Positions 1 through 64,000 of a stretch of 64,000 nt of DNA are shown here, piece by piece. Both the position numbers and the translations under genes were made by a program. The notes beneath the pieces were generated by a model. The model had not been told where the DNA came from, did not search any database, and saw only the letters and a program-made list of their open reading frames with translations. The stretch lies in sequence record KU521356.1; one strand, given 5' to 3'. Positions within the stretch are counted from its first letter, which is position 1. Each line of letters starts with the position of its first letter.

Positions 1-390
1 ATGTCTTTTTATCTACCGAAATACACCGATCCAATTGAAGCAATCGAATGGAAAAAGAACGGTGATATACCTGGTGATGGCGTTATCAATAATATCAACC
101 AAGGTGCTATTGTTGGTTATGCTATACCTACTAAAGAGTCTACTCTTAGTAATGCGATTTGCCCATTATGTAATCTAACTGAATCTAGTCATGGTATTTT
201 ACGTGTAGGCCCAGATAAAGATAAAATTGTCTGTCCGGGTGATTTTATTATTTTAATTCGTAAAAATAATGGGCGTACACTAGATTACAAATTAATGCGT
301 CAACGTGAATTTAATAAACTTTATCAACTGGTAACAAAAGAGGAAGCTAAACAATGGGTAATGATGTTGGATCCAGAAAAGAAGGACTAA
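1..390 (+). CDS. hypothetical protein
   Basis: 129-aa ORF starting at base 1; first of a coupled run of four + ORFs ending in DHFR. Confidence 0.75.
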   Translation: MSFYLPKYTDPIEAIEWKKNGDIPGDGVINNINQGAIVGYAIPTKESTLSNAICPLCNLTESSHGILRVGPDKDKIVCPGDFIILIRKNNGRTLDYKLMRQREFNKLYQLVTKEEAKQWVMMLDPEKKD

Positions 391-938
391 AGTTATATGA
401 AGCTTTAGTTGAGGATATAATCATCACCAATGATCTTGGTACTGGTCTTCGACCATCTCTTAATATAACCACTAATGATGGTGTAACTAGGAATGTTACA
501 TTTGATCAACTTGAGAATTTTATTAAAGTTATAAAAGCCACGCATGATACGCAAACTGTTGGCACTCCATTACAATGGTGTATTTACAGGTATGCTCCTA
601 ATTTAGTTAAAGCTCGGTATATTGCAACTAGTTGGAAAATAACTGTAGACCATGTTAAAAAGACTTTGAATTTTCAAGGTACTTTAAACCACGAAGGTAC
701 TGTAGTTGATCATCCTAACTATGATCCAGATATTACCGCAAGAGAACTAATGTTCGATGAAACTATTACTGATTTTAGTCGATTTGAACAAATTGCTCTG
801 TCTGGAAATATCGCTAACTTTAAAGAAGAATTCAAAATGATGAAATATAGTTTTGACTTTAGTTACATTATTGAAGTTAGTAATGGCATGACTAGACTCA
901 AGGAGTTAGCTAATGATCAAACTGGATTATCAGATTAA
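354..938 (+). CDS. hypothetical protein (start uncertain)
   Basis: 194-aa ORF overlapping both neighbours; AT-rich phage codon usage. Confidence 0.7.
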   Translation: MGNDVGSRKEGLKLYEALVEDIIITNDLGTGLRPSLNITTNDGVTRNVTFDQLENFIKVIKATHDTQTVGTPLQWCIYRYAPNLVKARYIATSWKITVDHVKKTLNFQGTLNHEGTVVDHPNYDPDITARELMFDETITDFSRFEQIALSGNIANFKEEFKMMKYSFDFSYIIEVSNGMTRLKELANDQTGLSD

Positions 939-1419
939 ATCAGAAGTCAATCATCTATTAAATAGATTATTAGTTAAAAACTTAGATGGCACTGTTTATT
1001 TTAGAACAACTATTAAAGAAGACGATTTAAAAGACTTACCTGTTAATCTGATTAGTCTACAAGTACTTATAAATCTATTGATAGGTTATGAAGGACTAGA
1101 TATTACAACTAGTATTGAGGAATTCACACAACAGATTAGTCTGATTCTTTGGGACATGCCTATACTAGAAAAAGGCGAAGTGGAATACCTCTATATTGAA
1201 CAAGATATTAAGTTGAATGAATTAGTTATTAAACATAAAAGACCTGGTGTATTGATTGATGAGAAAGTATATGGTGAATTAACGCTATTACAAATGGCTC
1301 AAATTAATTACCTATTAGCGTCTACATTTAAGTTTAAAACTAATTTCACTTGCTGTAGTTGGGCTATTGAATTTAAAGATAATGAAGTATCTTGTAAATT
1401 CTGGCCTAAGGAAAATTAA
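913..1419 (+). CDS. hypothetical protein
   Basis: 168-aa ORF; its TAA overlaps the DHFR ATG (TAATG coupling). Confidence 0.75.
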   Translation: MIKLDYQIKSEVNHLLNRLLVKNLDGTVYFRTTIKEDDLKDLPVNLISLQVLINLLIGYEGLDITTSIEEFTQQISLILWDMPILEKGEVEYLYIEQDIKLNELVIKHKRPGVLIDEKVYGELTLLQMAQINYLLASTFKFKTNFTCCSWAIEFKDNEVSCKFWPKEN

Positions 1420-1940
1420 TGGCTATTAAATTAATCGTTGCCCATGACCTAAATGGTGTCATTGGATATAATAATCTATTACCTTGGCATATACCTGAGG
1501 ATTTAGCTTTCTTTAAAGAAATGACAACTGGTTGCTGTGTTATCATGGGTAAAAATACTTTCTTATCCTTAGGTAGTAAACCGTTACCTAATCGTAATAA
1601 CATTGTTGTATCATCAAGTTTATATCGTAACGGTAATTACCCAGTATCCTGTGATAATAAATTAGGTGTACTCCCTAATCTAAGTGCAGCTGTTATTTAT
1701 GCCACTCATTTCAATAAAGAAACTGGAAAGGATGTATGGATCATTGGCGGTTCTCAACTTTATAAAGAAGTCATTGAAAAGGATATTTTAGACGAAATGT
1801 ACATTACTACTGTCAAGATGGAAATCGATAATAGTAGTTGTGTTTATTTCCCTAAAGAAATCATTAAATGGGATAAATGGAAATCAACCATTATTAAAGA
1901 AACTGACCTATGTACATATACCCATTGGATTAAAACATAA
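1419..1940 (+). CDS. folA: dihydrofolate reductase
   Basis: Classic DHFR motifs: LIVAHDLNGVIG, LPWHIPEDLAFFK, VIMGKNTF, KPLPNRNNIVVS, WIIGGSQLY. Confidence 0.97.
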   Translation: MAIKLIVAHDLNGVIGYNNLLPWHIPEDLAFFKEMTTGCCVIMGKNTFLSLGSKPLPNRNNIVVSSSLYRNGNYPVSCDNKLGVLPNLSAAVIYATHFNKETGKDVWIIGGSQLYKEVIEKDILDEMYITTVKMEIDNSSCVYFPKEIIKWDKWKSTIIKETDLCTYTHWIKT

Positions 1941-1944
1941 TAAT

Positions 1945-1970
1945 AGCCTTCCCCCAGGGGAAGGCTTTAT
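1945..1970 (+). terminator. intrinsic terminator after DHFR
   Basis: AGCCTTCCC-CCAG-GGGAAGGCT followed by TTAT. Confidence 0.8.
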
Positions 1971-1988
1971 GTCATGTATTCAAATGTA

Positions 1989-2005
1989 TTTAAAGGGTAT
2001 ATTAC
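1989..2005 (+). promoter_or_regulatory. early promoter (TTTAAA-N3-TATATTAC)
   Basis: TTTAAAGGGTATATTAC; TATATTAC is the established phiKZ early-promoter core. Confidence 0.75.
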
Positions 2006-2056
2006 AAAGGTGAATTAAATACAGATTATTCTATTTATTATTGAGGGGTGCAGTCC

Positions 2057-2461
2057 ATGAAAAACACTAAGAAAACAACTTATAATGCTATCGATCTAAA
2101 TAAATTAAGTAAAGATATGTTCAGCGGTGGTAGAACCTGGGCAGCGGTTGAGTTTGCAATAAATTGTGCAAATGAGTTAATGGAGTTAAATAGTAAAGGA
2201 AATACTATTTTATTTGATGACGATATTGTCGACAAAGTTGAATTTGAACTTAAGATCTATGATTGGTGTGATGCACCACATGGCTGTTATCTTTATAGAT
2301 CTTTATGGAAGAATACTCAGGAAATTGTCTTTGGTGATAATGTAAATAAAGATGGAAGACTTGTATTGACTAAAGAAGAAGTACGTGAATACTTTTCAAG
2401 ATTCAAAATTTTCCGTAGTGTCATGTACTTATCCAACAGTATTAAAAAGTTAAAAGGGTAA
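2057..2461 (+). CDS. hypothetical early protein
   Basis: ORF track gives 2048-2461; ATG at 2057 preferred because GAGGGG lies at 2043-2048. Confidence 0.75.
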   Translation: MKNTKKTTYNAIDLNKLSKDMFSGGRTWAAVEFAINCANELMELNSKGNTILFDDDIVDKVEFELKIYDWCDAPHGCYLYRSLWKNTQEIVFGDNVNKDGRLVLTKEEVREYFSRFKIFRSVMYLSNSIKKLKG

Positions 2462-2492
2462 CCCTCCCCTACCGATAATACATTCAAACCAT

Positions 2493-2545
2493 TTTAAACA
2501 GTATATTACTAACTTGATATTTAACCTTCAATTAATGTAAAAAGG
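2493..2545 (+). repeat. early promoter/leader cassette, copy 1 (53 bp, identical to 4344-4396)
   Basis: TTTAAACAGTATATTACTAACTTGATATTTAACCTTCAATTAATGTAAAAAGG. Confidence 0.95.
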
Positions 2546-2555
2546 AATCTATACC

Positions 2556-3071
2556 ATGTTCGAAATTAAATTTTCTAAAAAAGAACAATTCCCTGGCCGT
2601 GGTCACTGCATCGAACTTTATGGTGATTATGTCACCGAGCGTGTATGGCATGCAGTGAAACAAATGGTTGAATGTAACATTACCAATCACGAGTTTTATA
2701 AGGCAAAAGAAGGTTTCTGTGTATTCTTCCAAGGTGGGCATGATAACCCTCATGGGAAATGGATCCTTCTGGAATTCTGGGTAGACGACATCGAGAAGAC
2801 TCGTGAGTTCGTTCGTCTCTTGACCATCACTATTAATCGAGTATTGACGGAGCGTTTTACTCAAATCTGCGTTAACCCTAATCAAATGGGTTATGCAGAT
2901 GGGGCAGGTGCATATACTGTACTTGGCGAAATCCATAAAGAAACTGGATGTCGTGTTAATTGGGGTAGTCCGACTACACCCATTACCTTCTATCCAGAAA
3001 ATAACTTGGAACATCGTAAAGTACTCGACTTGTGTGAAACCTTCGAACTCCCAGTAACTAAATGGGTATAA
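2556..3071 (+). CDS. hypothetical early protein
   Basis: 171 aa, AAGGA SD, directly after a promoter cassette. Confidence 0.85.
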   Translation: MFEIKFSKKEQFPGRGHCIELYGDYVTERVWHAVKQMVECNITNHEFYKAKEGFCVFFQGGHDNPHGKWILLEFWVDDIEKTREFVRLLTITINRVLTERFTQICVNPNQMGYADGAGAYTVLGEIHKETGCRVNWGSPTTPITFYPENNLEHRKVLDLCETFELPVTKWV

Positions 3072-3088
3072 TTAGAGGATAAAGTACC

Positions 3089-3325
3089 ATGTACATCGTT
3101 ATCCACAGAGACGAGTCTGAAAGACATGAATTGACTGTAGGTGATCCTAAAGATCTTATCGCGATCTTAGTCATTCTGGAGAATAGTGATAAAGTCATTG
3201 AATATAAGGTTATCGATTCGGATGTTGGTGTAATCAAGGACTTTAGATACTCATTTGGTTGGGGTAACGGGTTCTTCACTAAAAATGCAAAAGATAATTT
3301 TAACTGGAATCAATCGAGGAAATAA
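3089..3325 (+). CDS. hypothetical early protein
   Basis: 78 aa, GAGGA SD. Confidence 0.75.
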   Translation: MYIVIHRDESERHELTVGDPKDLIAILVILENSDKVIEYKVIDSDVGVIKDFRYSFGWGNGFFTKNAKDNFNWNQSRK

Positions 3326-3327
3326 TA

Positions 3328-3540
3328 ATGGCTAACAGTAAAATCAGTGGCGAAGCTGTAATGAAATATCTACGTTCTCGAAATGACCACGTGGATTTTA
3401 TGCGAGATAAACTGTCGGTTTACATTGAAAATGATGAAGTGGTAGTTAAGATTATAGATACTACTTCAGGTGGTTCTGCAACACACCACTCAGGTTATGA
3501 TGTAAACAACTTTGAAAGAACGTATGGTCAAACTAACTAA
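3328..3540 (+). CDS. hypothetical early protein
   Basis: 70 aa, GAGGA SD. Confidence 0.75.
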   Translation: MANSKISGEAVMKYLRSRNDHVDFMRDKLSVYIENDEVVVKIIDTTSGGSATHHSGYDVNNFERTYGQTN

Positions 3541-3571
3541 ATAAATTAGTAACACTTATTGGCGACATACA

Positions 3572-3597
3572 CCCTCCCTTCGGGGAGGGCTTTATTT
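3572..3597 (+). terminator. intrinsic terminator
   Basis: CCCTCC-CTTCG-GGAGGG followed by CTTTATTTT. Confidence 0.8.
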
Positions 3598-3641
3598 TCA
3601 ATATAGACATATTTTTTTAATACATTAGTTGGAGTTTAAAA

Positions 3642-3974
3642 ATGTTTAATAAAAATTTTATCAATGGTATTCAAATTTTTGTTGCCGCAACTACTGTTGC
3701 TACAACTATTGTTAAGTTAGTCGAATCATACAACAAATTAAATGAAGAAAAATCGGCTAACGATGTATGTAAGAAAATCCATATGGAAATCCATAAATTA
3801 ACTAGCCTGTTTATTGAACAAGATATACCTAATGAAGAACGCTGTGTTAGGTTACGTAAAACTGTTGATACATTAGTTAATAAACACTGCTCTAAATTAA
3901 CTGGCCGCCGGCGACTCAGGGCTGTTGCAGAAATCACTCGACATGTAGATGACTATTGTCGTCTGTGGAAATGA
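3642..3974 (+). CDS. hypothetical protein with hydrophobic N-terminus
   Basis: 110 aa, GGAG SD; N-terminal IQIFVAATTVATTIV. Confidence 0.75.
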   Translation: MFNKNFINGIQIFVAATTVATTIVKLVESYNKLNEEKSANDVCKKIHMEIHKLTSLFIEQDIPNEERCVRLRKTVDTLVNKHCSKLTGRRRLRAVAEITRHVDDYCRLWK

Positions 3975-3975
3975 A

Positions 3976-4047
3976 ATAATACATTCAAACCATTTTAACC
4001 AGTATATCACAACAGTGTAATTAAACCTATTAAATCAGTAAAAAGGA
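3976..4047 (+). promoter_or_regulatory. diverged early promoter/leader cassette
   Basis: ATAATACATTCAAACCATTTTAA is identical to 2476-2498; TATATCAC at 4003-4010; GTAAAAAGGA at 4038-4047. Confidence 0.8.
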
Positions 4048-4055
4048 ATCAAACT

Positions 4056-4316
4056 ATGACAACTTTCCTGACTTTTAAATCTGACGAAGACTTGGAGAAA
4101 GAAGCAATCCGTCGTGCACGTGCTATCATGGGTTTCCGTGGTGACCGTGATGCAGCTACTCGTCAGGTATGCATCAATCCTGTACGAGGTAAGGATTACC
4201 GTAACTGGTTATCCCATAGCGCTACCTGGAAAGATGGTAACATTGTTGTTGATGAAGATAGTCTCATTGAGCTAGCCCGTGCCATCATTGATGAGACCTA
4301 CCTGCACGATATGTAA
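4056..4316 (+). CDS. hypothetical early protein
   Basis: 86 aa, AAGGA SD. Confidence 0.8.
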   Translation: MTTFLTFKSDEDLEKEAIRRARAIMGFRGDRDAATRQVCINPVRGKDYRNWLSHSATWKDGNIVVDEDSLIELARAIIDETYLHDM

Positions 4317-4343
4317 TAACTACTACTCCCTTATTCAAACATA

Positions 4344-4396
4344 TTTAAACAGTATATTACTAACTTGATATTTAACCTTCAATTAATGTAAAAAGG
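4344..4396 (+). repeat. early promoter/leader cassette, copy 2
   Basis: 53/53 identical to 2493-2545; TATATTAC at 4353-4360. Confidence 0.95.
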
Positions 4397-4406
4397 GACT
4401 TTAAAA

Positions 4407-4556
4407 ATGAAAGCATTCGCACTAGTGGTTATTGGTTTGACTTTTGGTGGACTGTTTGTAAACGCTAAGTTTGAAGAGCAAACTATTTCTAATGAAACTG
4501 TTATCCTCGGTCATCGTATCGGTCCCAATGGTCAAGAAATGCTCGTAACTAAATAG
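4407..4556 (+). CDS. small (49 aa) signal-peptide-like protein, absent from the ORF track
   Basis: MKAFALVVIGLTFGGLFVNAKFEEQTISNETVILGHRIGPNGQEMLVTK; first gene after the promoter cassette, AAGGGA SD. Confidence 0.75.
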   Translation: MKAFALVVIGLTFGGLFVNAKFEEQTISNETVILGHRIGPNGQEMLVTK

Positions 4557-4566
4557 AGAAATAAAA

Positions 4567-4908
4567 ATGGAAAAGTCCGTAGCAGTTAAAGTAATCGACA
4601 ACATGTGCCGTCCGAATATCGTTGCTCGCATGAATGGTAAACTGGTCTACCATGCTCGTAATGTAAAAATAGTAGAAGGTAAGGATCTATGGCCGAACCG
4701 CACTGACGTAGATGATGTTCGTGTACTGGTCGGTGAAGCCTTCCGTAACGGTGAATGGGTACCCATGCGCAGTTCTAGCCTGGTTAACGTAGATGCTGTT
4801 ACCGGTGTATACGAAACCCTCAACTCTGTTTACATTGCTCCGGATCTTCTGGGAAGTCTCTCGGTGGGTCCTGATATCTTCAATGATGATGCAACTTTGA
4901 AAGGATAA
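4567..4908 (+). CDS. hypothetical early protein
   Basis: 113 aa, host-like codon usage. Confidence 0.8.
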   Translation: MEKSVAVKVIDNMCRPNIVARMNGKLVYHARNVKIVEGKDLWPNRTDVDDVRVLVGEAFRNGEWVPMRSSSLVNVDAVTGVYETLNSVYIAPDLLGSLSVGPDIFNDDATLKG

Positions 4909-4913
4909 TCAAT

Positions 4914-5312
4914 ATGAACTTCATCAAAGAAAACGCACTTGGTCTTGGTCTTATTGCACTGGCAGTTGGCGCAACAGCCGTTGCTGCCATCCTCGCGGTC
5001 AAAGCTACCGTAAAGGAAGACGGTCAGGCTGTAGCCGAACAGATCGAAAGCAGTATCTCTGATATTCTTATCGATAAGATCTCCACCTACCGTAACAGTG
5101 AACAACATCGCAAGCTGGTAAATCATCTTCGTCGAGATCACGAGTTGGATGTCGCAGAGTTCATCTCACGGACCCAATTGGACATCGCGCTCAACATTCT
5201 TCCAGAGGTAGAAGTACTTCTGGAATCTCATCGTGATCAGCTGACCGTGGAAGAGTTCGATCGACTGGTTGCAAATCTCCAACATTTCGTGCAACGGATC
5301 ATCACTAAGTGA
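4914..5312 (+). CDS. hypothetical protein with N-terminal membrane anchor
   Basis: 132 aa; ALGLGLIALAVGATAVAAILAV hydrophobic helix; AAGGA SD. Confidence 0.8.
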   Translation: MNFIKENALGLGLIALAVGATAVAAILAVKATVKEDGQAVAEQIESSISDILIDKISTYRNSEQHRKLVNHLRRDHELDVAEFISRTQLDIALNILPEVEVLLESHRDQLTVEEFDRLVANLQHFVQRIITK

Positions 5313-5482
5313 AAACCAAAATAGTGGTAGGTTTTCTTGCAGTTCTAATGGGACTAACTACTGCTGGTAGTGAGTTCTATTATGAACTGACCAAACCCGA
5401 AGGTAAGGTTTCGAAGGAATGGTGTCAACAGCCGGCTAAACCGAAATGTACTATGTTTGTATTTACTATTACTGAGGAATAA
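5309..5482 (+). CDS. small (57 aa) exported or membrane peptide, absent from the ORF track
   Basis: GTG start in a 4-nt overlap with the upstream gene end; MKTKIVVGFLAVLMGLTTAGSEFYYELTKPEGKVSKEWCQQPAKPKCTMFVFTITEE. Confidence 0.65.
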   Translation: MKTKIVVGFLAVLMGLTTAGSEFYYELTKPEGKVSKEWCQQPAKPKCTMFVFTITEE

Positions 5483-5485
5483 TAA

Positions 5486-5893
5486 ATGGATAGTCGTCTG
5501 TCGAGAGTCTTCCAAAACGTGGACCATGTGTTCACCCAAGAACAGACCAATGAACTGGTCAATCGTCGTAATGAAGACATGTTGTTGACTGTACAGGTTG
5601 ATGACATGTTGGCATTGATCCATAACGACCATGTTAAGTACAGGGACCTAGTAAAGATTATCATCGAGGATACTATCGCCTTCATAAAAGCAGAGCGTCT
5701 CTCGCTCATTGGTATAGGTCTTTTCAACAAGATGGTCTATGTTGATCAAGGCCCGGATGCTGTTGGCTTTTTAGAATATATTAAGGTAGCTGAGTACACA
5801 TCCACTCACGTGGATGAGTCCAATGCATGGGTGAATATGTATCGCAATAAGATAAAGACTTTCATGCTACCAATTCTCTCTCAGCTTCTGTGA
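5486..5893 (+). CDS. hypothetical early protein
   Basis: 135 aa, GAGGA SD. Confidence 0.8.
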   Translation: MDSRLSRVFQNVDHVFTQEQTNELVNRRNEDMLLTVQVDDMLALIHNDHVKYRDLVKIIIEDTIAFIKAERLSLIGIGLFNKMVYVDQGPDAVGFLEYIKVAEYTSTHVDESNAWVNMYRNKIKTFMLPILSQLL

Positions 5894-6042
5894 TATGAAT
5901 AAACCAGCGCCCGAGGGTACTGTCAAAGAACTGACCCAGGAATAAAAGATGGGACTCTTCGGAGACTCCATCCCAATGTATCTTGGAAAGGATGCATTGG
6001 GATGTACATAATCCAAATTAATCGTAAAAAGGAAAATACACC

Positions 6043-7155
6043 ATGAAACAATATCGTGAACCCGTAACCCGTCTGACCAAAGAAAAACTGGAATGGGTTA
6101 TCAGCCGTCGTAAAGAAAGAAAGGCCGAACAACCTTTCGGTCGTGCCCATTTCCCTGCCGGTACTCGTGCTATCTTCGAATCCTGCTCCCTTCGTTACCT
6201 GGATGAGAATGAACGTGTGTATCCTGGACAGCGCTACGAGACATTCGAAGCTACTGTTCTCGGCGTTGTGGCCAATGGTCATAACAGTTATGTCGCTATT
6301 CTGGACATGCCCTGTGATCTTACTGAAAGCCGTAACAAGGCAATCAACGTCAGTTGGTGCCGTGGTATTGTATCGCGCGGTGAAGGTAATTTCACCTGGT
6401 TCAAAGAAGAGTCAACCGAGTATGATCGCAATCATGGTTGGAACATCCGTGAGAAACATCCGACTGTTCGTTGGGCAGAAGGTCCTCGTCCTACTAAAGT
6501 ACGTAGCCTTACCTGGGCAGAGGAATTCGATTATAACCGCGCAGTAGATCCGGTATACATCGAAATCAACAAACATCACAGTCAGTACTATATCACTGAC
6601 ATGCGTTCGTTTGTGATGTTCACTCTTCGGGAACATCCTGCTTATGCAAACTCGTTTAAAGATCATCTGCATAAACTGGACAAGCTAGTCATGGCGCTGT
6701 ACTCCGATCCGACTATCAAAGCAGCTGAAGTAAAGCTGTCTCGCTACTCTGTTAGCTGGTTGATCAGCAAGAAGAAGTTCCATAAAGTCCTGCAACGCCT
6801 GCTTCCGTTCTACAAGACTTCTCGTCGTAAGGCGCAAGAAGAAGACGATAAAGCAATTAGCGAGATGTATGAGGCTGAACTGGACCGTGACCTCAGTGAA
6901 CAGTATGGTGAGTCTGATGATACCTCGGATGAATCAAGCTATTCATGGAATGACAGCACGCCCCTGGATGATGATGATCTGAATGTGTTTGATATGTACG
7001 ACGACTCGGCATGCTCGCGTGAAATCAGTGATGATGTTCAACCCAAAACTATTGGTGAACTCCTGCGTGAAGCAATGGAGAACCCTGAAGAAGAGAAATC
7101 CAAATTAGTTATTGGAAGTATGGAAACTCTTTCTAAAGCGGTTATCATCAAATAG
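6043..7155 (+). CDS. early protein with acidic C-terminal region; possibly the phiKZ014-type ribosome-binding factor
   Basis: 370 aa, strong SD, basic core then D/E/S-rich segment. Identity rests on recalled size and position only. Confidence 0.45.
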   Translation: MKQYREPVTRLTKEKLEWVISRRKERKAEQPFGRAHFPAGTRAIFESCSLRYLDENERVYPGQRYETFEATVLGVVANGHNSYVAILDMPCDLTESRNKAINVSWCRGIVSRGEGNFTWFKEESTEYDRNHGWNIREKHPTVRWAEGPRPTKVRSLTWAEEFDYNRAVDPVYIEINKHHSQYYITDMRSFVMFTLREHPAYANSFKDHLHKLDKLVMALYSDPTIKAAEVKLSRYSVSWLISKKKFHKVLQRLLPFYKTSRRKAQEEDDKAISEMYEAELDRDLSEQYGESDDTSDESSYSWNDSTPLDDDDLNVFDMYDDSACSREISDDVQPKTIGELLREAMENPEEEKSKLVIGSMETLSKAVIIK

Positions 7156-7170
7156 ATTACACGCAATAAT

Positions 7171-7197
7171 GGGAGTCTTCGGACTCCCTTTTATTTT
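7171..7197 (+). terminator. intrinsic terminator
   Basis: GGGAGTC-TTCG-GACTCCC followed by TTTTATTTT. Confidence 0.9.
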
Positions 7198-7259
7198 CTA
7201 CATCGTAATATTTTTTTATTTAGCAATATATTCATAAACTGTAAAAAGGAAGATATCTC

Positions 7260-8261
7260 ATGATCATCAATGCAACCATCACTCGCGCAATGTTGAGTGC
7301 TCAAACTACAGAATCATCGCTTCTGTTTATTCTGACACACCTACATGGCAGTCCAGATGCTACTTCGTCGGATATGAACGACACCAAGCGCATTCTCGCC
7401 TCTAACGATCCTCTAAGTACCCTGTGGCAATGTGGTTGCCATTTGGTCGTATCGGAAGACGAACGCTGGTTCATTTCTCCATTCGGTGATACTGTACGCC
7501 TGGCATACCAGCACAAAGTACGTGGTAGCTGGATTACTTTCGGCATAGACCTGTTCGATCCGGAAGAATCCGAATCGGTACTATTGGCTATCCGTAGGCG
7601 GCTCCGCACCGGTTTCCCAGCAGATGAACTTGAAGTTAACTGTGGTATCAAAGGTTACCTCGAAGAAAGTTACGAGGTCAACGGGACCGGTTTGTGGAGC
7701 GTAGGTCGGATCATTCTGGCTCTGCATCCCACCAGCCCTTTCCGTTTTGCTGCTCTGGAACGTTTGTACGAGATTGCTAAGTTCCATAAGAACTACGCTG
7801 ACATCGTGGATAATGTCGGGATCAATCATGATCGTAATTACCTGAATAACATCGTTGATGGAAAATGGGTGGTCGAAGAGAAAGATGCTCAAGCTGTATT
7901 GAACAGCTACTTCACTTCGATGCTGAAGTTATTCTTCGACCGTGGTTTCTACTATCAGGATACTATCGATGGCGGCAGGATCGATGTTCGTAGCAATGAA
8001 GGATCGTACTACCTCATTGGTGGTAATGCCACTGTAAATACCATCAATATCACTTACCTCAGTGCTAACAAAATAGAGATTCGTGATGGTGAATGGGAGT
8101 TCGCTTGGGACTGCAACAACACTGAATACTTCTTCGCTGAACATCCAGTAGATGCACTGCTTGCATATCACAAGCGTGTTGATCAGGAACATTCTTACAA
8201 AGCCACTGGTCTTGGTCATAGCCTGGAAGACATCCACAAGGTTCAACATATTCTAAAATGA
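7260..8261 (+). CDS. hypothetical early protein
   Basis: 333 aa, GTAAAAAGGA leader at 7241-7250. Confidence 0.85.
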   Translation: MIINATITRAMLSAQTTESSLLFILTHLHGSPDATSSDMNDTKRILASNDPLSTLWQCGCHLVVSEDERWFISPFGDTVRLAYQHKVRGSWITFGIDLFDPEESESVLLAIRRRLRTGFPADELEVNCGIKGYLEESYEVNGTGLWSVGRIILALHPTSPFRFAALERLYEIAKFHKNYADIVDNVGINHDRNYLNNIVDGKWVVEEKDAQAVLNSYFTSMLKLFFDRGFYYQDTIDGGRIDVRSNEGSYYLIGGNATVNTINITYLSANKIEIRDGEWEFAWDCNNTEYFFAEHPVDALLAYHKRVDQEHSYKATGLGHSLEDIHKVQHILK

Positions 8262-8273
8262 GGAAGATTAATT

Positions 8274-8753
8274 ATGTCGTATAACCTAGGCATTGTCACT
8301 CGCAATAAGTCGGCACTGATTGTCACCAATGATTACAAATATGATGAGTTCGTTCTACTAAAACCGACCAGTGGTCTCAAGGTAGAAGGTCAGTTGGTGC
8401 AATTGGTCTGTATCTGTTTCGGTGACAAGGAAAAGCGTTCTCTGACTCACAAGATCATGACCAATGCTGAACAAGCAGATTACACCAAGGAAGACATCCT
8501 GGCTATGATGAAGGAACACGGTGTAGAACTTCGAGTGATCACTGATAAGGCAGTTCATGTATTTCAGTACATTCGTGATGTGGCTATCCATGGTGTGGTT
8601 GATTCCAATAACACCACCTTCTGGTTCGGCGACACGGAACACCGAAAATTGTTTTATCCGTATTGCGGTATTGAAGGTAAATCTTTTCATCATGCCCATC
8701 GTGATAAAGAATTGTGTCGGGTATTTGAGTTTGTCGCTGTAATCAATTGGTAA
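8274..8753 (+). CDS. hypothetical early protein
   Basis: 159 aa, GAGGA SD. Confidence 0.8.
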   Translation: MSYNLGIVTRNKSALIVTNDYKYDEFVLLKPTSGLKVEGQLVQLVCICFGDKEKRSLTHKIMTNAEQADYTKEDILAMMKEHGVELRVITDKAVHVFQYIRDVAIHGVVDSNNTTFWFGDTEHRKLFYPYCGIEGKSFHHAHRDKELCRVFEFVAVINW

Positions 8754-8760
8754 CGATATA

Positions 8761-8790
8761 AATACCCTCCTTCGGGAGGGTATTTATTTT
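8761..8790 (+). terminator. intrinsic terminator
   Basis: AATACCCTCC-TTCG-GGAGGGTATT followed by TATTTT. Confidence 0.9.
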
Positions 8791-8809
8791 GTGATTAGAG
8801 GAATAAAAA

Positions 8810-8953
8810 ATGGTAGGTTATCGTATTATTGCTTTTAATGGTACTCAGTGGGAATCTCCGAGTGGGTACACCATTCAGCAAGCGGTGAATGAGTTCCTAA
8901 AGAAATATGATTTACATGAATTAGATATTCGCAGTATTACCGCATTACACTAA
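8810..8953 (+). CDS. small (47 aa) hypothetical protein, absent from the ORF track
   Basis: GAGGA SD; MVGYRIIAFNGTQWESPSGYTIQQAVNEFLKKYDLHELDIRSITALH. Confidence 0.7.
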   Translation: MVGYRIIAFNGTQWESPSGYTIQQAVNEFLKKYDLHELDIRSITALH

Positions 8954-8981
8954 ATCCAATTTTAAATAGGAATACGTATTA

Positions 8982-9374
8982 ATGAATTATAATGCAGAGA
9001 AATATGCCGCACTGCTAGTTTCAATTGCAGCAAACATTGACACTGTAAATAAACTCACCAAAGAAATTTTATCGTCTTCTGATAATAGGGATTTTCTCTA
9101 TGATGTGCATCAAATGACTGACATGTCCCTCGCCAGTCTTCATACGCATCTAACTAAAGAAGTCGAAAAGTTGGTAGAAACAATGGATCTAGTTAAAGAT
9201 GGTCTATATGTCCAGGATGTTGAACTCATTAAGGGTAAGGGAAACTGGCGACATATCGCGGATAATGAACCTACCATCAACGCTATTAAAGCACTGCGTA
9301 AACACATTGGCGAAATCAGTGCATTAGAAGCTAGAACTGTTGTTAAAGGTTACAAGGCAGGTGTCTTAAAATAA
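8982..9374 (+). CDS. hypothetical protein with bL12 (L7/L12) C-terminal-domain-like motif
   Basis: 130 aa; C-terminal TINAIKALRKHIGEISALEARTVV resembles the L7/L12 pattern KxxxIKxxRxxTGxGLxEAKxxVE. Confidence 0.5.
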   Translation: MNYNAEKYAALLVSIAANIDTVNKLTKEILSSSDNRDFLYDVHQMTDMSLASLHTHLTKEVEKLVETMDLVKDGLYVQDVELIKGKGNWRHIADNEPTINAIKALRKHIGEISALEARTVVKGYKAGVLK

Positions 9375-9436
9375 CATCGAATAGTATTAAGTCTATCTTC
9401 TAGGAGGTATACTTAATAAATCATGAGGAAAATATA

Positions 9437-9766
9437 ATGTCCAATATGAAAAAATCTAGTTTGAAAGAATTCTTCGAACATATCACTCAGGCTGATCCAT
9501 TTAATCCTTATTCCTTCATCTACTCCAGACCTATACAATACATTGGTGAAGATAGCGAGTACGCACTACATGTTACGTATGTGCATGGTGCAGCTTACAT
9601 TGAAGGTCTTGTTGGCCATGAAGGAATCAGAATCAATGTATTCTACAATAAACTCCAAGGTATTCAACTTTGGACATACTTTGATAACGAACCTCGTGTT
9701 GATTCATGGCCGTATTATCAAATTGATGCAGCTTTAGAAGAAATCATCCGCCTAACTAAACTATAA
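9437..9766 (+). CDS. hypothetical protein
   Basis: 109 aa, GAGGA SD. Confidence 0.8.
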   Translation: MSNMKKSSLKEFFEHITQADPFNPYSFIYSRPIQYIGEDSEYALHVTYVHGAAYIEGLVGHEGIRINVFYNKLQGIQLWTYFDNEPRVDSWPYYQIDAALEEIIRLTKL

Positions 9767-9795
9767 ACTCTATTTATAAAAAATAGGTGAAGAAA

Positions 9796-10005
9796 ATGAT
9801 CTATCTGGGATGGTTTACCATTATCTTTGTTACAATGAGTCTGTGTCTGTTTTATGTATTTTGTCACCGTAGTATTCGTGAATCACACCCAGGTGTAATA
9901 GAAAAACAGACTACTCGAAAAATTGTTATTTGGGCTGGTATTCTATTGGCACTCGCTTACTTAAATGAAATCAGCCGAGTTTATATAGAGCAGATGGTAA
10001 CCTAA
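9796..10005 (+). CDS. small two-TM membrane protein, paralog A
   Basis: 69 aa from ATG 9796; 46/69 identical to 12484-12693 by hand alignment. Confidence 0.85.
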   Translation: MIYLGWFTIIFVTMSLCLFYVFCHRSIRESHPGVIEKQTTRKIVIWAGILLALAYLNEISRVYIEQMVT

Positions 10006-10062
10006 ATATTCAATAACTCCGAAATAATCAAAACTATTTAATATATCAAAAGGAAACTTTCA

Positions 10063-10350
10063 ATGTTCGAAACTCAAGTCGCCCTTACTGATGAACTCAA
10101 ACAGATCTTCGATCAGATGACCAATGAATTCATTCGTGAGAAAGGTTACATTACTTGTGAGTTTTCCATCCAACAAAAATATCTTGCGGCCGCTCACGAT
10201 TATGCTTATTTGAAAAACCGTGAACTACCTTCGTATGGAATGTGGCGTATCTTCAAATGCGAGGCATGTATCAGCCATAATGTGGATCATCCTTATCATG
10301 TCGAAATCGTGGCGCTGGCGGCCATCGATACGAAGGAACACAATATCTAA
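10063..10350 (+). CDS. hypothetical protein, possibly truncated by a premature TAA
   Basis: 95 aa, AAGGA SD; frame stays open to TGA 10417-10419. Confidence 0.75.
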   Translation: MFETQVALTDELKQIFDQMTNEFIREKGYITCEFSIQQKYLAAAHDYAYLKNRELPSYGMWRIFKCEACISHNVDHPYHVEIVALAAIDTKEHNI

Positions 10351-10415
10351 CAACTGGAAGATATTCATAATGTCCAACATACTAAATGTGAGCCCACCGT
10401 GTGGGAACAAGAGAA

Positions 10416-10706
10416 GTGATTAACATTAATCATGATCTACCTATCTGGATATTACTACTGTTAAGTACAGCTACATCATTCATCTATGCCTTTGTAAAAA
10501 CCTTTCAACAAAGAAACATCTTTCATGGGTACAAAAAAGCTGCTTTCTTCACCTCATGGGGTATCAGTACCCTTGAGTTGACCACCATTGGACTATTTGT
10601 AATAGTGGGTCTTCCTGCTATCATATCCAGCGGTCTAGGTGGTTCGATAGGCGTCGTGTTGGCAATGACGTTCCATGATAAGATTTTTCGTAAAACAACA
10701 GAATAG
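10416..10706 (+). CDS. multi-TM membrane protein
   Basis: Hydrophobic helices (LPIWILLLLSTATSFIYAFV; LTTIGLFVIVGLPAIISSGLGGSIGVVLAM); GTG 10416 preferred over 10401. Confidence 0.7.
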   Translation: MININHDLPIWILLLLSTATSFIYAFVKTFQQRNIFHGYKKAAFFTSWGISTLELTTIGLFVIVGLPAIISSGLGGSIGVVLAMTFHDKIFRKTTE

Positions 10707-10717
10707 GAAAAAACATA

Positions 10718-11056
10718 ATGTCTAGGAAACTTGGAAAGAAACATCCTTGCAATCATCACGAAGATGCAAAGAAATACGAAACTCGGCTACGTACCGAGAA
10801 AGCTGAGTTGGCTAACTGCCGGCTTGGTCAACTGTACTCGGTTCGAATCCTGAATGATAACTGCTTCTTGCGTAATCGATTCATGTGTCAGGAACAAGAT
10901 ATGTTCGATCCTCTTCGCTTGACCCGTGCTAAACGAGAACGTTATTTCAAAGGGGAGCGTTACTGGCTAAATGCCGCCGGCGCTAAGTTCATCCGTTCCG
11001 ATTATGAAAAGAACTGGGCCAAAAACAAACGTAAGGAGATGGCCAATGAGCAGTAG
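10718..11056 (+). CDS. highly basic hypothetical protein
   Basis: 112 aa, 27 K+R by hand count; AGGA SD. Confidence 0.8.
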   Translation: MSRKLGKKHPCNHHEDAKKYETRLRTEKAELANCRLGQLYSVRILNDNCFLRNRFMCQEQDMFDPLRLTRAKRERYFKGERYWLNAAGAKFIRSDYEKNWAKNKRKEMANEQ

Positions 11057-11186
11057 TTATAATCCACCGGTGGACACCGTTGATGTCCTCCATATCGACT
11101 GCGAGTATGAAAAGTTCTCGTTTGGCAAGTTGTTCCAACGAATGATCGATCATTTCGGTGTTCGAAACTCAAGGCGTTCTTACTGA
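11046..11186 (+). CDS. small (46 aa) hypothetical protein
   Basis: ATG at 11046 inside track ORF 10971-11186, AAGGAG SD; TGATG coupling to the next gene. Confidence 0.65.
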   Translation: MSSSYNPPVDTVDVLHIDCEYEKFSFGKLFQRMIDHFGVRNSRRSY

Positions 11187-11443
11187 TGAACTCTGACAAG
11201 CTACGAGGGATACTGACTGACCTCGGTATACTCCCACCTCGCTTTGTTGAGAGCACCGATATCCGTGTCGGCAACTTCCGATTTCAGCGCTGGAAAACCC
11301 AGGTCCTCAAACCTGCTGCTCCTGGTTATCGGAAGTGGATTGACGTGGGTAGGTTAGAATGGGTGGAGGTTAAATACCACCTCAACAAATTACTTAAAGA
11401 GAATAATCTCAATATCCAAGAAGAAAGTAATCGGTCTGGATAA
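11186..11443 (+). CDS. hypothetical protein, possibly frameshifted near its 3' end
   Basis: 85 aa; a +1-frame extension is open from 11418 to 11528. Confidence 0.7.
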   Translation: MNSDKLRGILTDLGILPPRFVESTDIRVGNFRFQRWKTQVLKPAAPGYRKWIDVGRLEWVEVKYHLNKLLKENNLNIQEESNRSG

Positions 11444-11589
11444 CCTCCGGAAGCTCCTGTCAGATCAACTCAACCCGCCACGTCAGTTAACAGACGCTGT
11501 ACGCGAGAAAAATCTTCACAGCAAGTAACGATATAAGGCCCCTCCCTTCGGGTAGGGGTTGTCTATTCATTTCTTAACAGGAAATTCTA

Positions 11590-11925
11590 ATGGAAGACTT
11601 CAAAGAAATCGAGATTTACAGTATGACGTTCATCGACCATTCGGAAAATGCTTCTCGTGTAGTGATTGCACAGATCACTACTCTGGATGATCGTACTGTT
11701 TACGGGGTAATGGAGGTCAATGGTTTCGGCGGTCAGGCCACTACTAATCTGCGTCGGTTCGAACAGAACCGTCAACACGCTCGTTACTTCTTCACCAAGT
11801 CGGTAGCCACTGCTCACGCCGAGGCTTACGTCAAGTACCTGAATGACGACATGGTCGAACAAGACTACCTCGATATGAATACCGGCTACAACTACACCGA
11901 ATTTATGAACATGGTAAATATCTGA
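11590..11925 (+). CDS. hypothetical protein
   Basis: 111 aa, AGGA SD. Confidence 0.8.
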   Translation: MEDFKEIEIYSMTFIDHSENASRVVIAQITTLDDRTVYGVMEVNGFGGQATTNLRRFEQNRQHARYFFTKSVATAHAEAYVKYLNDDMVEQDYLDMNTGYNYTEFMNMVNI

Positions 11926-11932
11926 GGTCATC

Positions 11933-12487
11933 ATGGACAAAAAATTGAAGGAATTCCAAGCAGTGACCCCTGGTGTTGATCGTTTCGTTTACTGTGAGAA
12001 GACTGACACCTGGCTTCCGAAGGCTACTCATCCTCTGGATTGTCACCGTAATAAAAACGCGATAACAGCATTCGATAAAGCCAACGAAGAAATTCAAGAA
12101 CGTTGGTTCTACTGGTGCATTGCATGGGAGAAAGCTTCTGTTCGCCCTACAATGGAAACCGAACTCTGGAAGAACCCGTTCATCTCTGTTGAAGAACGAC
12201 TGGAGATTGCAGAAGGCGCCATCGCGTTCCGTAACGAGGTCATCAGAAATCTCCAGGGGCGTTTAGTTTCGCCAACGATTGCCGAGTTCAAACTTAACGA
12301 CGAAATGGTGGAAGCTATCTTGGATAGCAGTTACACTGTAAAAGATTTCGATCGGAACTCGGAAACGGGCGAAGTAGAGCTTCAGTATCAGATTTCCAAT
12401 AACTTCCACAATCGCGAGTTGGCACGTGATACTGTTCACCGTATCATCAATGCCCTCAAACAACTTACCCCGGTGCAACAGCAATGA
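11933..12487 (+). CDS. hypothetical protein
   Basis: 184 aa, GAGG SD; ATGA overlap with the next gene. Confidence 0.8.
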   Translation: MDKKLKEFQAVTPGVDRFVYCEKTDTWLPKATHPLDCHRNKNAITAFDKANEEIQERWFYWCIAWEKASVRPTMETELWKNPFISVEERLEIAEGAIAFRNEVIRNLQGRLVSPTIAEFKLNDEMVEAILDSSYTVKDFDRNSETGEVELQYQISNNFHNRELARDTVHRIINALKQLTPVQQQ

Positions 12488-12693
12488 TCTACCTTGGTTG
12501 GTTCACCATCATCTTCGTGGCGATGGGTCTTGGTTTATTCGGTGCTTTCTGTCATCGAATAGTTAATTCCACTAATCCTGGATTGGAAGAGAAGCGTACT
12601 ACACTGAATATCGCTATCTGGACAGGTATTCTTCTAGTGCTCGCTTATCTCAATGAAATCAGTCGAGTCTTTATTGTAGGAGTAGTTACATGA
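12484..12693 (+). CDS. small two-TM membrane protein, paralog B
   Basis: 69 aa, paralog of 9796-10005. Confidence 0.85.
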   Translation: MIYLGWFTIIFVAMGLGLFGAFCHRIVNSTNPGLEEKRTTLNIAIWTGILLVLAYLNEISRVFIVGVVT

Positions 12694-12932
12694 CATTACA
12701 AGAGCTGCGTGAACTTCTTTATAAAGAAGCTGGTATGGAATCAATCCATGCTAAAATTAAGCAACGGGCGCTCGCTGGTGATTCAGAGGTAAACTTCGAT
12801 TACAGCAACGAGAACACGCCAGTTGAAGGGAAGATGAATAATCGTCAAGCGGAAATCCTCCGTAAAGACGGTTACATTGTTGAATACAATAGTGCCTGTC
12901 TCTGGTACGAAGTAAAAGGATGGGATGAATAA
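12690..12932 (+). CDS. hypothetical protein
   Basis: 80 aa, ATGA overlap, AGGAG SD. Confidence 0.8.
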   Translation: MTLQELRELLYKEAGMESIHAKIKQRALAGDSEVNFDYSNENTPVEGKMNNRQAEILRKDGYIVEYNSACLWYEVKGWDE

Positions 12933-13198
12933 TGGGACTCCGTTACATGGGTTATTCCGTTAAAGCAACTGTGACTGACCGTGAAGGCGAGTCGCATATC
13001 TTTGACGGCTTTGCCAAGCCTGGCGAGGGTAATTCGGTTTATCCCGGAGCTAATGGTGAAGGTGATAAGCGTCTTGCAGCTCGCCGCGCACTGGAAGCCT
13101 TCATGGATAGTCCAGTCTTCGAGGAACTAACATCGGATATGTACGATACGTTCGATGTTCGTTTCAATTCTCTTGTGCACACTGGAATGCCGGAGTAA
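12932..13198 (+). CDS. hypothetical protein
   Basis: 88 aa, TAATG coupling. Confidence 0.8.
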   Translation: MGLRYMGYSVKATVTDREGESHIFDGFAKPGEGNSVYPGANGEGDKRLAARRALEAFMDSPVFEELTSDMYDTFDVRFNSLVHTGMPE

Positions 13199-13203
13199 TA
13201 AAA

Positions 13204-13641
13204 ATGTCGATGTATACCAAAGACAACGCTGAACTTTACACCCACAAAGAAGATGGTGGTATTTACTACTACCATGGCTTGGCTCATGGTACCGGTGATC
13301 AACGTGGAGAACTGCTGCACATCTACAGTGATTACTTCACTGACATGATGTACTACCGTAACCACACCTGGTCTACTCGGATGGAACGCGTTTCTGCTCC
13401 AGGGCTTCGTCTGAGTCGTTCCTTGCATCCACGTCTATGGATCACCACTCTGATCGGTTTGATGATCATTATCATTACTCAGGTTGTTTTCGGCACCGAG
13501 TTCAATGCAATCACTCTCCAAGAGATTGTCGGTACAGCCGTCGCTGGTGTACTGGCACTGGGTCTTCCGAGTTTCATCCTGCACCAACTGTACAAGTGGA
13601 AGTACAAGAAACCTGTTAAACAGAAGTCCGAAGCGGCATAA
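13204..13641 (+). CDS. membrane protein, soluble N-domain plus two TM helices
   Basis: 145 aa; TM segments LWITTLIGLMIIIITQVVF and IVGTAVAGVLALGLPSFIL. Confidence 0.8.
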   Translation: MSMYTKDNAELYTHKEDGGIYYYHGLAHGTGDQRGELLHIYSDYFTDMMYYRNHTWSTRMERVSAPGLRLSRSLHPRLWITTLIGLMIIIITQVVFGTEFNAITLQEIVGTAVAGVLALGLPSFILHQLYKWKYKKPVKQKSEAA

Positions 13642-13894
13642 AAGGAAATCCCCATTGGCCGCTAAACCAATGGGGTTCCAAACAGTGCATTCGCGACTAC
13701 ACTGTCAGCAGGTGTCGTCCAAGAGAACTGCGGATTAGCTACTTACCCCTCGTGGGCATTTTCACTAGCAGTATTATAACAACACCGTACGTTCTGAAAA
13801 GATTAGCCCTCCTGTGCAACCAGGAGGGCTATATGTCGTCAAGTTTAAGCTTGACTTTTTGCCCAAATGGGCCCACTTGCAGAGGAGACTCCTA

Positions 13895-14161
13895 ATGAAA
13901 GTCTTTGAAACAAGTTCCAGACCAGATCCCCACCACGGGTACTTGACTGGTCTAGAGGTAACAGCATTCAATGGTAAGCCGATCGTCTATGGGCGAAATG
14001 AGCAAATCAAAGTTGCTGTATACGATGGTAAGATGTTCCTTGGTTACATTGGCAATGGTCAGCTTGTAAACAAGCTTTCCGATGCTAAATGGATTGACGG
14101 ATCGTCTAACTATCATATTAATTCTAACTCCAGTAATCTTTTGTTCGCTAGAGTTGCTTAA
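13895..14161 (+). CDS. hypothetical protein
   Basis: ATG 13895 with GAGGAG SD preferred; the track start (13814) lies inside a hairpin. Confidence 0.7.
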   Translation: MKVFETSSRPDPHHGYLTGLEVTAFNGKPIVYGRNEQIKVAVYDGKMFLGYIGNGQLVNKLSDAKWIDGSSNYHINSNSSNLLFARVA

Positions 14162-14168
14162 CTTCAAA

Positions 14169-14210
14169 TACCCTCTTCATTGCGAAGAGGGTAACGTATT
14201 ATTATTTTTT
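14169..14210. terminator. terminator at the convergence of the early operon and terminase
   Basis: TACCCTCTTC-ATTGC-GAAGAGGGTA with a T-rich 3' flank. Confidence 0.8.
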
Positions 14211-14214
14211 TTGT

Positions 14215-16368
14215 TTAATACCAACTATTTCTAGAATATCTGTTAATACGCACTCTACGTGTACGCTCTGCACGAGCTTGATTTAACATGGCATCAATAC
14301 CTACACCACTGCTATCATCAATATTAACACGTTTAGACAATTGTTTCAAACGCATTTCTAATTTAGCTGCAATCATCGGGTTCTTTTCACCGCGAAGCTG
14401 CTCAATTATCTCTTCAAATTCTTTGCGACCTTGCTGTTCTTTCTCTTCATGATATTTTTCAAGTTGACTTGGTTCTTTATCACGTAATTTTGATTTACCT
14501 AAGATGGGAACATTGATACCATAATAAGATAAATTCTTACCTTGTATTAATAACCAGTGGGCTAATAATAATGATACCACTAAGTCGTCATGGTTCCCCT
14601 TAGCATGGTCAATTCTACCATTACGGATAGTAAGTGCTAATAACTCCGTGCTAAGTGGTTTATCATAGATGGTCCTTACCCCATAATGCATTGCTGATGG
14701 TAATGCCACCTTAAATAGATTATCACGAGAATACTCACCAGTACCTGACGTTGCATAACCAAAATAACGTTTAAACCTATCATAAAACGATGGTTGTCTT
14801 GCTGATAGCGGAGTTTGAATGTCTCTGAAATCATTTTCTCTTTCTGATGATTCATTGACAATTCTGTTAAAGATACGTCGGAATGGATCTATTCCTTTAG
14901 TATGCAGAATCAAGATAACATGGTCAATTAACGATATACCTATTGATTTACGTTCTGGTATCCAAAGAATATTAGGATATTTTAATAGCATTGTTGCAAA
15001 GAAATTACCCATTGATGGTACTGATGATTCATTGTATCTACCAACACACATAACCTCATGTGTTTCTACGTCAACTACAACTGTGCCAGTGGCGTCATTA
15101 TCTTCACCAAGAAGTTCAGATGGGTCGGTACCCATAACGAACCTACCCTTCATCATCCGTGAGGCTACTTCATCTTTTGGTATATACCAACGAAGTGTAT
15201 AACCATCATCAGTGATTTCTGTCCAGCTTGGCTCACGCATATTGTTTTTAAGTTTATCTTTCTCATCTGATGATAAGGGTGAACCTTCACCACCAACTGT
15301 CCAGATATTGAAGAAGTCCCTATCGGCAATTTCACCGAATGAACCTGATTCACGAAGTGTGTTATATAACCACTCATCGGTACGTCCTAATTGACGGTGG
15401 TTAAATGCACCATAAACTAGAGGTTTCTTTCCAGTAGTGCCTTTTTCTACAACACGATGTAGAGTTTTCTGATCTGGTAGATCAAAGAATTCCTCTGACC
15501 ATGGGCAGCCACCTGTTAAGAAGTGATATGCAAATTCACCATCACGGGTAGTGATGTTACCAGCTGTAGTTGTATAGATGTTACCATAAGGCTGGTTCTC
15601 ACGGCGAGCTTCATCACGAGCTGCTGAACCTGACGCAAGTGCAACAGGTAGTGAAACACCAATTAAATTAATATATGCAAGTTCGTCAAAGTGCATATTT
15701 GGTACTGTAAGACCACGACCTAATTTATCAGCTGCGTTAACATCATTTCGACCAACAGCTGTTAGATACCTATTACCTAATCTAATACATGTCATCAATT
15801 CGGAGTTATCCGCATCTAATGGATCAGTATAGTGGATATACTCTGGTAACAAATCACGCATTACTTTTAGACGCTCGATGTTAGCATTGCGTAGTTTGTT
15901 ATCTTTAGTAATAAGGTTAATCTTAGTGTTCTCACCCCAGATATACATCATGCCTGTATTGAGCACGTCAGTTGATACGGACTTACCTGTCTGACGAGGC
16001 TGTAATAAACCAAAATCTACGTGATTGAAATAACACCAGAATAAAGCAATATTACCACGGTTAGCTTGGAATGGAATTGGATTATTACCCGAGTTAGGGG
16101 GGATTCTTGCCACTTCCCTAAAAAAATACCAAGGATTATATTTGCATTCCATGTTAATACGAAACTTCATTTCTTCGCTAAGATTAGGGTCATATGGATC
16201 CACCCCAATTAAACCTTGGTCCAATATAGCTAGTATAAATTTGTAATTTTTAATACCCATCTTTTTATAAGTCAAGGCTAACTTTATAAAAGATTTATTT
16301 TTAGTAGTAAGATCAACACTAGCGCTGTAGTATTTATCCCAATCACTATTGAAAAGTATAACGTCCAT
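14215..16368 (-). CDS. terL: terminase large subunit (phiKZ gp25-like)
   Basis: 717 aa; Walker A-like LQPRQTGKS, Walker B HFDE, RNase-H-like nuclease motifs MGTDPS and HDDLVVS. Confidence 0.93.
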   Translation of the reverse strand: MDVILFNSDWDKYYSASVDLTTKNKSFIKLALTYKKMGIKNYKFILAILDQGLIGVDPYDPNLSEEMKFRINMECKYNPWYFFREVARIPPNSGNNPIPFQANRGNIALFWCYFNHVDFGLLQPRQTGKSVSTDVLNTGMMYIWGENTKINLITKDNKLRNANIERLKVMRDLLPEYIHYTDPLDADNSELMTCIRLGNRYLTAVGRNDVNAADKLGRGLTVPNMHFDELAYINLIGVSLPVALASGSAARDEARRENQPYGNIYTTTAGNITTRDGEFAYHFLTGGCPWSEEFFDLPDQKTLHRVVEKGTTGKKPLVYGAFNHRQLGRTDEWLYNTLRESGSFGEIADRDFFNIWTVGGEGSPLSSDEKDKLKNNMREPSWTEITDDGYTLRWYIPKDEVASRMMKGRFVMGTDPSELLGEDNDATGTVVVDVETHEVMCVGRYNESSVPSMGNFFATMLLKYPNILWIPERKSIGISLIDHVILILHTKGIDPFRRIFNRIVNESSERENDFRDIQTPLSARQPSFYDRFKRYFGYATSGTGEYSRDNLFKVALPSAMHYGVRTIYDKPLSTELLALTIRNGRIDHAKGNHDDLVVSLLLAHWLLIQGKNLSYYGINVPILGKSKLRDKEPSQLEKYHEEKEQQGRKEFEEIIEQLRGEKNPMIAAKLEMRLKQLSKRVNIDDSSGVGIDAMLNQARAERTRRVRINRYSRNSWY

Positions 16369-16470
16369 ACACTGCCCTTTAAGGTACTTATTTTAATGTG
16401 CCATAATAAAGCCGTATTGAACGGCAATTGTAAAGTATAGTCTCATATGGATAATGTGTTAAAAGACGTT

Positions 16471-16505
16471 ATAAAGCCCCCTAGGTGGTTCCTAGGGGGC
16501 TTTAT
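16471..16505. terminator. perfect 15-bp hairpin, bidirectional terminator
   Basis: ATAAAGCCCCCTAGG-TGGTT-CCTAGGGGGCTTTAT. Confidence 0.9.
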
Positions 16506-16507
16506 AT

Positions 16508-21838
<5,331 letters not shown>

Positions 21839-21915
21839 TACCGCTACTCCTTAAATGGATAGTAAAAAATAACTAGTATGGTCAACTATGATTAATATCT
21901 ATGATTGACTGTTAG

Positions 21916-24054
<2,139 letters not shown>

Positions 24055-24082
24055 GTGGGTGGCTTTCAGAATGAGGAAAAGT

Positions 24083-24966
<884 letters not shown>

Positions 24967-24967
<1 letters not shown>

Positions 24968-25149
24968 TGGCAAAAGTATATCCGATGGTCCCACCTGGGA
25001 AGACTCGCAACCAAGATCAGAACTTTGATATCAATGCATTCTTTTCTCCCGATGTAGTTGCGGCTGGCAATGGTCTGGTTAGTCAACTTCGGCGAAATGC
25101 TCAAACTGAAAAGAATGAGCAGACTGTCGGTACTAACCAAAAAAGCTAA
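24967..25149 (+). CDS. small hypothetical late protein
   Basis: 60 aa, TAATG-coupled to the tube gene and followed by a terminator. Confidence 0.65.
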
Positions 25150-25157
25150 AGCATATC

Positions 25158-25180
25158 GCCTCCCTTCGGGGAGGCTTTAT
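25158..25180 (+). terminator. intrinsic terminator of the sheath/tube operon
   Basis: GCCTCCC-TTCG-GGGAGGC-TTTAT. Confidence 0.9.
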
Positions 25181-25196
25181 GTTGTTAAAAACTATG

Positions 25197-25223
25197 CTAA
25201 AAAATAATTAAGATATATATTAC
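25197..25223 (+). promoter_or_regulatory. promoter of an accessory cassette
   Basis: CTAAAAAATAATTAAGATATATATTAC; TATATTAC at 25216-25223. Confidence 0.75.
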
Positions 25224-25276
25224 ATGTTTGCTTATTCAATAAGTAAAACTAGATTGTAAATTTTAGAGAGGTTAAA

Positions 25277-26473
25277 ATGAAAATTAATGAACTTACAAAT
25301 ACTGATTTATTATTAGAAAACCACACTATTAATAAAATTGATTGTTTACTAGGATTACTTTATAAACATAACTTCGATAAAGAATTTACATCTAAAATTA
25401 ATTTTGGTATTCTAACACAAATGACATATCAGAAGGATGATGTCAGTTTTGTAGTGAAGCCTAGTTTTGAAGAAGATTTTATTAATATCACCTTTAGTAA
25501 TGATACATCATGGAATGTTAATTTTGCACTCATCGATGGTAAACCTAAATACATTGGTTATACTGATCAAGAAGTGACAATTGAAGAGCCACATAGCAGG
25601 GAATATTACACTCTAACAAGTGAGAGTATTCGGCAATTAACAATTCAAGTATTAATTAATACATGGTATCAAGTAAATAATATTCCAAGCGAAGTATACG
25701 AGTATCAACATCACTGGAAACTGGATAAAAATATTCTTAACGATGATGATATTATTCGATACTATTATCGTTTCATTTTAGCTACCTATTGGGGAATGCC
25801 AACACCTGATAGACAAGCTACATTTGAAAAGTGGTTAGAAAATGACATTGCAAATGGGGAAGGTGATGACACAACTAATAGTCATTTAAAATGGCTATTC
25901 AAACAGGATCATTCTAATATTACTGAAACAACTAATGTTAGAGATGAAATTAATGCATGTAGCATCCACCACATTTATCCGTCAGGCAATATTACGTGTG
26001 TTTTAACTGATAATAAGAAACCCACACGTTGGCGAGAATATGTAATGCATGCCTTCTATAAAACCATTGGGTATACTTGGGTTAATCCAATTGAACTATA
26101 TTGGCATAAAGGTACTTCTGTGGAGTATGTTAGTTTAGAAACGGTTAATGCCAACCTTTTACTAGCTGCAAATATTTTCACTGTATACAGTAATTGGAAT
26201 ATTACGGAAAATAGCCATACTTCAGATAACTCTGTATCTATCCCAGCTATTAACCTATTTTGCATCAATAGTGAAAATAGTCAATATGCAGTATCCTTTA
26301 AGAATAAAAATAATAACTCTTATGAATTATTTGATTCATTATCCTTAAGTGGAAATCAAATAATTTCATACACTGAAACCGCTATTGAGAAATCTAATTG
26401 TTCTGGTCCATTGAAATTTGTAAGTGATCACGTTATCAAGTTTATTTGTAAGGAACTAACAACGTGTCGATGA
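25277..26473 (+). CDS. AT-rich accessory hypothetical protein
   Basis: 398 aa, GAGG SD. Confidence 0.85.
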   Translation: MKINELTNTDLLLENHTINKIDCLLGLLYKHNFDKEFTSKINFGILTQMTYQKDDVSFVVKPSFEEDFINITFSNDTSWNVNFALIDGKPKYIGYTDQEVTIEEPHSREYYTLTSESIRQLTIQVLINTWYQVNNIPSEVYEYQHHWKLDKNILNDDDIIRYYYRFILATYWGMPTPDRQATFEKWLENDIANGEGDDTTNSHLKWLFKQDHSNITETTNVRDEINACSIHHIYPSGNITCVLTDNKKPTRWREYVMHAFYKTIGYTWVNPIELYWHKGTSVEYVSLETVNANLLLAANIFTVYSNWNITENSHTSDNSVSIPAINLFCINSENSQYAVSFKNKNNNSYELFDSLSLSGNQIISYTETAIEKSNCSGPLKFVSDHVIKFICKELTTCR

Positions 26474-26826
26474 AGAATGAAATTGATAGTTTAACTAAAA
26501 TTATTAATGATTTATTAAAAGAGCACTTTACTAATCGTAAAGAATTTATTACGAAGATTGGTAATAAACGTATAGTCGTTCCGGGTGCTCTAGTTTTCTT
26601 CAAAAAGTTACGTGGAGAAATTACGGCTAAGGTTTATGCAAAGCGTAAAGTAGATGGTGGCTATCATGAGCCAGCTATTAGCACTGTATGCGTTAGTAAT
26701 ACAAATGTATCATGGGGTGGATTCAGTGGTACCCCGCGTAAGGAAATTAAAGATAGTTTAACTATTTTTACTTATGTGGCTATTTACGATGCTCTGAAAA
26801 ATTTATGTAATGATCAATCTAGCTAA
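26464..26826 (+). CDS. hypothetical basic protein
   Basis: 120 aa, AAGGA SD, overlaps the upstream stop. Confidence 0.75.
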   Translation: MSMKNEIDSLTKIINDLLKEHFTNRKEFITKIGNKRIVVPGALVFFKKLRGEITAKVYAKRKVDGGYHEPAISTVCVSNTNVSWGGFSGTPRKEIKDSLTIFTYVAIYDALKNLCNDQSS

Positions 26827-26838
26827 TGTTACTTAACA

Positions 26839-26872
26839 GCATAAGCCCTCCCATTGCGGGAGGGCATTATGT
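26839..26872. terminator. bidirectional terminator, 31/34 identical to 36531-36564
   Basis: GCCCTCCC-ATTGC-GGGAGGGC between convergent genes. Confidence 0.85.
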
Positions 26873-28147
26873 TTATTTTGTTTTTGTATAGTAATTCTTA
26901 GTCATAGCACGTAGAATTAAATACAACATCAACCCAGTCCTAGTTGCTGCGATATATGCAGGTACCCTAGAATTAGTCGCATCCCTAACTAACTTCTCAC
27001 CTTCTTCACGCATGAAAATAACTTGAGCATTTTCTGTTTTAGATGCCATTATCTTTGCTCGTATTTTTACAAGCAATGTTTGTAGATCATTATTTCTAGC
27101 AACCATTGTACGGAGTGATTGCATATAATCGAAAGCATACAATAAGCACTCATCTACGAGTTTCTCAAGCTTTTGTGCCCTAGGTTGACCGATATTACGG
27201 GAAAGGTGTCTAAGTGTCGCCATGAACATTTCTGGTGGCATTGTGGGCATTATCTTTTCAATAATACCGACTAACTCAGGTCTAATGAAATTTTGTTCTT
27301 GTTGCGCAACTTGATGGATATAAGTAAGATATGAGCGATACCCAGTAGACTTATCGCGTAGAATCTGCTCACCATCAGAATTAATAGCCATGTCTGATGA
27401 AATAACTAATTTACCACCTGATTGCAGTGTTCTGATATAAACATCATAGTACTTGTTGATTAATTCACGTAGACGTGTTTGAGTATCAGATACTACACGA
27501 CCAGACCAATAATCCAGTTCTTGTGTTTTACCAGTTAAGAAAGGTGCATAAATAGAATCAGGTGCAATGATACCTTCAGCCCGTTGCCTAAATAGTTTCT
27601 CCCATGACCCAATTGTCTTAATGTCAAATCGATAATTGAGTGCAGCGAATGCAGCTTCGGCTACTTCTTTACGTGCAGGATATTTAAAGCGTGGTACAAG
27701 TAAAGATGTTAGATATTTAAAATGCAACACCATGAAACAACTAACCATTGCTTCATGTCTAATATTCAAAGGAACATTAGTTGTTTTTAAAAGCCTAGAA
27801 CAAATATAGGCAGGAAGATGATTGAATACATCTGACATTACACGATGGTTAGGGTCAATGAATTCAACTGTCTTAAAATCTTGGACTAACAGAGCTTCAT
27901 CAATTCGTAAAACATCATCATACCAAATCTCACGATCCGTATCGAAGAATTTAACTTGTTGTACACCTAGTAATACACCACCAAAGAAAGCAGAGTGATC
28001 AGCATTCCTATTCATAAAACTGATAGTAAAGTCAATAATTCTTTTACATAAATCGCGATCAAATTGAACATCCTTAAAATTTCTATCAAGGACTTCTTTA
28101 ATAGTTGCCATTGGGAAAACCTCCTGGAGAATCAAATCATAAGTCAT
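26873..28147 (-). CDS. conserved virion-associated protein (phiKZ gp32-like)
   Basis: 424 aa, helical; synteny. Confidence 0.75.
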   Translation of the reverse strand: MTYDLILQEVFPMATIKEVLDRNFKDVQFDRDLCKRIIDFTISFMNRNADHSAFFGGVLLGVQQVKFFDTDREIWYDDVLRIDEALLVQDFKTVEFIDPNHRVMSDVFNHLPAYICSRLLKTTNVPLNIRHEAMVSCFMVLHFKYLTSLLVPRFKYPARKEVAEAAFAALNYRFDIKTIGSWEKLFRQRAEGIIAPDSIYAPFLTGKTQELDYWSGRVVSDTQTRLRELINKYYDVYIRTLQSGGKLVISSDMAINSDGEQILRDKSTGYRSYLTYIHQVAQQEQNFIRPELVGIIEKIMPTMPPEMFMATLRHLSRNIGQPRAQKLEKLVDECLLYAFDYMQSLRTMVARNNDLQTLLVKIRAKIMASKTENAQVIFMREEGEKLVRDATNSRVPAYIAATRTGLMLYLILRAMTKNYYTKTK

Positions 28148-28201
28148 AAAAGTACTTATGTTATTTATTCCATGTAATTACATAAATTAGAGGATAATAA
28201 A

Positions 28202-29071
28202 ATGGTTTATAAAATGATTAGTTTATTAAACCTAGCTAACCCTAGTTTAATTCAGCAATTAAGTCAATCGGTATCTAATGAAAAAGATCTAGAAAATCTT
28301 AGAACTAGTGGTTGGCTAAAAGATGATCTTAATAATAATGTGTTTTTCATTTATTCTGAAACATCTTCTGATATTCTAGCTAGTCTAAGGATTTTTTTAA
28401 ATATTGACCCATGGGTAGATAGTGGTAGTAACTATCAGAAACTAGATGTTAGTCAAGTTAGTCGATACATGACAACTGCACTTGCTTGTACTAATAATGA
28501 TTATGAAGTTAATGTTATTAAAACTATTTCTAAATTATTATTATCATTTATTAATAATCAGATATGTTCAGTTAATAATATTAAGTTTAACAATAGTGGT
28601 AATGAAACTCAACTATCAGTTGGATTAATACATAATTCTTATACCCTGGACATAGATTTAAATATTGGAATGAAATCATTTATTGATAATAAAACTATTA
28701 TTGATAAATATAAATTATTTGAAACATCGTTAAGTAAAACTAAGAATGAATTTAATTTTTCTATAGTCACTGATGACAAAGTTAATAAAGTTGCATCCAT
28801 ATACAAGACCGCATCTACATGTGAATATGATGATGCAATTCTATTTAACAAAGATTCGCTAGTAAGTATAAAACCATTTATTGATGGTCATTCACTTATT
28901 ACTACTGATCTTATTGAATCACTTATCGAAGAAATTCAAAATAAAGAAACTAAAAAATTAAAGTTAATCAAAGTTATGTGTTCCAACCATTATCAGAGAA
29001 CTCATGGAGATTTAATCACAATTGTCTTATGCAGCCCTGTTAATATTTGGTCCATAACTATCTATGTATAG
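28202..29071 (+). CDS. AT-rich accessory hypothetical protein
   Basis: 289 aa, GAGGA SD, N/I/K/S-rich. Confidence 0.8.
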   Translation: MVYKMISLLNLANPSLIQQLSQSVSNEKDLENLRTSGWLKDDLNNNVFFIYSETSSDILASLRIFLNIDPWVDSGSNYQKLDVSQVSRYMTTALACTNNDYEVNVIKTISKLLLSFINNQICSVNNIKFNNSGNETQLSVGLIHNSYTLDIDLNIGMKSFIDNKTIIDKYKLFETSLSKTKNEFNFSIVTDDKVNKVASIYKTASTCEYDDAILFNKDSLVSIKPFIDGHSLITTDLIESLIEEIQNKETKKLKLIKVMCSNHYQRTHGDLITIVLCSPVNIWSITIYV

Positions 29072-29078
29072 GTAACAT

Positions 29079-29282
29079 ATGGATTTAAATCCTCATGACA
29101 TCGATAATCAAGCAATATTTAATTATTTAGAAATGCTACCATCTACTTTTAAGATAACTGAATCTACTTTTGTTGCTGCTGATTTTGATAGTAATGGTGA
29201 TGTCATCATACAACTAGAGCAATCATTAATTTATACTGGTTGCTCTTTATCTAAATTTAATGCGTGTTTTAACACTATGTAA
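29079..29282 (+). CDS. small hypothetical protein
   Basis: 67 aa, followed by a hairpin at 29290-29311. Confidence 0.6.
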   Translation: MDLNPHDIDNQAIFNYLEMLPSTFKITESTFVAADFDSNGDVIIQLEQSLIYTGCSLSKFNACFNTM

Positions 29283-29368
29283 ATATAATGCCCTCTCCAT
29301 AAGGAGAGGGCTTATGATGTATTTTCTCTTTTATCATCTGTAGTACAATAACTCAAATATAATTGTAG

Positions 29369-30148
<780 letters not shown>

Positions 30149-30157
30149 GGTACAACC

Positions 30158-30973
30158 ATGGCTAAACGAAAAGCTCGCGCAGTAAGTGCACCAGTAACAT
30201 TATCAGAAATTAGTGAAATCCCTAATGAAGTAACTAATGCAGAGGATAGTGTCAATGAACTTGAAACCACTCCTACTGAAATTGTTTCTACTGAATCAAG
30301 TGAAAATGAAAATACCACTGCCGATTCAGAAAACACAGCCGCAACTGACTCGACAACAGATGAAGAATCAGAAGACACGTCTTCTACTGAAGCAAATGGA
30401 GATGGGGAATCAGAAGAGCCCGATCTATCGGAGAATCAGGAAGATCCGAAGGAGCCTATAGAAACGCCTGAGGAGCCCGTTGAAGATGATGATGGTTCAG
30501 GTGACCCTGATGGTGGTACATCTGAAGAAAAGCCAACAGAAGGCGATCCAGAGGATCCTGAAGAGCCAACTGAACCTACTGACCCTGAAGAACCCACTGA
30601 TCCAGTTGATCCGGTGGAACCACCGCCTGAAGAACCTAAAGCATTCCAATTAAACCTAGCTACAGTGAAATCACAGTTTGGTGATTTACCAACGTATTGG
30701 GCTATTGAGTTAATTAAACGTTATTTCAGTGCGCCACCTGCTATCTATATCCCAGATGTAGTCGATAACCCTGATTTCAAAATAATGGTTCAACAGGTAA
30801 AATTCTTTGGTAATGGTCTACGTCCGATATATAACTCTAAGAACATGATTACTTTCACCACTATGTTAGAAGGTGCAAGTGAAGCAACAATCTTAGAGGA
30901 TATGAAGAAACAACAACCGGCATTACTAAGTTTATTACCTTGGTATGATCCAAACGCTGAAATAGATAAATGA
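30158..30973 (+). CDS. protein with a long acidic E/D/P/T low-complexity region
   Basis: 271 aa; basic MAKRKAR start, acidic middle, folded-looking C-terminal ~110 aa. Confidence 0.8.
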   Translation: MAKRKARAVSAPVTLSEISEIPNEVTNAEDSVNELETTPTEIVSTESSENENTTADSENTAATDSTTDEESEDTSSTEANGDGESEEPDLSENQEDPKEPIETPEEPVEDDDGSGDPDGGTSEEKPTEGDPEDPEEPTEPTDPEEPTDPVDPVEPPPEEPKAFQLNLATVKSQFGDLPTYWAIELIKRYFSAPPAIYIPDVVDNPDFKIMVQQVKFFGNGLRPIYNSKNMITFTTMLEGASEATILEDMKKQQPALLSLLPWYDPNAEIDK

Positions 30974-30980
30974 ACATATT

Positions 30981-31036
30981 GCCTCCCCTAGGGGAGGCTT
31001 TATGCTGAGTTAAAAAAAGTTTAAGATCTATATTAC
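30981..31036 (+). promoter_or_regulatory. terminator plus promoter module
   Basis: GCCTCCCC-TA-GGGGAGGC-TTT, then TAAGATCTATATTAC (core 31029-31036). Confidence 0.75.
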
Positions 31037-31076
31037 ATATTTGCAATAATAAACAATATTCAAATAGGTATCTATA

Positions 31077-31889
31077 ATGACTGAATCAACTACTTTTAGT
31101 TTTACCCCTAATCCACATCTAAAAGAAATATACGATAATTTTAAAAATAAATATCCTAAAAACAGTGTAATCTACGGTTGGATAAATAAAGAAAATAATA
31201 AATGGGGAATTACCGGTAATACGAAATATAATTCAATTACAGGTACTGGCCATAATGTTCAATACATTAATCATCTAATTTCTAGACTACTAGAAGAAGA
31301 ACAGCATTTTGAGAATACACGTATTGAAAGAGCATGGCTTAATTTAATTGAGTCATATGAAGACAGTTATAAAAGCGATGTATCTCACTATACTAATCTG
31401 CCATTAAAAGCCACCTTACCAATTGGTAAGCTCAATGTATTTCAAATCGGAAGAGCACACTCAGATGAACTAGGCATGATTACACTAAAATCTGCCAATG
31501 TATCAGAAATCATTATTGAGTCTAAATCAGCTCTTGATGAAGCTCTTAATTCTATTGATTGCATTATTCATGAAAACATTAAAACTGATTTTAAAGTACT
31601 CATGCATGAATTTTATAAAAATGAACCATATAGGCCTGATTGGTTAAAAGAAAATGGTACATGCAAATTTATTCAATCAACCTTTAACATTGGTTCATCA
31701 TTTGATTTAATTTACTATGGATGGAAGTGGGAAGGTGTAACCAGCAAAACAAGTGATCGAGATGCAGCTGATATGCTGTATTCTGGTATTATTATTAATA
31801 CATCAAAATTAGTTAATGATCCAGATAATGAACCGTTATTTGAACAATTAGTTAATGTATGTGAAGTATCAACTGCTAAAGTAAAATAA
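31077..31889 (+). CDS. AT-rich hypothetical early protein
   Basis: 270 aa, AGGT SD. Confidence 0.8.
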   Translation: MTESTTFSFTPNPHLKEIYDNFKNKYPKNSVIYGWINKENNKWGITGNTKYNSITGTGHNVQYINHLISRLLEEEQHFENTRIERAWLNLIESYEDSYKSDVSHYTNLPLKATLPIGKLNVFQIGRAHSDELGMITLKSANVSEIIIESKSALDEALNSIDCIIHENIKTDFKVLMHEFYKNEPYRPDWLKENGTCKFIQSTFNIGSSFDLIYYGWKWEGVTSKTSDRDAADMLYSGIIINTSKLVNDPDNEPLFEQLVNVCEVSTAKVK

Positions 31890-31925
31890 GTGTATTATTT
31901 TTAATAAATGAAGAGGTTAGAAAAA

Positions 31926-32747
31926 ATGACTCAATTTAACATCACCTGGGAAGAACAACTCCAAGCCCTATCTAAGCTAGATGGTTTACATCATCCACAT
32001 AAATTAGAGGATATCTCCGTTCATTGGGTATTTAATCCAGTAGATATTTCAGTTTTTGTTACATGTGCGACCATGAGTAGTCATAACACCCACTATACTT
32101 TTAAACCGCAGTCAAGTCCAGATGATGCCATGGTGCGAGAATATGTACTATCTCGCATTATTGCCGATAATCTGAAATATGTTGATAATTTATATCTAGC
32201 GGCTGGTGCCGTTATTTGCGGTAATGACGAATACATTAGTGATGGTAATGTGATTGGAATTCATATCGCTGACGGCGTAGGAGGTAACAAGCTTATTCTA
32301 CCAGTCATTGAATTTATGCCAGGCGTTCATGTTGATGATATCAGTGATGAACTAATCGAGTCGTCATCTTATCAAGGTATTTTCAAAACAGATAACCTTG
32401 AAGAGTTTGAATTCCTTGTTGATAAGAAGAATGCAATTAATGTAAAAGAATTAATTCTAGCCCATACTGATTATTTCGCTAATAAGCTGGCCTTTAAAGA
32501 TCCAGCTGAACCAGCTGTAGAAATGTATCAGTTTATTGATCGGACTGAAGTATATTTTAGTTTCGAAGGATGTCATTCAGATGTTGAAGAAGTTCTATTT
32601 ACTATTAAGATCACACGTTATAATCAACCGCTCAATTCAACCGCGATGCAAGTATTTTTGAAAAACCCGCTATTACCGCACATCCGGACCATCGTCCGGC
32701 AGGCCAATCCGACGCAACGGACGCGCGGTGTACTATTTAATTTTTGA
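31926..32747 (+). CDS. dip: Dip, RNA-degradosome (RNase E) interacting protein
   Basis: 273 aa from ATG 31926 (GAGG SD); N-terminus MTQFNITWEEQLQALSKLDGLHHPHKLEDISVHWVFNP recognised as phiKZ Dip; lies upstream of phuZ. Confidence 0.8.
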   Translation: MTQFNITWEEQLQALSKLDGLHHPHKLEDISVHWVFNPVDISVFVTCATMSSHNTHYTFKPQSSPDDAMVREYVLSRIIADNLKYVDNLYLAAGAVICGNDEYISDGNVIGIHIADGVGGNKLILPVIEFMPGVHVDDISDELIESSSYQGIFKTDNLEEFEFLVDKKNAINVKELILAHTDYFANKLAFKDPAEPAVEMYQFIDRTEVYFSFEGCHSDVEEVLFTIKITRYNQPLNSTAMQVFLKNPLLPHIRTIVRQANPTQRTRGVLFNF

Positions 32748-32986
32748 GAAATTCATTACTTTAATAGACTGTATTTCTCTTATTTATCTCTTTTCTTCTA
32801 AAAAGAAAATTATATAAATAGTATATTATGTGGGGGGGACCCTTTGGGGGGGTCCCATATAATATTCCTTATTATTAGAGAAGGGGTATAACCCATCCTT
32901 AGTTCGAGAATCTATTACTTTTAGTAATAAGGGATTGGCTATAAAAAGCCAATACCGTTTAATTTGAAAATTGGAAAAAATGAAAA

Positions 32987-33499
32987 ATGACTGAACAGAA
33001 AGATTACACTCTAGTACGTACTCCACTAACTCATGATGAACTAAAGAAAGCATTTAAAGAAGATAACATTCATGCATCTGATGTTCAACTAGATAGGTTA
33101 GTTAAGTTATCTGAAGAAGTATGCAGTGTTAAAGGTAATTATAACATTCGTCCTTTAGCTAACACAAAAGGTATGGTATTTGAATTCACTAACAAAGATG
33201 GTGAGATCATTGCATTAATTCCTTTTGATATTTCTAAAGAACGTAAAAATGCCAAAATCCCAAAAACGAAATGGCTTACTGAACTTCTAAGTATTTACCG
33301 TTATAAAGTCAGTAAGATTGAAGTTAAGAATGTACTAAACATGATTATTGATTGTGTTAAGTCCGGTGGTACTTGGCAAACCTATATGTGTCGAGATAAG
33401 CTTGCAATTGAATTTAAATCAGATATTGGTAAAGTGGTTAATGAATTAATTGTTCATCAAGAACGAACTCATGAAGAGATCGTTACTTTTAAGCACTAA
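32987..33499 (+). CDS. hypothetical protein
   Basis: 170-aa ORF directly before phuZ. Confidence 0.75.
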   Translation: MTEQKDYTLVRTPLTHDELKKAFKEDNIHASDVQLDRLVKLSEEVCSVKGNYNIRPLANTKGMVFEFTNKDGEIIALIPFDISKERKNAKIPKTKWLTELLSIYRYKVSKIEVKNVLNMIIDCVKSGGTWQTYMCRDKLAIEFKSDIGKVVNELIVHQERTHEEIVTFKH

Positions 33500-33549
33500 T
33501 ACCATTTACAAGTTGGTATATGAATTTATATTAAACACAATGAGGTGTA

Positions 33550-34533
33550 ATGATGTCTAAAGTAAAAACTCGAATTTACTTTTGTGGTGGTGCTGGTTTC
33601 CGTATTGGTGAACTATTCCATGGTTATCATGAGGATGTTTGCTACATTGATACCAGTGTACAAAATAAACACAAACACAATACTGACGATAATACGATCA
33701 TTATTGAAGCGGATACTAAGCTAGCTGACCAGACCGCACGTAAACGTGCTATCGGTATGGGTAAAGATCGTAAGGCAGCCGCAGAACTAATCTCTTCACA
33801 CATTCCTGCCATTGCCCATCATTTCCCAGCAGGGGATGCTAACATTGTAGTGTATTCAATGGGTGGTGCTTCTGGTTCAACTATTGGTCCTTCTCTTGTT
33901 AGTCATCTACAACAACAAGGTGAAGTAGTTGTAAGTGTGGTCATTGGATCTTACGACAGTGATATTAGTCTTCGTAATAGCAGTGGTAGCCTTAAGACTT
34001 TTGAAGGGGTTTCCTCTGTTAGTAAAGTTCCGATGATTATTAACTATCATGAGAATGTTGAAGGTATACCGCAATCAATGGTGAACCAAAACATTCTTGA
34101 AGTACTAAATGCACTAGTAATTCTATTTAATCAAGAACACCAAAGTCTTGATCTAATGGATATCACTAACTGGGCACACTTCCATAAGCACCATGATGTA
34201 CCTGTACAGACTGTCCAATTACACGTGTGTTTCGATCGTCAAGAAGCTCAGGCTATTCTGGATCCAATTTCTATTGCTTCACTATACACTGATCCTGATC
34301 GTGACGTATCTATTAGTACAGTTCTAACTCGTACTACTGGTTATGCTGATCCTGAAAAATATGATTTCGATCAAATGCATTTTGTGATCAATGGCCTATC
34401 TATTGAAGATATTCGTAAACGATTAGAAGAACGTCGTGAAATGATGAATCGAGCCAAAGCTAATATGCGTAAGCGTCAGTCTACTTTAGATGTGGATGAC
34501 CAAGCAACTAGTAGTGGTCTTGTATTCGATTAA
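33550..34533 (+). CDS. phuZ: phage tubulin PhuZ
   Basis: 327 aa; GGAGFRIG glycine loop, YIDTS, GMGKDR, tubulin signature GGASGS, acidic C-tail ending GLVFD. Confidence 0.95.
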   Translation: MMSKVKTRIYFCGGAGFRIGELFHGYHEDVCYIDTSVQNKHKHNTDDNTIIIEADTKLADQTARKRAIGMGKDRKAAAELISSHIPAIAHHFPAGDANIVVYSMGGASGSTIGPSLVSHLQQQGEVVVSVVIGSYDSDISLRNSSGSLKTFEGVSSVSKVPMIINYHENVEGIPQSMVNQNILEVLNALVILFNQEHQSLDLMDITNWAHFHKHHDVPVQTVQLHVCFDRQEAQAILDPISIASLYTDPDRDVSISTVLTRTTGYADPEKYDFDQMHFVINGLSIEDIRKRLEERREMMNRAKANMRKRQSTLDVDDQATSSGLVFD

Positions 34534-34541
34534 CTTATAAT

Positions 34542-34572
34542 GGAGCCCTTCGGGGCTCCTTTTATTTTTTTT
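34542..34572 (+). terminator. intrinsic terminator after phuZ
   Basis: GGAGCCC-TTCG-GGGCTCC followed by a long T tract. Confidence 0.92.
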
Positions 34573-34587
34573 GTAACGAGGTGTAAT

Positions 34588-35070
34588 ATGAAACCAGTAA
34601 ATACAGTTACTTATATTCCTTTGCAGGTAGCTGAATCATTCCATTCCCCTAAAAATATGATCTGTCTACTGGAGAAAGGTAGAGTCCCTCTTTATTTAGC
34701 AAAACATCTTAATTATTTACGTATCAATGTTGACGATATTGAGGATTATATTGATTCTTCTTACGATTTATTTGATCATCGCCATGCACAACGTATTATT
34801 TCGTTCTGTGAAGCTCTTGGTAAGGATCAACACCTATTCGTACACTGTGAGGCCGGTATTAGCCGATCGGCTGCTGTAGCTAAGTTTCTGTGCGATAAAA
34901 TGGGATTCATTCACGTACCACATAATCCATCTTTATTTAATTTTGATGGTTACAATGGTCACATTTATGGAGTTCTATGTAATGCTAAAGCAGGGAAGCT
35001 TTATTATGATGATAGAGCCGATGGTATTTTTATGGGTAAAGTAAATCAGAATTTTGCAGATATTAAATAA
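34588..35070 (+). CDS. PTP/dual-specificity phosphatase-like protein
   Basis: P-loop FVHCEAGISRSAAVA (CX5R); ATG 34588 with GAGG SD (the track start lies in the terminator). Confidence 0.85.
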   Translation: MKPVNTVTYIPLQVAESFHSPKNMICLLEKGRVPLYLAKHLNYLRINVDDIEDYIDSSYDLFDHRHAQRIISFCEALGKDQHLFVHCEAGISRSAAVAKFLCDKMGFIHVPHNPSLFNFDGYNGHIYGVLCNAKAGKLYYDDRADGIFMGKVNQNFADIK

Positions 35071-35109
35071 CTAGCGATAATTAATAATCTGTATATTAGG
35101 AGATAACCG

Positions 35110-35583
35110 ATGGCAAAGAACACTGCTAAAAAGCTCGACGAGCAAATGGCAGCTGAACTTGATCTGACGTTATCTCCGTTTACTATGGTTCTGAAACACG
35201 TAGTTCGTCTCCCCAACATAGTTGAGGGATTTATCTTTGTAATGGTTAAGGATGGAATTATTAGCTATGATCGGGTAGACAAATGGGCTGAAGTAAACGG
35301 GATGCGTTTGCGAGTTCCTCGTTTCAAATCGCATTCGGTTATTGAGAAGCGGTTAAACGATAAGCTGTATAGACGTTGGTATGTTTGGGGGAATGGTATT
35401 TTATATCCATTGCAAACATTCAAGGTTGAAGATTTAAAAGATAATTTCTATTTCAAGATTGACAGTAACCCCCACTGTTGTACCATCCACATTCCAAACA
35501 TAGATGCAGACAGTATACGAAATAATACATTACCATTTTTCGAAAGAGTCCACCCTGGATGGGGTGTTATATTAACTGATTGA
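35110..35583 (+). CDS. hypothetical protein
   Basis: 157 aa, AGGAG SD. Confidence 0.8.
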   Translation: MAKNTAKKLDEQMAAELDLTLSPFTMVLKHVVRLPNIVEGFIFVMVKDGIISYDRVDKWAEVNGMRLRVPRFKSHSVIEKRLNDKLYRRWYVWGNGILYPLQTFKVEDLKDNFYFKIDSNPHCCTIHIPNIDADSIRNNTLPFFERVHPGWGVILTD

Positions 35584-35912
35584 GATTTACGTATATGCTA
35601 TTATTGATTGATTATCCTGAGGTTAAGGAACTGGCAGATTATGTAATGTCTGAATTTGAACAATATCCTAAATTAGTTAGTGGTTCTATTCTTACACTTG
35701 AACACCACACTAAAGGACCATTTGATTTTATCTGGCGATATGACGGGTGTATTGATATTAGATATAAAAATCATATCTGTGGGGCTATTACATTTATGGG
35801 TTCATATCCGACTTATTTAACTTATAAAAATGTTATTACCATTAATGCTCAAGATATGATTAATTCATTAACGGATATCGAGAAATCATTATGTCAACAG
35901 TTGCTCAGTTAA
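35580..35912 (+). CDS. hypothetical protein
   Basis: 110-aa ORF with a 4-nt overlap. Confidence 0.6.
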   Translation: MRFTYMLLLIDYPEVKELADYVMSEFEQYPKLVSGSILTLEHHTKGPFDFIWRYDGCIDIRYKNHICGAITFMGSYPTYLTYKNVITINAQDMINSLTDIEKSLCQQLLS

Positions 35913-36178
35913 GCATTTATGTAAAACAGTTTGTTCGTCTTAATCTTAAAGATGAGGATGTTATTTTAACTGATGGCGAGAAATGGAATATTTTTGTTTT
36001 AAATAAAAATAAACTATTGATTCGTGATAGTGATCGAATAGTGGTTACAACTATCGATTATGATTCATTCGGTAAGATTATTAAGATTGATCATTCTGAT
36101 TTTGTCAATAGCTCCATGGCAACCGATAAGGCGTATGAGGTATTAAAAACATATATAGCCCATCGCTATGGGGTTTAA
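35891..36178 (+). CDS. hypothetical protein
   Basis: 95-aa ORF. Confidence 0.65.
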   Translation: MSTVAQLSIYVKQFVRLNLKDEDVILTDGEKWNIFVLNKNKLLIRDSDRIVVTTIDYDSFGKIIKIDHSDFVNSSMATDKAYEVLKTYIAHRYGV

Positions 36179-36194
36179 TAAATATTTAAATACA

Positions 36195-36211
36195 TTTAAA
36201 GGCTATATTAC
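36195..36211 (+). promoter_or_regulatory. early promoter (TTTAAA-N3-TATATTAC)
   Basis: TTTAAAGGCTATATTAC. Confidence 0.75.
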
Positions 36212-36245
36212 AAACATGATAATAATCCATATTAAAGGAATAATC

Positions 36246-36473
36246 ATGAATAGCCTTGCATATAAAACAACTGTTGTATTTGGTAAGACATATCGCGTAA
36301 CAGGCAACAAAGCATTTATATCCATTCTAGATTCACGTGGTAATATTTGCTTTGAATTAAATATCGCTGAAAAGAAAGCATGCCAACCGTGTAATAACTT
36401 TAGACGGTATTGTTCAGGTATTGGCATTGCACCTGGTGACCTCATCAAAAAGATTCTCAACAGTGTTAATTGA
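36246..36473 (+). CDS. small Cys-containing hypothetical early protein
   Basis: ATG 36246 with AAGGA SD downstream of the promoter; track start 36168 lies upstream of that promoter. Confidence 0.7.
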   Translation: MNSLAYKTTVVFGKTYRVTGNKAFISILDSRGNICFELNIAEKKACQPCNNFRRYCSGIGIAPGDLIKKILNSVN

Positions 36474-36530
36474 TGATGGGTTATACCAGTATGTTTTTAA
36501 ATATGGTGTTATTTAGATATTATCTTAATG

Positions 36531-36564
36531 GCATAAGCCCTCCCATAATGGGAGGGCATTATGT
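36531..36564. terminator. bidirectional terminator
   Basis: GCCCTCCCA-TAA-TGGGAGGGC between convergent genes. Confidence 0.85.
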
Positions 36565-36577
36565 CTTTTTTTATTTT

Positions 36578-37387
<810 letters not shown>

Positions 37388-37514
37388 CTATAATGCGCTG
37401 TACGCGTTTTTTCGATGGAGATAATACCCAACTAAGGTATAATATACATCGGCTTACCACGAACAGATTTGACTAAAAATATTTTTAGATCTATATCATG
37501 TTCCTGAACATTTA

Positions 37515-37943
37515 ATGAGAGATTGTACTGTGACTACTCCCCAAGTAGCTGACCTGTATGTAATAGATGTAACGAGGGTGATAGCCAAGTTAGTACCAAG
37601 ATCGCCAAAAGAGCTAATAAATGCTCGTTTAGCAATTAGGTGCCAAAGCTTTGGAATACATCCAGATGACTATGGTACATTAGAGCATATATTTAAATCA
37701 GTAGAGGACAGCTTAATTGATGACTTCTTTAAATATTCTATTGACTCTTTTGAATTCATGTATACTACTGGATATAATCCAATAAATAACACCCCTCAAG
37801 AAATCCAATGGTTTCATGATAATCATGAGGCCGCATCTGATCTTTGGGATATATTAAAAATTATACCTAGAGTAAATGCAGGTAAGTTTGTAATATTTTA
37901 TCGGTTAAAGAACACAGTTTGGATCGCTATTCCAAAAAATTAA
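37515..37943 (+). CDS. hypothetical protein
   Basis: 142 aa, downstream of AGATCTATATCAT (37487-37499). Confidence 0.7.
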   Translation: MRDCTVTTPQVADLYVIDVTRVIAKLVPRSPKELINARLAIRCQSFGIHPDDYGTLEHIFKSVEDSLIDDFFKYSIDSFEFMYTTGYNPINNTPQEIQWFHDNHEAASDLWDILKIIPRVNAGKFVIFYRLKNTVWIAIPKN

Positions 37944-37956
37944 TTGGAGAAATATA

Positions 37957-39030
37957 ATGTCGAATAAGCTCATTGTACTTGATACGCGCCACCAAGAAAA
38001 AGCAATATACGATTTACTAGGTCAGCTTACAGCTTCAGCTTCAATTGATGAAGCGATTGGGGTGAAATTGAGTAAAGATGTGGCTCAACAGTTTTTACAT
38101 CTAATGGTTGAAAATATAGTAGAGAGTTTAGTTTCATATAAAACAGCCAAAGACCAGTACACCAATCTTAAGATGGCAGCAGCTATTTTTAATTGTGCTG
38201 TAACTGACGTAGATAGTAATAAAGTTGCTTGGGTAGAAAATCTAATGAAACTACCTTATCTAGAAACTATCTATCTAGATATCTATAAACAAGTAGCTAA
38301 ATATATCGATAGCGGTACATGGATCCAATGGGATGTAGTTAAAGCTGGTTCAGTTATAACTTTAATCAGTGGCAAAGATTATCGTATCGCGGAATATGAT
38401 CGTGTCCATGGGATTGATAATGGTGATGATCATGCAGTGGTATCACTTAACCTACTGAACCCATTAAACTATTTATTTAGTGAATTTCTCCGTACATTCT
38501 TCCATGGCTTTGACAGAATTAATTTACAAACATTAGGTTATAGTATCTACGAATCTAGGCGTAAAACTCAGCTATCTCTTGCTAATGGTGGTAGCTATAC
38601 TTTAAATAAAGACCACATCACCACTAACCATGCATATAACATCGCAGTAGAATATATTCAAGAACAGTTAACTGCATTACTTATTGGTGTAATTGTTAAA
38701 CAATATAGTAATATTAAAGTATCTTATCTAATACCTAAGGTTAACCATGATTTCTTTGCAAGTTTAGGACTTGATAATTTATTACTATTTGAAGAGAAAT
38801 ATATTAGCCCTCTAGTTAGTTCTATTAACATGGCATATTTTTCAACCAGAATTGAGCATGACGTTAAGTATGAACTAGAGTATCATAGCTATGTAATTTC
38901 TGTATACAAGAATAAGAATGCAACTTATCCTATTGAGAAATTAGTATTTGAATATCAACGTGGTGATTATTTACCTGATGATCAGCGAGCGCAAGCTGAG
39001 CGATACATTTTAGAAAATAATCTATACTAA
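37957..39030 (+). CDS. conserved hypothetical protein
   Basis: 357 aa, GGAG SD, terminator at 39031-39057. Confidence 0.85.
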   Translation: MSNKLIVLDTRHQEKAIYDLLGQLTASASIDEAIGVKLSKDVAQQFLHLMVENIVESLVSYKTAKDQYTNLKMAAAIFNCAVTDVDSNKVAWVENLMKLPYLETIYLDIYKQVAKYIDSGTWIQWDVVKAGSVITLISGKDYRIAEYDRVHGIDNGDDHAVVSLNLLNPLNYLFSEFLRTFFHGFDRINLQTLGYSIYESRRKTQLSLANGGSYTLNKDHITTNHAYNIAVEYIQEQLTALLIGVIVKQYSNIKVSYLIPKVNHDFFASLGLDNLLLFEEKYISPLVSSINMAYFSTRIEHDVKYELEYHSYVISVYKNKNATYPIEKLVFEYQRGDYLPDDQRAQAERYILENNLY

Positions 39031-39079
39031 ATAAAGCCCTCCTTATGGGGGGCTTTATACCGATTATAAGGTTTTTATA

Positions 39080-39469
39080 ATGAACATATCTAATGATAAA
39101 GACACATCAATGTGTATCAGAATGGAAGTAAGATCTTTTGTACAAGATCAACATTCTGATATTTGGAAATCTATAAAAAATAGTATTGGTGCAGAATATG
39201 CATTAACAATTGTATTGGCAGCAGCGTCTGAGAGGGCATCGGGTAGCACATCTAATGATGTCATAGAACTAATTAATCAGATGCTGGGTTATAGGGATAT
39301 TTGTGATATTAATTTAACAACTTATCTGTATAATTGTTCTAACCGGGTAGTTCTACCATCAGCTGGTAACATCCAGTTAAATAGGGTTATTTATGATACT
39401 GAGAAACCAGAAGATCTATACGTCACCATTACCCACACCACAACCTCGTTTTTTACTAAGAGCGACTAA
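39080..39469 (+). CDS. hypothetical protein
   Basis: 129-aa ORF. Confidence 0.6.
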   Translation: MNISNDKDTSMCIRMEVRSFVQDQHSDIWKSIKNSIGAEYALTIVLAAASERASGSTSNDVIELINQMLGYRDICDINLTTYLYNCSNRVVLPSAGNIQLNRVIYDTEKPEDLYVTITHTTTSFFTKSD

Positions 39470-39845
39470 AAGTAAACTTATTAAAGATGATAACTATCTA
39501 AGATTTGTATTGGACTTTTTAGATATTAGTTATATCGAAGCAATGCATTTGCTTGTTGCATTGGCAGAACAGAAGCTTATGCAAATGGTCGTTAAAGAAG
39601 AAATGTTCTATGAATATGCTAAAGACATTCATTTCATGCATAAACTAATAGAACTTCTCGATGAGGGTGCTGAGCAGATCATGCACCTCATTCCAACAAA
39701 TACTAAGGAACTGTGGTATGAAACAGAAGCACGAGATGGATTGTACATCGGAGGAAGTACAACGTCTGGTATATGTATTGCCAATCGAAGTGGTATTCCC
39801 ACAATTAATCACATTGATAAAGAAATTTACTTACCTAACAAATAA
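39393..39845 (+). CDS. hypothetical protein (start uncertain)
   Basis: 150-aa ORF overlapping the upstream ORF by 77 nt. Confidence 0.55.
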   Translation: MILRNQKIYTSPLPTPQPRFLLRATKSKLIKDDNYLRFVLDFLDISYIEAMHLLVALAEQKLMQMVVKEEMFYEYAKDIHFMHKLIELLDEGAEQIMHLIPTNTKELWYETEARDGLYIGGSTTSGICIANRSGIPTINHIDKEIYLPNK

Positions 39846-40117
39846 AGATGAAGCTACAGTCATCGTCTTATTAACTCAATGGGTTGTTAAGATGATGTCT
39901 AAATTACAACAGGATAATACGGTTATTCCTTTTGTGGATATATCAATACAACTAGGAAATGGTCCAGATTAGGATGAGTTCATTAATTTGTTCTATACAA
40001 CTGGAATCCAATTACTACATAGAACACCGAAGAATTTAATAGACTATAAGTTCATTAGTGTAATAGATAACAAAGTTGTTCTATTAACTATAGTCACTGG
40101 TAAAGAGTGGAGTCAAT

Positions 40118-40552
40118 ATGCAATTGTTGCTAATTTTGAAACCGCGTTCTTTTACGGAAGAGCTAGGTGTAGATGAACCGACTGACTTTGTACTGTGGTG
40201 TATCAATAGACTTCTAGCAGCATATGTAGAATACTTTAACCACTGGCAGAGATTAGATTGGCCTACCTTTTTAGAGCAATGGTTAGAAGATTACTTAAGC
40301 GATACCTATATAGAACCAGATAGACCGATGAGCATGATGGTATTTGATCATCAGGGAAATCCTAATACTATCAATTGGCACTTAAGATCTGCTGAGATTA
40401 TCGAAAGGGTATTGGATTTATTTGGAACTGATTTCTTAGAGATAATCCAAAAACAAGTTATTCAAGCAGGTAATCTTATTACTAGTCTTAAATGTATAGA
40501 AGTAGATAAATATAAGATGGTAACTAAATTAGTTATGAGGTCTCAAACATGA
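40118..40552 (+). CDS. hypothetical protein
   Basis: 144 aa, GGAG SD, ATGA overlap with the next gene. Confidence 0.7.
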   Translation: MQLLLILKPRSFTEELGVDEPTDFVLWCINRLLAAYVEYFNHWQRLDWPTFLEQWLEDYLSDTYIEPDRPMSMMVFDHQGNPNTINWHLRSAEIIERVLDLFGTDFLEIIQKQVIQAGNLITSLKCIEVDKYKMVTKLVMRSQT

Positions 40553-41085
40553 TGCATCCACTTCTTTATAGACAACAAGAAATGCAGCGGATAAATGATG
40601 CTAATAACATAACTCCAGGCCAACAAGGAATGACGAGTTTCGTAGTTATTAACATCAGTGATATCTGGCCCATTGTTAATAAAATGGCTGATGTAGTTGT
40701 CAATAAGTCTTACAATACTCCTTACCCATATACTGAACACCAATCTATAGAACAGTTATGGTATCAGGCGATTAATGCATATATTGAATTTCTAGCACAA
40801 CAGCCTACTCAACCAATTATAGGGGTTGACTATTATTTACAAGAATACTTTCCATCAGTAGCGCCTGTGATTATGCAAGATAAATATGCATTGAGTATTC
40901 TTAATATGTGGTTTGCAGCTGTGTGTAAAACACTGGCTAGTAAACTACAATCTGAAATAGCGTATCTTTATCAGAATGGATATGGTGTAGAAAGAATCCA
41001 ATCAATAGCAGTTGATCAACATAATCAAGGTTATATTCTAGAAGGTGAAGACTTTGGTATGGACTGCTACAATGATGTGGATTAA
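40549..41085 (+). CDS. hypothetical protein
   Basis: 178 aa, GAGG SD. Confidence 0.8.
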   Translation: MMHPLLYRQQEMQRINDANNITPGQQGMTSFVVINISDIWPIVNKMADVVVNKSYNTPYPYTEHQSIEQLWYQAINAYIEFLAQQPTQPIIGVDYYLQEYFPSVAPVIMQDKYALSILNMWFAAVCKTLASKLQSEIAYLYQNGYGVERIQSIAVDQHNQGYILEGEDFGMDCYNDVD

Positions 41086-41157
41086 GTGACACATATTAAC
41101 AATTGACGTAAATAGGAAAGCCTATCGGTTCACATAGGCTTCCTACTAGGAACCGAT

Positions 41158-41541
41158 ATGGAAAAACGAGTATTTATCGTATTTAAATCTAAAGAGTCAG
41201 AAATATATTCGCAACATTTGCTTCGTGAATATACAAAACGAATGATATATCCAGATTGTCCAACACCACTTGATTTATTTGAAGAATCACGTAAGTTAAG
41301 TTATATGGATACGCTTAATAATGACATATATATCCATATGCTGATGTATGGACATGACTCATTTGATGATCCTGACGAAGATATTGAGTTAGAGAATTAT
41401 TCTACTAAAGGATATGTTATTGAATATTGTACCGACTTTATCAATAGCTTTAAAGAAAAATATCCAAATGGACATGTATTAATTACAGTGCCAATGGATA
41501 CAAAAGGTCTGTTTGGTGTAGTTGTATTACTAGATGAGTAA
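41158..41541 (+). CDS. hypothetical protein
   Basis: 127 aa, TAGGA SD inside a predicted pseudoknot. Confidence 0.75.
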   Translation: MEKRVFIVFKSKESEIYSQHLLREYTKRMIYPDCPTPLDLFEESRKLSYMDTLNNDIYIHMLMYGHDSFDDPDEDIELENYSTKGYVIEYCTDFINSFKEKYPNGHVLITVPMDTKGLFGVVVLLDE

Positions 41542-41566
41542 TACCCTATGTAACCAACTATTTTAG

Positions 41567-41992
<426 letters not shown>

Positions 41993-42192
41993 CTATAAAG
42001 GAGCCATTATGGCTCCTTTTATGTTGTATTATTTTTACTTGCTTACATCATCTAATGTGAATGTAAGTTGATGTGCTACCTCTCAATTTAGGGTGCCCGT
42101 ATAGGGTACCCATTCTTTCCTTTTCTTTTTTAGTTAAAGAGAGAGAAATCATTCACTATAATTAAAAATAAGTATACTGAGAGATATGTGAA

Positions 42193-44388
42193 ATGACCGC
42201 ATTTGCCCAACCAAATCCGTTTTTAAAAGATGTCAATGATTACCATCGTGATATTGATATCATTAATGCATGTCTTGATGATAATGCCAAATATCTTCAA
42301 TTAATGACAAAAGATGAATTAAATATTAGTTTAGAAGAATGTAAAGAATTTGTTAAAGAACAATTACGTCAAAATGGCGAATATGCACTTCGTAATCCAT
42401 TAGCAACTATTCTAGATAAAAATAAGTTTGGTGATAGGGAATTAAAGACGGTTTCATTTATGGCTTTTCTTAACCGTGTTAAGAAACAGAATCTATTATT
42501 ATCTCCATCAATGACCGCATATTTACCAGAGTCTGTTAGACAGTCTACGCACTCCATCTATATTGCCGAAGGTGTGAAAAACCGTAAGCGTGTTAAAGGT
42601 GAACAGATGCAGGCTGAACGTGAAGCAGCTGCTTTCCTACAGGCCGGCGATAAAGAGAATTCACAAATTAAAACAGAACTTGCACAAGTACGTAAAGGCG
42701 AGCAAGAAAACTTCAAAATTAACAATAACTCATATTCAGGCGGTACTGTATCTGCTGCCACTATTCTTTATTATAAGTCCACACACTCTAGTTTAACATC
42801 TACCTGTAGAACTGGTACCTCTTATGCTAACTCAAATAATGAAAAATTCATTATGGGTAATAGGCATTATTATACTCCAGAAATCACAAAAGCTAATTTA
42901 GTAAACACTATTAATGTAGCTGATATGGAGTTAATTCAAAAAGCAGTAACTAATTTTAATCTACATTGCCCAACGCCAGAAGAAGTAGTTGATATGGTTC
43001 TTTATTCAACTAAACACTATTGGCAAAATAAGTACTACACGGCGCAGATTTTAAAACTAGCTACTGGGATGACACCAGTCGAACGAGCAGCAGTTATGTA
43101 CGTAGGTGATCTATATCACTTATATAAATACAATAAAGAATTAATCAAGAGCTTTCTAATTAAATTAAGCCAGGTTGGAACAAAAGAACAAATCATCACT
43201 GAAGAAGAATATTCAACTTATGATGGTGATATGGATCTATTGGCTAGCTTTATTTGCTTTGATACTGTTAAAGGTCGATCTAAAGCTAAACTAAAAGAGT
43301 CAGATCCAGATACATTAAACCAAGTTTATGCCACTGGTCGAAATATCGCTGAAACTCTTAATGAATATCGTCTATTGATTGAAGCTTTCTTCTTGACTAA
43401 ATGTGTACCATCAAGCATTCATGCTTTTCCAACTGTGTATAGACGAGCTGCTGTTATTTCAGATACTGACTCCACTATGTTTACATTACAATGGTGGGTT
43501 GAGGAATTCTTTGGTAAAGTAACTTTTAGCAATGAAGCTAAGCGACTAGTATTCGCACTAGTGTTTCTAGTGTCTGAAGTAGTTATGCATATCTTGGCGA
43601 TTCAATCCGCTAATATGGGTGTATCTAAAGATAAGCTTCGTCTATTTGCAATGAAGAACGAATATTATTTCGCAGTACTGGCCTTAACTACTCGTTCTAA
43701 ACATTACTTTGCATCACAGGATGCCCAAGAAGGGGTAATGTTTAATGAGTCACGAATGGAGATCAAGGGTGTAGGACTAAGGGATAGTAAAGTACCTAAG
43801 AAGATTAATAGTCGTGCTAAAACACTCATGGAAGATATCATTAAAACTGTAAAGACTGAAGAGAAAATCGACTTGGCTTCAATTCTAAAAGAAGTTGGTG
43901 ATATCGAAAGAGAAATTATTGAGTCTGTTAGAAGTGGTAAAGCTGAGTATCTGACAAGTGGTCAAACTAAACGACCTGAGTCTTATAAATCTGAAGATAA
44001 CTCAACCCATAAAAAGGGATTAGTGTGGAAGACTGTATTTGCTCCATCATTTGGTGACGCTGGTGATCCACCTTATTCACATGTAAAGATCTCAGTTACT
44101 CTTAATAATAAAACTGCGATCAAAGAATGGATTGATGGTATCGAAGATAAGAAATTAGCTGCTCGTATTCAAGCATGGGTTACTGAAGAAAATAAAACCA
44201 GTATTGGTGATTTCCATATCCCGAGTACAGTAGTAGAAACTGGTCGTATTCCAGAAGTTATTACGCGTGTTGCTGACGTTAGAACTATCATTGGAAATAC
44301 TATGGGTGTATTCTATCTAACCTTAGAGTCCCTAGGTATTTTCCTTATTGATAAAAATAACGATCGACTCATCTCCGACTTCTATTAA
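42193..44388 (+). CDS. family-B DNA polymerase, polymerase-domain subunit of the split phiKZ-type PolB (gp50-like)
   Basis: 731 aa; motif B KINNNSYSG, motif C ISDTDS, then KNEY/KHY and KGVG. Confidence 0.88.
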   Translation: MTAFAQPNPFLKDVNDYHRDIDIINACLDDNAKYLQLMTKDELNISLEECKEFVKEQLRQNGEYALRNPLATILDKNKFGDRELKTVSFMAFLNRVKKQNLLLSPSMTAYLPESVRQSTHSIYIAEGVKNRKRVKGEQMQAEREAAAFLQAGDKENSQIKTELAQVRKGEQENFKINNNSYSGGTVSAATILYYKSTHSSLTSTCRTGTSYANSNNEKFIMGNRHYYTPEITKANLVNTINVADMELIQKAVTNFNLHCPTPEEVVDMVLYSTKHYWQNKYYTAQILKLATGMTPVERAAVMYVGDLYHLYKYNKELIKSFLIKLSQVGTKEQIITEEEYSTYDGDMDLLASFICFDTVKGRSKAKLKESDPDTLNQVYATGRNIAETLNEYRLLIEAFFLTKCVPSSIHAFPTVYRRAAVISDTDSTMFTLQWWVEEFFGKVTFSNEAKRLVFALVFLVSEVVMHILAIQSANMGVSKDKLRLFAMKNEYYFAVLALTTRSKHYFASQDAQEGVMFNESRMEIKGVGLRDSKVPKKINSRAKTLMEDIIKTVKTEEKIDLASILKEVGDIEREIIESVRSGKAEYLTSGQTKRPESYKSEDNSTHKKGLVWKTVFAPSFGDAGDPPYSHVKISVTLNNKTAIKEWIDGIEDKKLAARIQAWVTEENKTSIGDFHIPSTVVETGRIPEVITRVADVRTIIGNTMGVFYLTLESLGIFLIDKNNDRLISDFY

Positions 44389-44396
44389 GAAATATA

Positions 44397-44449
44397 GCCT
44401 CCCCTAGTGGGAGGCTTATATACTAAAAAATAATTAAGATTTATATAGT
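44397..44449 (+). promoter_or_regulatory. terminator plus promoter module
   Basis: GCCTCCC..GGGAGGC hairpin, then CTAAAAAATAATTAAGAT (identical to 25197-25214) and TTATATAG. Confidence 0.65.
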
Positions 44450-44486
44450 CTGATTGCCAATTACTAACTTAATATGGTTCAATATA

Positions 44487-44663
44487 ATGACAAATCATAC
44501 CGAATTTAATTTTGACTTAGATCGGATGAAGAAGGCAATTAATAGCGGCACTATCACATTACCAACAGTACCATCGGGATTAACTCGTGAAGAGAAACGA
44601 GCTTTTATCCGAAAATATATTAAAGATAAATTAAAAGAGGTAGATGATAATGGAAAAGACTAA
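44487..44663 (+). CDS. small hypothetical protein
   Basis: MTNHTEFNFDLDRMKKAINSGTITLPTVPSGLTREEKRAFIRK; ATG start preferred over the ATT-type track start. Confidence 0.6.
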   Translation: MTNHTEFNFDLDRMKKAINSGTITLPTVPSGLTREEKRAFIRKYIKDKLKEVDDNGKD

Positions 44664-45369
44664 TGAAGTTCGTGTAATCACTTGGAATGATTATAGTAAA
44701 TTAGTAAATGATAATCGTATTAGGATCCATGGATTAGCCCCTGATGATTCCACCAAAGCAACAGCCTATGTTCTTTTGGATGATGGTACTGAGGAATTGG
44801 TATATGTAACTTATTCTAATGAATTAAAAGAAGCTGATGTTACTACTGAAACAACTGCAATTACTAGTGATAAAAGTTCACTAGATGATGTTCAACCAAT
44901 TGGTTTAATTACCTCTAATAACGAACCACCAAAGTTAAATAGTCTAAATGACTATATCGATGAATTCAATTGGCACTCAAGTGCTGACAATGATTACAAT
45001 AATGTCTCACTTGAATTAATGCTAAATACCCATCATACAACTCTTTGGGAATGTGATAATATTCTAGTAAAAGACGTAACTATTAAACAAGCTCTTAAAG
45101 AAGGTGTTGATAAACAACTTATTAATACTGATAGTTCATTCGATGAACTGGTTACGCATCTAAGGCTAACTGCTAAAACTATTATGGATCCATTAGATGA
45201 AATGGATAATGGAGTTAAAAGCAGTGACCAAGCTGTAGTTGATCAATTACTAAATCATGACCGTCGACCAGGTAAGTTTAGTAATAAAATGCTATTGCCA
45301 GCTATCCCAGGAATTAACCGAGCTGAACGTAGAAAATTACTTTCTAAAATGAAGAAAGGTAATTTCTAA
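44644..45369 (+). CDS. hypothetical acidic protein with basic tail
   Basis: 241 aa, GAGGT SD. Confidence 0.75.
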   Translation: MIMEKTNEVRVITWNDYSKLVNDNRIRIHGLAPDDSTKATAYVLLDDGTEELVYVTYSNELKEADVTTETTAITSDKSSLDDVQPIGLITSNNEPPKLNSLNDYIDEFNWHSSADNDYNNVSLELMLNTHHTTLWECDNILVKDVTIKQALKEGVDKQLINTDSSFDELVTHLRLTAKTIMDPLDEMDNGVKSSDQAVVDQLLNHDRRPGKFSNKMLLPAIPGINRAERRKLLSKMKKGNF

Positions 45370-45380
45370 TAAAACGGCAT

Positions 45381-45410
45381 ATAACCCCCTCCAATTTAGG
45401 AGGGGGTTTA
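45381..45410. terminator. bidirectional terminator
   Basis: AACCCCCTCC-AATTTA-GGAGGGGGTT between convergent genes. Confidence 0.85.
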
Positions 45411-45412
45411 TG

Positions 45413-46504
45413 TCACATTTCTTTTCTTTTAAGTGCATCTATCATCCAATCAACTTGTGCCTGTTGAGCTTTTACAAACTCGCTATTTGCTTGTTGCTTA
45501 AATGCTTGATCATTAGATGCTTCTATAAGATCAATTAATACAGCGTTAACAGAAGATTGATCATAACCAGTGTTCTTTAAAAGCTGTCCTACAAGATACT
45601 TAATGAAGGGTGTGCGAGCCAATACATAAGCCCATTCATTATTCCTATTAATAGGTTCTCGTGGGAGTCGCATCATATCGAACAAATTAGATTGTACGAT
45701 AGCTGGTGTTATCCATGATAAACCTTCCATGTCTACACCCTTTAATATGGATTCTCTATTGATAGTTGTACATAGTTTATCAATACGTGGATTCATATCA
45801 GTGATGTAAAATGGATGCGGTATAGGGAATGTTGGATTTTTAATATCTAAAGCATTCCTTGCTAACCTGTTAAAGAAAGAAATATCTAAATAAGAGTCAA
45901 CCATATTTGGCAATACAAATGATCCTATAAACCTATATGTATCTTCAACTTCATCAGGATTCTTCTCAACTTGCCATCGATACCAGTAACGGTACATCAC
46001 AAGAAGCATTGGTATATTTACTAGAGTTACACCATAGCCTCTACCCTGCGTGGTATTGTTCATGATAGGTAAATTAGTATCAGTACGTGTATGATACAGA
46101 TACGTAACAGGGGAAAGTTTATACCATGTTTTATTTAGATCTTTTAGATCAAAGCTCTCTGATGTGGATACTAAAACTTCTTCAGTCTGAGGGCCAAGTG
46201 TAACACCACCTACATGAACCTTACCTTTATTTAAAGATGATGTAATACCAAATGAACGAATAATAGCACGTGAACGATCGTCCACGTTCTTTATAAAAGT
46301 AGCATCATCACTTAGTAACTCTACGTTAAAATGTCGAATCATTTGTGCTAATATATTTTTAGATTCAACATACTTCGGTGCCCGTCTATAATAACTTTTA
46401 ACGTCCCTAATTTGCTCAGCGTAGATTCGTCGGATATAATGGATGTTAGGATCAACCACCTGCCCCAATTTACGTGACGGAGCATTCTTAAATAAATTAT
46501 ACAT
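45413..46504 (-). CDS. conserved hypothetical protein (phiKZ gp52-like by synteny)
   Basis: 363-aa ORF on the - strand, two genes before chimallin. Confidence 0.8.
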   Translation of the reverse strand: MYNLFKNAPSRKLGQVVDPNIHYIRRIYAEQIRDVKSYYRRAPKYVESKNILAQMIRHFNVELLSDDATFIKNVDDRSRAIIRSFGITSSLNKGKVHVGGVTLGPQTEEVLVSTSESFDLKDLNKTWYKLSPVTYLYHTRTDTNLPIMNNTTQGRGYGVTLVNIPMLLVMYRYWYRWQVEKNPDEVEDTYRFIGSFVLPNMVDSYLDISFFNRLARNALDIKNPTFPIPHPFYITDMNPRIDKLCTTINRESILKGVDMEGLSWITPAIVQSNLFDMMRLPREPINRNNEWAYVLARTPFIKYLVGQLLKNTGYDQSSVNAVLIDLIEASNDQAFKQQANSEFVKAQQAQVDWMIDALKRKEM

Positions 46505-46585
46505 GGTTATTATCCGATTAAAAATTAATTGAGATCTATATCATAGTTTGGTAACAACAGTAGTAATTACAAATAGGAATATACA

Positions 46586-46951
46586 ATGGCTAAAAATAAT
46601 GTTGAAGACCCGCCACTATATTTAGGTAATAACAAAGATCTTACCGTATACATGACTAGCAAAGAAATTGTAGTTAACTTTTTCAATGTAGAGCGTAGAG
46701 TTAAGATAGATCCTAATGACCCCAATCCATTAGCAACTGCTACTAAACTCCATGAGGAATTAGTTAAGCTATTAGTCGCGCATCGATTTGGTAGTGTAGT
46801 TAAAGTAAATGAAACATCTGCTTCAGCACATTCACCATTTGTTGCTAAATTTGACACAACTGATAATAATAAAGTTGATCCAGTTAGTAAACTATACAAA
46901 CTGTACCATTCTCTTTTTGGAACAGTTCGTAAATATATGCAAAGTAAATGA
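46586..46951 (+). CDS. hypothetical protein
   Basis: 121 aa, AGGA SD, promoter-like GAGATCTATATCAT at 46531-46544. Confidence 0.75.
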   Translation: MAKNNVEDPPLYLGNNKDLTVYMTSKEIVVNFFNVERRVKIDPNDPNPLATATKLHEELVKLLVAHRFGSVVKVNETSASAHSPFVAKFDTTDNNKVDPVSKLYKLYHSLFGTVRKYMQSK

Positions 46952-47073
46952 TAACTGCATTTTATAAAAATACTGATAGTTATTATTTAATACAGGACTG
47001 ACGTAAATTAGTTTCTGGATTCAAACTTTATACCCATAAACTCAAAAAAGAAGATATGGAAATTGTAAAATGA
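46948..47073 (+). pseudogene. 41-codon ORF interrupted by an in-frame TGA (46999-47001)
   Basis: ATGA-coupled to the upstream stop; MITAFYKNTDSYYLIQD*RKLVSGFKLYTHKLKKEDMEIVK. Confidence 0.45.
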
Positions 47074-47166
47074 AAAATAAATAATACTCAGATTGTAATA
47101 ATATGTAGTGAACATAGTGTTCGTTACGATCTGCTGATAGCAGATTATAGCGTCTATGTTGTAATG

Positions 47167-47193
47167 AAAAAAATTTGAGATTTATATTACTAA
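47167..47193 (+). promoter_or_regulatory. chmA promoter
   Basis: AAAAAAATTTGAGATTTATATTACTAA; 26/27 identical to 60827-60853. Confidence 0.8.
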
Positions 47194-47262
47194 ATTGAAT
47201 CTAGTATACTAAGTACTTAGGTTCTTCTTGATCAAGAAACCATAATCGTAAAGGTATTTAAA

Positions 47263-49143
47263 ATGGCTGTTAACGAAAACGAAATCGGCACCGTTCAAAC
47301 TCAAGCTACTGCTCCTGCTCCGCAACCCACTGCACAGCGTCAAGCTCAACGTCCTACTGGCGCGCCTGGGTCTACTACTGGCATTAACCATCTAATGCGT
47401 CGCTCTGGTCGACTAGATGGCTCTGATGCTCGTTCAGCAGATGCCCTACAAGTATTCACTAAAGTAAAAGAAGAAGCAATCCGCCATCAGGACCTACCTG
47501 ATGACTTCGATATCCATCGTTTCGATCGTGATGCGCAACAAGTTGGTATGGCTGGTCTACTCATTGTTAAACTAGCTAAAGATATCAATGGTTCCATGAA
47601 GGCATTCGTTCGTACTCTAGTACTCGATAACCTACCTGGTACTCGCATCCGTCCCCGTACCCACAAAATCAACAATGGTCTAACTGATGACATCATTGAA
47701 GAGAAGGTACTACCGCGTGATGTATTCACTGCTCAATACTGGAGCAAGATCGGCGAGTTCCTACGGAACCGTTACAACATCCCTGGTCTAGAAGTACTAT
47801 CTGCCGGTCCACGTGCAGTGTATGCTGACTTCGACTTCAAAGATGAACTAGCTGTTAAGAACCTACTAGTTGAATCCGTTAATATCTGTGAAGATGCTAT
47901 TGCGCGTCGTAACAATGAGACTCCGTTCTCTATTGCGACCCACATCAAAGCAGAAAACGAACAGCTTACCTGCAATCTAGACTACAATGGTATTCCGGTT
48001 AAAGATAGCTGTGGTAATCCGATCCGTTCTGACCTGGTCATCTCCACTAGCCGTGGTAAGAAAACCAACGTACCTGAGAACGAGTTCTATGATACCGATA
48101 GCCAGCTAAACCAAGTTAGTCTATTCGTAGATCTACATTGGACTCCGACCACTGGCCAGCAACAAGGCATGTTTGGCGTAACTCTACCTGGTGCAGTTCT
48201 ACCTCCGCAGTTCACTCCTTACATCGTTATTACTGACGTTCGTAAGGCGTCCTGGATCCAAGCATGGACTCTAGAAATGTGGCTGTTCGCGCTTGGTAAC
48301 GCGTATCGTGCAACTGCATCTCAGGCATGGGCTCGTACTCTAATGCCGAAGATCGCTACTAGTAAGATGCGTGATATTGGTGCACTTGGTTATTACTCAG
48401 AGCTAGGTAAAGCGATTGAAACTCGCACCGAAGCATTCATGGCAGACGACAGCAACTTCGTAATGCTAATGAACAAGATGGTTAACCAGAACCCTGCATT
48501 CCAGATCGATATCGATCCAATGGGCGACAACTCAGCTATTGAGCAAGTCATCCTAGATGCAGCTGGTGGCGTAAACCAAGCTCGTGCAGTTAGCCTGATC
48601 TTCCAAGCTCTAACTAACCTATACGGCACTGATTTCCGTCAGTTCTATAACCTAGCTGAAGCTGGTCCGATTATCTTTGACAACCATCATGAAGTAGACC
48701 TCGGTCACTACACTGATGAGCATGGCGAACTAAGCGACCGTCGTGATCTTGACGTTCTAGGTGCCATGAACATGTCTGAAGGTAATGACCAAGAGTGGAA
48801 GACCTGGTATGCTACTCAGGTAGGTAATGACCACATTGTGCGTCGTATGAATAACAGTAAAGGCTTCGACAAGATGTACCTAGGTAACGTTACCTATACT
48901 GGTCGTGCTCGTCGTCTAACCTTTAACCCGAAATTCATCACCGCAATGGATGCCGCAGCAGCAGCCGCTGGTGTAACTGTAACCATGGAAAACCTAATTA
49001 CCAACTTCGGTCAACAGCGCTTCGCTGGTTACACCGGTATGGGTAACATGGCTGTTTCTGGTAGTGCACAAGTTGGTATGGCTGGCAGCATGGGTCAAAC
49101 TTACGGCGCTCCTTCCTATAATGCACCGGGTACCTGGTACTAA
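47263..49143 (+). CDS. chmA: chimallin, major phage nuclear-shell protein (gp54-like)
   Basis: 626 aa; disordered A/P/Q/T N-terminus, G/M/A-rich C-tail ending APGTWY; directly before the nvRNAP subunit, as in nucleus-forming phages. Confidence 0.9.
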
Positions 49144-49149
49144 TAGGAA

Positions 49150-49470
49150 ATACCTCGGTAGATAGGGATGTTAAATAAGTAACATCCCGATTCTAATACT
49201 GCGACCCTGGTTCACTTCGGTGATAACGGTTAGGAGTAGGTTCCGTGAAGTAATCGACTAGTGGACTTAGTCTAGGTCGACCTATCACTACACGAGGATG
49301 ATAGATCACTTAACCGAAAGGAGTTACTCAAAAGGTGACGTGTGATCAAAAACTACAATGGATGGTAAATGATACTAGTGCCGGTATGCTACAGAGAAGA
49401 GCGGAGGTTAAGCTTTGTAGATGACGCTAGGATCGGGCCAGGCTCCGTTGGTGGTCCATTGTAAAAACTG
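49150..49470 (+). ncRNA. candidate structured non-coding RNA or structured chmA 3' extension
   Basis: No ORF of 60 aa or more; at least 6 predicted helices, UUCG and GAAA tetraloops, long-range 49354-49362/49455-49463 pairing; terminator follows. Confidence 0.6.
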
Positions 49471-49475
49471 ATATA

Positions 49476-49510
49476 GCGGCTCCTTCGGGGGCCGCTTATA
49501 TCTCCTTTTT
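49476..49510 (+). terminator. intrinsic terminator
   Basis: GCGGCTCC-TTCG-GGGGCCGC followed by TTATATCTCCTTTTTTT. Confidence 0.85.
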
Positions 49511-49537
49511 TTGTTAATCGATAAATAGGAGTTTGGT

Positions 49538-50674
49538 ATGGGTCTTTATGCCAAAGTTGTTGATCATAATGAAGTTCATGATCAATTTACGGGTAAACGA
49601 ATTTATGCCAATGATTACAATACGAGTAACTCAGATGAGAAAGAAGAATTTGATAGGCATTTCTATTCTCATTTCCAAGATTCAGAAGCAATTGAAAGTA
49701 GTGTAAGCTGTGATTGTCGAGCAATCGAAGACGCACATAAACTCGGAGTAATCTGTGATATTTGTAATACTCCAGTTGTCAATACTTCTAGCCGCCCTAT
49801 CGAACCATCAATGTGGGTTCGTACACCAAAACACGTACGTAGCCTAATTAACCCACGTTTAATCATTATGCTAACCGGATATCTAGTAACTAAAGAATTC
49901 GATTTCTTAGCATATCTAACTGATACTTCTTATCGATACGATGTGGAATCTATTGGTTCTAAAGAAACACGCAGAAAAGTAGATAGGCTACTGCATCGAG
50001 GATTTGAAAGAGGATTAAATCACTTCATTGATAATTTCAATGAGATCTTCCAATTCCTACTAGATGCAAATATTATTTCTAATAATAAATCCGAATTCGC
50101 TCAATTCGTTGCTCAGAATAAAGATAAGTTATTCCCTAAATATTTACCAGTTCCTTCTAAACTCTGTTTCGTAGCAGAATCAACCACATCTGGTACTTAC
50201 TTAGATAAACCAATTGAAGCAGCAATTGATGCTACCTTAACCTTCGCTAGTATTGATGCATCATCTGTACCACTTAGTCCAATTAAAGCTCAGAATAGGA
50301 CTATGCGAGGACTAAGACTATATGGCCAGTTCTACGAGATCTACGCAAAATCACGAATTGCTCAAAAGCCTGGTCTTGCTCGGCGTCACATGTTTGGTGC
50401 TCGTCTCAACGCTACGGCACGTGCAGTAATCACTTCTATTAGTGACCCGCATGATTATGATGAACTACATATCCCTTGGGGGGTAGGTTGTCAATTATTA
50501 AAGTATCATCTAACCAATAAACTAAAAGCAAAGTTTAACATGACAACTCGTGAAGCATTCTCATTTGTATATGAGAATGTACTTCAATATAACCAAATCA
50601 TTGCAGATCTATTTAAAGAGCTAATTGCAGAAGCAGCCCCTTATAAAGGGATGGGTTGTACTTTTCACCGAAAT
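49538..50674 (+). CDS. non-virion RNA polymerase beta'-like catalytic subunit, exon 1 (379 codons)
   Basis: Zn-finger SCDC..CDIC, ARAVITS motif; ends ..CTFHRN at a U (50674). Spliced product is 488 aa. Confidence 0.9.
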
Positions 50675-51918
50675 TAATCTATTAAGTTAAAGCGCTACAG
50701 ATTCTGGGTGTGGTAACCAGGAATCTCTAATGAGGAATTATGAATGAAGAAATAAGATGGCGTAAAATACCTGGTTTCAATAATTACGAAGTCAGTGATC
50801 ATGGTCAAGTTAGGAACCTTAAAGGCGAATTAATCTCACAACACGAGAATAAGACAACTAAAGGTACTTACCTTACCGTTAACATCCACAATGATGACGG
50901 TATTAGAAAGATTCGTTATGTTCATCGTTTTGTGTGCATGGCGTTTCATGGGTTACCTGAAAACTTTAATGAGTTGGACGTTAACCACAAAGATACCATT
51001 AAGCATAATAATCATTACCTTAACCTAGAGTGGGAAACTCGTAGCGGTAATGTTAAGCATGCATTTATAACCGGTGCCAATAAACATGCACTCGCTGTTA
51101 AATGTACAAACATTCTGACTGGTGAAGTAAATAACTTCATCTCGATGAAAGAAGTAGCCGAGTTCCTAGAGCTTGGTCACAATAAAGGGTTACATGTCGT
51201 ATTGGGTCATTTAGTTAAACCATTCAGAGGTAAATATGTATTCGAAGTAAGTGGGGATTATCACCCACAGAAGCGTAAGAATGCAATTGAAGTTTATTGC
51301 ATAGACTTCAAGACCAACACCTTTGGACGATATGTAAACCTAACGCAGTTACAACTTAGAACCGGGTTAATTAAAGGGTCAGTGCAGGACATTTTAAAGA
51401 AACCAGATCTAAGATTATTCAACGGTGTTGTTATCTGTAGGGTCGATGATAAGGAACGGCTATTCGAATACGTTTCTAACCTAACCCAAGAAATGGTTAA
51501 CAAATCCATTGATGATTACAATAGATACAAAGCGCGTAAAGAGAAGCTACATACCACCTAAGCAATTAGTGTAGCGACTTAACTTAATATGGGTTTCCTT
51601 GTATCAGAAATGATACTCGACAAAACTTCTTGAATTGCTGGAACAACTCGTTAGGTCAGTTAGCTACAATAGTTCCGAAAGGTTCTATGAATGCTTAAGA
51701 ATAACTGAATAGAGTCAATCAGCAGCTAAGATCCTAACCCGAAAGGTATGGATAAAGTTCAACGACTAGTGCATTGGCACGTAGGGTCCAAGTGGACTCG
51801 AAGTGGGAAGCACCTTACTGGGTAAAGCCAAAGGTGAAGATATAGTCTCAACGTCTAGCGAGAGCTAGAGCTGCACGTAATGGTGCGGGTTAGCCTAACG
51901 AACTAACTGAAGATATTG
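50675..51918 (+). mobile_element. group I intron 1 (1244 nt) with HNH endonuclease
   Basis: U at the 5' splice site, terminal G 51918; P/Q/R/S elements AATTGCTGGAA, AATCAGCAG, GTTCAACGACTA, AAGATATAGTCT; IGS GTTTC (51593-51597) pairs exon GAAAT; removal restores RN|PTLQR. Confidence 0.9.
50740..51561 (+). CDS. intron-encoded NUMOD4-HNH homing endonuclease 1
   Basis: 273 aa; WRKIPGFNNYEVSDHGQVRN (NUMOD4), YVHRFVCMAF, DVNHKDTIKHNNHYLNLEW; GAGGA SD. Confidence 0.92.
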   Translation: MNEEIRWRKIPGFNNYEVSDHGQVRNLKGELISQHENKTTKGTYLTVNIHNDDGIRKIRYVHRFVCMAFHGLPENFNELDVNHKDTIKHNNHYLNLEWETRSGNVKHAFITGANKHALAVKCTNILTGEVNNFISMKEVAEFLELGHNKGLHVVLGHLVKPFRGKYVFEVSGDYHPQKRKNAIEVYCIDFKTNTFGRYVNLTQLQLRTGLIKGSVQDILKKPDLRLFNGVVICRVDDKERLFEYVSNLTQEMVNKSIDDYNRYKARKEKLHTT

Positions 51919-52026
51919 CCAACGCTTCAACGTGGATCTACGCAGCAGTTCTTTATTACTAAAGTAAAAGATGACATTAATGATAATTCTATCAGCATGT
52001 CAGTTTTATGCTTGAAAGCGCCTAAT
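51919..52026 (+). CDS. nvRNAP catalytic subunit, exon 2 (36-codon micro-exon, absent from the ORF track)
   Basis: PTLQRGSTQQFFITKVKDDINDNSISMSVLCLKAPN; matches the beta' region from RxPTLHR to the N of NADFDGD. Confidence 0.92.
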
Positions 52027-53398
52027 GGACAATTGAATAACTAAATAAGGGTAAAAACAATGGAACAAAACGGAGTAGTGTCCGTCTTTGATCCGGCTTC
52101 ATTTAAAATTGAATGGCGGGATATTCCTGGATACTCAGCATATGAAGCTAGTAACCTAGGAACAATTCGTCATAAGCGGTTAAATAGAATATGTAATTTC
52201 TTCCTTACTAAAACATCGATTGGGACATATCTCAATATTGGTGCAAAAAATGATGAAAAAACATCTAAGAGTAAGGGAGTTCATATATTAATCTGTTTAG
52301 CTTTCCATGGTCCATCACCTGGACCAGATTATGAAGTCAATCATAAAGACGGCAACAAACATAATAATCTACCATCTAATTTGGAGTGGATGACTCGTGG
52401 TGAAAACTTAGAACATGCTTACAAAAATGGATTAAGAAAAGAAAATAGACGAGTAATTGCAACTGATGTTACCACTGGTGAAAAGACTACTTATTACTCG
52501 ATGAGTGAACTTGCTCGGGCATTAGGAGTTAATAAAAATACGGTTTGGGTTATTATACGTGATCATAAGACTAAGCCGTATAGAAATAGATTCACATTTG
52601 AATTTATTACCGGTGAGACTAAGATTGCTGATCGAGATAGTACCAAGACAGTTTATGTTTTAGACTATAAGACTAAGACATTACATGTGTTTCATAACTT
52701 AGCTGAAATGGAACTTGCACTAGGTACTAAACGTAATAAAGCCTATTACCATCTAGTTAGAGGTAGTAAAGAAATCATGGATGGTTTGGTATTCTCATAT
52801 ACCGCCAATCCTGAAGATTTCCCTAAATACACTCAAAAAGAAATTGAAGCCTCATTTGGAAAACCTAGTAATGGAAAAGGTACTCCAATTGAAGTAACTG
52901 ACACCATCTTGAACACTACCAAAGTGTATCCGAGTATTCCACACTTTGCAAGAGATGTCGGTATTAAGCATCCGAATACTGTTCGAAGAGCAATCTTTGA
53001 AAAGAATGGGGTGCTTGATAAATACCTTATTAAGTTAATCAAGTCTAGTTCCCCCAATGAGTAATCGTTGGGTTGAGTTCTCTCTAATTGCTGGGATATC
53101 CTGTTAAACTAATCTACCACTGCGAGTCGAAAGACAAAGCCAAGGTTTGAAAAAGATTAGGTAGGGCCAATCAGCAGCCAAGCTCCGTAACATTCCATTT
53201 AGGAATAGGAGAAGGTTCAACGACTATTACGGTATCAGGTGCACCGGTCCTAGAAATAGGATGTAGGGTCAAGTGACTCGAAATGGGAGACACCCCACTC
53301 CGAAAGGAAGGGTGAAGATATAGTCTGGTCTTCTAGCGAGAGCTAGAGCTGCACGTAATGGTGCGGGTATCAATTAACGACTGATACTGAACAATACG
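52027..53398 (+). mobile_element. group I intron 2 (1372 nt) with HNH endonuclease
   Basis: Exon ends in U (52026), terminal G 53398; AATTGCTGGGA, AATCAGCAG, GTTCAACGACTA, AAGATATAGTCT; IGS GTTGGGT (53067-53073) pairs GCCTAAT; removal restores N|ADFDGD. Confidence 0.93.
52060..53064 (+). CDS. intron-encoded NUMOD4-HNH homing endonuclease 2
   Basis: 334 aa; EWRDIPGYSAYEASNLGTIR, GVHILICLAF, EVNHKDGNKHNNLPSNLEW; NUMOD1/IENR1-like C-terminal segments (TTYYSMSELARALGV, VYPSIPHFARDVGI). Confidence 0.93.
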   Translation: MEQNGVVSVFDPASFKIEWRDIPGYSAYEASNLGTIRHKRLNRICNFFLTKTSIGTYLNIGAKNDEKTSKSKGVHILICLAFHGPSPGPDYEVNHKDGNKHNNLPSNLEWMTRGENLEHAYKNGLRKENRRVIATDVTTGEKTTYYSMSELARALGVNKNTVWVIIRDHKTKPYRNRFTFEFITGETKIADRDSTKTVYVLDYKTKTLHVFHNLAEMELALGTKRNKAYYHLVRGSKEIMDGLVFSYTANPEDFPKYTQKEIEASFGKPSNGKGTPIEVTDTILNTTKVYPSIPHFARDVGIKHPNTVRRAIFEKNGVLDKYLIKLIKSSSPNE

Positions 53399-53620
53399 GC
53401 TGACTTTGACGGCGATCAATTGAATCTTACGTTAATGCCTGATGTGTATCTAACTAAAGCAACTGAACGCATTGCACCACATACATGGGTTCTATCTATT
53501 GATGAACCACATGAAATCTCAGGTAACCTTGAATTACAGGGTCCTGTTGTAGAAACAATTATTAACTGGGCACATGAGAAGTATTTACCGCCATTAGAAG
53601 AATGGCTAAAAGCAAAATAA
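53399..53620 (+). CDS. nvRNAP catalytic subunit, exon 3 (73 codons plus stop)
   Basis: Begins ADFDGDQLNLTL, the catalytic Mg2+-binding motif of multisubunit RNAPs. Confidence 0.93.
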   Translation, partial: ADFDGDQLNLTLMPDVYLTKATERIAPHTWVLSIDEPHEISGNLELQGPVVETIINWAHEKYLPPLEEWLKAK

Positions 53621-53623
53621 ATT

Positions 53624-53652
53624 AATAGGGGAGTTAGACTCCCCTATTATTT
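53624..53652 (+). terminator. terminator after the RNAP subunit
   Basis: AATAGGGGAG-TTAGA-CTCCCCTATT. Confidence 0.85.
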
Positions 53653-53668
53653 CTTTGAGGCTGGTAGC

Positions 53669-54052
53669 ATGCATGATTTAGTCATCTATTGGAAAGCTCA
53701 TGATGGTTACTACATACAAGATGAATATGGCGAACATCCTGTAACTTTCCAATTCGCAGAAATTAATTGGAATTTCACCGGAGCTTATGAATACGGTGGT
53801 TCTGAATTGATTGATGATCACTTAAGGTTTGGTATAGATTTCAAAGTACGTGATATTGAATGGCAAATTAGGTTTGATTTAGACGGTAAATTTACTCTGT
53901 ACAATATGTCAAATAATGATCGGGATGATACCTTTGTAATTCCAGCTACTTCAAAATTTGCCCAATTCTTTAAAAAGACAGGCAAACATGTAGTTACTAA
54001 TGAAGTTATCACTATCCCAATTAATTGCTCTTTTGATAAGCAAATTTATTAA
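53669..54052 (+). CDS. hypothetical protein
   Basis: 127 aa, GAGG SD. Confidence 0.75.
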   Translation: MHDLVIYWKAHDGYYIQDEYGEHPVTFQFAEINWNFTGAYEYGGSELIDDHLRFGIDFKVRDIEWQIRFDLDGKFTLYNMSNNDRDDTFVIPATSKFAQFFKKTGKHVVTNEVITIPINCSFDKQIY

Positions 54053-54064
54053 AGGTAAATAAGG

Positions 54065-54490
54065 ATGAATAGTAAATGTAATGAATGTACTAAGCAAATC
54101 GATAATTCCCATGATGTACCAAAAACACTTGGTATCTGCCATAAGCATTATCGATTCAATGTATTTGGGGATAATGGTTTACTTAAAGATTCAGATAAAC
54201 TAGTTACATTTAAACTTAATAAAGAAACTAATCTATTTGAATGTATTCTAGAAAATACTAAAGGTGAATATGCGGGATTCCATCACCCTAAGTTTGGATT
54301 CCGTATTAAACATGATGATCCAATCACTATTGTGGTGACTGCACCTGAACATGATATCCATGTTGAATTAACTGTAACTGTTGAAGGTGTTACAAAAGCT
54401 GTCAATTGGATCGGTCAGGAACTAGATACATTTAACTTACCTATGCAACATCCGTTTAATCTATGTTGGTCATATACAGCCAATAACTGA
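54065..54490 (+). CDS. hypothetical protein with N-terminal Cys/His (Zn-binding-like) cluster
   Basis: 141 aa; CNEC..ICHKH. Confidence 0.75.
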   Translation: MNSKCNECTKQIDNSHDVPKTLGICHKHYRFNVFGDNGLLKDSDKLVTFKLNKETNLFECILENTKGEYAGFHHPKFGFRIKHDDPITIVVTAPEHDIHVELTVTVEGVTKAVNWIGQELDTFNLPMQHPFNLCWSYTANN

Positions 54491-54543
54491 AGTGTATAAT
54501 GATTATAGACGCCCATGGTGTGGATCTCTTGAACAGCTGTGCC
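54443..54543 (+). repeat. diverged direct repeat, copy 1 (77/101 identical to 54809-54909)
   Basis: Encodes MQHPFNLCWSYTANN*, an 8-nt spacer, then MIIDAHGVDLLNSCA; ungapped hand alignment. Confidence 0.9.
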
Positions 54544-54612
54544 GTGAAGTTACACTGAATTCAATTTCAGATTTATATCACTAAGGTGCAATAGTGATAA
54601 GGGGAATATCCA

Positions 54613-54795
54613 ATGTCTAATATTCGTGAAATTATTCGACGTAACCCGGAACGTTTATCACAAGCCGAACGAGATGAACGTGAAGCCAGATCGGTAGCTA
54701 TATTAACTGGGAGATATATCACTCGTGGGAATGGTGATGTAGTGGTAAACAGAAGGTTTGTCGATGCATATGTCGAAATGATCTCTAAGCTTTAA
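54613..54795 (+). CDS. 60-aa Arg-rich protein of an inserted cassette
   Basis: AAGGGG SD and its own TATATCAC promoter core (54574-54581). Confidence 0.7.
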   Translation: MSNIREIIRRNPERLSQAERDEREARSVAILTGRYITRGNGDVVVNRRFVDAYVEMISKL

Positions 54796-54808
54796 GAGGT
54801 AACCTATT

Positions 54809-54909
54809 ATGCAACGTCTATTTAATCTGTGCTGGGTATATGAGTACAGTATCTGAGGTGAATAATGATTGTAGATGCACATGGTGTAGACCTCTTGGAC
54901 ATCTGTGCA
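54809..54909 (+). repeat. diverged direct repeat, copy 2
   Basis: Encodes MQRLFNLCWVYEYSI*, an 8-nt spacer, then MIVDAHGVDLLDICA. Confidence 0.9.
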
Positions 54910-55476
54910 GGTGGCCATCTTACACAGCAAACAACCCAATGGTTGGGTGAGCGTAGTCAGGCACTGCGTTCAACTATGTCAACTGCTGCTGCTAGCTTTT
55001 TCAATACTGCACAAAATATGTACAGTATGATTAGTGAATCAGCTGCTGTTCAAGCACTGCGGAATCTAACCACAAAGAAAGATAATTTATGGCAGTCGAA
55101 CAACATTGTGTATCTTGAGACTTTAGCTGAACTACAAACAGCTGGTCCGATTATGCAACGTTGGGTTATGGCGCATGAGCGTCTAAGAACTATGTATCTT
55201 AATAATGAAGTTGATGGATATAGTGGTTCTTATAATAACATCCAAGGTGATGCAGTAGGTGAACGACAGTTTGATTATCGTCGCGTGATGGATGGAGTTA
55301 TGTATACCGATAAGAAAGAATTCGGTTATAAAAACTATCACGAAGATATCAAGAGTGATCGTAAACTTAGTCTGCATGAAAAAGTTGACATCATCCGTAT
55401 GTGGAATGCTATTGATGGGCATCTGGACGCAGGTGAAGAAGATCCAACTTCAGTCGTAGGTAATCTTCTAGGTTAA
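54865..55476 (+). CDS. conserved core protein (phiKZ gp59-equivalent by gene count; reported as import factor Imp3)
   Basis: 203 aa, GAGGTG SD; identity inferred from synteny only. Confidence 0.6.
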   Translation: MIVDAHGVDLLDICAGGHLTQQTTQWLGERSQALRSTMSTAAASFFNTAQNMYSMISESAAVQALRNLTTKKDNLWQSNNIVYLETLAELQTAGPIMQRWVMAHERLRTMYLNNEVDGYSGSYNNIQGDAVGERQFDYRRVMDGVMYTDKKEFGYKNYHEDIKSDRKLSLHEKVDIIRMWNAIDGHLDAGEEDPTSVVGNLLG

Positions 55477-55527
55477 ATAAATGAGAGTCCCGTACAGGGG
55501 CTCTCTTCTATCGTTTAGGAGAGATCT

Positions 55528-55863
55528 ATGTCAATTGATCTACTCGTACCAAATAAACTAAAGATGTTTCAAAAAAGTCCAGATGGTACGGGATATATGT
55601 ATTTTAATAGTACAGATGGAATAGAACTTAAACACGATAATCAAACACGACTATTGTATCTTCCTGATAATGACTATGTAACTGGTGATTATGTTTCACC
55701 TGATACTAAATTTATTTTTACAGTTATTGAAGGTGAAGTGGTCTCTGTTAAATTAGATACTGGCGAGGAAATACATAGTTATAGTTTTTGTGATGAGAGT
55801 CCATTGTGGAACCATCCACATATTGCTTATTACGTTAAGGAAAATACCGATGCTATTAATTAA
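55528..55863 (+). CDS. hypothetical protein
   Basis: 111 aa, AGGAG SD; follows hairpin 55483-55505. Confidence 0.75.
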   Translation: MSIDLLVPNKLKMFQKSPDGTGYMYFNSTDGIELKHDNQTRLLYLPDNDYVTGDYVSPDTKFIFTVIEGEVVSVKLDTGEEIHSYSFCDESPLWNHPHIAYYVKENTDAIN

Positions 55864-56302
55864 GCACAATAACCCATCAATGCCACTGCACCCTATTCTT
55901 AAATTAACTACTGCTGTAGTTGATTCAACTCGTTTTAATCTTGAAGAATATTCTTATCTTAAAGAAGCATTTAAAAATGGTACTCTACGTATCTATGTGA
56001 CTGGATATGACTATGCTTACCCATCTGAAGATGACCATCTTGTTATTAAAGACGACTATCCTAAGGTGGCTAACAGACCACCATTTGTACATGTTGGTAG
56101 AGATCCGAATGGGTTAATTGATGATACCCAGCTATATGTAGCTACAACCCATTTTTCAGGGACAAGTAGTGAAATTACTACCAGACCCATTAGTGTACAT
56201 GCATGTGTTACTGAACACGATATCGTTTTAACAAGTACACTCAAGAAAAAAGAAGATGCTGTTATTGTGTATCACATTGAACTAATTGCATGTAAATATT
56301 AG
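55790..56302 (+). CDS. hypothetical protein (true start probably ATG near 55850)
   Basis: ORF with AAGGA SD before MLLIKHNN; terminator hairpin at 56351-56368. Confidence 0.7.
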   Translation: MMRVHCGTIHILLITLRKIPMLLIKHNNPSMPLHPILKLTTAVVDSTRFNLEEYSYLKEAFKNGTLRIYVTGYDYAYPSEDDHLVIKDDYPKVANRPPFVHVGRDPNGLIDDTQLYVATTHFSGTSSEITTRPISVHACVTEHDIVLTSTLKKKEDAVIVYHIELIACKY

Positions 56303-56380
56303 TATACTAGTTAATGTAAGTATTTAACTGTATGTATCAAGTAATATAAAGGGAGCCATTTGGCTCCCATCTTAACTTAA

Positions 56381-56818
<438 letters not shown>

Positions 56819-57376
56819 ATGACTAGTGAAGTTGAACAAAATGAAAGCGAAGCTATGAACTCCATGCTATTAAAACGAATTCATATGCTAGAAGTAACAG
56901 TTAGGAATCTAACGAAACATGCTAAAGTTATAGATGAGTCTTTCCAACAATTGGTAAAAGTTAAAGCTGAAGAAACTGCAACATTTAATATTCGCGTTAG
57001 TCGAGTTCTTGCAGATATTCTTTGCAATATGGGTGAAAGTATTCGGCGTGAAGTTGATGACGCAATGCGAGCTATCAATGGTGATACTAAACCAGTATTC
57101 TCACTAGTTGAAGTAGATGGAGTTAATCAGAAAGAACATATGGACTCGGTCATTGTTCGTAAAGGCGGTGATAAAGGTTATATGTTTGCTACTGTTGGAA
57201 CACCTAATAAGTTCACTACTGAAAACTGCGATGCGTTGATTGATTACCTAAATAGTAATCCTCAACTAATGGAAAACAAAGAAGAAGCTCGTTTCAATAT
57301 CATCACTACTCTGACTAAACAACAGATTGAACAAGTTATGGGTAAAGAAGATGGCAACTCCGGAACCGAACACTAG
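56819..57376 (+). CDS. hypothetical protein with N-terminal coiled coil
   Basis: 185 aa, abuts the upstream stop. Confidence 0.75.
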   Translation: MTSEVEQNESEAMNSMLLKRIHMLEVTVRNLTKHAKVIDESFQQLVKVKAEETATFNIRVSRVLADILCNMGESIRREVDDAMRAINGDTKPVFSLVEVDGVNQKEHMDSVIVRKGGDKGYMFATVGTPNKFTTENCDALIDYLNSNPQLMENKEEARFNIITTLTKQQIEQVMGKEDGNSGTEH

Positions 57377-57959
57377 AGTTACAGATAGCGATAACATGAT
57401 CATGGATGCAATGCAAGCCATGGTTAGCATTCATCAGAAAGAGATACCTATTGTCCATGAGGACGTTTTTGTAAAGAATATATTACCATTACTTGAATGC
57501 CCGTGGGCACCTGGTGCATTAGATGAATATCGTAAATATGTTCGTGAGCTATCAAATCCGTTACGCGTAGCAAGTGTCAATACCAAAGAAGCGGTTGTGC
57601 TTTTTACAGTTCCAGCACTTTATCCTCGTCCAAGTGTTGCAATCTCATCTGGTGAGAATGTTGCTAGCATTTCTAATGTAATGGATTATTATAATAAAGA
57701 ACATAACCGCAATCCACGCGGTGGGTTTGCTAAAGAAGCAGCTCAATTCTTAGAGCGGTGTGTTTATAATGAACCATTGGAAAAACAACTTCTACAAGTG
57801 TTAATCCAAATCTTAGCAGCATATGGTCGGGTATTAAAAAATACTGATGGTACTCCGTTATATGAGTTACCGAATGCATCTTCATCTAAATCTGGAGGTG
57901 TGCAAGTAGATACACCTGAGAATGATGAATGTGTTTACGGTGACGAATATGAAGACTGA
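57351..57959 (+). CDS. conserved hypothetical protein
   Basis: ATG 57351 preferred; acidic C-tail. Confidence 0.75.
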   Translation: MATPEPNTRVTDSDNMIMDAMQAMVSIHQKEIPIVHEDVFVKNILPLLECPWAPGALDEYRKYVRELSNPLRVASVNTKEAVVLFTVPALYPRPSVAISSGENVASISNVMDYYNKEHNRNPRGGFAKEAAQFLERCVYNEPLEKQLLQVLIQILAAYGRVLKNTDGTPLYELPNASSSKSGGVQVDTPENDECVYGDEYED

Positions 57960-59088
57960 TAAAACAAAGAAACCTGGCATATTTCGATATTTAACAGTAG
58001 GCGATGTCCATATGGGGCATCGCCAAACCCCTACTGAATTAATCATCAATAACTTTTGGAAAACTGTCCCTGATACAATTTTAAAAGATATTGATATGTT
58101 GATTATTACAGGGGATTTATTTGATCGTCAATTAAACAATGGCGATCCAGCTGCATACGCAATTGATAGATTTATTACAATACTTCTCTACAAATGTGAA
58201 ATGTATAATGTAATGATCCGTATTGTTGAAGGGACCCCATCACATGACCGTGGGCAAATGCAGTTTTTCGTAGAACAAAAAAATAATGCAAATATTAAAG
58301 TTGATTTGCATTATTCAAAGATTCTCGATATTGAGTATATTGAGAAACTAGATGCATATTTCCTTTATGTCCCTGATAAATGGAATCCATCCACATCAGA
58401 GACTTTAAATCAAGTAAAAGATTTAATGCATAAGAAAGGTATATCTCAAGTTGACTTTACTATTTTACATGGGGCATTTAAACATCAGCTACCAAGTATT
58501 GTGGAAGAGCCAACACATGATCCAGACGAATATTTAGCATTAACTAAATATATGATCAATGGTGGACATGTTCATGAGATGTCTATCTATGAACGCATTT
58601 TAGCTGCCGGTGGATTTGACCGATTAAGTCACAACGATGAAATTCCAAAAGGATTATTTGATGTTGTGGTGAAAGAAAATGGCGAATGGACTGCTACATT
58701 CCTTGAGAATAAGGGTGCGCGTAGATATGATACTTTGAATGTCCATGGAATGGATACTAAGCAACTTAATTACACTGTTAAAGAACATATCAAGACACTA
58801 CCAACTAACTCTGCAATTAGGTTAAGATGTAATCCAGGTGATGTAGCTACTGGTGATCTCGATACATTTCAAAATGAATATCCTAATTTTTCATGGAGTA
58901 TCTTAATTGAAAAAGTTACTACAAAGAAAAATACTGTGTCAGATAGCCTAAAGAATTTTGATTTATCAGAATTTTTGGATATAACTCCAGAAAGTATTTC
59001 TGATTTAATTATTCCAGATATTGAAAAATTTACAGCGGACGCTGCTCAGATCCAACGGGTATTGGGATTATTGACAGAGTTCAAATAA
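57949..59088 (+). CDS. SbcD/Mre11-like metallophosphoesterase nuclease
   Basis: Motifs GDVHMGH, TGDLFD, EGTPSHD, ILHG, GGHVH. Confidence 0.9.
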   Translation: MKTDKTKKPGIFRYLTVGDVHMGHRQTPTELIINNFWKTVPDTILKDIDMLIITGDLFDRQLNNGDPAAYAIDRFITILLYKCEMYNVMIRIVEGTPSHDRGQMQFFVEQKNNANIKVDLHYSKILDIEYIEKLDAYFLYVPDKWNPSTSETLNQVKDLMHKKGISQVDFTILHGAFKHQLPSIVEEPTHDPDEYLALTKYMINGGHVHEMSIYERILAAGGFDRLSHNDEIPKGLFDVVVKENGEWTATFLENKGARRYDTLNVHGMDTKQLNYTVKEHIKTLPTNSAIRLRCNPGDVATGDLDTFQNEYPNFSWSILIEKVTTKKNTVSDSLKNFDLSEFLDITPESISDLIIPDIEKFTADAAQIQRVLGLLTEFK

Positions 59089-59100
59089 AAGGCAATAATA

Positions 59101-59931
59101 ATGGATATTATCGAGAGAGATGTAGGTGCTAATATTCCGATTAGCATTGGAACTTCTTTTGCTCTCGAAGGGCTTATAGGAACACATCCACAAAAGCCTA
59201 GACAACCAACTGATGTTAAGTCTATTAAAGAAATATGGATTAATGTCCGTACTCTTGCAAGAAATATGTGGCAGGCTATGAAGTCTGAACAACAAACTAA
59301 TATTAACTTGGTTGCAGCAGTCGATGTTTTATTTCAAGAAGCACAAACAATCCCGGTTGCTTTACGGCAATCGGGGATAAAAGCAACTGTAAAATATTAC
59401 ATTACTGGTCGAGATGCAGTGAAGTGGTTATTCCCTAAAGCTACATTTAAAGTATCACGAACACCGCAACAATTAGCTTATGATGTTTATGAACGATTTG
59501 TATCAATTGAACTATACCAGAAGTTAAAAGATACAGATTTAACTACAATGGAAATATCTAATAAACCTCCAAAGGTTGAAGGTACTGTTTTACTATTAAC
59601 CCATTTCCCACATGAACTATTATGGAAACCCCATTTTAATAGACTTCTTTTATTGGAATCCCATACGGGTAAAATAAAGACATACAACATGTGGTATACT
59701 AAACTAAATGGTTTAAAAGAAGATACTCCATTTCCTTTTACATCATTTGCTATACAGATATTTGGCGATAAACAATTACTTGAACCACAAGACAAAGCTA
59801 TTCGTGCGCAATTAAAACAATTGGCACAATCTAGAAAATGGACAGGATTAACAACACCAGATAAAGTTCATCATGACATTACTGCTTATGGTTCTAAAGA
59901 GTTAAAAGAAGCATACAAGAAATTCAAATAG
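59101..59931 (+). CDS. conserved hypothetical protein (possibly PIN/FEN-like fold)
   Basis: 276 aa; IWINVRTLARNMWQA loosely resembles the FEN/T4-RNase-H N-terminal motif (weak). Confidence 0.55.
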   Translation: MDIIERDVGANIPISIGTSFALEGLIGTHPQKPRQPTDVKSIKEIWINVRTLARNMWQAMKSEQQTNINLVAAVDVLFQEAQTIPVALRQSGIKATVKYYITGRDAVKWLFPKATFKVSRTPQQLAYDVYERFVSIELYQKLKDTDLTTMEISNKPPKVEGTVLLLTHFPHELLWKPHFNRLLLLESHTGKIKTYNMWYTKLNGLKEDTPFPFTSFAIQIFGDKQLLEPQDKAIRAQLKQLAQSRKWTGLTTPDKVHHDITAYGSKELKEAYKKFK

Positions 59932-60017
59932 AAGAAATACTTGTTGCGATAATATTACGTAGAAATCATTTCCCATCTAGTTAAAAGAATCTAGTTTTAA
60001 TTTGGAGTTATCACATC

Positions 60018-60758
60018 ATGTCACAACAGCAGCCTAATGCACCCGTAGTTAACCCTTTTAACGTAATGAATACTTGGCTACATGCCAAACCATGCGAGGG
60101 TTCTCAAAAACGACCGACGCTACGATTTGGTCTGTTTAAAAACCAACCACGGGTTACTGTTCGTACTAATGTACCTGGTGATAAAGACCATGGTAAAATT
60201 GAGTTCAATACTGACCTAGCAACCTTTGCATGTTTCATTAAGTTTGCAATGGACTTAATTGAAGGTAAAACCGAAGATACTGAACGTGTCTTTGTTTACC
60301 GTAATAACTTCGTAGCTGGTAAGAAGCGTGATAATTTTATTGAGCTTTCTAAGCTACATGTTGGCCGTGCACAAGATGGTCGAATTTACATCGCAGTGCT
60401 AAGCACTCAACCTGATCGTCCAAAGATCAAATTCTTCTTTGGCCCGTCCCAATTCCATGATATCCGCAAAGCAGATGGTAGTCAGCTATCACCTAAGGAA
60501 ATGTCTGATGCTTATGCATACGGTTTCCTAGACCCCGCATATAAACTAGTAATGCATCTTCTAGTAACTGAATTCGATCCAGATGCTAAAGGTGTATCTA
60601 ACCCTGCTAATTTTAATCAGGGTAACGGTAATAGCGGTGGTTACAATAATGGTGGTCAGCGCAATAACTATAACAACGGCGGCAATAATAGTTATGCTAA
60701 GCCGGCTAATAATAGTTATAATGACTCAGCTTTTGATGAGGATATGCCTTCCTTCTAA
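60018..60758 (+). CDS. chmC: ChmC/Imp6-type SSB-like, nucleus-associated nucleic-acid-binding protein
   Basis: 246 aa; beta-rich core, N/G/Y low-complexity tail, acidic end FDEDMPSF; directly before the nvRNAP specificity subunit and PicA. Confidence 0.7.
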   Translation: MSQQQPNAPVVNPFNVMNTWLHAKPCEGSQKRPTLRFGLFKNQPRVTVRTNVPGDKDHGKIEFNTDLATFACFIKFAMDLIEGKTEDTERVFVYRNNFVAGKKRDNFIELSKLHVGRAQDGRIYIAVLSTQPDRPKIKFFFGPSQFHDIRKADGSQLSPKEMSDAYAYGFLDPAYKLVMHLLVTEFDPDAKGVSNPANFNQGNGNSGGYNNGGQRNNYNNGGNNSYAKPANNSYNDSAFDEDMPSF

Positions 60759-60826
60759 AACATATTTCGGTGCTTACTCTCGAAGTAGGCACCGATATGC
60801 CCTCAGTACTAAATGCCGTTATACTA

Positions 60827-60853
60827 AAAAAAATTTGAGATCTATATTACTAA
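60827..60853 (+). promoter_or_regulatory. promoter, near-identical to the chmA promoter
   Basis: AAAAAAATTTGAGATCTATATTACTAA. Confidence 0.8.
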
Positions 60854-60883
60854 CATGTATCTACATTGGTAAAAGAGGTTAAA

Positions 60884-62449
60884 ATGCAAATCATCGTTAC
60901 AGGAGTTCAAGGTACTGGTTTTACTGAAGTGGCTACAGAGCACAATGGTAAACGTTTAACTTGGACAACTACGGCTTATAGTAAAATCCGTGTACAAGAT
61001 CAACAACGCGTATTCCAAGAAATCAATGATTATTGGAGTGGCCTAAGTGCTGAGACACAACAACATATCTGGAATTGTTATGTAGAAATTCGTAAGATCA
61101 TGGATATGGCTATGGATCCGATGAGGATTGCAATGAGTCTATCCTATTACATCAAAGAGATGTATAAAGCCATGCCGATGAACAGTTTTCGGCGATGGCT
61201 ACTAACTATTGGTAAACTTTATATTCCAGTAGATATTGAAGAAGTTATCACTGATGATTCACGATATAATCGACCAGATCAAACATATCTGAAACATGAC
61301 TATATTAACCTTGCATCTGTATCACTAGCTCTTCGTCCTTTAGTACCTATTTGGGGCGAGTTTATTGATCAGGGCACTTCTCAGGAAATGCATAAAGAGT
61401 GTGAAGTAATTAGTCTCATCTCGGATTGTGAGGTTAACCATTGGCCTGTTGATGAAATATCAATCGATGGAACTCCAGTAGAAACAGCTTATGATAAGCT
61501 AAGTGCATATGTTAAGTTTTGTGTAGAAGATGAAGCACCCACCTTAGCCAACCTTTATAGGGGTATGAGTTCAGCTGAAGTGCCGGATATCTTACAGGCT
61601 AAAGTTATGGTTAGGCGATTAACCATCCTACCATTAAACGATGTCACCTCACATTCCATCGTTTCAAATATGTTTAGATATGTTAAGTCAAATCTAAACC
61701 CTGCGGAACGATCAACTGCTGACCGGGTTAATGATAAACGGCCAGATAAAGGTGGTATTGATGATGATGATAAAACATCATTTATCGAATCGCATAAAAC
61801 TAAACAGCGAGTTACTCCTGGTGATATCGTAGCTTATAACTTAGATGCTCTTGATGTAGTTAAACTTGTTCACAAAATCGATGACACTGTCCCACTAGAG
61901 TTAATTCAGGAATGTCTAGATTGCGTTGCAGTTACAGCTACTAAAGATATCTATCCACACCAGATATTACTTGCGCAATGGGTAATGCACAAAGCTTTTC
62001 CTGCAAGAGCATTCAGCCACATTAATAAGAATGCAGTTAACCATTTGTTGGCAGCAGCTCAGTCACTAATGTGGCATTGGGGTTTCCAACAAGTTGCTGT
62101 ATTTATGCAAGTAGAATTGTATTATAGTGGTGATCATGCAATGTCCATTCAACCACGTAATAGTACACGTATTCAAATTAAATATAAGGATGTGATGGAT
62201 GAACTTTATCCACATCAGCGACAACAACGAGCTATTAACGGTGTTCCAGTAGCACCTGTAAATATTGCGGGCATTGCTGTGCAATCTGCACATGCATCCA
62301 TTAGATCTAGTAACTGGATCTATCATGGACCCGATCGTTTATTCAAAGAAGCAGAACAGGTAACTCAGAATAAAGTCCTTGTTGTACCGGCCACAATTAA
62401 GTCGGTGATCACCGAACTGGTAATTCATCTGGGTAAACTTAATCAGTAA
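60884..62449 (+). CDS. non-virion RNAP promoter-specificity (sigma-like) subunit (phiKZ gp68-like)
   Basis: 521 aa from ATG 60884 (GAGG SD); N-terminus MQIIVTGVQGTGFTEVATEHNG, size and synteny. Confidence 0.78.
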   Translation: MQIIVTGVQGTGFTEVATEHNGKRLTWTTTAYSKIRVQDQQRVFQEINDYWSGLSAETQQHIWNCYVEIRKIMDMAMDPMRIAMSLSYYIKEMYKAMPMNSFRRWLLTIGKLYIPVDIEEVITDDSRYNRPDQTYLKHDYINLASVSLALRPLVPIWGEFIDQGTSQEMHKECEVISLISDCEVNHWPVDEISIDGTPVETAYDKLSAYVKFCVEDEAPTLANLYRGMSSAEVPDILQAKVMVRRLTILPLNDVTSHSIVSNMFRYVKSNLNPAERSTADRVNDKRPDKGGIDDDDKTSFIESHKTKQRVTPGDIVAYNLDALDVVKLVHKIDDTVPLELIQECLDCVAVTATKDIYPHQILLAQWVMHKAFPARAFSHINKNAVNHLLAAAQSLMWHWGFQQVAVFMQVELYYSGDHAMSIQPRNSTRIQIKYKDVMDELYPHQRQQRAINGVPVAPVNIAGIAVQSAHASIRSSNWIYHGPDRLFKEAEQVTQNKVLVVPATIKSVITELVIHLGKLNQ

Positions 62450-62465
62450 TAATTGAGGTAGTTCT

Positions 62466-64000
62466 ATGTTAGGTTTTAATAATTCAGCAATGGGTGGTAA
62501 TACTGAAGTACAGATTGAATCATTCATTCTAGTACAGACTGGTACTTATCAACCTGAGCATGTTCGACCATTTACGGTAGAGGTCACTGAGAACTCTATT
62601 GAACGTTTAAAAGAAGCAACTAATGATGGTCGTAATCTAGGTGTTGCAGCTGTGCAGCAAATTGCAGCTGATGTGATTGCACCACGTGCTCAAACTCAAG
62701 GTGAAGTCCCTATCGTCAATGGTTGGGGTGAGCGCCGGTTTAGGTTCATGATGAAAGTATGGGAGAATAACCGTTTCTTTGGTAATACCCGTACTTGCCG
62801 GATTCTATTTGGTTGCTCTGACCATTGCTCTATTAGTCCGCTTAGCAATAGTCTAGATCCTAACATGCGTATCTATTTTAATAGTGAAACTGTTATTGTA
62901 GAGCGCCAACGACCAACTGAGTTCGGTGTAGTCAAACAAGCACATATCCTAGGTTCTAACCAGATCCTTGCACCCGTCGATATCATGAGTGATATTACTA
63001 TCCCTCAGAACGGGTTTAGCATGTATACTGGAACTTCATCATATCTCCAACGACCAGAAGATGTTTTCCAAATTCAGCAAACGATGCAAGTAGCTAAACG
63101 CATTGAATCAACTGGACTACATCAAGGCGTATTTGACCGGATCATTGACCAACGCTCCAGTGTTGGTGAAGCAGGCACTTTCCAATATTCAAATCGCCGT
63201 GATACTTCTCCTACTCGTTATCTATCTAGTACTCTTAATGCATGGCAGCATTCTGTTAAAGAAGCTGAGATGGCTAATAATGATAACGATAATATCTTTG
63301 GAGGTGTCTCTGATGAAGTGATGCTAGGCGATGCATCTGCTGTACTTCGAAATCAAGATATCCATTCCAATATGTTCATGCGCATTCTAAAAGAACGCTG
63401 CAATTACATGGAACGTGGCTTTGTTACACTGGCTGACCTACAACGAGTATTCCCTGAACTACTGGTTGATGGTGTAGTTAAAGCTGGTATGGATAATGGT
63501 AATTCTCAACGCTTCGTTAACCGAGCAGAGCATTCCATGCATTGGGGTGGTGCAGATCATCACACTGTTGCAGCATCTCTACTTGCACAAGTAGTTCCAG
63601 CAATCATGATGGATAACTATTTCCGGGTAACCTCCTTTGCAATTACAAATGGACATGGAGCGAATAACTATCTATTCGAAATGCATCCAAATGGTACCAG
63701 GAGTATCATGGATGGAATTGATATGACTCCACAGATTAATGACTTTGAACGTCGTCTTATTACCGATGCGATTAACAGTATCTCTTATGGTAACCAGATT
63801 CCGTTTAAAATTTCCATGCACTCTGACTTAGCTGGTGATACTGTTATTGATATCAGTCTAAATCATGAATCGGTAGAACGATTCATCGCACCGACCTTCA
63901 TTGATAGTCTGTTTAGTCCAGTCATTACTCGGGATGCATCTGCACCGGCTATGATCTCTAATGACCTTACCTATCTTGTTAAGAATGTTATCCCCACTAA
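62466..64000 (+). CDS. picA: PicA/Imp1 nuclear-import factor (gp69-like), truncated by the window end; absent from the ORF track
   Basis: ATG 62466 with GAGGT SD; reads MLGFNNSAMGGNTEVQIESFILVQTGTYQ.. and is still open at the window end (..VKNVIPT); follows the gp68-like gene. Confidence 0.72.
   Translation, partial: MLGFNNSAMGGNTEVQIESFILVQTGTYQPEHVRPFTVEVTENSIERLKEATNDGRNLGVAAVQQIAADVIAPRAQTQGEVPIVNGWGERRFRFMMKVWENNRFFGNTRTCRILFGCSDHCSISPLSNSLDPNMRIYFNSETVIVERQRPTEFGVVKQAHILGSNQILAPVDIMSDITIPQNGFSMYTGTSSYLQRPEDVFQIQQTMQVAKRIESTGLHQGVFDRIIDQRSSVGEAGTFQYSNRRDTSPTRYLSSTLNAWQHSVKEAEMANNDNDNIFGGVSDEVMLGDASAVLRNQDIHSNMFMRILKERCNYMERGFVTLADLQRVFPELLVDGVVKAGMDNGNSQRFVNRAEHSMHWGGADHHTVAASLLAQVVPAIMMDNYFRVTSFAITNGHGANNYLFEMHPNGTRSIMDGIDMTPQINDFERRLITDAINSISYGNQIPFKISMHSDLAGDTVIDISLNHESVERFIAPTFIDSLFSPVITRDASAPAMISNDLTYLVKNVIPT

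Follow-up and report, generated by a model that had tools for sequence, protein, structure and literature searches.

The window analyzed here, a stretch of 64 000 nucleotides (64 kb) from sequence record KU521356.1, belongs to Pseudomonas phage KTN4, a phiKZ-like phage; the region matches KTN4 at the same coordinates with 100% identity and phiKZ with 98.7-98.9%, and a phiKZ coordinate equals the window coordinate minus 1615. On the plus strand, the ORF list places chmA, the gene of the nuclear shell protein chimallin, at 47263-49143, and its product matches the Pfam family PF25677 (Chimallin_Phikzvirus) with 1122.7 bits. A gap of 394 nt (49144-49537) separates it from the gp55 ORF (49538-50677, plus strand), which is the first part of the gene for the beta' subunit of the non-virion RNA polymerase (nvRNAP) and specifies the N-terminal part of that subunit; its ribosome-binding site and start codon can be read from the sequence at 49527-49540 (plus strand, ATG at 49538). 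Both chmA and orf55 were reported as essential in a published transposon study. Downstream of gp55, the nvRNAP gene region is split by two group I introns at 51575-51870 (Rfam, 87.5 bits) and 53027-53348 (74.7 bits), which are preceded or overlapped by HNH/NUMOD endonuclease ORFs (50740-51561 and 52060-53064), and the homologue in PA1C is a single uninterrupted gene of 476 aa.

The transcription of this locus has been mapped in phiKZ. In the supplement of Putzeys et al., based on ONT-cappable-seq, terminator T025 lies at 47888 (window 49503) and is typed as 'intrinsic'. The units running from promoters P026, P027 and P028 (45377-45583) to T025 carry chmA alone, the read-through units from P026 or P028 to T028 (52650) contain PHIKZ054-059, and no transcription start site (TSS) is listed between phiKZ 45583 and 49168. 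An early and a middle promoter of chmA were also described by Wicke et al. As transcripts end at window 49503 and none starts within the gap, the sequence following the chmA stop codons is the 3'UTR of chmA, with a length of about 360 nt. The preliminary description of this DNA had proposed that a folded RNA in the gap is co-transcribed with chmA, which agrees with these units. In the read-through transcripts extending from chmA through gp55 to gp59, the same element is internal and intercistronic. Because gp55 has no promoter of its own and is present in read-through units only, it is reached solely via read-through of the terminator. It has also been published that the level of chmA mRNA was unchanged when its translation was blocked, a hint of stability. 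A further published 3' end, T024, for which no terminator type is given, lies at about window 47459 (phiKZ 45844), some 200 nt inside chmA, and yields short units from the chmA promoters; it may be a site of premature termination or of processing.

The terminator itself occupies 49470-49510 (plus strand) and consists of a hairpin (49470-49502; -22.4 kcal/mol, z = -5.57) followed by seven T, so that the hairpin starts slightly upstream of position 49476, from which a U-tailed terminator had originally been described. It was missed by a simple consensus scanner, as the stem and the T run are 3 nt apart. PhiPA3, PA1C and phiHQ carry an almost identical terminator sequence, and D6 has a terminator of the same architecture. 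Three features of the UTR-derived ncRNAs described for phiKZ are found here: a position in a UTR, no TSS of its own in the published list and a 3' end at a mapped terminator.

Folding of the plus strand of the gap gave a minimum free energy of -122.4 kcal/mol (z = -3.96), which was reached by none of 100 shuffled sequences; the minus strand had a z-score of -2.93. After a spacer that follows the double stop codon of chmA (49144-49153) and is unconserved (5 of 11 columns identical between KTN4 and PA1C), the structured RNA spans approximately 310 nt on the plus strand and is composed of three independently closed domains, D1, D2 and D3, with the terminator behind them. D1 (49154-49296) is a multibranch domain with three arms in the RNAalifold consensus. 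It is 143 nt long and closed by helix P1, in which CTCG (49154-49157) pairs with CGAG (49293-49296); this helix is fully kept, with one compensatory change. Arm A (49159-49195) includes the hairpin GGGATGTTA/TAACATCCC at 49165-49188, one of several helices recognized at the outset, which is present and supported by covariation. Arm B (49197-49238) includes the UUCG-capped hairpin at 49212-49223, also noticed early, whose sequence is invariant. Arm C (49245-49288) includes the TCGAC/GTCGA helix, likewise confirmed and with one compensatory change. On the other hand, the initially proposed CTATCA/TGATAG helix was mis-paired (7 of 72 cells unpaired): CTATCAC (49282-49288) pairs with GTGAAG (49245-49250) to form helix P4, which is fully kept and shows one compensatory change.

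D2 (49304-49347, plus strand) is a three-way junction formed by the closing helix GATCAC/GTGATC, a 2-bp hairpin capped by GAAA and a 6-bp hairpin. The closing helix and the enclosed CC-GAAA-GG hairpin had been predicted correctly, and two compensatory pairs, both contributed by PhiPA3, were observed. D3 (49356-49461, plus strand) contains an 8-bp closing helix (49356-49363 with 49454-49461), a long two-part arm and a short hairpin. The closing helix had at first been placed at 49354-49362/49455-49463; its core of eight pairs is kept, with one compensatory pair. Within D3, the CTAGTG/CGCTAG helix is present and lengthened to 10 pairs, and the CTACAGAG/CTTTGTAG helix is almost invariant. The complementarity between the loops AGCGGAG and CTCCGTT, a candidate kissing pair, is also present in D3 and was invariant in all 12 aligned sequences. 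The AAAAACT linkers described on both sides of this domain are not conserved in the PA1C group.

Covariation was examined in two ways. RNAalifold analysis of a MAFFT alignment of 12 phages (seven phiKZ-like and five PA1C-like) yielded 108 consensus pairs, eight of which had compensatory double changes, and almost none were broken. We also built covariance models for D2 plus D3 (R1), D1 (R2) and D2 alone (R3), and the alignments made with these models took in PhiPA3 and phiHQ. In the D1 alignment, 98.8% of the cells of 47 pairs were paired and nine pairs had changed on both sides; the corresponding values for D2 plus D3 were 99.4%, 48 and six, and four pairs of D2 had double changes. Thus, about 99% pairing was kept over a total of 95 model pairs, and 15 pairs had compensatory double changes, in a small sample, with 9-12 distinct rows from three clades, of which the PhiPA3 rows were fitted to the model. 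The observed covariation was matched by none of 500 shuffles for D1 and none of 500 for D2 plus D3, and slid controls were only 26-46% paired, with at most one doubly changed pair. More than 10 of the listed KTN4 pairs are G-U pairs, which would be mismatches if read on the other strand, and the fold is therefore specific to the plus strand. The folded RNA of the preliminary description is thus borne out by both the plus-strand z-score and covariation, and we consider it highly probable that the gap holds a real, selected RNA structure transcribed together with chmA.

An alternative is that the gap encodes small proteins or acts as a site at the DNA level. In some automated GenBank annotations, one or two 'hypothetical proteins' are indeed placed in the gap. 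However, the ORFs of the gap are short (25-38 aa in KTN4 and 25-62 aa over the clades), their starts and lengths differ from clade to clade, some of them cross the terminator and none has a ribosome-binding site. The 50 substitutions between KTN4 and PA1C in the gap are spread over the codon phases as 18/16/16, without codon periodicity, and the indels (12 columns) are not multiples of three. We thus rejected a small protein-coding gene, and the original description of the gap as ORF-free holds in the sense that no ORF is conserved. The G-U pairs and z-scores favor one strand, which a site in duplex DNA would not show. This alternative is extremely unlikely on both counts. As to the annotated proteins, those in two extracted loci (374-481 and 627-815 in one, 374-481 and 626-814 in the other) and in other GenBank records overlap the end of chmA, the terminator or the start of gp55 and are not kept as ORFs; they are likely spurious calls. 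The gap had also been called relatively GC-rich. With a GC content of 0.44, this is true in comparison with gp55 (0.32-0.40) and not in comparison with chmA (0.43-0.50); the GC skew of the gap is strongly positive.

The pattern of sequence conservation provides further information on how the fold has been maintained. Between KTN4 and PA1C, 125 of 145 positions are identical in D1, 39 of 44 in D2, 96 of 106 in D3 and 39 of 43 in the terminator, whereas the linkers have only 3 of 8, 5 of 8 and 2 of 8 identical positions (about 43%). Domain identity between Phikzvirus and Pawinskivirus is thus 86-91%, compared with 65-70% for the flanking coding DNA, 48% for the ChmA protein and 66% for gp55. Of the alignment columns, 44% of those in linkers, 6% of those that are paired and 10% of those in loops or junctions carry a difference that is fixed between the clades of phiKZ and PA1C. 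When the 64-kb window was compared with 50 kb of PA1C, mean identity was 67% and the element was the sole stretch longer than 150 nt with an identity of at least 78%. Near-saturated linkers, well-kept domains and compensatory changes together argue for long-term purifying selection on the fold, and the conserved junctions and loops point to a tertiary fold or a bound partner rather than merely to hairpins. Apart from the element, just two stretches reached 78% in that comparison, 1963-2022 and 32759-32876. Both are short AT-rich intergenic islands resembling promoters or terminators, and the second has a long perfect hairpin and a weak overall z-score (-1.18).

We then compared the element with known RNA families using Rfam 15 (4227 models), both at the gathering score and with a permissive threshold (E <= 10) over positions 48800-49900. 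No match was found in the gap at the gathering score, and the permissive search returned only five matches, which scored 12-18 bits (below threshold), lay without exception on the minus strand and were not meaningful. Nothing was detected at E <= 1 in the PhiPA3 or phiHQ loci. The initial failure to recognize a family is therefore borne out by the covariance-model search, and the fold in the chmA 3'UTR is a new RNA family. The suggestion that it might be a ribozyme gained no support, as Rfam gave no match to a ribozyme family. Nor did the suggested export-associated and mRNA-localization roles gain support. ARAGORN found no tRNA or tmRNA in the window or in eight related loci, except for the two annotated tRNAs of Ralstonia phage RP13. 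A group I intron was also rejected: no Intron_gpI match was obtained at E <= 10, the element lies wholly between the double stop codon of chmA and the ribosome-binding site of gp55, and relatives without the element have complete chmA and gp55 genes. The two introns in the window are, like the element, structured phage RNAs of the same operon; in contrast to them, the element is situated in non-coding sequence and is accompanied by no endonuclease ORF. The ROOL and GOLLD RNAs of Rfam resemble it in being large, multi-domain, phage-linked and non-coding RNAs with conserved junctions, but they gave no covariance-model match and are not tied to a 3'UTR. They are also larger and occur mostly in other bacterial groups.

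The distribution of the element is narrow. By blastn, at least 57 Phikzvirus records matched the gap with 96-100% identity, and the PA1C/PS119XW group (Pawinskivirus) did so with 85-86%; the match was partial in phiHQ and limited to the two ends of the gap in PhiPA3. The element was found only in three genera of Pseudomonas aeruginosa jumbo phages. D2 is the sole domain common to all carriers, with R3 scores of 74.5 bits in KTN4, 70.8 in phiHQ, 70.3 in PA1C and 50.5 in PhiPA3. It occurs as a single copy in the 64-kb window, and no second copy was found there or in the gaps of other phages. PhiPA3 also has D1, which matches R2 with 43.8 bits (E 3.5e-10) and carries a 157-nt insertion in arm C, and its third domain differs, D3 being not recognizably kept. 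In phiHQ, D2 and D3 are present (R1, 183.7 bits) and the R2 search found D1 to be absent. A D2 pattern with 18 specified bases was scanned over viral, metagenome and genome collections and revealed no carriers beyond PhiPA3 and PA7; 12 matches in metagenomes and genomes were regarded as chance, as they scored at most 17 bits with the models. A chimallin-based search for the locus in IMG/VR likewise recovered PA7 only. In D6, Noxifer and pPa_SNUABM_DT01, gene order and terminator are the same as in the carriers, and the gap is just 84-92 nt without the element (essentially the terminator in D6 and Noxifer). The existence of such relatives with a terminator only implies that the element is not needed for chmA expression in general. 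The idea that the first D1 hairpin descends from an ancestral terminator of the D6 type was rejected, since the local alignment was not significant (6% of shuffles scored as well).

Other contents of the same gap were also observed. Small ORFs are present within it in 201phi2-1, Phabio and Viktualia, and one of them, gp106 of 201phi2-1 (4484-5047 of the extracted locus), weakly resembles the family of the phiKZ major capsid protein, its score of 22.8 bits being below the cut-off (27). In phiHQ (extracted locus 2694-2997), D1 is replaced by a different and very stable fold of about 300 nt, the whole gap having a z-score of -5.9. The replacement is homologous to the chmA-polymerase gap of Psa21 and to a site in phage RP13, and these three share a second, unannotated structured RNA motif (phiHQ 2852-2945, Psa21 4418-4510 and RP13 2490-2590 in the coordinates of the extracted loci) made of a pair of hairpins whose large loops are highly conserved and whose stems covary in 6 of 11 pairs. 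This motif lies in the chmA-polymerase gap in phiHQ and Psa21 and just upstream of a tRNA-Leu gene in RP13, and it has no Rfam match. Elsewhere in the RP13 extracted locus (89-164), an unannotated stretch matches the Twister-sister ribozyme (36.0 bits against a gathering score of 34, E 1.6e-4).

PA1C is closer to PhiPA3 than to phiKZ in both ChmA (65% versus 48%) and gp55 (85% versus 66%), whereas its element is close to that of phiKZ (86-91%) and far from that of PhiPA3. In addition, variants of D3 are common to W10-2, SL2, PA7 and T2P (Phikzvirus) and the PA1C group, with 101 of 106 positions identical between W10-2 and PA1C, and the D2 loop of HPP-Temi is of the phiKZ type. Incongruence between flanks and element, together with the mosaic D3 variants, indicates that, besides being under selection, the module has been swapped between lineages that infect the same host; these sequence comparisons suggest exchange of the element between co-infecting lineages. 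They could also be explained by a cassette carried as a passenger at a site of frequent recombination, whose fold is kept by a history of its own (as a once mobile or exchanged module) and is of little use to the phage. Such a cassette would account for the incongruence of the PA1C flanking proteins, for the mosaic makeup of the element (D3 variants, the HPP-Temi D2 loop and the Psa21-like replacement of D1 in phiHQ) and for the unrelated inserts occupying the same gap in other genera. Nevertheless, we consider it very unlikely, because the linkers are near saturation while the domains remain at 86-91% with compensatory changes, because no endonuclease, transposase or repeat was found at the borders of the element, and because there is no group I intron signal of the kind given by the two true introns of the window (87.5 and 74.7 bits).

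With regard to function, the position of the fold ahead of a terminator and an essential gene raises the possibility of an intercistronic regulator that sets read-through past T025 into gp55, either by insulating the terminator hairpin or by acting in cis on the polymerase or on a factor. The layout is leader-like, with a large fold, a terminator and then, 28 nt on, a ribosome-binding site and ATG; gp55 is found in read-through units only, no TSS is listed between phiKZ 45583 and 49168, and both neighboring genes are reported as essential. However, a classical antiterminator or attenuator was rejected, as the best upstream complement to the terminator arms was no better than in shuffled sequences in KTN4, PA1C, PhiPA3 and phiHQ (a fraction of 0.06-0.84 of shuffles being as good), and a riboswitch or T-box was rejected on the basis of no Rfam match. 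Moreover, PhiPA3 does not retain D3, the domain adjoining the terminator, phiHQ has another segment in place of D1, and D6, Noxifer and pPa_SNUABM_DT01 share gene order and terminator without the element. Taking these observations together, we regard control of read-through as unlikely.

A second possibility is that an RNA freed from the 3'UTR acts in trans, binding or titrating a factor that only P. aeruginosa or these phages possess: an RNA-binding protein of the host, for example, a factor associated with ribosomes, or part of a defence system. All three genera to which the carriers are confined infect P. aeruginosa, the conservation of loops and junctions comes close to that of stems, whole domains are exchanged between lineages, and UTR-derived ncRNAs are already known in phiKZ. 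Two of the latter, 3'UTR_PHIKZ298 and the 5'UTR of p40 (Gerovac et al., 2021; Putzeys et al., 2024), are candidates from the same phage and, like the element, lie in a UTR, have a terminator hairpin and no ORF, and are conserved in the genus; 3'UTR_PHIKZ298 was also first described without a TSS of its own, as is the case for the chmA element. They differ in being 90-200 nt long, with two stem-loops and discrete bands, whereas the chmA element is about 310 nt long, has three closed domains with conserved junctions and occurs in three genera. No freed species is documented for the element, no second copy or target-like complement was found, and pPa_SNUABM_DT01, a distant chimallivirus of P. aeruginosa, is without it. 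Motifs that could act as a sponge for host proteins or resemble a ribosome-binding site were rejected, since each is either hidden inside a helix or not conserved in PA1C and its relatives. A trans-acting role of this kind therefore appears distinctly unlikely.

We tentatively prefer a role as a protein-bound 3'UTR or a stable RNA derived from it, to which we give somewhat less than an even chance. The folded chmA 3'UTR would act as RNA on the plus strand, its conserved loops and junctions forming a compact fold recognized by a protein partner. Among the candidate partners, ChmC is the only one for which there are any data. Enustun et al. (2024; PMC11077065) reported ChmC eCLIP peaks between chmA (gp53) and gp54 of PhiPA3, with high coverage over short regions there, and suggested small regulatory RNAs; no boundaries, structure, family or conservation were given in that paper. 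The chmA-gp54 gap of PhiPA3 is the homologous gap and holds both D1 (43.8 bits) and D2 (50.5 bits), the PhiPA3 version differing from that of KTN4 in the insertion within D1 and in the third domain. It should be noted that ChmC binds most phage mRNAs with little specificity (PMC11077065), so the peak may reflect abundance or structure only. Thus, the link to ChmC raised in the preliminary description is consistent with peaks in the homologous gap and weakened by the low specificity of binding. Grad-seq and ONT-cappable-seq screens named other phiKZ ncRNAs and not the chmA 3'UTR element.

Under the preferred role, the element and the terminator hairpin would give the chmA message a nuclease-resistant 3' end, and the element would probably leave a stable 3'UTR-derived RNA. 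In this way it would affect the fate of the chmA/nvRNAP transcript while encoding nothing. Protection of the 3' end would require no more than a simple hairpin, and such a role leaves the conserved junctions and the three domains unexplained. The structured 3'UTRs of RNA viruses, which yield decay-resistant subgenomic RNAs, offer an analogy in their series of closed domains and possible loop-loop contacts; there is no homology, and decay in bacteria is mostly 3'-to-5' and endonucleolytic. Considered as a whole, with the real structure and the proposed role blended, we judge this explanation to be evenly balanced between right and wrong.

Our literature searches found no paper describing the element, apart from the eCLIP remark of Enustun et al. 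(PMC11077065). The present results define the boundaries and domains of an RNA previously known in print only as an unannotated ChmC eCLIP peak, and provide covariance models of it. It is also conceivable, though quite unlikely, that the element founds a new class of large functional RNAs, in which the freed RNA and ChmC or another shell-associated protein form a particle. If so, this particle would organize mRNA handling at the phage nucleus or blunt the host response, and a single system would draw on the exchangeable domains and on the second covarying motif (that of phiHQ, Psa21 and RP13) as its alternative modules. More generally, chmA is the key early gene of nucleus-forming jumbo phages, for which phiKZ is the model, and the stretch adjoining it is better conserved than chmA and the polymerase gene, as an RNA fold, which suggests a previously unrecognized RNA component in the early program of these phages. 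In addition, the gap between the two genes points to a hot spot at which structured RNA modules are swapped between co-infecting phages.

Follow-up and report, generated by a model that had tools for sequence, protein, structure and literature searches.

The Staphylococcus phage Twort reportedly carries two group I introns in its nrdE gene (Landthaler et al. 2002), and its orf142 is reported to be interrupted by three, with exon skipping (Landthaler and Shub 1999). Twort and the Bastillevirinae (PMC11878797) resemble the locus described here in having several closely spaced group I introns in conserved codons of an essential gene, some with HNH reading frames, but they differ in phage family, host and target gene. 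Closer to the present case, a group I intron in gp55/gp56 of phiKZ was predicted by Mesyanzhinov et al. 2002, as cited together with Ceyssens et al. 2014 in PMC11512511 and PMC10914365. In PhiPA3, the HNH endonuclease gp210 lies in a group I intron beside catalytic Asp codons and nicks the intron-less allele (Birkholz et al. 2024, PMC11620839), and its competitive effect against phiKZ was shown experimentally (PMC11620839).

The window analysed here is 100 % identical, at the same coordinates, to the record KU521356.1 of Pseudomonas phage KTN4, whose first 64 kb it covers, and the gene of interest is the homologue of phiKZ gp55. We put the probability at about 90 % that this gene is split by two independent, related, selfish mobile group I homing introns at an active-site hotspot. 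One of them agrees with the phiKZ gp55/gp56 intron in its insertion point (N415|A416) and its HNH ORF, whereas the other, located 108 nt further upstream, has no counterpart in phiKZ. The case shares with PhiPA3 gp210 a group I intron beside catalytic aspartate codons, an I-HmuI-like, nicking-type HNH enzyme, a multisubunit RNA polymerase gene and a nucleus-forming Pseudomonas jumbo phage, but the PhiPA3 system involves a single intron in a virion beta-like gene, while the KTN4 gene is non-virion and beta'-like and is known from sequence. Unlike in Twort, there are three alternative insertion sites within a 126-nt stretch around the RNA polymerase active site, with occupancy varying among strains of one genus.

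Exons and predicted spliced product of the gp55 homologue

The gene lies on the plus strand, as do all features described below. Exon 1 (49538–50674) is preceded by an AGGAG ribosome-binding site (49527–49531) and comprises 379 codons ending in ..FHRN, and its last base, at the 5' splice site, is U; it is annotated in GenBank as a complete CDS, KTN4_074. The micro-exon (51919–52026), which has no GenBank annotation, is 108 nt or 36 codons long (PTLQRGSTQQFFITKVKDDINDNSISMSVLCLKAPN) and runs from PTLQR to LKAPN. Its length was the same in all 12 relatives examined. Exon 3 (53399–53620) begins with ADFDGDQLN and consists of 73 codons, ending at 53617, and a stop codon (53618–53620). Of this exon, GenBank covers only 53435–53620, under the name KTN4_077 (hypothetical protein). 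Exon 3 encodes all three of the Mg-binding catalytic aspartates, D417, D419 and D421.

Joining the exons gives 379 + 36 + 73 = 488 aa (55.7 kDa), with RNPTLQR at 378–384 and DFDGD at 417–421, a numbering that agrees with PMC8287921 for 417-DFDGD-421; native phiKZ gp55 has been reported at 56 kDa (PMC4666361). The translations of the three exons aligned to residues 21–399, 400–435 and 436–508 of phiKZ gp55 in PDB 7OGP chain A, a recombinant fused construct with a 20-residue tag, at 100 % identity over 488 residues and with no gap or overlap. Exon 1 also matched the AR9 nvRNAP beta' subunit (7S00_d, E 5.6e-10). By sequence identity the product belongs to the non-virion RNA polymerase (nvRNAP) as its N-terminal beta'-like subunit, of the double-psi beta-barrel type and containing the catalytic NADFDGD loop. 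The initial annotation had proposed a beta'-like catalytic subunit, the three exons and two introns with all their coordinates, a total of 2616 nt of intron and the 488-aa product with both motifs, and every one of these elements was borne out. As judged from the sequence, the agreement goes far beyond chance and confirms the proposed anatomy.

Unspliced RNA would be read to a TAA stop after N379, giving a product of 43.4 kDa, and removal of intron 1 only leads the frame into ..APNGQLNN*, giving a 420 aa product of 47.9 kDa. Both lack the catalytic aspartates, as had been predicted for partly spliced RNA.

The limits of the transcription unit can be suggested from hairpins on either side. Upstream, a hairpin followed by a T-run (ATAGCGGCTCC-TTCG-GGGGCCGCTTAT, then TTTTTTT) was read directly from the sequence at 49472–49512, downstream of the chimallin gene (47263–49143; PF25677, 1122 bits). 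A computational terminator-hairpin scan did not call it, but it is likely to be the upstream boundary of the gp55 unit. The same scan found a terminator-like hairpin with a T-run at 53623–53649, directly 3' of the gene.

Two group I introns and their endonuclease genes

Intron 1 (50675–51918) is 1244 nt long and lies between N379 and P380 within RNPTLQR; its first codon is an in-frame TAA stop (50675–50677). Intron 2 (52027–53398) is 1372 nt long and lies between N415 and A416, directly before ADFDGD. Both insertions are phase 0, with T at 50674 and 52026 in the preceding exons and G at 51918 and 53398 as the last intron bases, exactly as first proposed. The boundaries of intron 2 may slide by 1 nt because intron 2 and exon 3 both start with G; the boundaries given initially are the canonical choice, with U at −1 and a terminal G, and the ambiguity disappears in KEN49 and T2P, whose introns start with C. 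Intron 2 is the known phiKZ gp56 intron, being 99.1 % identical to phiKZ 49168–50539 over all 1372 nt. The phiKZ DNA at site 1, on the other hand, reads uninterrupted (..caccgaaat|ccaacgctt..), so that intron 1 is extra relative to phiKZ, as the initial annotation had suggested.

Two matches to Rfam's group I intron model RF00028 (threshold 50 bits), and no others, were found in the 64-kb window, one in each intron and both covering the full model (1–253). The core of intron 1 (P2–P9, 51575–51870) scored 87.5 bits (E 5e-22) and that of intron 2 (53027–53348) 74.7 bits (E 3.5e-18), the two being 81.5 % identical over 135 nt. RNAalifold on 10 cores from the three insertion sites gave 61 pairs, of which 33 had two-sided compensatory changes; 95.9 % of cells were canonical, a figure to be read with the structure being derived from the same alignment.

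The internal guide sequences were read by eye. In intron 1 (UGG|GUUUC, 51590–51597), GUUUC (51593–51597) would form P1 with the exon 1 end GAAAU, including G51593.U50674, and UGG (51590–51592) would form P10 with the CCA that opens the micro-exon; the GGUUUC guide is common to all site-1 introns. In intron 2 the guide GUUGGG (53067–53072), also aligned across relatives, would pair with the micro-exon end CCUAAU, including G53067.U52026, with a P10 of only about 1 bp. The guide tracks the insertion site, with GUUUC/GAAAU at site 1, GUUGGG/CCUAAU at site 2 and GUCUCC/GGAGAU at the third site (fnug, KEN49). In many relatives the site-2 guide starts with A, so that an A-U pair replaces the near-universal G.U wobble; either the P1 register of intron 2 is imperfect, or such variants splice less well.

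Both introns therefore show the hallmarks of the group I class, namely the core model score, a U.G-containing P1 with a guide, a terminal G and compensatory changes. In addition, removing both restores a conserved continuous frame, and intron-less alleles exist. We infer from these features that both introns splice in KTN4 itself. For intron 2 the protein-level support is indirect, consisting of the 56-kDa native phiKZ subunit and the fused recombinant chain of the structure, and a long-read transcriptome of phiKZ that yielded no sign of gp56 intron splicing speaks against it (PMC10914365).

Each intron also holds an intact reading frame for a putative I-HmuI-like HNH homing endonuclease. KTN4_075 in intron 1 (50740–51561, 273 aa) follows a GAGGA ribosome-binding site (50732–50736) and matched Pfam NUMOD4 (36.5 bits) and HNH_3 (31.8 bits), and I-HmuI (1U3E) at E 1.9e-6. 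KTN4_076 in intron 2 (52060–53064, 334 aa), the homologue of phiKZ gp56, matched three NUMOD1 DNA-binding repeats (101 bits), HNH_3 (52.4 bits) and NUMOD4 in Pfam, and I-HmuI at E 7.8e-10. The two are 34 % identical, and their combination of an HNH domain with NUMOD modules inside an intron is that of I-HmuI-like enzymes. I-HmuI and I-BasI are nicking HNH enzymes of the DNA polymerase introns of SPO1, SP82 and Bastille; the KTN4 proteins align with the N-terminal NUMOD4-HNH part of I-HmuI and retain its NHKD..N motif, but the similarity is weak and extends over only about 110 residues, and the C-terminal DNA-binding parts diverge.

A long-range helix is predicted in each intron. In intron 1 its 5' arm (50680–50699) pairs with 51570–51589 (20 nt, 90 % complementary, 870 nt apart), which by complementarity closes the loop holding the ORF and extends P1. 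In intron 2 the arm at 52033–52050 pairs with 53025–53042 (18 nt, 89 % complementary, 974 nt apart) and likewise is predicted to close the ORF loop. The latter helix overlaps the AAGG Shine-Dalgarno sequence of the intron 2 HNH ORF and so may sequester its ribosome-binding site.

Intron occupancy across Phikzvirus

Occupancy was surveyed in 47 Phikzvirus records. Site 1 held an insert in 18, nine of which carried an HNH gene, and was empty in phiKZ and 28 other records. Site 2 was empty in fnug, OMKO1 and others, and a third site, directly after ADFDGD, was occupied in other strains. All 47 records had site 2 or site 3 occupied by an intron, and KEN49 had three introns in its gp55 homologue; the KTN4 state of two intact endonucleases was found in only 3/47. 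ORF-less derivatives occurred at every site. In outgroups such as PhiPA3, 201phi2-1 and Psa21 the gene was uninterrupted. The 126-nt segment of gp55 offers three alternative sites for introns, and at least five ribozyme/endonuclease lineages occur there.

The survey had been proposed in the initial annotation. GenBank already contains intron 1 in 8 phages with the HNH gene and in 9 more records without an ORF, and the novelty of the KTN4 case is lower than had been assumed. Neither KTN4 intron is annotated in GenBank, and no published description of intron 1 was found in the literature searched.

Among phages about 95–99 % identical in this region, almost all combinations of full, ORF-less and missing introns occurred; such a pattern is typical of selfish mobile elements and shows that neither intron is needed for the phage programme. 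Copies of intron 1 in six phages (KTN4, fnug, ANB1, OMKO1, fMGyn-Pae01 and SL2) were 98.4–99.9 % identical. Synonymous differences clustered at the intron sites, with fnug differing from KTN4 at 6 positions in the first 1200 nt and at 34 in the last 264 nt, although the protein was invariant over the region; across 12 strains the exon protein was unchanged despite silent DNA changes. Population polymorphism, near-identical intron copies, conversion-like tracts and clustered silent changes are all indirect signs of mobility.

Possible explanations: homing, competition and regulation

The pattern is best explained by selfish homing, with each intact I-HmuI-type gene carried in an extended P1 loop. 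The gp55 gene would be transcribed as a single precursor, in which each ribozyme pairs its guide with its own upstream exon end; free guanosine would cut after the exon U, and the released exon end would attack after the terminal G of the intron. Loss of both introns (1244 + 1372 = 2616 nt) would yield the mRNA for the 488-aa, 55.7-kDa subunit, whereas other RNA forms would stop before the aspartates. When Phikzvirus genomes co-infect a cell, the endonucleases, whose activity and target we infer from sequence, would be predicted to nick any allele of this gene that lacks the intron, and repair would copy the intron and flanking exon markers into the nicked allele. The codons interrupted by the introns are the most conserved and least mutable ones of the gene, and losing an intron imprecisely there would be lethal.

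A further possibility, which we regard as tentative, is that the introns act as weapons, their endonucleases damaging the gp55 gene of any co-infecting relative without the cognate intron while the occupied site immunises the carrier. This is compatible with the selfish-intron explanation but is a stronger claim. By analogy of anatomy, both the element type and the gene class match the PhiPA3 gp210 case. The phiKZ sequence at site 1 matches the joined KTN4 exons without a difference for 24 nt before and 30 nt after the insertion point, with one synonymous change (GGG to GGA) 25 nt upstream, which makes this site a predicted target. The silent changes around empty sites (site 1 in the T2P group, site 2 in fnug) resemble resistance alleles, and the presence of an intron at site 2 or 3 in every record would also fit, but homing alone can explain fixation there. 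Moreover, between strains so alike, ordinary homing by gene-conversion repair is expected to be efficient, so the outcome may be intron spread rather than the killing of competitors. It is similarly conceivable, though doubtful, that the 126 nt of the gp55 catalytic barrel from N379 to D421 are a battleground whose occupancy reflects an ongoing arms race of co-infecting strains. If so, the combinatorial occupancy (0, 1, 2 or 3 introns, HNH-bearing or ORF-less) would mirror that race, with each intron immunising its carrier's polymerase gene and attacking rivals, and the double-armed state of KTN4 would be the most aggressive genotype.

Selfish homing also accounts for the locus better than the timing checkpoint of the initial annotation, in which double splicing delays or gates active nvRNAP and thereby determines when the phage switches to middle and late transcription. 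Active gp55 does logically require removal of both introns, nvRNAP is described as made from early genes and transcribing later ones (PMC4666361, PMC8287921), and in T4, according to Sandegren and Sjoberg 2007 (cited in PMC10914365), group I splicing depends on both translation and the state of growth. The helix that overlaps the Shine-Dalgarno sequence of KTN4_076 could be added, but it bears on how the endonuclease gene is controlled rather than on gp55. Near-identical phages hold 1, 2 or 3 introns in the gene, with or without ORFs and in almost every combination, and no regulatory element was found in the sequence. As phiKZ does without intron 1 and fnug without intron 2, the gene does not require any given intron, and any delay would be a side effect rather than a selected function. 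We consider a checkpoint improbable, and the sequential order of splicing also proposed finds no counterpart in two ribozymes that are independent and impose none.

It is most improbable that the introns do not splice at all and that the gene is truly split or decayed, its exons separate or dead pieces and its intron-like sequences relics: exon 1 and part of exon 3 are separate GenBank CDSs, and a long-read study of the phiKZ transcriptome (PMC10914365) obtained, under the conditions it used, no evidence that the introns predicted for gp56, gp72 and gp179 are spliced, but the micro-exon has neither start codon nor ribosome-binding site, the catalytic loop would be separated from the beta-strands to which it belongs, the two ribozymes are complete, score highly and show compensatory changes, the exon protein is perfectly conserved as described, KTN4 is a viable, propagated phage (PMC4908380) and native phiKZ gp55 has the size of the joined product.

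Gene model and annotation of gp55

The KTN4 homologue of phiKZ gp55, the N-terminal β′-like subunit of the non-virion RNA polymerase (nvRNAP), is encoded downstream of the gene for chimallin, the phage-nucleus shell protein (47263–49143, by Pfam), in three exons on the plus strand. Over the 4.4 kb that include the gene, the DNA matched Pseudomonas phage KTN4 (KU521356.1, genus Phikzvirus) with 100 % identity and the same coordinates. Exon 1 (49538–50674) ends with the residues FHRN followed directly by TAA, a 108-nt micro-exon (51919–52026) encodes PTLQR...LKAPN, and exon 3 opens with ADFDGD at 53399 and runs to a stop codon at 53618–53620. The separating introns, intron 1 (50675–51918, 1244 nt) and intron 2 (52027–53398, 1372 nt), are both in phase 0, preceded by U and with G as the last base. 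Joined, the exons are predicted to encode 488 aa (55.7 kDa), with DFDGD at residues 417–421.

The identity of gp55 was taken from PDB searches, since Pfam matched no family in exon 1 or exon 3. Searched separately, the three exon translations aligned with residues 21–399, 400–435 and 436–508 of phiKZ gp55 (7OGP chain A, which carries a 20-residue tag) at 100 % identity, with no junction residue missing or doubled. This continuity is as strong a confirmation of the predicted boundaries as sequence allows, and, together with a re-reading of the DNA, it upheld all coordinates, junctions and phases and the 488-aa product proposed in the initial annotation. The structure paper places the Mg-binding loop of the double-psi β-barrel at 417-DFDGD-421 (PMC8287921), in agreement with the KTN4 numbering. 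Native phiKZ gp55 has a reported mass of 56 kDa (PMC4666361), consistent with the spliced form but not with the 47.9 kDa computed for the annotated phiKZ gp55 ORF. A reading of gp55 as a split protein or pseudogene was rejected.

In GenBank the KTN4 region appears as five unrelated CDSs, with KTN4_074 to KTN4_077 spanning the gene. KTN4_074, named ‘putative non-virion RNA polymerase subunit’ (379 aa), comprises exon 1 alone, both intron endonuclease ORFs are labelled hypothetical proteins, part of exon 3 forms a 61-aa hypothetical protein and the micro-exon is absent. The same misannotation was found in most related records, where gp55 is divided into two or three ‘hypothetical proteins’ presented as unrelated, with the micro-exon omitted. 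Knockdown and proteomics on these therapy-candidate phages require the corrected model with its 488-aa catalytic subunit.

Ribozyme cores and splicing

At the curated threshold, Rfam model RF00028 was matched over its whole length at 51575–51870 (87.5 bits) and 53027–53348 (74.7 bits), and no other match was returned in the 64-kb window. Permissive searching added sub-threshold sRNA matches (sraA, CrcZ) on a terminator hairpin, which were rejected as chance. In introns 1 and 2 the ORF precedes the core, and each core is immediately preceded by a guide with complementarity to the intron's own 5′ exon. The intron 1 guide, UGG|GUUUC (51590–51597), pairs through GUUUC with GAAAU, giving a G·U at the splice site, and through UGG with the CCA opening the micro-exon (P10). 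The intron 2 guide GUUGGG (53067–53072) pairs with CCUAAU, and the guide of an intron found in relatives after ADFDGD is GUCUCC, opposite GGAGAU. The guide thus differs at each of the three insertion sites, after N379 (site 1), N415 (site 2) and D421 (site 3), and therefore behaves as a real P1 must. Skipping of the micro-exon, joining exon 1 to exon 3, would be in frame and give 452 aa, but the intron 1 guide UGG fits the micro-exon CCA and not the GCU of exon 3, and this product found no support.

Long-range helices of 20 nt in intron 1 (50680–50699 with 51570–51589) and 18 nt in intron 2 (52033–52050 with 53025–53042) close the ORF-bearing loops, which places the ORFs in extended P1 loops. 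Covariation was assessed on ten cores, which cover three sites and several lineages (68–82 % identity between lineages). RNAalifold gave 61 pairs, of which 33 show compensatory changes on both sides, and 95.9 % of cells were canonical. This result is supportive rather than independent, because the structure was derived from the same alignment. In the alignment, hairpins lie between P7 (5′ strand) and P3 (3′ strand), an arrangement that suggests subgroup IA. Over its 3′ portion, the intron 1 ribozyme was also 82 % identical to an unannotated stretch elsewhere in phiKZ (NC_004629.1, 186376–186509), probably the intron near gp179, which points to a ribozyme family spread over several genes of the genus.

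The 18-nt helix of intron 2 covers the AAGG Shine–Dalgarno sequence of the HNH gene and could limit translation of the endonuclease from the folded precursor. A comparable limit has been described for the intron ORFs of T4. In PA7, T2P, LC, Churi, SL2 and GUMS the site-2 guide begins with A at the equivalent of position 53067, giving AUUGGG. This would replace the near-universal G·U at the 5′ splice-site U with A-U, which is unusual for group I introns; either splicing is weaker in these strains or the P1 register assigned to intron 2 is off.

Between 49100 and 53800, sigma-70 promoter-like sites were fewer than in shuffles, the only plus-strand terminator followed exon 3, and there was no sign of separate transcription units inside the introns. 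In the proposed mechanism, a single precursor RNA would start in the promoter region that follows the chimallin terminator and end at the terminator at 53623–53649, and two independent guanosine-initiated self-splicing reactions would yield the ligated mRNA for the 488-aa catalytic subunit. A long-read study found no spliced reads for predicted phiKZ introns (PMC10914365).

Intron occupancy across Phikzvirus

Occupancy was first read with exon anchors on 12 loci. Across 47 Phikzvirus records, site 1 was then surveyed with an empty-site probe and sites 2 and 3 with a joined-flank probe. Site 1 was empty in 29 records, held an ORF-less insert (276–350 nt) in nine and a long or HNH-bearing insert in another nine (eight phages). 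Site 2 held an ORF-less insert in 17 and a long or HNH-bearing one in 23. It was empty in at least six records in which the gene is instead broken at site 3, after ADFDGD: fnug, OMKO1, PA7 (JX233784, NC_042060), Brmt and W10-2, with MRostami-2023c probably a seventh. Site 3 was empty in most records, with an ORF-less intron of 388 nt in KEN49 and an HNH-bearing one of 1524 nt in fnug. No record among the 47 had sites 2 and 3 both empty by the joined-flank probe. The gene was uninterrupted in PhiPA3, 201phi2-1, PA1C, Psa21, D6 and other distant relatives.

As the initial annotation had stated, phiKZ has the second intron only. Its site 1 is continuous (..caccgaaat|ccaacgctt..), its gp55 ORF reads through the micro-exon, and its intron 2 is 99.1 % identical to the KTN4 copy. 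Copies of intron 1 with 98.4–99.9 % identity were found in fnug, ANB1, OMKO1, fMGyn-Pae01 and SL2, and a second site-1 lineage (HNH 73 % identical) in Churi and vB_PA32_GUMS. HNH-bearing introns at sites 1 and 2 together were restricted to KTN4, fMGyn-Pae01 and ANB1 among the 47 records. Within the group broken at site 3, the insert was read in fnug (MT133560.1, locus L004, about 4120–5645). It has the core first and a 366-aa HNH_3 + NUMOD1 + I-HmuI_NUMOD ORF downstream, the reverse of the layout in introns 1 and 2; the locus length in OMKO1 agrees with that in fnug. In vB_Pae3705-KEN49 (PP456877.1, locus L011, 2733–4950), gp55 contains three Rfam-confirmed introns, with matches at 2735–3034, 4192–4513 and 4561–4864 in inserts 350, 1373 and 388 nt long. 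Its introns 2 and 3 are separated by an 18-nt exon that encodes exactly ADFDGD, and its intron 2 HNH gene has a premature stop.

Translation of the unspliced and half-spliced RNAs ended before the aspartates, as had been proposed, and such products would therefore be catalytically dead. The further idea that two sequential splicing events form a timing checkpoint found no support: the isolates carry one, two or three introns in nearly every combination and all of them are viable, and nothing dictates which of the two reactions should come first. Any splicing delay is a by-product, and the current view of phage transcription timing is unchanged.

Phage genes that carry multiple group I introns at conserved codons are well known, for example from Twort, the T-even phages and Bastillevirinae. 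Intron 2 of gp55 is already known, and PMC11512511 credits Ceyssens 2014 and Mesyanzhinov 2002 for gp55 introns. Intron 1 and the three-site hotspot are already present in public genomes, but no description of either was found in the searchable literature. The KTN4 paper remarks only on ‘predicted HNH-endonucleases’ as a difference from phiKZ (PMC4908380).

Intron endonucleases and mobility

The HNH ORFs of intron 1 (KTN4_075, 273 aa, NUMOD4 + HNH_3 by Pfam) and intron 2 (KTN4_076, the phiKZ gp56 homologue, 334 aa, NUMOD4 + HNH_3 + three NUMOD1 repeats by Pfam) are both intact, with plausible ribosome-binding sites. They are 34 % identical to each other, and each aligns with the catalytic region of I-HmuI (1U3E), a nicking homing endonuclease. 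The two enzymes would be expected to nick the empty sites of co-infecting relatives and so drive gene conversion. Site 1 of phiKZ matches the joined exons of KTN4 exactly for 24 nt before the insertion point and 30 nt after it; a single synonymous change (GGG to GGA) lies 25 nt upstream. The phiKZ site is for this reason a predicted target. PhiPA3 gp210 offers the nearest experimental parallel. It is an HNH endonuclease in a group I intron beside catalytic Asp codons of the virion RNAP β-like gene (the KTN4 gene is non-virion RNAP β′-like), and it nicks the intron-less phiKZ allele, which benefits PhiPA3 in competition (PMC11620839).

Across 12 loci no amino-acid change was seen in the 62 residues around the sites, and silent DNA differences were mosaic and clustered at the sites. 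Between the spliced genes of fnug and KTN4 there were six differences in the first 1200 nt and 34 in the last 264, starting beside sites 2 and 3; fnug exon DNA was about 13 % diverged downstream of site 3 and 0.5 % upstream. KEN49 and fnug share the bases immediately flanking site 3. Such clustering is what would be expected if the exon markers of a diverged donor had been co-converted in the course of homing. At site 2, the ORF-less introns (480–498 nt) keep a 37-aa in-frame HNH remnant, which indicates ORF loss by internal deletion (2017–2130 in locus L007, 1717–1830 in L009 and 2910–3023 in L012); depositors annotated these remnants as ‘HNH homing endonuclease’.

The main value of the locus lies in the annotation correction and in a natural set of strains on which homing and intron competition can be studied experimentally. 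These Phikzvirus strains are close relatives and easy to grow, and the only differences among them are which of the three sites near the RNAP active site are occupied and whether the endonuclease is intact, which suits the study of homing, co-conversion, intron loss and the recent ‘intron as weapon’ idea within one genus.

Two further variations were observed in gp55. In T2P (L009), U1B, U5, phi9_PA9 and Wadjak 1, site 1 is empty, the last base of exon 1 is C rather than T, and CCGACC replaces CCAACG just downstream, all changes being silent; this allele could be resistant to the site-1 endonuclease or the footprint of a past conversion. At the 3′ end of gp55, an insertion of ~340 nt after ..EEWL in PA7 (L008), T2P (L009), GUMS (L012) and Churi (L005) is not an intron and turns the C-terminus from ..EEWLKAK* into ..EEWLKS*. 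It holds a small ORF like that at 54613–54795 of the window (MSNIREIIRRNPE..), which has apparently moved from a position after gp58.
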